Shown in pieces: positions 1 through 45,931 of a stretch of DNA of 45,931 bases (position 1 is the first letter of the stretch; every line of letters starts with the position of its first letter). The DNA comes from Octopus sinensis. Its lineage: Eukaryota. The position numbers and the translations under genes were made by a program. Where the stretch lies: the NCBI RefSeq assembly GCF_006345805.1, contig NW_021834685.1, positions 1-45,931 on the forward strand. The letters run 5' to 3'. Under the pieces are notes generated by a model that was given only the letters and a program-made list of their open reading frames with translations, was not told where the DNA came from and searched no databases.

Positions 1-2160
1 TTAATGGATTTATAAATCATTTATGAATAGATCTTAAAAAGCGTGTGCTAATTTTTGTTTTCTTGTGTTTATTTTTAGTTGTACATTTTTGTAATATTAT
101 ATTTTTTTCTTGGTTATGATGATTTTATGGTCCGTGTTATGAATTGTGATTATTATCCATATCTGAATTTAGAAAATAACAATTTGGTAAGGTTGTAGGT
201 TATATATGTCTTTAAAATTCATATTCTAAATAGTATCCTTAGAGGCCTTTTTATGTAATTCTACCCAATACGTGGGTATTAGGTCATTATATTACTCAAC
301 GGTATACTATGATTTTAAACATTTTATACTATTTTTATATGTTTTATTTCTATTATTATTTATTAACTCCAAGATCACCGAGAAAGATAGGTCAGAACTA
401 ACTAATTAGGTGATCCCTGCTTCCAACAACAGCCGTACTCTCCTTGCATGATCTTCTGATGACCCGACCGTTAAAATATTTTTAGACTATGAAAGATTTT
501 AAAAAAGAATTAATACTTGTGTTTCCAACAAGAAAGCGGCTCGTCTAAATAAGAAAATTTTTTTTAATTCTAGCAATTTAACCGATGCATAATTGATAGA
601 AGATGGAAGGGCTAAAACGGTGTACAATTTGAACATAGATTAATTGTTTTTCCTGTCCAGATACTACAATTTAAAAAATGTTAAAATCAATCATTCTGAA
701 AATTTAACACAACGAAATTAATTATTTTTCAAGAATTTACTTTACAAAAATTTACAGTAGATAAAATAATTGTCGTTCACAATTAAAGTTTTTAAAATAA
801 GAAAACTATCGGGATAAGTTTAAAATAGTGTTAGGATATTTTAAAATGCAATGCAGTAAAATTTATGTAGAGTTCGTTTTTCATTAATCCCAATTGATTA
901 TAGGAAAAAGCTTTTTATCGGTAGTTTCATTAATGATAATCATGAATAAACATAATTGGGTGTAAGGGAATTTATCAGTTTTATTATTTTTATTTTTTTC
1001 TCCCCTTATACAATATTCCTCAGTTCTATAAAATCAATTTATTTTTTTTTTTTATTTCAGTAATTTTTTCGGAAATTAAGTTCTTTAATTGCGTTTCATT
1101 TTGAGCTTCAGCTCTTATAACTAAATTTTTCCAAACAGAGAAAATATTTTCGATGGAACTGAGGAAGGGTGAATAAGGGGGAAGAAAAAATAAAATAATT
1201 AAAACTGATAAATTCCCTTACACCCAAATTATGATGTATTCATGCATTATCAGTAATGAAAACTACCGATAAAAGCTGCTTTTTCCTAATAATTAATTTG
1301 GGATTCATGAAAAACGAACTCTACATAAATGTTAACTGCATTGCATTTATAACATATCCTAACACTATTTTAAACTTATCCCGATAGTTTTCTTATTTTT
1401 AAAAAACTTTAATTGTGAACGACAATTATTTTATCTACTGTAAATTTTTGTAAAGTAAATTCTTGAAAAATAATTAATTTCGTTGTGTTAAATTTTCAGA
1501 ATGATTGATTTTAACATTTTTTAAATTGTAGTATCTGGACAGGAAAAACAATTAATCTATGTTCAAATTGTACAACGTTTTAGCCCTTCCATCTTCTATC
1601 AATTATGCATCGGTTAAATTGCTAAAATTAAAAAAAAAATTTCTTATTCAGACGAGCCACTCTCTTGTTGGAAACACAAGTATTAATTCTTTTTTAAAAT
1701 CTTTCATAGTCTAAAATATTTAAATCGGGTCATAGAAATATAAAGATAATGTTGGAAGAAAACATTAGTTAGTTTACATCCGATTGGAGTTAATAATAAT
1801 AATAGAAATAAAACATATAAAAATAGTATAAAATGTTGAAAATCATAGTATACCGTTGAGTAATATAATGACCTGATACCCACGTATTGGGTAGAATTAC
1901 ATACAAAGGCCTCTAAAGGATACTATTTAGAATATGAATTTAAAGACAGTATATAACCTACAACCTTAACAAAATTGTTATTTTCTAGAGTTCAGATATG
2001 GATAATAATCACAATTCATAAACACGGACCATAAAATCATCATAACCCAAAGAAAAAAATATAATATTACAGAAATGTACAACTAAAAATAGAGACACAA
2101 GAAAACAAAATTAGCACATGCTTTTAAGATCTATTTATAAATGATTTATAAATCCATTAA
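1..2160. repeat. Long inverted repeat (foldback): arms ~1-1030 and ~1153-2160, spacer ~120 bp
   Basis: Bases 2101-2160 are the near-exact reverse complement of 1-60. The match continues inward to cctcagttctat / atggaactgagg, with scattered substitutions and indels. The left arm is cut by the window edge. Confidence 0.95.
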
Positions 2161-2705
2161 TTATAAAAGTAAATTTAATAACAAAAATGAATTAATAAAA
2201 TCGAAATTCCAAAATACACATTTTTGTTTATCTACTTTTATTTGCACTTTCGGCTTACTTTTGTTCAAAAATCATTTTTCAAATTTTTATTAAATAAGAG
2301 AGATCACATATATTAGTAAACAATTTTAAAAACCAAAAGAACTTCAATTCATAATCATATCCAGTACAGTTTGGAAGACTATTAGACTGCCTCGTTTTTA
2401 TTATGTGGGAGTACTAACCTCTGAGTTCTTGCCTGTAAAAAACGTTTTGTCGGCAACATTTTTATCATTGATATAATCTTTGTTTAAGGAGTTCAGAAAA
2501 ACATTTATTAGCAGGTCTTGGCTAATGGAGAGACGGTTTTTGGTCTGCGGTTGGACGTCTTTCTCTGAAACCGCTATGACTAAGGGACAGAAAACGTTAA
2601 GCGACAACTCGTCTACAAAGAAAAATATTTTAAGGGTAAATAGAATAAAATTAAAAAAATTACTTATTATTCTGAACTTTTAAAGCAAATCAAACCATTA
2701 ATTAG

Positions 2706-2999
2706 CTAAAAATAGCAATCTACTTCAAATTCATAAAAATTTTCACATGCTATTCTCAGTTCAAGTTCCTTTTTGCAGTCTGTTGCAGACACTTCAAGAT
2801 ACCTTCCTGACTTAATTTGTGTCATTTTCACAAAAAGTCTTTGTTTTTCGCTGGCCAAAACATTGACAAAAGCTGCCAAATTTGGGTGCCATTCCAATGA
2901 ATTGGTTGTCCTAGGCATTGACTTTAATACCCGATGAAAATAACTCCAAAAACTGAGGTCATAAGATGGGTCAGCAATAAATTGTTTTTTAGAATACAA
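2706..2999 (-). mobile_element. Mutator-like (MULE) transposase C-terminal remnant
   Basis: FWSYF...MPRTTNSLEWH resembles the MULE PRTNNxxExWH region. Confidence 0.6.
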
Positions 3000-3244
3000 T
3001 TTTTCTATCTGTATTATACAAATAGTTCCGGTGTAGTAAAAGTTTGCTACCTCTTGTCGCCAAATAAATTTAGGCGAGTTGTCGCCTAACTCGCCAAACT
3101 CGCCTTGATAAGATTGAGCACGATCAGTAAAGAAGTCTATTAATCATCAACGTATAGACTTGGCGATTGGAACGCAAAGTCAGGCACACGTCGTAGTACA
3201 GAAACCTTTATTAGACAACGTTAAAGAATATAAAAACCTGCCGT

Positions 3245-3400
3245 AAACCATATTGCCTAATTTCTACAATACGCTCGGGCTTTTCTTATGCAACATGGCT
3301 TTTGAACACTCTGCTCGGCACAAATCTAGATGGACGGTAATGAGACGTGACGAAAATGGGAACTACGCGCCCATCTATTAAATATGCTGGAGAAACGAAT
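3245..3400 (+). mobile_element. Possible LINE (RTE-like) APE endonuclease fragment
   Basis: LFLCNMAFEHSARHKSRW resembles the LxIxNTxFxHKxxHxxTW motif. Short and degenerate. Confidence 0.3.
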
Positions 3401-3438
3401 ATCAGTAAATTGTCATGAGTATAAATTATTATAAATAA

Positions 3439-3510
3439 TCCTCTATGGTCCAATGGCTAGGATATCCGCCTCTCACGTGGATGGTCCGGGTTCGATTACC
3501 GGTGGAGGAA
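3439..3510 (+). tRNA. tRNA-Glu(CTC): tRNA-Glu, anticodon CTC (one T-stem mismatch)
   Basis: 72 nt. Acceptor TCCTCTA/TGGAGGA, anticodon arm ATCCGC-CTCTCAC-GTGGAT, GGTTCGATT B box, TTTT downstream. T stem CCGGG/ACCGG has a G-A mismatch. Confidence 0.8.
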
Positions 3511-3634
3511 TATTTTATTTAAAAAAGTTGTAAGTGTTTTACTCTTAAATTTTACTTAATATGTAAATGCAGAATGAATTCCTACCTCAATCTCATTTTG
3601 TAATTTCACTCAACTTGATCTCAGAATTACATCT

Positions 3635-4055
3635 TTACACTGGTGTATCAGCCCTAGCTCGTTTGCAAGAAGGTCATCTCACGTGGATGGTCCGGGTTCG
3701 ATTCCCGGTGGAAGAGATCATACTTCCTTCTTCACTTTTACTGTCTGCAAACGATCTAGACACGTGATACCCATTTCAACAATAAAAATTTCCTCAGTCA
3801 CCTTATCGGGGCCCACAATATCGTGTTTTTGTGCTGGACAACAATTTAAATTTATACCTTCGAGTTCTCAGACACAAATTAAACTCTATTGGTTCGCAAC
3901 TTTCTGGACCCCCTCTAACAATACTTATTACAGTCCAGAGATGAAGGGACCTCAGCACCTCGTTATGCCTTCATGTGTAATCATGTTACAGCATATTTGT
4001 GGTTAAATGATTAACGGTCATTGCCTTACTTTTAAAGTGGTTACAATGTTTCCGT
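3635..4055 (-). mobile_element. RLE-type non-LTR retrotransposon remnant (zinc knuckle plus restriction-like endonuclease; R2/R4/NeSL/HERO-like group)
   Basis: Across frameshifts it reads TVNHLTT..ML*HDYT*RHNEVLRSLHL ... HDIVGPDKVTEEIFIVEMGITCLDRLQTVK..RKYDL | DLLANELGLIHQC. Interrupted by a tRNA fragment. Confidence 0.75.
3678..3711 (+). pseudogene. tRNA-Glu 3' half (anticodon to acceptor) embedded in the RLE element
   Basis: CTCACGTGGATGGTCCGGGTTCGATTCCCGGTGG matches the 3' half of 3439-3510, except that it has the canonical TTCCCGG T stem. Confidence 0.9.
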
Positions 4056-4139
4056 TAACTATTAAAAAAATTTTGTCTTGAAAGTATAAGAATAACCCTT
4101 CTGCTGAAGGAGAGTTATTCCCATACTTCAACCACGTAG

Positions 4140-5090
4140 ATGACGATACGTGCAGGTTGTCTTACTGCTAAAGAGAGTTTTCTGAAGGAATTTAAGTTGT
4201 TTTCTGTGCCAAGTACAAATGGAGAGAAATCTCGTCCATTATCTCGTTATTCTGATTTCCAGGTTAATCAGAAATTGATATATTAGCACATTGCAATTGA
4301 TAATAGAACAAAAATCAACGATATGCCGAAAGTTTTAGTTTCAAAGAATTCGCAATCTACATTACTAAAATGGTTGAGAGTTCCGATTCTCTTGTATTGA
4401 GAAAGCTGAATTGAAGATAAAATACTAGAAAGTTTGATATTTGCTGATTGAAATTAAACTCAACACAATTTGAATCTCTTTGGACGTAATAAATTATATA
4501 GTTTACTGTCACTTACGATTTATGATGCAAGACATAGCGAGGTTGCTACTGTAATCTCTAAATGCCTTGATTTTCAGGTTAATTATTAATTTTAACAAGT
4601 TTATTCTAAACTTGCGACTAAACCTGTATTTACACCTATTATTGCTTATGGACCGATACATCGTAGATCTCGTCAATTAAAGGCGATATCTTGCACAAAA
4701 TTAAAATTATTCCTGGGTTATTGTAAATTATTTATTTTTGAATATAATCAACAGATACTTGTTTTAATTGACTCTTTCTAAATTCGGTATAGTAGAAGGT
4801 GCCGTTAGCAAATCTACAATATGAGATTTGCCAAATCCTGAATAGAATCTTTTGCATAATTAATTCTTCCGATTATTCTACAAACCGAAATTGTAAAAAA
4901 ATTGTATCAAACATGATTTTATTTTCAGAAAGCTGTCTGATGCCGGAATGCAATTTTAGTCTTTTATGAGCAAATACATTTAGAAGGAAAAAAATTAACA
5001 CAAAAATATATTCTATTTTAATGTAGCTTCACGGATCAAAAGACAGTTACTTTTAAGAATGGCGATACTGGCCTTCTAAATAAACCAGAT
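4140..5090 (+). other. Possible decayed multi-exon host gene, unidentified
   Basis: Coding-like blocks separated by short GT..AG AT-rich gaps (e.g. gttaatcagaaattgatatattag). Contains stops and no recognised motif. Confidence 0.25.
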
Positions 5091-5425
5091 ACTAAATCAA
5101 AAATTTTAATTAACATTTTTAATAAATTTTATTGCTAAAAATAGTTTGGTTAGCAAGAATATGACAAATAATTAATGAATAGACTAAGGCAGTTTAGGTC
5201 TAAAACTGCTAGGTCTGGTTAACCATTTTCCGTGAATTTTTAAAGAAAATCGTGAAGCGCTACTCATTTTTGTTTTGACAATATGTTAGTTTGCGGAAAA
5301 TAGCGATATCTAAAATAATAAAGAGAAATTAATAATTTCAGATGTTTACAGAAGAGATCAACAAAAGAAGTTCAGGAAGAAAAATTAATTAGTCAAATTA
5401 TCTTTCAATTTAGACTCATAATTAG

Positions 5426-5497
5426 TTCTCTATGTTCCAGTGATAGAGATATCAGCCTCTCACGTAGATGGCCCGAGTTCGATTTCAAGTGGAGGAA
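5426..5497 (+). pseudogene. Degenerate tRNA-Glu(CTC) copy
   Basis: 72 nt colinear with 3439-3510, with broken D and T stems. Also shares about 115 nt of 3' flank with that gene. Confidence 0.85.
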
Positions 5498-6372
5498 TCT
5501 TGTATTAATCAAGTCGTTTGATGTTTGTTAATTAAGTTACATTCAAATGAAATTTACTTCATATGTGAATGCACTTCTCTCCATATCCTTTTGTCAGTTT
5601 ACTTAAGTTAATTTCAATGAAAGCTAAATGAGATGTATCGAAAGATTCCTTAGACTCAATGTATCGCCAATGTGGCTGCACTCTTGAAAGAGTTTGTTGT
5701 AATTGTTTCCATACGCACTCGGAAAAAGACCTTTTAACTTTTTAGAGCATCTCAGTAACAATCTTATGAGTCAAAAGCCTGACAATTAAGTCAACCCATT
5801 CTACATTTCTGGAATAAATAAAATAAAACTAATAAAACAAATTACAAATTGATTTAACAAATTTTTTTTATAAATAAAGTATTTATCATAAAAATTTCTC
5901 GATTCAAGGAAAAAATTAATTAGCATCCGATATTCCGTTAGTGCAAAAAATAATAATAATTCTAACTTCAAGTATTTAAATATAATGAAATACAAAATTT
6001 TGTCATAAAAAATCTGTTCTGCAGTAAAAGTAGAAAGGCGAAATATGAAATTGACAATTATTCGGTTAAAATTATTTTATTACTATATTTTTAATCTATG
6101 TCTGTTATTTGGTCTTCCACTTAAAAAACTAACCGTTTTAAAACTTATAAAGGATATAAATTCTATAGTTAAGAAAATGCATTTAAGTTTAATTAAATAT
6201 TATTTCTATCAAATATTATTTAAATAAATTACCATTTTACACGTCGACATTTTAATGTATACGCATGCCGATATAATGATTTAATTTAGGAAGAACTTGC
6301 TTTCTCGCAATGTTTTAATTTAAACAAAATAAACCTAAACTTAAACTATTTTAGTTAATAAGAAGATTGTCA

Positions 6373-6765
6373 ATGTCTGGCTGTTTCAACTCAATTACCG
6401 ATGGGAACCAAGTATCTACCATGTTGGCAAAAGAAACTCCAAACATAAAAATCCTCTATTTTACCGCACCGTATATTAGGACTAATTAATTACTCTAATT
6501 AGTTGGTGTGGTCCCTGCAGGCAGTTTAGTCCTGTCTTTGAGGAGTATCATCGGAATAATTCATTTTTTGACGTGGCCAAGATTGACATTGATAATTTTT
6601 CTGCTTTGGCAGAAACATATGAGGTTTTATATCTATAATTGGAATTTGAAAACTCAGATAACAAGCATTCCGACGGTCATTATCTTTAAGGGTAAAGACA
6701 AGGAGAAAACCATTATTGGTGCTACTGTCGACAAAGTCAAAAAGGCGTTAGAAAACTACTCTTAA
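6373..6765 (+). CDS. TXN: Thioredoxin, 108 aa, 3 exons (6373-6470, 6503-6623, 6658-6765)
   Basis: Spliced ORF MSGCFNS...LYFTAPWCGPCRQFSPVF...IDIDNFSALAETYEITSIPTVIIFKGK. WCGPC active site; GT-AG introns of 32 and 34 nt keep frame. Confidence 0.95.
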
Positions 6766-7989
6766 ATTAATTTTTAAGTTTTTGATCACTTGGTTTCATA
6801 TTTTTTGGGTTTTATTTTTTATTGTATTGTTGAATGTACACGTTTGTTCTTGTCATGTTGTGTTTAGTCTATCTCTGAGCAGTTATTGTTAGTTTGTTTG
6901 AATAGATCATTTCCGTATATTTATTAATCTAAGTACAGACATAATGTAAAAGTAGTTTATAAAATAGAAATTAAGGGTTAGCCTTTATCAAAATTTTTTT
7001 TGATAATAATCGAAAAATCGATTACTTTAATTGACTGAAATGACAATGAAACACATTTTATTGACTAATTATTACTTAGCAATCAGAAATAACAAGGAAT
7101 ACACGCCATGAAGTTTTCTCTTTACTTTCTCTTATCTGGCTCTTTAAACCTTCAAGAAGGTGCAGTAAATGTTATTTTCTACCGACTAAGTGAGTGATTT
7201 TCTCAGAAATCTAACAGTTTGAAAATCTTTACAGCAATTATTAGTATGAGAACACTAAAATAAATCAATTGACACAAAATCGAGGAAAAAAGAAATAAAA
7301 ATGAGACCAACTACAGAATGGAATTAAAATAAGCCTCCAAGGCCGGAAAATGTCGTTGAAATCTCATCTCAAGCTCGTCAATTTTTTCTGCAAGCCGAGC
7401 AATTGTCATTTCTAGACCCACTGATTTATCCGCAAAGAATTCCTTAAATATCAAGAACTGTCTGTCGGATCAGATGTCTTCTGTGATGTCGGTGGCTGCT
7501 CACAAGGACTTTTTATAGACCAAATTCGTCGTTCTCCTTTTTAGAGACATTAAAAAAATCCTAGAACCGCCAGGAATATCCTACTACGCATCCTGTAAGT
7601 AATCATAAATGAAATTGCCCACAAAACTGCTGAAAAGAATCTCTCATGCATGATCAACAATCTCTCATCTCACACCAGAACCCCGTCAAAAAAAGGCTGC
7701 GCAGTTTTCTCTCCAGACATCTCACTGTGTACTCATATACTGGCCTCTTTCATCTCCTGGAAGGTCATTTATGACACACCCATAACCAAGGTCATTTATG
7801 ACTTAATTGAGACTGCTCCAGAAAACATGCAAAAAACAAAATTCTGTCTCTCTTGAAGAAATCACGTATCATTTGATGATCAAACCCAAAAAACCGACTG
7901 GCTCTCTTTTGTGCACGATACCTAAAGTACTCGAAAGACTAATCCTTTCACGAGTCTAATTACTTACCAACCTCCTACACCCAAAATGG

Positions 7990-8235
7990 TTCAAACCACT
8001 GTATTCAACAACTACTCACTTAACAACAAAAAGATCTTAAAAACAAAAAGTCCTAGCTTCGATCAACATAACTAAGACTTTTGACAGCGTCTCTCGATGC
8101 GGTCTCACCATCAAAATTCTCACGATTTGTTCAAATTCAAACGAAAATCTTGTCTTTTCCCCACCCACAGAAACATACGCAGAGTTACTGGTCTCATTCC
8201 CTGGTGTTAGACCGGGGTTATGCAACAACAACAAA
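7990..8235 (+). mobile_element. Degenerate LINE reverse transcriptase fragment
   Basis: VLASINITKTFDSVSRCGLTIKIL (LDxxKAFDxVxHxGLxxKL-like), followed by GVRPG (GVPQG-like). Confidence 0.55.
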
Positions 8236-8329
8236 CATCCGCAGAGTTTCAGGCTGCACTCCCAATCCCCTGAACATGTAAACAAAGTCTTGACAACGCA
8301 CATTGCCTGATAATGCCATAAAAATAATT

Positions 8330-8830
8330 CCAACACTTTTGAGGATCTCAAAAACTTATACAAGTGTTTACTAAATTTCGATTCGCAGACATATGTTGAT
8401 CCAAACATTGCTAATTTTTCTTTGCATTATAGACTAGATTCGAATATCGGTTCTCTGGATTTCTCGAATAAAAGTCAATTATCAAAATGTTGCTGAACAA
8501 ACTTTTTAGTTCAATATCATTATGCAAATCAATCAATTCCAGTTTGCTAAATGCCGGAAACCTCCTCACTTTTTATAATTAATGGAGATGCAAATAATCT
8601 CATTGAAATTGCACCTTCTTTAAAGCTCTATCAGTTTAAATTAAATACTAAAAACCTGAAATCTTGCATAAAATTGCGAATTTATATCTTCAATTATTTT
8701 TGAATATTTATCAGTTGAGCCACTTTCGGAATTTTCTGACAAATAAGAAAAATGTGTGTAATAATTATTTGATATCTGCGCTTTCCATAAACTTAATTTC
8801 TAAGCGAAGGCATTGATTTATCCATAAATT
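8330..8830 (-). mobile_element. hAT transposase C-terminal remnant (Charlie/SPIN, GTF2IRD2-like)
   Basis: RLFASPL..., LELIDLHNDIELKSLF, YSNLVYNAKKI, MFGSTYVCESKFS, read across frameshifts. Confidence 0.8.
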
Positions 8831-9229
8831 TGGTAATTTAGCTTATTTTCTTTCTTTAGTTCGACATTTAGGGCAGACAGATGCACCGATAGATCTACAT
8901 AAAATACTTAACCTGCTACCTATCCATTCTTTTTCAATAATGCATCCTAGGGGCCGCACTTGAGAATTACTGTTCTACATCAACAGTCGACGGACGTAAA
9001 AGACAAATTGAACATCAACAAGAGTTCCATTCACAATTCTGCTTATTTCAGTAACAAATTGAGAAATCACTTCCCAAATACACATTCGGTAGGTGTTTGT
9101 GAACATTACCGTCAACGGAAAGAGCATTTCCATAAAGATGTATCGACGTAGCCTTAAAATAGCACAACAAGCCGGCTATGCGACAACTCGCCTATAGTCG
9201 AGTTGTCCCTTCGATACTCCATCAGTCAA

Positions 9230-9906
9230 TCAATTTCGATACTTTGTTTTTATTTGCGTAAGTTTGCTGAAAAGAGCTTCACATGTATACGTTGATCCAG
9301 ACTGATGCATTTTTTGAGCATTATCGACCAAGTTCGGATATTTCCACTGTGGAATTCGACCCCAAAAATCCAATAGTTCACTTGGCTTAAATAGCGCGGT
9401 AAGTTGTAAATCTGCCTGCATTTCAATTAGTTCCAGTTGATATATGTATGGAACGGTTGCAGCATCTGTTTCCATAGGTGACGAAAATATTTTCATAATA
9501 GGTAGAGTTTCTTTAAAATCATTAAAACGTGTTTCTTGGATTCAGTGGATTGAAAGAGTGTACGAAAAACTTGGATTCAGTGAGTAGCTGGTAATGAAGA
9601 TCGTCAGATATGCTCTCAATTCTCCGAGAAACTGTATCATTGCTATGTCTTAAGACATCGTATTACAGAATGACAAATTAAACAATGTGCGTTACCATTT
9701 TCTTCAAAAACGAAAAATTTTTCCTCCCATTCGGGGTTAAATGCACGATTTTCATGAATAATTTTTCTACTTCGTTTAACACGTTTATCAGACATCACAA
9801 ACAATATTATTTAAACATTAATGTACAAAATATTTAATATAAAAGCAAAAAATATTTAATATCGGGCCGTACTAAAATTGTGGCGGGCCGCGGTTGAGAA
9901 CCGCTG
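9230..9906 (-). mobile_element. Internally deleted hAT (Charlie/SPIN-like) with 5' TIR
   Basis: TIR CAGCGGTTCTCAACC ends at 9906, next to TTCTAAAC (NTCTARAN-type target). N-terminal RAFNPEWEEKFF..HCLIC; C-terminal YQLELIEMQAD..YPNL..GSTYTCEALFSKLTQIKTKYRN. Confidence 0.85.
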
Positions 9907-9999
9907 TTCTAAACCGATTCCTATAGAGGGGAGACCGGTATATTGCACAAGTCATCAAATTTACTTATAACGAAACAGTAAAATTAATAAAAATTTGTC

Positions 10000-10900
10000 A
10001 ATAAGGAATGCCTCGTTTTTAGCCTCGATTTAGCAATCGTTTTATTGTTTGGATAGATCAGTCTGTTGATGGGATCGAGTAATGCAGAGTCTTGAATGCA
10101 AACAAAGTGGCAGATTTAGCATTTTTTGAACATTTGTGAGTAGTAATTTCTCTATATTTTCTGGCCTGTTTGCTTATCTGAGTCATCGTTATTATCTTCA
10201 GAAGCTGTGACTGTTTGTATTGGCCAACGGGGGATGATTCCTATTCTTTGAGATTTTCAGTGGGTAGTTAAAAGTCCAAGTTGACAAATTCTTCTTCTGT
10301 CACGTGATTATCGACTAGTTTATTCATGAGTGATATGAACACTAAATTGTTTGCATGATTGTTGTGTAAATTACATTTTTACAGGAATGCCACACTTATT
10401 AAAGCAGGAGAAGATTGTGTTTTATCCATGATTAGCATCTAAGAAAGAATTTCTGGCAAGTGGTGTCGCAAAAGAGGAACAAGGAAATATTAGAATGAAT
10501 AATCAAGTTAGTTACTTAATGACATCCGAATATTTAAATTAAGCACAATTTCTTCCGCATAGAAGATTGCTTGATGTGGGATATCGGCATAGGTTGCAAT
10601 CTATTGTGAGTAAACTAACACACCATAGGCTCCCTCCGTGATGAGTGTTGCGTCTGGAGTTGTAAATGGTTTTATTTCTACACTTTTATTCATTAAATTG
10701 ATATTTAGATGTTCTGTCACTGTCGTAATCCTTATATTTGAATATATAAGTATACATTATGGGTTGGGACCCATTTGTGAATATGCACATTTTGTGCCTT
10801 GCATTCATACTACATAGTCAGTAAGTTAAAATACCCCATGTAGAGGGGACGACTGATTTTTGGCCTCTGGAAAATGGTATCTAGTGGCATGTAACTTTAA
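10000..10900 (-). mobile_element. Possible highly decayed LINE (endonuclease and start of RT)
   Basis: Weak motifs only: LYMGYFN (GDFN-like), WVPTH, VTEEEF. Confidence 0.3.
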
Positions 10901-12323
10901 TGTTAGAATAAGATTTGTACAGATTGAATGCGCCTAGACGTGCAAAGGCATCTACGTTCACGTAACGAAGGTCACTACAGTAATACAGTTCTCTAATAAT
11001 TCAGAATATTTGAATGTACATAAACCATAGGTGATTCAACCCGTCAAATGAGTTGTTTAGTATTTTCTTTAGCGAGTCTCCTTCACAGTAACTAGTATTA
11101 ATAAAATGTTTATTACAATCTCTCTAAGTTTGTTAAATTCGAGAATATTTCTCCATTTGGAAATGAAACGTTGCTAATGATTTGAATTCTTGTTGTATGT
11201 CCCGCAGCATGTTCTCCATTGAATTCACAGTTTTGCAAAAGTCTGATTCAAATAAGCAATTTTTCAAAAACCGTTGTGTTAAGTCACAATTGCTTTGAAC
11301 CACTACGTGAACAAAAAGTAGGACAAGTGAAAGCATTCTAATTAAAGCTAATATTTTATTGCGAATAACTCATTGGTTAGACAACAAATAAATTAAAAAT
11401 TTTATTAACTAAATCCAAAACCGAAAATAATAAGAAATTAAGTAATTATTGATACTAGTTTTTGGAAATTTTTCTCATCTTGAGGGAACCTCATAACTCA
11501 TTATTTCCACATTTACTTTCATGCTCAGAGTCATTTATAATTTGTCAATTTGTTTCATCTGGGGTTTTCGCATTATTAGTTGGTCATTGCAAACAACTAT
11601 GTAATGACTTCTTTATTAGGCATATTAATTCGCATTTCTATGCTCCACCACGATGCTTTCTAGTGTCTTTTTCATTACAAGTGCCAGAATGTATGTTCTA
11701 GTCGGGACTTGAACAAATAATCTTTCGATATAGGAGATAGAACACTTTGTAATACTTTTAAACCTACTCCGTCCCTATTCACAAAAAGATAGAACACTAT
11801 TTTTTCATGATTGTCGTTTAAATAGTTCGGATACCAAGTTGATTGTCAAAAAAATTATTTCTAAAACAAATAGGACTGTAACTAAGATAATAGAATTACC
11901 CTGCTATTTTTAATGTCTGTCAAAGGAAGTATTTGCCATTACAAATCATCTTTTTTATCTATGGGTTTTGACTGTTGCATGGAGGTGTTGTCGAATGAAT
12001 AAATGGTTCCATATAAATTTAAAAGAAATTTTTGATATAAACACCCCATATGTAAAAATTAAATTGCCAAAATCTTATATTTCCAGCATGCAAATTAATA
12101 GTCCGAACAATTTTTAGTGAGGAAATTAAAAAAATTACAATATACTATCCATTTAACAAAATATTCATTTTAAAAAATCAAAATATTTTTTTACGTTTAT
12201 CTTTAAATAAATTTGTATTAGTGATTTTTTTGTATTAGTGAATATTTAAATATATTTAACAAATATTTAAATAACGAAATTAAATAATTTTCCCCCGCTA
12301 TTTGTTTGTGGTAAACATACAAT

Positions 12324-12945
12324 ATGAAGAAAAAGAAAAACTTATCAAATTTAACAAAAACTAGAAGTTATTGATTTCAAAAAATAATCCTGATGTTACA
12401 CACAAAAATTTAGATCAGCGGTGCAATATGCCTATTGGAGTGATCAATTCAACGCTGAAGAAAATGCAATTGTATGGATCAAGGCGTCATAAACGAAAAA
12501 AGAATATCACATTTAAGAGTTGTACAGATAAAATACATGAACCATTATAGGATTCAGAACACACGTTTCTGTAATCACACCATAACTAATGAAATGGTAC
12601 GCGATATGTCACTCAAAATTACTCACCGATTTTATATTGAAAATTTTAAACATCTCACCCATGGATTTCACGTTTTAAGGAAGAGTAACACTCACGATTT
12701 CTGGAGAAGAACAATTAGTGGATCGTTTTGGTTATAGATTCACCTGAGCGTTTTGCAACCATATTAAAAAAATATGGATCAAAAATTTGTACAACTGCGA
12801 TGAAACTGCCCTTTTTTCAAATGTACTCCAAAAACATTAGTTCTTGACTCCGAATCAAGGGCTTCAGGAAAATTTTTTAAAAAACGAATAAAACTGTTAT
12901 TATGCACAAATATAGAAGGAGATAAAGAGCCTCCGTTTTTTTGGG
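12324..12945 (+). mobile_element. Tigger/pogo transposase pseudogene (CENP-B HTH and start of DDE_1)
   Basis: LEVIDF.., ITNEMVRDMSLKI..IENFK, NCDETALF / KCTPKTL..KRIKLLLCTNIEGDKEP, with frameshifts. Confidence 0.8.
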
Positions 12946-12989
12946 TGGCTTGTAGCGTGCAAGTATGGTTGTGTTTTCTGTGATGCGCA

Positions 12990-13980
12990 AAAATGAGAGT
13001 ATCGAAGCGGAAAAAAGCGGTCCAAAGCGACCGCGAACAGAAGCGTATGTGGTAGAACCTACTCAGGTAGCCTGTCAGAACCGTTGGCGTACCGTGGGGA
13101 AACCTAAACGTGTCGCTTGCCGATCTCTAACACTTTAGGTACTGGAAACTCGTCTTCGGAGCCGGTTGCACAGCCGAAGAAGACCGCCCCGCACCGGGGG
13201 TAGAATTACCTTCGGGGTTGTAGCTCGACTAGAGGTATTTTCCACCTGTGGAGAGCAGTGTTCCCTCTAAGCGAGTGGTAGCTATGCGCGCTGGGCACAT
13301 TGCATTGTGCAGCGTTATAAAGTGACGTGTGCAAAAAATTTTTGCTGCTCGAATTCTTCTTAATTTTATTATTGAATCTGAATGAATTTTATGGGTAATA
13401 TGTCTCTTCAGATAATCCAATTTCCATATATCCCTGGTTTTTCCACTCGCAAAATCACAAGTCGCTTTAGCGTCGCCACATATTTTACAAACAACTCCGC
13501 AGTCTTCGGAAAAACTAAAAATATCACCCAGTTGCACATGTTGGGGAATTTTTGAATCTGGTGTTAAGGTTTCGACGTACTCTATCAACCATTCCGGCTT
13601 AAAAGAAGGAGAATTTTTCTTAAGTCTCATATCAATATTATAGACACGTTTTCGTTTTGAAATGAAAATAAGAATATATAAATTCATATAAAAAATTAAA
13701 AAAAATAGCAATTTTTAATATTATACTTTCTACTGCGCAGAAAAAAATTTCGCTGCGCAGCAAGGTGCAAACTGCTGCGCGGCCGCGCACGCGCGCAGCT
13801 TAGAGGGAACACTGGTGGAGAGGCCTCAGTCATTAAAATCCGAGGCATTTTGGACTCGATACAGCCATATAAGCGGTATGAGGACTTTCCAGCTTCGGCA
13901 CCTCGCTCGTTATCTAGTCCTAAGACCTTCGCGCAGCCGTTAGACACGAATGTCCGGCCTCGATGCCTCCACATTTTTAT
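12990..13980 (-). mobile_element. Decayed LINE RT interrupted by the hAT at 13256-13814
   Basis: With the hAT removed it reads GHSCLTA, LYGCIES(K)NASD (IDFKxAFD-like) and LLFAVALD, across frameshifts. Confidence 0.5.
13256..13814 (-). mobile_element. Non-autonomous hAT (ZNF862/TTF zinc-finger type), 559 bp
   Basis: 17-bp TIR CAGTGTTCCCTCTAAGC at both ends. Perfect 8-bp TSD GTGGAGAG (13248-13255, 13815-13822). Retains EWL..VCKIC..WKLDYLKRH..H. Confidence 0.97.
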
Positions 13981-15810
13981 GGGACTTGCCAGATTTGGCA
14001 AAAAATAAATATACTAGACGTAAATTTTTTTTAAATAATAAACAAAATATTCAAGATTGAACTGACGAAAAAAGATTTATAAAATAAAATAATTTCATAT
14101 ATACTAATCGAATGGGAAAGAAAATAATTCGGAGAGAATATTAAATGAAATAATCGTACAATAAATCTGAGCCACCAAGCAATCGGAAGACTTACAGGGT
14201 GCAAAAATAACTGAACTGAAAATACCAGAAATAAATAAATTGGATTTAAAAAAATCCATATGAATGGAGATTAATTAATTGATAAAATGAATACAAATTC
14301 ACTTGCAAAATAAACCTTTATCCAAGATATTCTACTTTACCAGTAGTCAATTTAATCAATCTCAAACAAATAAAAAACTATTATTAAAATTAAACATTAA
14401 AGCACGAAAAAATAAAATAAGAATTAACAACAGAAATGCACCACACAAGAAGAATATACCGCGCTTAGAGTGTGAATAATTAATCGTATTTAATTCGATA
14501 AATTAAAAAAATAAATAACATTTATTATCCTCAATCTGTTCGAACTCATCTAGGCTAGATCTTTATCCGTCCATAATGCCTATTATGCATTTTTTCTACA
14601 TTTCCAGCATAATAGATTTTTAGGCATTACAAAATCCACATTTACCGGGTATAATATATTTTCATAGTACAATCACTGGACTGAAATGTGTGGAATCCAA
14701 TTGAAGTTTCTTTTTGAAAGACTATGGTCTAATGCTGTCATTTCATCTATAAAAGTAATAGTGATATCTCAAGAATGACATAGAATGTAAAGGTTTATCA
14801 ACTTCTAACCTACTCCGGTACTTTGATGAAGAGTGGGGCTTTTAAGTAATTTATTTAATGTGTTCTCTTAATTATTTTAATCTTTAATTCCTTAGTTATA
14901 AGTCTTTTATGTACCAAACAAAAAATCAACTATCAAGATGTTGTTAATCAATACAGGACAGAGGAAGTTGAAAATATAGAGCGGATCGTGATGTCCCAAC
15001 TGATAAAAGACGGCTAGTGAAAGATCTGACAAAATCAGTGGAATCAATAATTATAGTGCTTTCAGTATACTACTTAGACTCTAGAACTCATACAGTCTAA
15101 AAAAACTATTTGATAAAGTGTTTTGCAACAGTTTAGAATGCTCACTTGAAACACCGCGAGTTATTTTCATTGCCTTATAAAATCCGGCTCACTATCTAAA
15201 ATATATATTACACCTCTTTTTAGAACTGACCTCGAGAGTGAAACACTTCCATAAACCTTCTGGATTTGGAACATTGCAAAAATTTTATTAGAAAATTTAT
15301 AAAATCCTTACAAAAAAAACTTCGTTTTGGAACATTTAAGATTATTTTGATTAAAAATTAAATTTTTGAGTTTATATATTTCAGTACAATTAATTTTTAA
15401 ATCACGTGCGGATTTTTGTTTTTCCTTTTTCCTTAACCTTTTATGAGCTTAAACTACGATAAAAAATTGAAATTGGTAAACTTCCTTCAAAAAGGAGCAT
15501 TCATTTCAAAAACTCGCTATAATGTTTCATACAAGTAATTGCTACAATCAAGAGAAGCAATGTTCCATTCATAAAAAACGGACAAATTTATTCAAATTTA
15601 GAGATTTCAGAGTCAGTAAATAATGAACAGCATAAACTTTTGGATTCAAAAGTGTTGAATGTATTTCAACACTTAAGAAAACAAAATTTGATAGAACTAT
15701 AAATTAATCCCATTTAGATTTTTTTCAAGCTTTATTTCTGAAATACAGGGAAATATTGCCGACAAATTAAATATGGTTAACATAAAATTAAAAAAAAATT
15801 TTTTTTGGTG

Positions 15811-15909
15811 TTAATCCCACTTAGTTTGACGTTAATCCCATTTAGTTTTCTGCTAATCCCACTTAGTTCGACGTTAATCCCACTTAGTTTGGTGTTAATC
15901 CCATTTAGT
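15811..15909 (+). repeat. Tandem 21-bp repeat x5 (TTAATCCCAYTTAGTT core)
   Basis: Units start at 15811, 15832, 15853, 15874 and 15895; an isolated core also occurs near 15703. Probably a transposon subterminal array. Confidence 0.9.
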
Positions 15910-16089
15910 ATGGGAAATGGTATATTTTACGCCGTCGACATCGATTTCGTTTTCGAGACCAGAATTTATTCGAAAAGTTACTAAGGGTGATTCCTCATTC
16001 TTTTAAAATAGTGGTCTTTGATTGTAAACCCAGATAAAACAGAGAAAACAACCATATCCGGCCTCGCACGAGAAACGAGGAGGAGTTGA

Positions 16090-16530
16090 GAACTTGAAGA
16101 AAATTGGATCTAAAATTCATTCGTTATACCAATCCTACTTTACAACGCGGGAACCTGAGGTCTACACGCTAAAGAACTGGAACAGGCCAACTCGTTCCGC
16201 AGACAATCAAGACAGCTCCTATGAGTCCGACGGCAAAAACGATGAGCAACGAAGAACTGTACAGAATTACTCATACATCTTAAATTGCAAATAAAGTGAT
16301 GGCAAAAAATGGCAGCTGTTTGGACATATGTTAAGAACATCGCAAATGACTCCGGCTAACCTGGTCATGAAATAATACTTCTGCTTATCAAACAGTACAA
16401 CATATCGAGGCCGACAAAGAAAAACATGACCCACCACGTTGGACAATGAACTCAAAACAATTGGAAGAAAACTGAAATCAAAGATGATCTGAACGACCTG
16501 AGAGATCTTGCACGAAACAGTGGAGGATGG
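16090..16530 (+). mobile_element. RTE-clade LINE 3' remnant
   Basis: VIPILLYNAGT.., MSNEELYRIT..KWQLFGHMLR..PAN..YRGRQRKT..TTLDNEL. Confidence 0.75.
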
Positions 16531-16643
16531 AAACGACCAACAGAGCGTATCCTAAATCGCATGACAAAAGTGAAATCTCCACTAACATTATAATTTCGGG
16601 TGAATTGAATAATAATAACATAATAATTATTTCCGACAAAGAA

Positions 16644-16975
16644 ATGTCATCCCGCTCTGTTGAGGAAATTTCTGTTCTTTTTCCTGACGGGTCTAAGCAC
16701 AAGACGCAGTCCTGGAAGTCGACTCCTGAAGATTTAGTCCGTTTTTCCAAGTGATGTCCAATATTCCCAGATCAAATGCGAATTTGTGGCTGCTCGAGTG
16801 GACGGAAATGTTTCTTATATAAATAATCAAATCTCATCATCGGGTATGTCCTGTTCCCGAATTCGTTTAAACATGACCTCTAGAGGTTTAAATATATTTA
16901 AACCTCCCGGGACTCTACATACCCTTCCCTCTTCTCTGGCTGTGTGAACCTCCGAGAGGATGCATTTTACCGTCT
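16644..16975 (+). pseudogene. Threonyl-tRNA synthetase N-terminal (TGS) fragment, decayed
   Basis: MSSRSVEEISVLFPDGSKHKTQSWKSTPEDL..FVAARVDGN and later LCEPP..EDAFY resemble the TARS motifs LPDG..SWKTTP..IAKVN and LCYGPPIENGFY. Frameshifted; no catalytic domain follows. Confidence 0.5.
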
Positions 16976-17822
16976 CTGTATAGATTTATTTACTTCAACT
17001 GCCTCAAGTAACAAATCGTGTCTAACAGCCATCTTTCTAATTGAGTCTATAAAGTAGAAACAAATGACAAGAAGGTCACATTTGTAGTTTTACTATTTTA
17101 GAATGAATGTGAAGATTAAATTTTTCTAGTTCATTGAAAACGACACCCAAAAAAACAGTGCATATTTAGAAAGATTCATTTTTAAAAAATAACATAACAC
17201 CCCAATTCTTTACGTCACTTCTGAAACTGAAATAATTATGATAACCGTCTCTACATCCATTGATGACCTACTAAATTGTATTAATAATGGTTTAATTTAT
17301 TAAAATTTGTATCAATTTAACTGTTTGGGTAAACAAAAGTAGTTTGGGAAACACTCTCGTCAACAAAAGAATTTATTTGTTAATGATATGATAAGAGGCA
17401 AATATTTACACCATTTTTAGCATTTTAATATCTTGTTAATGCAAAAAATCAATGTTAAAAATCAAAAATATATTATAATCTGAGAGAAAAGATTAAAAAT
17501 GACCTCCAAAACACATTAATTCCAAATTTAGTATTTTAGCCCCCTTTTACGAATAAAGATTGGGAAAGAATTTATTTTGCGAAATTTCAAATAGCTTAGT
17601 CCAATAATTGTAAGTAATAAGGAATATTCATACATAAAGATTTTCGAAACAAGTTTTGTTTTTTGTTAGAACGGATGTCCAGAATTTGTAAACTCGTTTA
17701 ATTTGAAAATCATTTTTAACTTCTGAGTTATTTATTATAAATAAATTAGATTCAAAACTATATAATCTTAACTAAGCAATCCGAATACAGACATAACAAG
17801 TAATAAACAACTAAACCAAAAG

Positions 17823-19004
<1,182 letters not shown>

Positions 19005-19335
19005 TATTGATGTGACCACAACAACTAATGATTAAAAAGGTTGAATTAATAATTAAAATTTTATATTTAATAATTATAAAATTATTTATTTTTTAATAAA
19101 AAGAATTGAGAAAATTTTTTATTAGGTAATTATTTATAGGCAACGAAACTAAGACGAATTTTGGCTACAAAGTTTGTCATAAACATAAAGATTTCTACTT
19201 AGTTTATTCGCTTATTCAAAAAATTAATTTATTAATTATTTTATATTTATAAAATATATTGATATATTTTTTTTACTTTTATAATTAACTTGTTATTTGA
19301 ATTATTTATCACGTTTATTTCTTGTGGGTTTAAAA
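19005..19335. promoter_or_regulatory. Putative bidirectional promoter between PSMD14 and DDX55
   Basis: 331-bp AT-rich gap between divergent start codons. Confidence 0.55.
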
Positions 19336-21483
19336 ATGATTGAAAATCAATTACAAAAATATAAAATTAATCTCAACGAAAAAGTAAAAGAAGCAATAAA
19401 AGAATTAAAATTCACTAAACTAACACCAATTCAAGTATATATTAACAATTATATAACTATAGTTAAAAACAATTCCAAAATTTCTCCAAAATTACGACGT
19501 GGCTGTAGAAGCTATAACAGGCAGTGGGAAAACCTTGGCCTACATAATCCCCATAGTACAACGCCTATCAAAAATAACCCAAAATTTCAACAAATATGAC
19601 GTAACCCTCAAAAAACTAATTTAAAGATCATTGCCTTGATAATTGTGCCCACACGTGAACTCTCAGTCCAAGTCTATGAGGTACTTCTTCACTTCCTTGC
19701 CTATTTCCCTCACTTATCACACTGTCAGCTTGTGGGAGGACAGTCAGTGGCAGACTCAGTCAAGAATTTTGTCTCAAATGGGTGTTTTATAGGGGTATAT
19801 ATTAGAGGGAATGTCACTGTGTGTACTCCTGGGAGAGCTGAGGCCTTTCTAAAGCAGAGACATGAGGGATTTGACTTGGCATCCTCCTTAGAACGGCTTG
19901 TATTGCTTATTGGTTACTCATTGTAGGAAGTTCTGGTGATAGACGAGGCTGATAGGCTGTTAGCTGATGGTTACCGTAGAAAGTAAGTTTGGTGATATAT
20001 TCTTAGTATTGAAACTATTCTGCGATATTTGCCTAAGCAGAGGAGGACTGGGATCTTTTCTGCAACTTTGAATGCAGAGATTACAAGTCTGATGCAGTTT
20101 GGGATGAGAAATCCTCGGCTAATCTCGTTAAAGTCAGAAGAAGAAATATCTACACCACCAGAATTATTTAATTCTGTTAAAGTTTGCCTCCTTTTTTATT
20201 TTATTAGTTTTTGTCACCCATTGAAAAAATTAATTTTATATTTAATTTTTTAAATAAATATAAAGAAGAAAAAATTATTATTTTTTTCTGCACTTGTGCT
20301 TCAACCTCTTATTATTATAGCGTAATTAAAAGGTATTTTATTTATATTAAAATACATAGAAAATTTCCAGAACTTTCTCTTTTCTGTCTTCACAGAAAAC
20401 AAAAAGGCAAAAGAGATATTATTTATTCTAGATTTAGAGAATCAAAATGGTAATTAATTATTTTAAATAATAATAAATTTGGTGGGAATTAAATTATTTT
20501 AGTGCTGTCTTGTTGTGTACTGATATAGTATCACGTGGTATAGATGTGCCCCAAGTGGAGTGGGTAATTCAATTTGATCCCCCTAAAATGGCGAGGTTGT
20601 ATATTTTAGTACATATTAGTTCATTTGTACATCGTTGTGGACGTACTGCTCGGATGGGACGTACAGGTAGAAGCTTACTACTGCTTAATCAACATGAGGA
20701 TGTTTATGTAGATTTTTTAAAGTTGAATCAAAAGGTTTAGTTTTATTATTAATTAAATATTAATTAATTAAAATACATTTTGGAGGTTTTTATAATTATT
20801 CTGGTGGTACATTTAATGTAGGTATTCTTGGAAGAGTTTTGTGAAGATTTTGAAGACGTGTCTATATCCGCTATATTAAGAAGTTTATCTGAGACTGAAA
20901 GAGAGTTTATGGAATCAGGGGTGTTGGCATTTGTATCATATATCAAAGCCTACTTAAAACATCCCCTTAAAGTCATTTTCAACCTATCAAGTAAGTTGTG
21001 ATATATTTATCCAGAACTCCCCGTTTCCTCCTTAGCTGATTCATTTGGGCTGTTAAGAATTCCCAAAATGGTGGAAATCCGTAAAAATGACACAACCCTA
21101 TTTGTTCCATCCTCTGTTGATGCAGATTCAGTGCCATATCGGTAATCTGGCTGTGTTGATTGTAGTGACTGTGTCCGAGAAGAGAGAAGGAAGAAGATGG
21201 CAGAGGACAATTTTGCCAAGAAGGAGTCGAAGAAAAGACTGAATGCCAAATATGCTAAGAAAGTTATATTTGAGGTTGTGTAGTGGTAGAGGGAGAGGAT
21301 GAAGGCCAAGAAAAAGAGAGTTTGTAATGACTATAAACTTATGGATTTGAACCATGAGGATTTGGAGGAGATTGAGAGTGATGCATATCTTTTAAAAAAG
21401 TTTAAAAATGGGAAGGTTCTTTGTCTCCTATATTGTTTTAGATTGGGAAAAACGCATTTGAGGCACGTTTTATTCAACAATGA
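19336..21483 (+). CDS. DDX55: DEAD-box RNA helicase DDX55/Spb4, multi-exon
   Basis: [67 protein letters not shown]-terminal LLKKFKNGK|[13 protein letters not shown]. Mostly 24-28 nt introns. Confidence 0.95.
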
Positions 21484-22337
21484 TTTTTATATACATTTTT
21501 GTGTTTAAAAATGTTATTTTTATTTAGAGGTTTGTTGGGTGGTTTAGTTTGTGTAGAGTTTTTTTAGTTTTTGTAGACTTTGTTGTCTGTGTAGACTAGA
21601 TTAAACTGTTCTTAGAGATAAGCAGCTTAAATTACTTTTTGAGGTGATAATTACTCTTATTTGAGACTAATTTCTAGATCATGACAAAGAAAGGAGTTTT
21701 TTTATAGTGTTTGTCTTGATTTTCCGATACGATGTGATTTAATCTTACAGGTTTCCATTCCAGCTGGCTCCTATTGCTTTTTTTATCCCTACAAAAAACC
21801 TTGAAGAAGTTCTTCTTCTAACTTATTTTGAAGACGATGGCAATATTTTGTTTGTTTGAACGCATTTGCACCGAAATAAACACGATTCTATACTTAATTA
21901 ATAATTTGTTTTTATCAAAAAATCGGTATCATTGTCACCTAGAAAATTAAAATGAAAGTTGAGGTACGTTTTATTAAGCAATAATTTTGATATAATTTAT
22001 TTATTTGTTCTTACAAAAGACATTACTGGCTATTTTTATTGAGAACGCTTCTTAGACCGTTTTATAATTATTATAGCCTTTTTTGTTATTTAAAAAATGA
22101 GAATGAACTTATTAAAAGCTACAAATATCATTAGTCTAAGATTTAAAAACAAATTGATATTATCAAATAAACTAAGTTCAAAATTTTATCTAAAATACAA
22201 TCATTTAAATCAAAACACCAATTAAACAATTTTAACAATAAAAAAAGTAACTAATTACCGTTTTATTATTCTAATTTTGTTTCGTGTTTATTTCTAGTTG
22301 ATTTATAGATTTTTTCCCAAAATTCTTTAAAAAATAT

Positions 22338-22691
22338 GTGAATTTTATTGCTGCTAAGATTGACAACCCAACCAATATTTATTTAATTGACTGCATTTGT
22401 ATTGAGACGTGTGATGCAAGTTCAATTTGTCAAACAATTGATGATTGCTTACGAAATTACCAAGTTGAGAGAAAAAACTTCGTTTTGTTGTTAACTGATG
22501 CTGTACCGTATATGATGTCAGCCGCAACTAGCATACGTATATTTTATCCGAATATGATTCACCTTACTTGTTTCGCTCATTTACTTCATAATTGTGCATT
22601 AAAAGTGCGTTCTCACTATCAAGACATCGATTTCTTAATATCATCGATGAAAATTGTGACTCTTAAAAATAAAAGTCGTCAAAAGCTTTTC
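22338..22691 (+). mobile_element. hAT-like (DUF659-type) transposase fragment
   Basis: LLLTDAVPYM..IHLTCFAHLLHNCA (D..CxxH motif). Confidence 0.75.
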
Positions 22692-22718
22692 GGAATTTGG
22701 TCTACCTCCACATGTTAC

Positions 22719-22907
22719 CTCCATGGAAAGGGGAATTTGGTTATAATAAATGAAAAAATAAATTCTGCTGTATATATCAACATTTTAATAAATAATTTGT
22801 GGAAATCGGCAGATAAAATGGGGCTAAATCGTTTTATTTGCCAACAAGATTTGGACCCCTGTCATAATTCACGGAGAACAAAACAATTTTTCACACAGAA
22901 AAACGAA
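22719..22907 (+). mobile_element. Tc1 DDE transposase fragment
   Basis: GKGNLVIINEKINSAVYINIL..FICQQDLDPCHNSRRTKQFF (QQDNDPKH-like). Confidence 0.8.
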
Positions 22908-22916
22908 CAAAATCCA

Positions 22917-24065
22917 AAAATGGGAGTCAAGCTTGACATCTGCAATGCCTTTAATTCACTGCGGAGGGATCAAATTTTCGAGACTGTAAGCAAACGAGCC
23001 CCGGAACTCATTCCACTCGTCTACCTGGATAGGACTTTGAGAAGTTCAGCTGAATCGCTCTTGAACATCCACTTTGACGAACCTGGTTGGAATTAATGCA
23101 AGCTTCCTACACGCATCGGAGGAACGGGTCTCAGGTCGGCGCTGGATTTCGCATTCCCGGCATATCTGTCATCGCTTTCAAGCTGCAGTCATCTCGTCCA
23201 GGAAATCCTACGTAACACTACTGGACTCTCCTTGGACACAGTATTTGACAAGGTTGCTTGCAATGGAAGGAAGCCGGACTTTCAATCCCAGATGATGTCT
23301 CGAGACAGAAATGTTGGGACGCAATATCATGCAGGCTGTCGTTGATGACCTGAAGCGGGAGTTGAACCAACACCGGCTCGTCTGTTTGCTATCCGGGGCA
23401 CAGCACGGGAGTGGCGCATGGTCCACGCATTTCCATGCAGTTCATTCGGTACGCTTATGGACGACGATTGTGTGAGAATCGGTGTTGCACAACGCTTGGG
23501 TCTTGACGTCTGTCAGGAACACAGATGCCGGTGTGGAGGAATAGTCGATTCCAAAGGACTACAACCTTTGTCTTGCAAGAGGAGTGCAGGTCGCGCTCCC
23601 CGCCATGCCGCACTCAACGACATAATACGACGGGCCCTCGAGAGCGCAGGATTTCCAGCACCTGGAACCCATCGGGCCTGACCGGGGAGATGGCAGAAGG
23701 CCCGATGGGATAACTCTTTTCCCCTACTCCCAGGGAAAATCACTCGCATGGGATGCGACGTGCGTAGACACGTTCTCCCAGTCCATGATTCTTCGGAATA
23801 TTCATTCGCCCGGTTGGGCTGCTAATGCAGCAAAAAGGCGAAGATATCTAAGTATTTGGAGATCGGAAAACTTTTCCGTTTTGTCCCAATCTCGATAGAG
23901 ACGTCTGGTGTAGTGGGATCCAAAACCGCGGAATTTCTCACGGAAATTGGGACGATGCTGGCCAAACGAAGGAGGGACAGTCGCGAGGGGTATTGGCTTC
24001 ACCAACGTATCGGAATTGCAGTTCTTCGTGGCAACACGCACGCGATACTGGCTGCCGGAGCGTGA
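22917..24065 (+). mobile_element. CRE-clade non-LTR retrotransposon (internally deleted RT, CCHC and RLE)
   Basis: [84 protein letters not shown]. Confidence 0.9.
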
Positions 24066-24225
24066 CGATTTATAATATAAACTAATCTTGCTTCGTTTTG
24101 GATAATAAAATTAAATTATTACATGGAGTGTGATTCGCCTTTTGTGGTGGCGCAAAAATCCAGTTATTGGATTAATGAAAAAAGAATCATTCGCTCATCC
24201 CCTCGCGACTATCGTCAGTCCGGGA

Positions 24226-24303
24226 CGGCCTTCTCTGTCGACCTCACTTTCCCGTTTTGCCCTTCTCACTATCTGTGGGGATGTGGAATCTAATCCCGGC
24301 CCA
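24226..24303 (+). other. 2A-like (StopGo) peptide coding sequence
   Basis: PSLSTSLSRFALLTICGDVESNPGP matches D(V/I)ExNPGP with a leucine-rich upstream tract. Confidence 0.85.
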
Positions 24304-24689
24304 AAGAGACGTATATCAATTCTCCAGCTCCACCCTTATCTCACTGCAATGGAGAATGGAATAATTATGAAGAAGATTGCTTTGGTACCGTCGCGTGCCA
24401 ACACACTAAATAGTTATTTTATACATCAATATTAACAATTAGTTAAATATTTTAGAGAAATATTGTACTTTTTAATTTATAAAAAAAAGAATTATTTTGT
24501 AATGGTTAACCAAAAATCAAATAGATTTCTCGATAATCAATAAAAATTGTTGATGTCACCGGGATGTTGGTTTTTTCGAGATCCTGCTTTTTTCAACAGG
24601 TACCAAAATTATTAAAAATGTGTTTAAAGTGAGACTTGGAAAAAATTAACATGTATTTTGTATGGTAATATTGCTTAAAAATGAAATTT

Positions 24690-24730
24690 TGAAAGTGTCC
24701 ATTTATTCGCGTGTCCATTTATCCGACTGT
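24690..24730 (-). mobile_element. Possible isolated Tigger/pogo-like terminal fragment
   Basis: CAGTCGGATAAATGGACACGCGAATAAATGGACAC, an internal repeat pattern typical of pogo TIRs. No partner found. Confidence 0.3.
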
Positions 24731-25624
24731 GACAAAATATATCAAATAATCATATAACTCGGACCACAAGGGTATTTTCAAGTTTTGAGAATTGTTGGAA
24801 TCATCTAATATTATCCTAATTAACTGTTGGTGATTCTTAGGTTAAATAAATAAAACAATAAAATAAAACTAACTAGGATTGACGAGTGATGCCGTCATCA
24901 GTGATACCACTGCGGAACCGAATGTCTACTTCAGCCACACTCGAAAAGAAAAAATAGATGTAGCAGAGACACACGTCTTCGTTCGGGTCGTCTTTTTTTG
25001 GATTAGTTAGTTTCCTAATAACATGTTCTCTCTCTGTTTTGATCTTATGTGGCTGTTAAAATTCCGTTCTCATCTTGCGGCAGGGCTTGTTGTTGTTAAC
25101 TATCAAAGAAATAATGGCTTACGAAACGAAGTTTAGTAACTTGATACTAACTTGATAGTAATTTGTTTGCACTATAGAGTAATTGCCAGAAAAAAATTGT
25201 TGAAAATTTGGCTTCTTAGTGTGATAAACATTTTAATCAGCGATTATCTCAGGAGACACGAAACAAAAATATATTGGTCTTATTGTATTGGTCTTATTTT
25301 TGATGTTTGTTCTTTCAGATCGTTTGTTGAAGTTTTGCTTTCAATTTATTTCTTTTATAATTATTAATTATAAAAATCAGAAGTCTTAGAAAATTTTATT
25401 TTACTATTTCATGATGAGATATTCAAATAGAATGCTTTCCGTACTAGTTTATTTTGTTTAAAGTAAAGACTGTCTAACTACAGCAAAGGCACGCTAGCAT
25501 GTGATTACGTACTACCACACCGAGATCAATTACGAGTTTTATTAAAACGATCTTAATATAATTATACAGCTGATAACATTACTCGCGAGGGGCCCTTTGT
25601 TACTAGTCTCGAGCTATGTTAAAG

Positions 25625-25696
25625 TCCCCGATAGTATAATGGTTAGTATGCCGCGTTGTCATCGCGGTGGCCCGGGTTCGATTCCCGGTCGGGGAG
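25625..25696 (+). tRNA. tRNA-Asp(GTC): tRNA-Asp, anticodon GTC
   Basis: 72 nt. Acceptor TCCCCGA/TCGGGGA, anticodon arm CCGCG-TTGTCAT-CGCGG, intact T arm, T-run terminator. Confidence 0.97.
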
Positions 25697-25974
25697 TTTT
25701 TTGCAACCCTTATTTTAAATTCGCAGATTTTTTAAAAGGCAGAGTTTTACATTGCCTAAATTTCATTATATGTGTTATTAATATCTAAATCTGATTTGAA
25801 CTTAAAGATATATTCAAGGATTTTGTACAGCTGAGTCTATTCGCGAGGTGCAAGCTCCGCAAATTGATTGGCAGCATAGGTGTACTCTTCTTTGTCAGCC
25901 TACACTCCTTGTCTGTATCTCGAAAGATAAATTTTTAAGAAAAAAAGTATTAATCAAAATCACAAGCGTAATTA

Positions 25975-26270
25975 TTATCGATTCATTCTCTTCATCGCCT
26001 ATCATGTCATCTGCCACATCCCCCGGGTCTGCTGCGGAAAAAGCTGAAACGGCTAAAATAAAAAAATAACAAGAACTCGGACGCCCCTCGAGACATCGGG
26101 CATCGCCGGGCCTCTAACCTCGGCCTTTATCAGCGACATTGTGAGAAAATTGGCCCATAGGACGGAAGAGCCACTCGAGGTTTTGTGGCTATTGCAGAGG
26201 ATATCCATCGCCATATTCCGTGGAAACACGCACGCGGTACTTACCGCAGGAGGGCGCGTGCTTTAGCCCC
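25975..26270 (+). mobile_element. CRE 3' end remnant (RLE C-terminal half)
   Basis: DSFSSS..PGSAAEKAETAKIKK / PLETSGIAG..LLQRISIAIFRGN. Confidence 0.8.
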
Positions 26271-26394
26271 TCGGAGATTCCCTTTTGTTCATTCCTAACT
26301 TACTTTTTATATAACAATTTTACGCATCAAAAAAAGAAAAATTAAATGAATCTTCCTCTTTTTCACAGCGGAACAGTCGACTGATATGGTCTTT

Positions 26395-26570
26395 ATTTTC
26401 TCTCGTTCATGCATGGTGCTTGGAGGTTATACGACATGCATTGTTCAACGACATCGTGAAATGAGCTATGAGGTAGTATTTCGTTCACTACTCCAACCTG
26501 TTCGGGTCGACCGTGTGGATAGGCAACATTCTGATGGGATGACCATTTTCTTTCTCAAGTGTGAAAAAAA
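26395..26570 (+). mobile_element. Degenerate CRE RLE fragment
   Basis: RHALFNDIVK / LQPVRVDRVDRQHSDGMTIF. Confidence 0.6.
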
Positions 26571-26624
26571 CGATATTATTTGTAATATAAATTAATTTAA
26601 TGAAATTCAGTCAGATCTAATTTT

Positions 26625-27135
26625 ACACGCTCTATCGTGTAGACCCAGTGCTGGCTGCATCCCGCGTCACGCGGCTCTTAACGACCTTATCAGAAGAGCC
26701 CTGGAAGTGGCCGGAATCCCCTCCCTGCTTGAACCCTCTGGGATCGATCGGGGGGACGGAAAAAGGCCTGACGGGATCACTGAGTTTCCCTTCAACAGGG
26801 GGAAGCCTCTTACCTGGGATACCACGTGTGTGGACTCTTTCTCGCCTCAGAACCTGCTGATGTCCGCATCCGCCCCTGGATCTATTGTCACAACCGCGGA
26901 ATGCAAAAAGATGCGGAAGTACTCCTCACTTACGGAGAAGTTCCAATTCCTTCCATTCGCGGTTGAGACTTCCGGTTCTTTAGACAGTAAGGCAATCAGC
27001 TTCGTTCAGGAGATCGGGTCCCGCATGTTTGCTATCACAGGCGACGCCCGCGAATCAAGATGGTTTTTCGAGCGGATATCCTTTTCGATAGTACGCTCTA
27101 ATTCTTTCTCGATCGCGTCGGCTTCCCGTCCATGA
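26625..27135 (+). mobile_element. CRE 3' end (RLE domain)
   Basis: [54 protein letters not shown]. Confidence 0.9.
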
Positions 27136-27287
27136 AGCTTTCGAACATTTGACCGAATTCTTTTTTTCGTAATAAACAAAATTAATCCGGAAAAAAAAAT
27201 TTTGACTTAAACTCTTCAAAATTTTTTAAATGCTTTTTGAAATTCTTTTAATGCCTTTTAATATTCTTTTATTGCGAGCCAATTTTT

Positions 27288-27678
27288 ATATCTATTTAAA
27301 AAAGTTTAAAAATGGGAAGGTTCTTTGTTTCCTTTATTGTCTTAGATTGGAAAAAACGCATTTGAGGCACGTTTTATTCAGCAATAATTTTGATGTAATT
27401 TTTTTGTATTATTTATTGACATCACTGGCTATTTTTATTGAGAACGCTTCTTAGAGCGTTTTATAATTTAATATTATAGCCTTTTTTGTTTTTTTTTAAA
27501 AATGAAAATGAACTAATTAAAAGTTACAAATATCATTAGTCTAAGATTGAAAAACAAATTTATTTAAATCTAAACATCAATTAGACAATTTTGACAATTA
27601 AAAAAAGTAAAAAAGTAATAATTCTCGTTTTATTATTCTAATTTTGTTTTGTGTTTTATTTCTAGTTGATTTATAGAT
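27288..27678 (+). pseudogene. Duplicate of the DDX55 last intron, last exon and downstream flank
   Basis: Colinear with ~21385-21483 plus ~21985-22310. Keeps the intron and [13 protein letters not shown]. Confidence 0.9.
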
Positions 27679-28156
27679 CCGGACGCTTTCCCCGACACGC
27701 TGCCCTGAACGACATAGTCAAGCGGACTTTTGAAACTGCCGGATTCCCATCACAGTTGGAACCAGTCGGCCTGGTTCGGGAGGATGGTAAACGTCCTGAC
27801 GGCCTAACGACTTTCCTCTTCGAAAATGACAAGTCACTCATCTGGGACGCAACTTGCACGGACACCTTCTCCGCCGGAAACATCTTTACGTCAGCCGGAG
27901 ATCCGGCTTCGCAGCAAACCTAACAGAAACGCTAAAAATCAAGAAATACAGTGCATTATTGCACCGTTATATCTTTACCCCGATCGCAGTGGAGACGTCG
28001 GGAGTCCTCGGTCACATAACTAAAAAAATCCTTATTAAACTGGGGGACCTGGCAAGCAGAAGGAGGAATGATCATCGGAAAAGGACATGGCTTTTGACGC
28101 ATATCAATAGCCATCTTGCGTGGGAATTGCCATTCTATTTTATCCTCTGCTGCTAA
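27679..28156 (+). mobile_element. CRE 3' end (RLE domain), frameshifted
   Basis: [38 protein letters not shown] / IAVETSGVLG. Confidence 0.9.
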
Positions 28157-28459
28157 TTAAATATTTATTAACAAAAAAAAATATATAACTATTCGTAAAA
28201 GCGTAATAAAATAATACACCGTGTACATAATACTAAGTTTGATTTAATAAAATTACTGTAATTGGAGCACGATTTGATCTTAATATAAAAAAGTGTCATT
28301 ACTATTTCTTTAGGGTTATGGCAGTATAATAACCATTTATCTTCAAACATTCGCATTTGCCAGCCTTTTTGTGCTCGCGGTACTTAAAACTATATTAATT
28401 AGAAATGTTTTTAAATTAAAATATTCAAGAAACTTAAAAAATATAAAAAATAATTATGA

Positions 28460-28640
28460 TAACTAATGAGACACTTGTGCATGTTTCTGTGTTCGCAAAA
28501 TTTCCAGACAGGGATAAATTTGCGACAAACATATTCAGACGTTATCTACAAGACAAAAATTTGTTTCTCTTATTTCATTTAATGTCGACAAGATAAGTGA
28601 AAGTTCGTTTAATCTTGTATTGAAATCCAAAACATATCTG
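28460..28640 (-). mobile_element. hAT (Buster/Charlie) transposase C-terminus remnant
   Basis: ERTFTYLVDIK*NKRN..ICLSQI..KHAQVSH*. Paralogous to 38735-38940. Confidence 0.7.
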
Positions 28641-28856
28641 TCGACAATTTAACAAAACTAAAAAAATTTGGTTAATTACAATAAAAAAGGCTCATTCTTC
28701 AGACATAAAATTTTAATAAGTATGAAAATATGCAAAAATATGGTTGTGTAGAAAATCCAAAAATATCAAATTGTTCAAAAAAAGATTAAAATCATTTTAT
28801 ATAGGCGACAAAATGATAATCTTTATCAAAACTAGATAACTGTCACTAATCATGAC

Positions 28857-29949
28857 CAGTGTTCCCTCTAAGCTGCGCGCGTGCGCGGCCGCGCAGCAGT
28901 TTGCACCTTGCTGCGCAGCGAAATTTTTTTCTGCGCAGTAGAAAGTATAATATTAAAAATTGCTATTTTTTTTTAATTTTTTATATGAATTTATATATTC
29001 TTATTTTCATTTCAAAACGAAAACGTGTCTATAATATTGATATGAGACTTAAGAAAAATTCTCCTTCTTTTAAGCCGGAATGGTTGATAGAGTACGTCGA
29101 AACCTTAACACCAGATTCAAAAATTCCCCAACATGTGCAACTGGGTGATATTTTTAGTTTTTCCGAAGACTGCGGAGTTGAAAATTCTCATTGACAATGA
29201 AATTTACTGGAGTGACAGTGTGAAGATGTTGTTATCAACAACTGGTTATGGAGATACAAATACAGATGAAATCCTATGCTTTATCGAGCATGTTTATCTG
29301 CATTTACAAGAAAGATTTCCAGCTGACGAATTAAGAGAATGGGTAGCATTTGACACTCAAGCAATTCAAAATCAGACAAACTTTGAATTTGGAAAAGAGG
29401 AGATATTAAATTAACGAAAAAATATGAAAATTTACTCTCTTCAGAAGTCCCACTCATAAAACTGCAGTCGGAATATACAGATCTCAAGTTTATTTTAAAA
29501 GAAAAACTGCACTCTGGTGCTTTGAAAACATTTGAAGATGTAATTTACTATATACTAGCGGAGAAAAAATTTTCAGCCACTGCAACATTTGTGGATATTT
29601 GTGGCACATTTCAAGCGTCGAGTGCTGATGCTGAACGTGGATTTAGTTTGATGAACTGTATCAAAACTAAACTACGTAATAGACTTGAGATTGACCATTT
29701 GGAGATGATCATGCGAATCAAGTTCTATTTAACAAGTGGGAATACAGTGGATCTTGATCGAGTATACAAATTTTGGATACAAAATAAAAACAGAAGAGAA
29801 TATCCAATTGACTAGACCTATTTTTTTAACCATTGGTTTTTTAATTGTAAAATTTTTCCCCCCAAAATTTTTTGCACACGTCACTTTATAACGCTGCACA
29901 ATGCAATGTGCCCAGCGCGCATAGCTACCACTCGCTTGAGGGAACACTG
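28857..29949 (+). mobile_element. Non-autonomous hAT, 1093 bp, same family as 13256-13814
   Basis: Same TIR. Perfect TSD ATCATGAC (28849-28856, 29950-29957). Retains the dimerisation domain SSADAERGFSLMNCIKTKLRNRL. Confidence 0.97.
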
Positions 29950-31264
29950 ATCATGACTACATTTTTAATCTAAACCGTCCTGTTACATCTTCTGAAGGTG
30001 AACCTATCCAAAGTGGTTTATAATGTAAATCCTATTGGATTTGACGTCAGATAGTAAAATAAAATTATCAAACAAAATAAATTTTATTTTAAATTAATTT
30101 TTTCAGAAATATATTGATTAATGAAAAAAATCATGCAAAATGTATAAAAGTTAACAACTAAGCTTAATATTGCTTTGTCGAAATTGGTATAAAAATTGTC
30201 AAACTTGAACTGAAAATGGTATATGTTGAGTATTTCGCCTTTTTATCGTATTTTTAGAATGTTTAATTTCCTTAATGAAAAATCTTGATCACACAAATTT
30301 TCTTATTAGACATTTTCTCCAAAAATTAAAAATGTTTTCATCTTATATCGAGATATAAACAACCGTCTATATAGATTTAAACTATTTGAAAACGGGTGTA
30401 TATTTTTTATTACAATTAAGATAATCTTAAAAAGTATTTTTGCATTCATTAAAGACGTCTCAGGTTCCGTAAAATGTATAAATAATTGCAGTTTCTCTTA
30501 TTTTATAACTTCACAGTAACCAATCATTTAGTTCGTGCAGTTACGATGCAATTATCTTTTCAAATATTCTCTGACTCTACTTAAATGATATATTTTTGGA
30601 ATATTGTTGCATTCTGTATTTCTGGGAAGTTTTTGTATCTGGTCTTGTTCTTAGTATTCAATTACTGATGATCTGCTGTTTGATTTAGTAATACATATAA
30701 GTTTAATAATACATATGAGTGGTTAATGACAAATTTTGGCAACTTTTTTGATTACAATCATCTTGTCATAGATAAAAGACTTGTAAATAATTTTTGCTTA
30801 TGTGTTTACAAACTTAAACAACTTTTTTTGATTCACTCCATATGGTAAAAGATTCTGTCATTTTTTCAAAAGTAGATAGAAAATTTTATTTTATTTGTTT
30901 GTTTTATTTTGAAAAAATATATTAGATACCCAAAACTTCTTCCTGGACGACAATTACTTCGCCCGGTGGTTCATAAAAACTAATATGGACATCTTTATTA
31001 AGATTAGATTTGAATTTTTCTTTGCTATTCGGAACTAGTGAATATAATTCTAACAAAATTTATATCTTTTGAATTGTAAATTATTTAGATTTCTTTATTC
31101 ATAGTTAATTAAAGTCATTAATTAAATGATTTTAAAATTGTATTTATTATCTGCGTCGTCCAAAAAAGATTTTCAATAAATAGGATATGTGTTACTTATT
31201 AGTAGGTTGGTACTCTGTACGTCTTCATTAATGTAAACCACCTGAATTTGTGTTCTTAGCTGAA

Positions 31265-31675
31265 TTCAAACAGACTCACAATATTAAATGTTATTTATTT
31301 AATTTTTTAAAGTTTTAAATTTATCGAATTAATTACAATGAATTATAATGTGTTAAGCACGTTATTTTATTTTCTTGTTTTGTGGTTTTGGTTGTTAATT
31401 CTTATTTCATTCTTTTTTTATAAATGTTTTATTTTTATTCTATTTTTTATTTGTTTGAAGATTAATTAAATTGACTACTGGTAAAATATCATGGATAAAG
31501 TTTATTTTGCAAGTGAATTTGTATTCATTTTATCAATTAATTAATCTTCATTTAATGCATTTTTTTAAAGTAAATTATTTTTTCCTACTATTTTATTGCT
31601 TATTTTGATCTTTTTAGTTTTTTGTCATTTGAAATTATTAATTTTTCTTTACTATTTTAGAAATTAAATATGTCT
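31265..31675 (+). repeat. Dispersed T-rich repeat, copy 1 of 3
   Basis: Shares aaaca..acaatattaaatg and gaagattaattaaattgactactggtaaaatatc with the copies at 41205 and 45378. Confidence 0.85.
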
Positions 31676-31686
31676 TTGTTTCTTTA

Positions 31687-31796
31687 CAGGGTATTTCATA
31701 AATATATCCTCTAATTTCATAAATATATCCTCTTATTCCATAAATATATCGTATAATTCATATAAATATCCTCTTATTTCATAAATATATCGTATA
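31687..31796 (+). repeat. TA-CAGGGT end plus ~21-bp repeat x5 (probable Tc1/mariner terminus)
   Basis: ATTTCATAAATATATC units from 31693, directly after TACAGGGT and downstream of the Tc1 remnant. Confidence 0.65.
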
Positions 31797-32049
31797 TTAT
31801 AAATAATAATATAATGTAGTAATTCTTGTAGTAATGTTCGTATGTCGTATACGTATATTTCAAGTTACATTAACAAAGACCAACTTTTAATTTAAAAAAC
31901 AAATGTTGATTAATTCTGTTAATAATCGCATTCACTCTATTCCAAAATGACCGGTAGTACTCGGTAAACATTTAATTAGACGAAAGCGATTGTATAACAT
32001 CTTTTAAGTTTCCTTTTAAAGCCTTCTGATTCATAGCTCTTGGACGTAT

Positions 32050-32370
32050 TCGCCTTTGTTGTCCCAAATACATTTTCGATAGGATTTAAGTCAGGTGAAT
32101 AAGGAGGTAAAAACAAATACTAAACACTATGTGTTTCGAAAAAATTAACAAAATTTGAAGAATGATGAAATTTAACATTATCTAAAATTATCACAGAATC
32201 ATCAGTGAAAATTCCTTTTGTACAACATTCATTGATAAACTCAGTAAAAATAATTGTGCTGTACGCACCATCAATTATTTTAGAAAGTTCTATTCCCATT
32301 ATGGATATTATTGAACACAACGATATATTTTTTCCCTTTGATGCAGGTTGATATAGAATCGGATCATGAT
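32050..32370 (-). mobile_element. Tc1/IS630 transposase remnant
   Basis: VIILDNVKFHHS..YLFLPPYSPDLNPIENVFG. Confidence 0.9.
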
Positions 32371-32419
32371 TTACATTAATATAAAAAAGAATGAAATAAG
32401 AATCAACAACCAAAAGCAC

Positions 32420-32620
32420 AACAACACAAGTTGCATCCCAAATCAGGGACTTGCCTTTCCTGGAAGGGAAGGTAGTCATCCAGGACGCTTTCCAGCACTC
32501 CGACCGAGACCGACTGGCTCTAGAGTGGAGGGGAAACCTGCCGACTCTAGTGCCTTTTTGATGACGTCATTGAGGTGAGTGTGGCGAGGAATTCTGCCAG
32601 CACTCTTCTTGTACGATGAA
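32420..32620 (-). mobile_element. CRE RLE fragment
   Basis: [38 protein letters not shown] / [10 protein letters not shown]. Confidence 0.85.
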
Positions 32621-33045
32621 TATGCAAATTTGACAATTAAGTCATTTTCCCTGAACAATTTTGCATCTTCAATATCATTTTCATCAAGAAAATTCATATA
32701 TGCATTGTGTGTTATATTTTTTGAATTTGTCTTATATTTTGTGAATTCGTAAAAATTAATAATGGACGCATTTTTGAACAATGCCGCCAGTTCTATATCA
32801 TGTTGTAAATTAATGAGTTCTAGTTGAAACTTTGCAGGCGCATCCTTAATTTCCACGCTGAATGGAGTTGCGAATATTTTCATTAAAGGAAGGAATTCTT
32901 TAAAATTCTAAAAATTAAATTTATATAAATGTACCCCAAAACGTGCTTCAAATTGATTAATGAAATCACCAATTATGGATATGTTTAACCTTAAGAATGA
33001 ATAATTGAATTTAAAAATCCTGGGGGCTGCATTTGAGAACCGCTG
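32620..33045 (-). mobile_element. hAT (Charlie/SPIN-like) fragment with 5' TIR, inserted in a CRE
   Basis: TIR CAGCGGTTCTCAAA ends at 33045 beside [26 protein letters not shown]. Confidence 0.85.
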
Positions 33046-33210
33046 GTCTAATCCAACCGGCCCCGGGACAGAAGGGAATTCAGCGGCGTTGAGCGCGCGC
33101 TTAACAATATTATTCAAGACAGCATGCCTGGGTATTCAACCGGCACTGAGGCGACAAGAGAGGGGGTGTAGGCTTCTCCTGTCAATGATTTTACCGCATC
33201 TGCACTGATG
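33046..33210 (-). mobile_element. CRE zinc knuckle and RLE start, cut by the hAT
   Basis: HQCRCGKIIDRRSLHPLSC..PRHAVLNNIVKRAL..PVGLD, then the hAT TIR. Confidence 0.85.
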
Positions 33211-33229
33211 TGACTGCCAAATCTCGATC

Positions 33230-33945
33230 CCAATGCGTAGACACAAACCAATGTGATTGTCTGATTAAATCTTTCAACTATCCCCTGACTCTGGGAATTG
33301 TTGGGTCGTCCATGAATTTAAACAATTTTGTACTCTTGACGGAGTTTTCTTATATGGTCATTCTTGAACTCCGTACTGATTGCATGTATTAACAAGGCCT
33401 GTGATCCATAAAAATTTCTTCTAATTTATTGGCAGCTTCTCTTCCATCACAACTTCAAGATGTTTACGTCGATGTGTTCGTTCAGATTCTCTCTTTTGGT
33501 GTGTATATATTGGAATCCATAAAGACTTTTCGTACTACTTTCATACCAACTTCATATCAACATCGTTAGTCTATTTTTTTCGCTTAACCATTTTTTCCGC
33601 TCCTTTGTCGGATGATTTTATTATTACACAACGATCTTCTCTGACTTTGAATATCCATTTTGAATATTTTAGTTCGATCTCTGGATTGATTTCTGTATTA
33701 TTCCAGCTTGGCTAAATTTCTCCCGTTTTTGTGAATTATACTATTGTCATTGCCTTTGATAGAAATCATTCCATTGGGTAATATTTTCAATAATACGATA
33801 ACGTTCAAATGTTCATTTAAAGCGTCTTTACGTGTTTTCTTATTGTTGTCTACATGTATTCTTTTAATAACTTTGTCTCCAATTTTAAAAATTGGAATGT
33901 CTTTATTCCACATTCGCTTTTTTATCATCGTTTTCAGTACGAGCA
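33230..33945 (-). mobile_element. Retroviral-type integrase remnants (Gypsy or Ginger/KRBA2-like)
   Basis: TEFKNDHI..IHGRPNNSQSQGIVERFNQT (33230-33440) and FKIGDKV (33698-33945). The pieces are out of normal order. Confidence 0.65.
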
Positions 33946-33954
33946 TTGACTGGC

Positions 33955-34325
33955 ATGGGCGCAGAAGCCATAAAGACATTAAAAAGCGTGGGACTCACTA
34001 CAGTTCCCTGAGGGACCCCGCGAAGGACTTGTGATTTTAGAAAAGTCCCACTGATGCCGCACGACCTGTCCGCGATATTCAAGGAACCCTGACAGCCAGC
34101 GCCTTAAATACGGAGAAACCCCCATGTGGCGAGCGAGCTCCGGATGCCGTTGTGCCACACCCAGTCGAAGGCCTTTTCAATGTCAAGACTAACTAACATA
34201 CCACAATCTTTCTTCTGGAGTGCGCACTTCATCTCAGTGGACACCTTCCACAAGCAGTCTCCACACGAACGACTCTCCCTGAAGCCCCATTGGAACTCGA
34301 GAGGTGAAAAAAAGTGGACATCTTA
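33955..34325 (-). mobile_element. LINE reverse transcriptase fragment
   Basis: QWGFRESRSC..LDIEKAFDWVWHNG..GVPQGTVVSPTLFNVF. Confidence 0.9.
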
Positions 34326-34440
34326 ACTTGTGAAGGATCTTGAGGACGGAAAAGTGGTTTCTCATGTGGAAAATGCTTGATTTTATATAATTTCGGCATC
34401 AGAAATTAACAAAAGGAAAACGAAGTGCATCGTCGACTAA

Positions 34441-35504
34441 TGAACGACCCTTGTTAGTCCGAAAAATTCAAATCGACTTTCCCTTGGGATTTCTTGTGAA
34501 AAGCAATTCGAACAAGAACTTGATTTGATGACAATTTGAATTGCATCAAATAAAGTGGTTGAGCTAATATCGTAACTCTCCTTGACCTGGCCATCGTAAC
34601 TCTCATTCAACATTAAGTATGATATCTTCAACAGTGTATTCTTCTTGAAACATTGCAATCATTTCATTGTCATCAATGACTTTTTCTGTTTGAAGCATAT
34701 CTTTTTCAATCATAATTTGGTGTAGCCCATTATTTTGTGTCAGCATAAGACTAATCAAAACTTTGAATAATTCCAACTTTTTTGACACAATTACTGATAG
34801 TTTCTTGTTTGAAATTTTCTTAGGCTTCGTTAAATAACAATATTTCATGTCTAAGATTAACAAAAAAGACCAATGATTGATCAAGCGAGTTCATATAATC
34901 AACCACTAATTTTTTTCTGTAATGATGCTTTAGATTTTTTATTATTCCTGCATCCATTGATTGAAGATGAGCAGTTGAGTTCTTTGGAAGCTTTATAACT
35001 TCAATGTTTGGAAAATTGTTCTTCAAAATGTGACCTGGCGCCTCATAAAGAAGTAAATAAAATTTTTTGTTATATCGCAATTAAAAAAATAACTGGTCAT
35101 CCAAGTTTTCGAATTTTCATAATAATGACGATATTTTACAACATTAAATCCTTTGAAACACTTTGATTTCTTACTGTGCCCAAGAACAAAAGTTATCATT
35201 TTAATTGATCCAGTTCATTAAAACATAAAGCAACAGTTATTCGAACTTTAGATTGTTTTACGCCTTTTCTTTACTTAATAAAATTGTTATTGTAGGAAAT
35301 GCTTGAAAAAAGGTCCTGTTTCATCCACATTTAGTATAATCTCTGGGTCAATTAATCCGAAATTCTATTAATTCTAGCGTTCGGATTGCGGATTATTGAA
35401 TTTTCGGAGCATTGAATCAAATTTGGCAGGAAAAAGCTAGAACATTTATAACTTCAATTAAAAAAATTCGGATTATTGAAGTTCAGATTAACAAGGGTTG
35501 ACTG
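34441..35504 (-). mobile_element. Tigger/pogo element with degenerate TIRs
   Basis: TA-CAGTCAACCCTTGTTAATCTGAA at the right end, a related copy near 34445. NVDETG and LPKNSTAHLQSMDAGIIKNLKHHYRK. Confidence 0.85.
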
Positions 35505-35659
35505 TATGTTGTTTCTGAAGAATTAAATAATTCAATCATCTTAGCAACGTATCTTTGGCCCGGGATATGTCAGATTACAAAAAAATGTTTGACGGAATAC
35601 ATTAACGTAAAATAATTGATTTGTCTGGCAAGTAATATGAGGGGGACATCATTAATATG

Positions 35660-36470
35660 AGGAGGAACCAACGGTTATAAAAACCCTCATCAGAACAAAA
35701 AGTAGCCGTTTGTTTGAGAAAGACATTATCTGAACAAGGAGGAGTACGAAGCTATCTAAATTGGGACTTTAAACCTCGAGGATGTTTTTAAAAAAACGTG
35801 GTGAAATTAGCAAAGATGCGAAACTCGAAGCCTGGAAGGCTAAACCTTTTCAAAAGAAAGTCAATCCCGATTAAATACGTTTATGATAAAATGCAGCATT
35901 CGGTCACTTCCACAGTCCGCACAAAAAGTGGAAAGATTGTTCAGAAAAAGATTTTTTTGACTGAACAGGAGCTCAAAGCACTGAATGAAGGGAAGGTAAC
36001 GTTAGAGGAGATTATGAGGAAAAAAACATTTTTGAGCAAAACGACAAGTTCCTCGACTAGAAACAAGAAAAAACAGTAAAATCAAAGGAAAAAGTCATAA
36101 AACAGCAATTTTTTATCAAAAGGTCCTCAAGACAATCACAGAAACTATTCGGACAAAAAGTGGTCGACTTGTCAAAAAAAGTTGTCATTGACCGAAGAGG
36201 AACTCAGATGAAAAGTCTTAATTTGTAAGCAAAAACGCATCACATAAGCTGAAAGAAAGCTAAAAAAATATTCGCAAGAAGTCGATAAAAAAACTGGCGA
36301 CAATAATTGTGAGGACCAAATCTGGAAGAGTGTAGAATTCTCAAAAGATGTTTAGTTTGTTAAAAAGGAGATCATCATGACAACAGAAGAGTACGACAAT
36401 TATGTGAATAGTGGTTTACAGAAGAGGGTCCTCCGTCAGTTGTTGGGCTTGGATAACAATATTGATATAA
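35660..36470 (+). pseudogene. Repeat protein with four (I/V)RTKSG-type modules, frameshifted; function unknown
   Basis: Four homologous motifs near 35690, 35920, 36140 and 36305, and a 26-nt phase-0 GT-AG intron in module 4. Confidence 0.6.
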
Positions 36471-37611
36471 TAAACGTTTCAAAAAAAATTAATTGTGAAA
36501 ATTAATTCAAATAAATGTATTTCAATACGGATGTAACCTTTTCGGTCTTTTATTAAATACTCATTTCAGAACGAGACCATCGAAGACAAGCCAATAAACG
36601 AATTGCTCAACTCCAACAATTTTTTTGGATATCAGTAATACTCAATTTGATTTTCAGTGAACAAAATGCAGCGATCACGTTGAATTTCCGGAAGTCGAGG
36701 ACAACTGCCTGGTCATAAGTGTCTCTGAAGACTTATAAAAACGCATCTTCCCCTTCGAGAGAGGTCACTTTGGTGTTATCCACAGAAGACGTGACAATCC
36801 TGACTCATTACAAGTTGGTAGACTCGACAAAGATTGAACGAATCGCGAAAGGATTTCTTTCATAAAATTTGTCAAAGAAATCAGTGATTAACGGGAATTT
36901 ATGCCCGAGGTTGTGTTGAGTGTAGACTGCCATGTGTGCCATAAAAAATCAGTTCGTCAATCTCGAGTTGGAACAGAAAGAATACGCCATGAAGGTTGTC
37001 TGCTATCTAAAATGGGCAGGTTATAAAAATTGGACTCGAGCGAAATCTGTTTCAGGAAATTCACAGTCCTGGCGACCTTGGTCGAACGAGTGATACAAAT
37101 GGAGTGAGGAAGCCATAAATTCACAAACTAGCGCTTACTGCCGAGATTTTATCTAGTTGTGCCGACTGTACGACATTGAGCGTAAAATGAATTTGTACTA
37201 TTCGCTTTTCTACTGATTTTGACGTGTGGTTCTATTCTGATGAGACAGGTCGGCCATTTTCGCGAAGGACTCAGAGAGATTGCAATCCTCTTGATTTTTC
37301 ATCAAGTCGAAATACACGATTTTATAAAGAGAATAACAAAATTATTTTTTAGTGTGTGAAGAATGTAAACGTAGGAAAGTCCCTTTTTTAAATATCTAAT
37401 TTATTAATAAAACTAATAAAATTTAATGCACGTTATTAAATAAATTCACATTTTATTGACAGGGGTGGAATATTTATGTCTGGTCCATAGTATGTCTGAG
37501 TTGGTTACTAATTATTTGATAGCGTACAACCTCCTCATTTGTACAGAGCACTGCTGTATAACACTACTAGAAAAGTTTCCGACACATACTTTGACTTTGA
37601 TTGAAGTACTC

Positions 37612-38200
37612 TATTTAAAAACCGTAGAACTTGACGGGTACTTTTTTAATCCTGATACAAATTTCTACTATAATATTGAGGCTAAATCTTTTGGACAAGT
37701 CATGTCTTGTCGTTTCCAAAATTCAAATTCACGAGATGATGAACATCGGCTATTCGTTGGCCTGCAATAATAAATTGACATTAGCCCATTTTGACTACCT
37801 TTTACTTCACGATTTTTCTGAAAACTACTTCAAGTCGACAAACGGAGCCAACGGAGTCGCTTTTGAGGTTCGAGCCAATCCTTAAAAACAAGGGAGAACA
37901 TATTCTTTACTCAGTCAGTTCACGTGACTCGACGGTTCAAATATTTGACTTGAGATGTCATGGGAACGAGAAATGCGTTTATTTTATTTTTAAGGGATTT
38001 TTCGGTTCTCGTTATCAGCAATATCAGTTGGAGGCAACAACGAGTCCTCGAGTGCTGTGTGGATCTCATTCTCAGTTGTTTTCTTATGATTTTCGTTTCC
38101 CTTCTCGTATTTTGTCAACGTTCCGAGGCCATTCTAGTTCGAAGTTTAAGGGGAGTATTTTTGAATATGACGAGAGCTGTAATTTGGTCACTTCTAGTAG
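37612..38200 (+). pseudogene. DCAF4/WDR21-like WD40 protein, frameshifted
   Basis: VELDGYFFNPDTNFYYNI (resembles LPGFYFDPEKxRYF), LFVG, VQIFDLR, TFRGH. Confidence 0.4.
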
Positions 38201-38390
38201 TATTGTGGTGATATTGTGGCAGTTGATGAGTTTGGGTATTCATACTTTGTAAATTATTGTTTATTTTTTTATCTCTTTTTACGCTTCATGGATACATCGA
38301 CTGTAAAAAAGCGTATTTAAAATTATATTTGACAAGGAAAGATCTTTGCAGAAATCTTTCTTAGAGCAATTCAAATAGAAAATGTACAAG

Positions 38391-38570
38391 ATCTTAATAA
38401 TAAAATGGTGTGTATCTTTCTGTGTGTTTACACCAACTTCAAATTAAAAAAATACAAATAGATTGTCAAAATCCTTTCCCCTTATAATTAAGCAAATAAT
38501 GGAGAACAAGTCCAAAATGCTTGGGTCCTCCATGAATTTTCTGCCCAAAAATCTAACATATTAGGTATTC
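38391..38570 (+). repeat. Helitron/DINE-like 5' segment, copy 1 (copy 2 at 39792-39965)
   Basis: Both copies start ATCTTAATAATAAAATGG, followed by a GT/GTCT microsatellite and about 150 shared nt. Confidence 0.55.
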
Positions 38571-38734
38571 TTTCGGCGTGACGTACTTTCCTCTTCTGCG
38601 CTTATGTGTGAAATGCTCATCATTCAACGGAAACACCTGAAACGGCAATTGAAGATGAAACCCGTGCTATTCTAAGGGGTTTTTTAATTAATATATTTAA
38701 GAAACTTAACAAAAAAATACAAAAAGTAATTATA

Positions 38735-38940
38735 ATAACTAATGAGACACTTGTGCTTGTTTATGTGCACACAAAATTTCCAGACTGGGACGAATTTGCG
38801 ACAAACATACGGGGAGGTCATCTTCAACTGATAACAACCTGTTTCTGGTTTTTGATTTAATGTCGACGAGACAAGAGAAAGCTTGTTCACACTTATATGA
38901 TGCTGAAAACTGAAGCAATATTTTGATTGCTTTTTTAAAA
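38735..38940 (-). mobile_element. hAT (Buster/Charlie) transposase C-terminus
   Basis: AIKILLQFSASYKCEQAFSCLVDIKSKTRNRL..VCLSQIRP..KQAQVSH*, in a different frame from the ORF-track call. Confidence 0.9.
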
Positions 38941-39115
38941 ATTGAAATATTTTTCAGAATAAATTCGTATTTTTTTGTTTTTTTATTCGCCGAAGATTGA
39001 GGATGTGAACCACCAAAAAAATTGTAACTAACTATATTTTAATTTTAAAATTTTTCAAGTTTTTTTAACTGAATTAAAATATTATTATACAACTATAAAT
39101 AATTTTTAATTTGCA

Positions 39116-39666
39116 GAACACACCAGTGCCGCTGCGGTTTAAGAGTGGATTCATTTGGCCATCATCCCCTCTCCTGCTCACGTAGTGCCGGACGTTTCCC
39201 ACGACACGCCGCCATCAACGACACCGTGAGCCGTGCCCTAACGACGGCGGGGTTTCCTAATGAGCTCGAACCAGTCGGGCTCGACAGAGGCGACGGTAAG
39301 CGCCCGGATGGCATGTCAATCTTCCCGTTTGAAAAGGGGAAATGCCTTATCTGGGACGCCACCTATTCCGACACTTTCTCCGCCAATAATCTAATTGTCT
39401 CCGCTGCGGAACCGGGCTCAGTTGCAAAGCAGGCGGAACTAACAAAACAGGAGAAGTACCGGGTCCTGGCAAAGAATCACCAATTCACTGCAGTCGCGAT
39501 GGAAACCTCTGGAGTCATCGGCCCGCAGACGCTATCGTTTCTCCGCCGCCTTGGATGTAAGCTCGTGGTTTCCACGAAAGATCCCAACGAGTCGATCAGA
39601 CTTTTTCAAAGGATCACATTGGCCATCATGCGCGGGAATTGCCAGTCGATCCGCTGCGCATTTTAA
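39116..39666 (+). mobile_element. CRE 3' end with open zinc-knuckle and RLE frame
   Basis: HQCRCGLRVDSFGHHPLSC..RHAAIND..LEPVGLDRGDGKRPDG..WDAT..METSG..QRITLAIMRGN, with no stop over 173 codons. Confidence 0.92.
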
Positions 39667-39719
39667 CTCTTTTCGTTTGTAAAATAAAATGAAAAATTTT
39701 TTTTTAATTTTAAATATTA

Positions 39720-39791
39720 AAGATCTCGCGGCACCTAAAACTAGACCTCGCGGCACCAAAAGTGCCGTGGCACCCCGGTTGGGAATCGCTG
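39720..39791 (-). mobile_element. hAT terminus (TIR CAGCGATTCCCAACC with CTCGCGGCACC subterminal repeats)
   Basis: TIR ends at 39791. Probably the 5' end of the element whose C-terminus lies at 38735-38940, split by the CRE. Confidence 0.7.
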
Positions 39792-39965
39792 ATCTTAATA
39801 ATAAAATGGTATGGCGTGTGTCTGTCTGTGTGCACAAACTTCAAATTAGCAAAATACAGATAAATTGTCTAAATTCTTTCTTCTTATAATTCGCCAATAA
39901 TGGGGAACAAGTTCAAAATTATGAGGTCCTCCAAAAATCTTTTACTCTAAAAACTGACATATCAA
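39792..39965 (+). repeat. Helitron/DINE-like 5' segment, copy 2
   Basis: Colinear with 38391-38570. Confidence 0.55.
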
Positions 39966-40119
39966 GAATATCTTCAATGATGAGGTCCTTAAAACCTTCC
40001 CACTAAAAAAATTAAAAAGTTTTTTTAGATTTTAGATTTTAAAAAGTTTTTAGACAATAAGTATGTTTTCCACTCACATGATGAGGTCCTTGAAGCATTT
40101 CTTTAAGTAGTTCGAGTAA

Positions 40120-41130
40120 TAGACAAATCATTCTGCCACTGTCCTCTCAACCAAATTCTCTAAGATATTGCGAAGGCTCCCTCTGTGTATGGAGTCAAAT
40201 GCATTGGATGCCACTAACACCCTTGTACTTTTGATCTATTGCATAAAACCATCTATGTCTCCAAACCACATCAGCTGTAGATCTCCCTGGCCTGAATCGC
40301 TTCGACCGTGACAGAGAAAGTTCTCAATGTCAATACTATAAGTGATAATAAGTGATTTCAATAGTAAGATGGAAAAAATTTGTTTCGGGTTTGTAATACA
40401 ATTAGTGTGCTGTTACCCATGTCTAGTGGTGAGCTGTATTTGAATGTTTTGTTGTATATCCGGGTTAATACCTCGGAGATCTCAGTCTGTCATATTTGAG
40501 AAATTCTGCATTTATGTTTTCAAGGCCAGTAGGTCTGTAGATGTTTAATTTGTCCAGAGCTTTCCTTGTTTCCAGAATTGTTATCGGAATATCAAGTTCT
40601 CGTGGTTCACCATCGAACTGTTTGATGTTTTTGCCGTGGTTTTGATTGAAGGGTACCTGATAGTGACGGGCCCAGACCACATCAGCAATAGATCTTCCTG
40701 ACCTGAAAATACTATATAGCTGCTAGATTATTTTATTTGAATTAATTTCTTATCATTTTATGGGTCTTTTAAGGGTGACATTAAACAAATTTTTTAAATG
40801 GAATTTAAATTGGCATTAAAAAAATAGCATTTAAAATAGCGCCGATAACATTTATAATGCATTTTTTTTCAAAATTAAAAAAATTATTATAATAGCACTT
40901 CCCATAGAAATCTGAACAGAATAAGTCATATTTCGACACATGCCAAACACGATATAATCTTCTTAACCATAGTTTTCCACCCTCCGCGGTTTTGGGCCTG
41001 CCTGTAGAGTTCTTCCAGGTTCTCACAGTTGTTTAGGGTTTTCCTCACGCAGATTAGATCTTGTTGCAGAACGGCTAGCAGTGTTATTCGGGGTCGTCCA
41101 CGAAATTTTGGTCCACTATGACTCTCTTAA
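40120..41130 (-). mobile_element. RTE-clade LINE fragments (rearranged)
   Basis: FRPGRSTADVVWRHRW, SNAFDSIHR, ITILETRKALDKL..GLENINAEFLK, and a 3' end RGRPRITL..QDL..AQNRGGW. Confidence 0.8.
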
Positions 41131-41204
41131 GGTCCATCAATTAAAAAATAATTATTCAAAAGATAATTTAATGTTAAAAAATTGTGAAAAATAATATAAC
41201 TGAA

Positions 41205-41575
41205 TTCAAACAAAATGACAATATTAAATGGTACTTATTATATTTTTTAAATGTTATAAATTTATCGATTTAACGCTTAGCACGTAATATTCTTTTAATT
41301 TGTTGTGGGTTTTAATTTTTAATTTTTATTTTGCTTTTTCTTGGTATTAATGTCTTATTTTTATGATATTTTTGTTTTTTATTTGTTTGAAGATTAATTA
41401 AATTGACTACTGGTAAAATATCCTGAATCAAGTTTATTTTGCAAGTGAATTTATATTCATTTTATCAATTAATTAATCTCTATTCATATGTTTTTTTATA
41501 GTAAATTTATTTCTTTCTAATATTTTTTGTTTATTTGGATTTTTTTTCAGTCTTTTATTGTTTATTTTTACAATC
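41205..41575 (+). repeat. Dispersed T-rich repeat, copy 2 of 3
   Basis: Same core as the copies at 31265 and 45378. Confidence 0.85.
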
Positions 41576-41699
41576 AATAACTATTAACGGAACAATAATT
41601 AAGAAATCAACTAACTAACGCTTCCTTGGTGTCGAAGGCATAGCGGAACAGTAGAAGGAACACTTAGGCCATCTCCACTCAAAATCAGCAAAGTATGAA

Positions 41700-42100
41700 G
41701 TGAAAAGTTCGCGGGATGTCCCATTCATTCTCTAACTTTTTTTGGCGTATGACAACAAAGACTCAATTCTTTGAGTATGTGAAAAACGATTGTTTGGATC
41801 CACGAAATTCCGGCTGTGATTAACTCGTAAGGGCTCAGAGTAACCAGACGATTCAAGTCCATTGTACGCAGACAATTTGTCGATGCATACAATTGATCCT
41901 GGACGAACATAACTCTGAATATAATTAGAGTTTCTCGAGTTCGGTTGGGTACTTTGCACAAAATAATGTTTATTGGATTTCCCGTTTCTTTTCCCCGACC
42001 ACCAAATGACCCTCGTGCCACGTTCGCCGTGCATATTTTCGATGATACTTTGTTTTATCTACTTTAACATAGATTGGCAACAAAGTATCAGGGTCAATTT
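41700..42100 (-). mobile_element. Merlin (IS1595/ISXO2-like) transposase pseudogene
   Basis: KVPNRTRETL / VRPGSIVCIDKLSAYNGL..VNHSRNFVDP..HTQRIES. Confidence 0.9.
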
Positions 42101-42229
42101 CTCCAAGAGAAGCAGGATGGTCATACACTCATTTATAACATTCATGCTCCAATCCAAGGAGATGAAAAAATGACTAAAATAGAACAATGTTCATTAAACA
42201 CTTTTTAATAAAATGCACTAATAATGGAG

Positions 42230-43490
42230 TGACCATCCACTGTGGGATCCGATTGTTGGAAAAGGATCCACACACAACAAAAAAGAAAAAACTAGTAAAG
42301 ATATTCTGGTCCTATCTACGATTAGTTAAAAAATCATTCTTTTGTAAGTTACGTTCTAATTAACAAGGATATATTTAATTAGACGTGTAATTACTGATAA
42401 GAATAAATCAAGAAAGAAAAAACGTAAAAAAAATCCCGTACAAAAGTGAAGCTTAAATCATCTTAATCCGAACTTTGCATCCCCCAGCGTATTCGCATTT
42501 AATATTCCTTTTTCCTGACAATATTTTTTCAAGAATTGGAATAGCTCCGTTACTCTATTTATATATTAATTGAAATAATTGGATCTATTTTCGTACGAAA
42601 ACCTAAATATTTTAAAAGTAGTTTTATTTACCTCTTTATTTGAAAAGTCAAAATTTTCGGAAGCTTATTAATACTTAAAAGCTTTGTAGCCTCCACATAA
42701 TTATTGCAGCTATTAAATAAAGTTATCTAAATATAAAAAAACCTATCACAGAAGTATTTATTACTTCCATTAAGATGTTCAGCTCCAAAATATCCAGACA
42801 TTGACTTTATAAGCGACGAAGCATACTATAAAAAACTTAAATTCTTATAATACTTTTATAGAAACAGAAAGATCCAAAAAACGGTCAAAATTTTTGGAAG
42901 AATGTCCACAACTTGCACAAAAAACTAAGAAATAATATAAAAATAGCAACCTTGACTTTGAAGAATACCTTCAAATATTTTGGAAATGATATTTGTCTCC
43001 GAGAATTAGAACTATAATAATTATTATTAACATACATATTATTATATTCAAAATTAATATTGTTATTCAGTTTTTCCAGAATGAATATTAAACATTCATG
43101 CGCGTCTTGTTGTTCATCGTCTTTCATCGTGTTGGAGAGATCTGTAATTAATTAAAACAAAATAAGTTACTTAATAAACATTGCAGAATCATATCTGGGT
43201 AAAAGGAGCAATTTAACTTTGTTTTGTCGATGTGTAATTTCATCGAGCATTCCAGACACGGTTCATTTTTTAATTTTTTTTGACCTGCAAAATTTAAATG
43301 AAAAATATAAACATAGATTAACGTGTGGACTCGAATCATAATGTTGATAAAATGGCGGAGTGAAAATTAAAGTCTGTAATACGGAATTCAAATAGCAGTT
43401 GTTCTTTTTATTTATTAAGCCGGCTCCATATTGTCTGTTTTCTAGATATTTATCCTTTTTTGCGTTTTTTTTTCTTATTGAATTTTTCAT
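42230..43490 (-). CDS. USP36/USP42-like ubiquitin protease, multi-exon; apparent lesions; true 5' end may lie upstream
   Basis: GAGLINKKNNCYLNSVLQTLIFTPP (Cys box), QQDAHE, KIFEGILQSQVFCASCG, FLDLS, EHLNGSNKYFCD, LPKILTFQIKRF. The His box (HSGWSL.HY*) is damaged. Confidence 0.8.
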
Positions 43491-44039
43491 TGAGTTACTA
43501 CAATATGTTTTAAATCAAAGAGTATGCTTATTTTTTAAAATAAAAAAGGAACATTATACTATTCAAAAATATAAAGTGTTTTTTTATATTTATCTAATCT
43601 TTAGAGTTCAAGTAAAGATTACTAAATGCCAGCTACTTACTTGGATTTGTGTATTTTGTGTAGACTCGTTTATATACTCAGAAAAGATCGTATAATTACT
43701 CCTTAAGTTAGTTCCTATTTTTACTTTTGTATGTATTTAATTACATTAAAACAATTTTTGATTTATGTAATCAGATAAATTAAATCAATTATTTGTATGA
43801 ATGATATAGTAAAGGAACCATTAAAAATAAATTCATACTGTTAGTATCAAATAAACTAATTAAATTACATAATTCCAAAGTACGTGATTCCAAATTTTCT
43901 GCAAAGTACTTTTGTATTTAGGAAAATATGATATTCCAATATTTAGCTTTTTAAGAAAAGTTTTAGTAAAATGATAAAAACTTCGTCAACTATGCAACAA
44001 GGAAATTGTTAAAAAAAATCTAGCTATTAAGTACTGGCT

Positions 44040-44190
44040 CGCAGGATTGAAAGACAATTCCCGCGTAAAACAGCCAGCGAGATCCTTTGAATAAGGAATA
44101 TAAATTCCCTGAGATCTCTGGAGCGATAGGTGTACAGACGGCCAAGTTTCTTAAGATGAGTAAGCGTCTTGGCCCCAAAAACACAGGAAG
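44040..44190 (+). mobile_element. Degenerate CRE 3' fragment
   Basis: EISGAIGVQTAKFLK..SKRL. Confidence 0.5.
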
Positions 44191-45069
44191 AATTGTATTC
44201 TGAGTTAATCTACAATATATATTTTTTAAATTTTATCATTTTGATTATTATTCCTTATTTATCTAATTATTCATACAAAAATTATAGTATAGTTTATTAT
44301 AAAATCACGTAATGATAAAAACTTCGTCAATTAATTAAAATCGCTGATTTACATGATGATATATTAGACACTCTGTTGCATAAGAATCATTTTTTCTGTC
44401 GTTACTTTTCCAACAATTAACAATACATCCCACATCTATTTTCTCTCAGCCCTTTGAAATTAGCACCATGACACGACGAAAGTTTGATTTTAAAATAGAA
44501 TGTATAAAATCGTTTTCGAAATCTCGAAAACACAAAAATTCTATCAAAAGACTTGAATAATAATCTTACAAAGCCTTGATTATTCTCATATCTAAAGGTT
44601 GTAAATAAAGCGTATATTTTTTGCTAAAAATAAAAATTCAATATTTAAACATTCAACAGTTTTATGGGATTCCACATTGTCAAGTAACAATAAATTATTG
44701 TACGACGCCCCAAAATGTTCATAATTTTGTTTTAATTTTTCATTTTATTTTGCTAAAATGTTAATTTTAAAAAGTGCCCCACCCCTGAAGCTTTCCTATG
44801 TTGCGTCAGACAGTAGCTCAATAACTAAGTTGAAGAGATGTATATTTTGTGTTTTGAAATCGGTGTACATAATTTTTAATAATATGCGGCATGAGCACCA
44901 GGTCACAATGGAAAATTTATACGCACATTGTTCTGATGTTTTAAGGAACGAAGAGAATCGACTGAATATTTTTTTAAACAGCTGCCTTTGGATAAACAAA
45001 AAAAACAAAATAAAAGGCCATCGTCAGCAATCCAGAACTCGATTTCCTGTTTATTTAAACAGTCGTTAA

Positions 45070-45360
45070 TTCTTGGATTGAGAGAACGAGCAAATAGACA
45101 GGCAGTTTCCGCGGAATATCGCAAGGAAATGTGCTGAAAAAGCCAGCTAGACTCACGTCTCTCGTGACTCTTCCTTGAGATCATTAAACCAATTTCCGAA
45201 AGTGACTCCAGGGCTTTTGGGCTGATTATCCCACTCGTCTCAAAAGCGAGGGGGACAAAAAGGCAGGTGTTCTATAATGAGGCGTACTTTGCGATTTTTT
45301 TCGTTTCGGCATGTGCTGAGGCTGAGCTAGGGCGGGAGGCAGAGTCGACAAGTAATCATG
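45070..45360 (-). mobile_element. CRE 3' end remnant
   Basis: AHAETKKIAKYASL..VPLAFETSG..RESSWLFQHIS..RGNC. Confidence 0.85.
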
Positions 45361-45377
45361 TCCTGATTTGTTTACGC

Positions 45378-45775
45378 AAACAGACTAACAATATTAAATG
45401 TTATTGATTTAATTTTTTTTAATGTTCTAAATTTATCTAATTAATTACAATAAATTCTCATGTCCTAAATACGTCATTTTTTTCTTGTGTTGTGATTGTG
45501 GTTGTTAATTCTTATTTTTTTCTTTTGCTTTCATATTTTATTTTTATAATATTTTGTTTTTTCATTTGTTTGAAGATTAATTCAATTGACTACTGGTAAA
45601 ATATCACTGATAAATTTTATTTTGCAAGTCTATTCATTTTATTGATTAATTAATCTTCATTCATATGGATTTTTCCAATTATATTTATTTCTTTTTAGTA
45701 TTTTTTGTTTATCTCGATCTTTTTACTATTTTATTGTTTATTTTTTTATAGTTTATTCTAGTAAAATATGGATTT
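45378..45775 (+). repeat. Dispersed T-rich repeat, copy 3 of 3
   Basis: Same core as the copies at 31265 and 41205. Confidence 0.85.
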
Positions 45776-45931
45776 TACTTTTAAGAATTTAAATAAATAA
45801 AATGTCCCATATTCCTTGTATCTTGATTTCAACTGTGGACATTTTTACTATGAATGGATTAATAATTTATAGCGGGATAACTAAGCTGAAGAGATCTATA
45901 CATCGTGTTTTAAAATTGGTGTCCTCGTCAA

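What the first reader, a model, noticed from the sequence alone, without database searches (positions are those of the whole stretch)
3667..3721. tRNA-Glu 3' half, starting at the anticodon, inserted into an RLE retrotransposon with a target-duplication-like repeat
Seen: on the minus strand the endonuclease motif RKYDLLANELG is split as RKYDL|34-nt insert|DLLANELG. The insert (3678-3711) is the tRNA-Glu 3' half starting at the CTC anticodon, antisense to the element. It is flanked by AAGAAGGTCAT and AAGAGATCAT. It carries the canonical T stem, unlike the full gene 170 bp upstream. Established: stress nucleases cleave tRNAs in the anticodon loop, and non-LTR machinery can copy cellular RNAs by TPRT with TSDs. 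Inference: this may be a retroposed tRNA half, or a trace of a tRNA-targeting or tRNA-capturing retroelement system.
Basis: partly seen in the sequence, partly recalled or inferred. Interest (0 to 1): 0.75.

Follow-up and report, generated by a model that had tools for sequence, protein, structure and literature searches.

The report
tRNA-Glu fragment inside dead retrotransposon
A 34-base piece of a glutamate tRNA, flanked by a short duplication, really is inserted into a decayed fragment of an R2-like jumping gene in an octopus-like genome, but it looks like a one-off copying accident next to a tRNA gene rather than a new tRNA-capturing system.

Summary
On the minus strand, 4199-3621 is a decayed copy of an R2-like (RT + CCHC + restriction-like endonuclease) non-LTR retrotransposon, truncated at both ends. 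Its closest relatives are Octopus sinensis elements. Five related DNA copies and 75 of 85 related proteins carry RKYDLLANELG uninterrupted. The window has exactly 44 extra bases: 34 nt of antisense tRNA-Glu(CTC), positions 34-67 (3678-3711), plus an imperfect 10/11-nt duplication of the empty-site sequence ATGACCTTCTT.

There is no CCA and no A tail. The target end TTCTT-3' can pair with the tRNA's AGGAA. A near-identical tRNA-Glu gene (33/34) lies 167 bp away in the same orientation, and its 3' flank joins the truncated end of the retrotransposon only about 50 bp from the insert.

My best reading (0.45) is local microhomology-mediated template switching that copied the neighbouring gene. The main rival (0.35) is target-primed retroposition of a tRNA-Glu 3' fragment, like a mammalian tailless retropseudogene. 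The sequence alone cannot separate the two.

Nothing supports a tRNA-targeting or tRNA-capturing retroelement system. The host copy is dead, other family copies lack the insert, and none of them sits beside a tRNA-Glu gene. This is an ordinary small structural mutation of modest interest.

The parts
3439..3510 (+). tRNA-Glu(CTC) gene, anticodon at 3472-3474. It has a G53.A61 mismatch in the T stem and B box (GGTTCGATTAC), so it is probably impaired. It is the candidate DNA donor of the fragment.
   Evidence: ARAGORN; Rfam 49.9 bits (non-standard pair flagged); sequence.
3431..3623 (+). tRNA-Glu 'unit': the gene with 8 nt upstream and about 113 nt of 3' flank. It is homologous to a second, degenerate unit at 5418-5616.
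   Evidence: blastn; MAFFT and local alignments; 145 of 210 columns identical.
3621..4199 (-). Decayed fragment of an R2-like (CCHC + RLE) non-LTR retrotransposon, truncated at both ends. It corresponds to P0002 residues about 294-475, has several stops and frameshifts, and lacks about 300 nt of the ORF's 3' part.
   Evidence: tblastn and blastx; blastn to O. sinensis loci, 76% identity; 3' part present in L001 and L005; junction mapped at 3621-3626.
3667..3677 (.). Duplication copy 1, AAGAAGGTCAT (ATGACCTTCTT in element sense). It matches the family's empty-site sequence and lies downstream of the insert in element sense.
   Evidence: Alignment to L001-L004.
3678..3711 (+). Inserted tRNA-Glu sequence, positions 34-67, from the first anticodon base to the start of the 3' acceptor strand. 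It has the standard T arm and an intact B box (GGTTCGATTCC). One base on each side (T3677, A3712) is shared with the target.
   Evidence: blastn, E = 8e-12; 33/34 identical to the gene; absent from all relatives.
3712..3721 (.). Duplication copy 2, AAGAGATCAT: an imperfect copy of AAGAAGGTCAT with one substitution and one 1-nt deletion. Its minus-strand 3' end ...TCTT is the putative primer that pairs with tRNA AGGAA.
   Evidence: Alignment; edit distance 2, background frequency 0.19%.
5418..5616 (+). Degenerate second tRNA-Glu unit. Its tRNA body at 5426-5497 is 57/72 identical to the gene and is not called as a tRNA. It shows where the unit's flank homology ends.
   Evidence: It is not detected by ARAGORN or Rfam.

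Best explanation
This is a single small structural mutation in junk DNA, made by microhomology-mediated template switching during replication or break repair (serial replication slippage, FoSTeS/MMBIR or polymerase-theta-type synthesis).

Inferred steps:
1. A growing minus-strand 3' end inside the dead retrotransposon fragment ended in ...ATGACCTTCTT-3'.
2. It left its template and annealed through TTCTT to AGGAA, the last acceptor bases of the tRNA-Glu gene about 206 bp further along the same template strand.
3. It copied 34 nt, from position 67 back to the anticodon base 34.
4. It returned to the original template 11 nt behind the point where it had left. That return created the 11-nt duplication.

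The same episode, or the same fragile tRNA-gene neighbourhood, also produced the junction 50 bp away, where the truncated 3' end of the retrotransposon is fused to the tRNA gene's 3' flank. The C-to-A change at tRNA position 61 in the gene, and the two changes in one duplication copy, arose later or through error-prone synthesis.

Shown: the insertion, its exact content, the duplication, the microhomology, the nearby donor and the adjacent junction. Inferred: that the template was DNA, that the two junctions belong to one event, and the order of events.
For: - A donor exists in cis. The tRNA-Glu gene at 3439-3510 has the same orientation, is offset by 206 bp, and is 33/34 identical over the insert.
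- The only other tRNA-Glu-like sequence I found in the window, among about 47 kb of non-redundant O. sinensis DNA searched as well, is the degenerate copy 2 kb away. Landing beside a cognate gene by chance is therefore unlikely.
- At the 3' junction the target TTCTT-3' pairs with gene AGGAA (3506-3510) through four Watson-Crick pairs and one G.T. The product keeps the target's base at the mismatch (A3713). The other junction has 1 nt of microhomology.
- There is no CCA, no A tail and no untemplated bases.
- The retrotransposon fragment is truncated at its 3' end, which target-primed insertion does not produce. That end (3621-3626) abuts the end of the tRNA unit's flank homology (3623), so a rearrangement junction with the same tRNA-Glu unit lies about 50 bp from the insert.
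- Tailless retroposition of small RNAs has been tied to relaxed L1 systems of therian mammals and the anole, and was not found in chicken or platypus (PMC5322556). This lowers the prior for the RNA route in a cephalopod.
Against: - A clean 10/11-nt flanking duplication is the classic signature of staggered nicks in target-primed reverse transcription. Under template switching it needs a second, backward switch.
- The copied tract ends exactly in the anticodon loop, where tRNA halves are cut. Template switching gives no reason for that; by chance it would happen about 10% of the time.
- The insert carries the universally conserved C61, while the proposed donor has A61. The donor must therefore have mutated after the event, or another copy served as template.
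- A donor about 200 bp away is at the long end for polymerase-theta-type templated insertions.
- That the two junctions share one origin is an inference.
Confidence: 0.45

Rival explanations
1. Retroposition of a tRNA-Glu 3' fragment by target-primed reverse transcription, in the manner of a 'tailless retropseudogene'. A LINE endonuclease nicked the minus strand at ...ATGACCTTCTT^GCAAAC. The TTCTT-3' end annealed to AGGAA near the 3' end of a tRNA-Glu(CUC), either a pre-cleaved 3' half or a full or nascent tRNA. Reverse transcriptase copied back to C34 and ran off or stopped. A second nick 11 nt away produced the duplication. A local variant uses nascent transcripts of the adjacent gene.
For: - The order duplication-cDNA-duplication, with the complement of the RNA's 3' end next to the upstream copy on the nicked strand, is exactly that of target-primed reverse transcription.
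- The 10/11-nt duplication has a background frequency of 0.19%.
- There is no tail, and the target is complementary to the RNA at the priming site, as described for tailless retropseudogenes (2-18 nt; PMC5322556).
- The 5' end falls at the first anticodon base, in the loop where tRNA halves are generated.
- The insert has the standard C61 expected of the functional tRNA pool, unlike the neighbouring gene.
Against: - No CCA or other mark of RNA origin is present.
- The T-loop A58 is copied faithfully, although mature eukaryotic tRNAs often carry m1A58, which blocks or miscodes reverse transcription (general knowledge).
- A cognate gene 167 bp away in the same orientation would be a coincidence, unless local transcripts were used.
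- The nick site TTCTT/GC is not the TT/WAAAA of the known system.
- Known tailless copies usually keep the RNA's 5' end and end in loops, and are tied to relaxed L1.
- The duplication copies differ at 2 of 11 positions while the insert is unchanged.
Confidence: 0.35
2. This is the remnant of a larger insertion: a whole tRNA-Glu gene, or a tRNA-Glu-derived SINE, that entered the retrotransposon copy and was later trimmed by deletions.
For: - A roughly 200-bp tRNA-Glu unit occurs twice within 2 kb with sharp homology boundaries.
- The old retrotransposon copy is deletion-rich: 486 window nt align to 538 nt of L004.
Against: - Deletions would have had to remove everything except 34 nt while leaving the duplicated 11-mers directly abutting both ends and restoring the reading frame of RKYDLLANELG.
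- The unit is absent from about 47 kb of O. sinensis DNA, so it is not an abundant SINE.
Confidence: 0.05
3. This is the trace of a dedicated system in which the RLE retrotransposon family targets tRNA-Glu genes or captures tRNA halves.
For: Only the co-location of a retrotransposon fragment, a tRNA-Glu gene 111 bp from its end, and a tRNA-Glu fragment inside it.
Against: - The local copy is dead and truncated at both ends.
- The insert is antisense and interrupts the endonuclease domain.
- 75 of 85 homologous proteins and five DNA copies lack any insert.
- No tRNA-Glu sequence lies near the other five family loci.
- The element's end next to the tRNA gene is a truncation, not an insertion end.
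Confidence: 0.03
4. The resemblance is due to chance, or the 34 nt are an original part of the retrotransposon family.
For: None beyond the short length of the tract.
Against: - The match to the gene has E = 8e-12 within the window.
- The tract is absent from all related DNA copies and proteins.
- It includes a complete T arm and B box.
Confidence: 0.01

Closest known systems
Tailless retropseudogenes (Schmitz et al. 2004; Noll et al. 2015, PMC5322556)
   Same: The insert is a small-RNA-derived tract without an A tail. It is flanked by a target-site duplication and is truncated at the 3' end. The target is complementary to the RNA at the priming point.
   Different: The known cases depend on relaxed L1 elements of therian mammals and the anole, with a TT/WAAAA target. 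They usually keep the RNA's 5' end and stop in loops. Here the host is a cephalopod-like genome, the nick site would be TTCTT/GC, both ends of the tRNA are missing, the 3' end lies in the acceptor stem, and a cognate gene sits 167 bp away.
Templated insertions from microhomology-mediated template switching (serial replication slippage, FoSTeS/MMBIR, polymerase-theta end joining)
   Same: The inserted tract copies a nearby sequence in cis in direct orientation. There is microhomology at the junctions, a small local duplication, and a second breakpoint close by.
   Different: Thirty-four nt copied from about 200 bp away, with a neat 11-nt duplication, is at the large and tidy end for such events. 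The donor differs from the copy at one base.
R2 and other restriction-like-endonuclease (RLE) non-LTR retrotransposons (the host element)
   Same: Relatives have RT followed by a CCHC knuckle and a PD-(D/E)xK nuclease with RHNEV, KPD, E and K..KY motifs. The predicted fold matches the R2 cryo-EM structures first.
   Different: No sequence-level hit to R2 or to a Pfam nuclease domain. The target specificity is unknown. O. sinensis copies end at the stop codon with no recognisable 3' UTR. The family is shared with microsporidia.
tRNA-gene-targeting retrotransposons (Dictyostelium TRE elements, yeast Ty1/Ty3)
   Same: A retroelement fragment lies about 110 bp downstream of a tRNA gene.
   Different: Those families show recurrent insertion at a fixed distance, with intact element ends. 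Here there is a single locus, a truncated end, and no tRNA association at five other loci.

Membership tests
RLE-type (R2-superfamily) non-LTR retrotransposon (host element) | Reverse transcriptase domain N-terminal to the nuclease region | tested here: met
   Relatives P0002 and P0038 hit Pfam RVT_1. The window copy itself is truncated at the 5' end and lacks the RT.
RLE-type (R2-superfamily) non-LTR retrotransposon (host element) | C-terminal CCHC knuckle plus a PD-(D/E)xK restriction-like endonuclease fold | tested here: met
   The 30-sequence alignment keeps H109/C110, H119, C124, RHNEV 135-139, P192, E208 and K224/K227/Y228 invariant or nearly so. The AlphaFold model has pLDDT about 90 over the nuclease. 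The top seven Foldseek PDB hits are R2 proteins (E 1e-7 to 8e-6), followed by cap-snatching PD-(D/E)xK nucleases.
RLE-type (R2-superfamily) non-LTR retrotransposon (host element) | Sequence-specific target site | not tested
   Only the 3' ends of two O. sinensis copies were compared, and their flanks differ. A whole genome is needed.
Tailless retropseudogene | Small-RNA-derived copy without an oligo(A) tail, flanked by a target-site duplication | tested here: met
   No A run follows position 3711. The duplication is 10/11 nt and imperfect.
Tailless retropseudogene | Target site complementary to the RNA at the internal priming site | tested here: met
   TTCTT-3' pairs with AGGAA through four Watson-Crick pairs and one G.T.
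Tailless retropseudogene | 3' truncation in a loop or single-stranded A-rich region, and an L1-type TT/WAAAA target | tested here: not met
   The 3' end lies in the acceptor stem and the nick site would be TTCTT/GC. Criteria are from PMC5322556.
Tailless retropseudogene | Demonstrable RNA origin (CCA, processed ends, location unlinked to the source gene) | tested here: not met
   No CCA is present. A 33/34-identical gene lies 167 bp away in the same orientation.
Templated insertion by microhomology-mediated template switching | Donor sequence nearby in cis | tested here: met
   3472-3505 matches 3678-3711 at 33/34, in direct orientation, with an offset of 206 bp.
Templated insertion by microhomology-mediated template switching | Microhomology at both switch points | tested here: inconclusive
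   Five nt with one G.T at the first switch; only 1 nt at the return switch.
Templated insertion by microhomology-mediated template switching | Copy identical to the donor at the time of the event | not testable with these tools
   There is one difference (C61 in the insert, A61 in the gene). Orthologous loci are needed to date it, and exact-protein look-ups for this locus found nothing.
tRNA-gene-targeting retrotransposon | Recurrent association of family copies with tRNA genes at a characteristic distance | tested here: not met
   Loci L001, L002 and L005 have no tRNA. L003 and L004, which are one duplicated locus, have a tRNA-Ile about 3.5 kb away. No tRNA-Glu sequence is present in any of them. 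The sample is small.
Stress-type tRNA 3' half (tiRNA) as source molecule | Fragment runs from the anticodon loop to the mature 3' CCA end | tested here: not met
   The start at C34 fits. The last 5 nt and the CCA are absent, although internal priming could explain that. RNA data are not available.

The most novel reading that the evidence does not exclude
The insert is a genuine retrocopy of a tRNA-Glu 3' half, or of a nascent tRNA-Glu transcript used locally. It would have been made by target-primed reverse transcription in a cephalopod. That would place tailless small-RNA retroposition outside the relaxed-L1 lineages of mammals and lizards, and would suggest that anticodon-cleaved tRNA halves can serve as templates.
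Probability: 0.3. Interest if true: 0.45.

Novelty: new member of a known kind. Interest (0 to 1): 0.22.

Why it matters
As it stands, this is a tidy example of how small structural mutations arise next to tRNA genes. It is also a caution: a flanking duplication plus a tRNA fragment does not by itself prove retroposition when a donor gene lies 200 bp away.

It would matter more if a genome-wide census showed many tRNA 3' fragments that start at the anticodon loop and carry flanking duplications. That would extend tailless retroposition to molluscs and would implicate tRNA halves as templates.

The host element family is a minor by-product of some interest for transposon classification and horizontal transfer. 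It is R2-like in fold, unrecognised by Pfam nuclease models, and shared by Octopus and microsporidia.

Tried and rejected
- A word-indexed protein search with the repaired 67-aa peptide found nothing.
The exact 49-aa window ORF then gave the one key hit.
- Pfam on the window peptide found no family.
- A PDB sequence search with P0002 found no R2 hit. The relationship showed only at fold level.
- Attempts to fetch the same or an orthologous locus by exact ORF look-ups all failed.
- A neighbouring thioredoxin-like gene also failed as an anchor, because its best relatives are only 37-49% identical.
- A metagenome scan for the tRNA-Glu 3' half found no match.
- A B-box scan for other orphan tRNA pieces in the window gave only the known sites plus two chance matches without a T stem.
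- I rejected the idea that the retrotransposon piece at 11631-11753 is the missing 3' part of this copy. It belongs to another subfamily and lies on the wrong side.
- I rejected the idea that the roughly 200-bp tRNA-Glu unit is an abundant SINE, because it is absent from about 47 kb of O. sinensis DNA.
- I looked for flanking duplications around the full tRNA genes and found none.
- The microsporidian transposon paper (PMC4202319) did not classify this family.

Full report
**What is in the sequence.** The window is AT-rich eukaryotic DNA (23-42% GC) full of transposon debris. It shares repeats at 93% identity with Octopus sinensis contigs. ARAGORN and Rfam find a tRNA-Glu(CTC) gene at 3439-3510 (+) and a tRNA-Asp at 25625-25696. 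Rfam's alignment of the Glu gene flags a non-standard pair in the T stem, G53.A61. C61 is a near-universal tRNA and B-box base (established knowledge), so this gene is probably impaired. BLAST of the region against the window finds two more tRNA-Glu sequences. One is 3677-3715, 37/39 identical to gene positions 33-71. The other is a degenerate full copy at 5418-5506 that no tRNA finder calls.

**The host element.** On the minus strand the region reads ...EIFIVEMGITCLDRLQTVKVKK / RRKYDL / insert / DDLLANELGLIHQCK.... A word-indexed search with the repaired peptide found nothing. An exhaustive HMMER search with the exact 49-aa ORF found one protein, O. sinensis LOC115228408 (P0001). It carries ...IIEVGITCLDRLTTVEVEKKRKYDLLANELGLMHRCK... 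uninterrupted.

Searching with P0001 gave 85 homologues in O. sinensis, in microsporidia (Hamiltosporidium, Vairimorpha, Nosema) and in metagenomes. Of these, 75 contain the motif uninterrupted. I did not inspect the other 10 individually; the two I printed end before this region.

Relatives have an RT domain upstream. The alignment conserves a CCHC knuckle, RHNEV, KPD, E and K..KY. The AlphaFold model of P0001 (pLDDT about 90 over the nuclease) matches seven R2 retrotransposon structures first (E 1e-7 to 8e-6) and then PD-(D/E)xK cap-snatching nucleases. 'RLE retrotransposon' is therefore right at the level of architecture and fold, although neither Pfam nor a PDB sequence search sees it.

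The window copy spans 4199-3621 and corresponds to P0002 residues about 294-475. It has several stops and frameshifts. It lacks both the RT and the last ~300 nt of the ORF, which L001 and L005 retain. It is a dead fragment truncated at both ends.

**The empty site.** The closest DNA relatives are L003/L004 (the P0023 locus). They align to window 4199-3714 at 76% identity and then, with no gap on their side, to 3669-3633. The window therefore has exactly 44 extra bases. The multiple alignment of five copies gives the empty site AAGT-ATGACCT(C/T)CTT-GCAAAC. In element sense the window reads:

AAGT-ATGATCTCTT-[CCACCGGGAATCGAACCCGGACCATCCACGTGAG]-ATGACCTTCTT-GCAAAC

So 34 nt of antisense tRNA-Glu (positions 67 back to 34) sit between two copies of the 11-mer. 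The upstream copy differs by one substitution and one 1-nt deletion. Only 0.19% of window positions show a repeat this good at this spacing.

One ambiguity remains. The tRNA match can be extended to 39 nt with two mismatches, which would shrink the duplication to 5 nt. The bases after TGGA fit the target (8 of 9, with one gap) far better than the tRNA (2 of 4, then nothing), so I keep the 34 + 10/11 parse.

**Junction details.** There is no CCA, no A run and no untemplated base. The minus-strand end of the upstream duplication copy, TTCTT-3', can pair with AGGAA. These are the last four acceptor bases plus the discriminator (gene 3506-3510), giving four Watson-Crick pairs and one G.T. The product keeps the target's base at the wobble position (A3713). 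The next bases synthesised are exactly the complement of the tRNA from position 67 downwards. At the other end, one base (T3677) is shared between tRNA T33 and the target.

The tRNA-Glu gene is part of a roughly 190-bp unit (3431-3623: 8 nt upstream, the gene, and about 113 nt of 3' flank). This unit is homologous to the degenerate copy at 5418-5616. That homology stops at 3623. Homology to the retrotransposon starts at 3621-3626. The truncated 3' end of the retrotransposon fragment is therefore fused to the 3' flank of the tRNA-Glu unit, about 50 bp from the 34-nt insert. Both tRNA-Glu sequences have the same orientation. No homology resumes beyond either element.

The unit is absent from about 47 kb of non-redundant O. 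sinensis DNA, so it is not an abundant SINE. The five other loci of the family contain no tRNA-Glu sequence. The only tRNA there is a tRNA-Ile about 3.5 kb away in one duplicated locus.

**Mechanism.** Two readings fit the anatomy.

(a) *Local DNA template switching.* A nascent 3' end ...CTTCTT slips about 206 nt forward on the same template to AGGAA in the tRNA gene. It copies 34 nt, then slips back 11 nt behind its departure point. This explains four things without coincidence: the proximity and shared orientation of the donor, the microhomology, the absence of any RNA mark, and the presence of a second junction with the same tRNA unit 50 bp away.

(b) *Target-primed reverse transcription of a tRNA-Glu 3' fragment.* This explains the neat duplication and the start at the first anticodon base, where tRNA halves are cut. 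It also explains the standard C61 where the neighbouring gene has A61. It closely parallels the tailless retropseudogenes of Schmitz and Noll: no tail, a target-site duplication, and a target complementary to the RNA at an internal priming site (PMC5322556). But those depend on relaxed L1 elements, use TT/WAAAA targets, and were not found in chicken or platypus. And a retrocopy landing 167 bp from a cognate gene in the same orientation needs either luck or the use of local nascent transcripts.

A rough comparison of expected genome-wide frequencies suggests the two are of the same order. This estimate is my own and uses no measured rates for octopus. The general occurrence of local templated events and the adjacent breakpoint tip it slightly towards (a). 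I put (a) at 0.45 and (b) at 0.35, and the sequence alone cannot settle it.

I give little weight to three other readings:
- A trimmed larger insertion (0.05).
- A dedicated tRNA-targeting or tRNA-capturing system (0.03).
- Chance resemblance, or the 34 nt being native to the family (refuted).

**Verdict.** The inference of an insertion with a duplicated target is right, and the RLE label is right. Retroposition of a tRNA half remains possible but unproven. A tRNA-targeting or capturing system is not supported. This is one more instance of known kinds of small structural mutation, so interest is low to modest. I could not retrieve the orthologous locus or any genome-wide data. The decisive tests are listed separately.

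Noticed in passing
window 6376-6765 (+): A thioredoxin-like coding sequence with a WCGPC motif. It reads through only if two intron-like blocks of about 32-34 nt are skipped, which is very short for an animal intron. Pfam Thioredoxin scores 2.7e-18. The best database relatives are only 37-49% identical and several are bacterial.
   Followed up: partly
window 5418-5616 (+): A degenerate second copy of the tRNA-Glu unit (gene plus about 110 nt of 3' flank), about 2 kb from the first. It has G15-C48 where the called gene has A15-T48, which is a covarying tertiary pair. No tRNA finder calls it.
   Followed up: yes
window 3439-3510 (+): The called tRNA-Glu gene has A at the near-invariant position 61. 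This gives a G53.A61 mismatch and a weakened B box, so it may be a pseudogene.
   Followed up: partly
window 11631-11753 (-): A separate short C-terminal fragment of another subfamily of the same R2-like superfamily (46-51% aa identity to P0017 and P0057).
   Followed up: partly
window 26707-27135 (+), 39145-39666 (+), 32120-32883 (-): Three ORFs share a different nuclease-like C-terminus (RH..ND ... KRPDG ... WD.T ... K..KY), probably from another retroelement family. They have no Pfam hit.
   Followed up: no
P0001-P0085 (relatives of the host element): The host retrotransposon family is shared by Octopus sinensis and microsporidia (Hamiltosporidium, Vairimorpha, Nosema) at 40-50% aa identity. 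This hints at horizontal transfer between microsporidia and animals.
   Followed up: no
L001 about 5013; L002 about 5697: Two 98%-identical O. sinensis copies lose homology exactly at the ORF stop (...GGATTA). The element therefore seems to have no 3' UTR or tail, and the last base of the stop codon comes from the flank.
   Followed up: partly
window 13229-13711 (-) and 28859-29194 (+): The same ~90-aa N-terminal peptide is encoded in two ORFs in inverted orientation 15 kb apart. This looks like a repeated element or an inverted duplication.
   Followed up: no
window 18433-18771 (-): An exon-like ORF with a JAB/MPN metalloprotease domain (Rpn11/CSN5-like, Pfam 1.2e-15). It is either a host gene or a pseudogene.
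   Followed up: no
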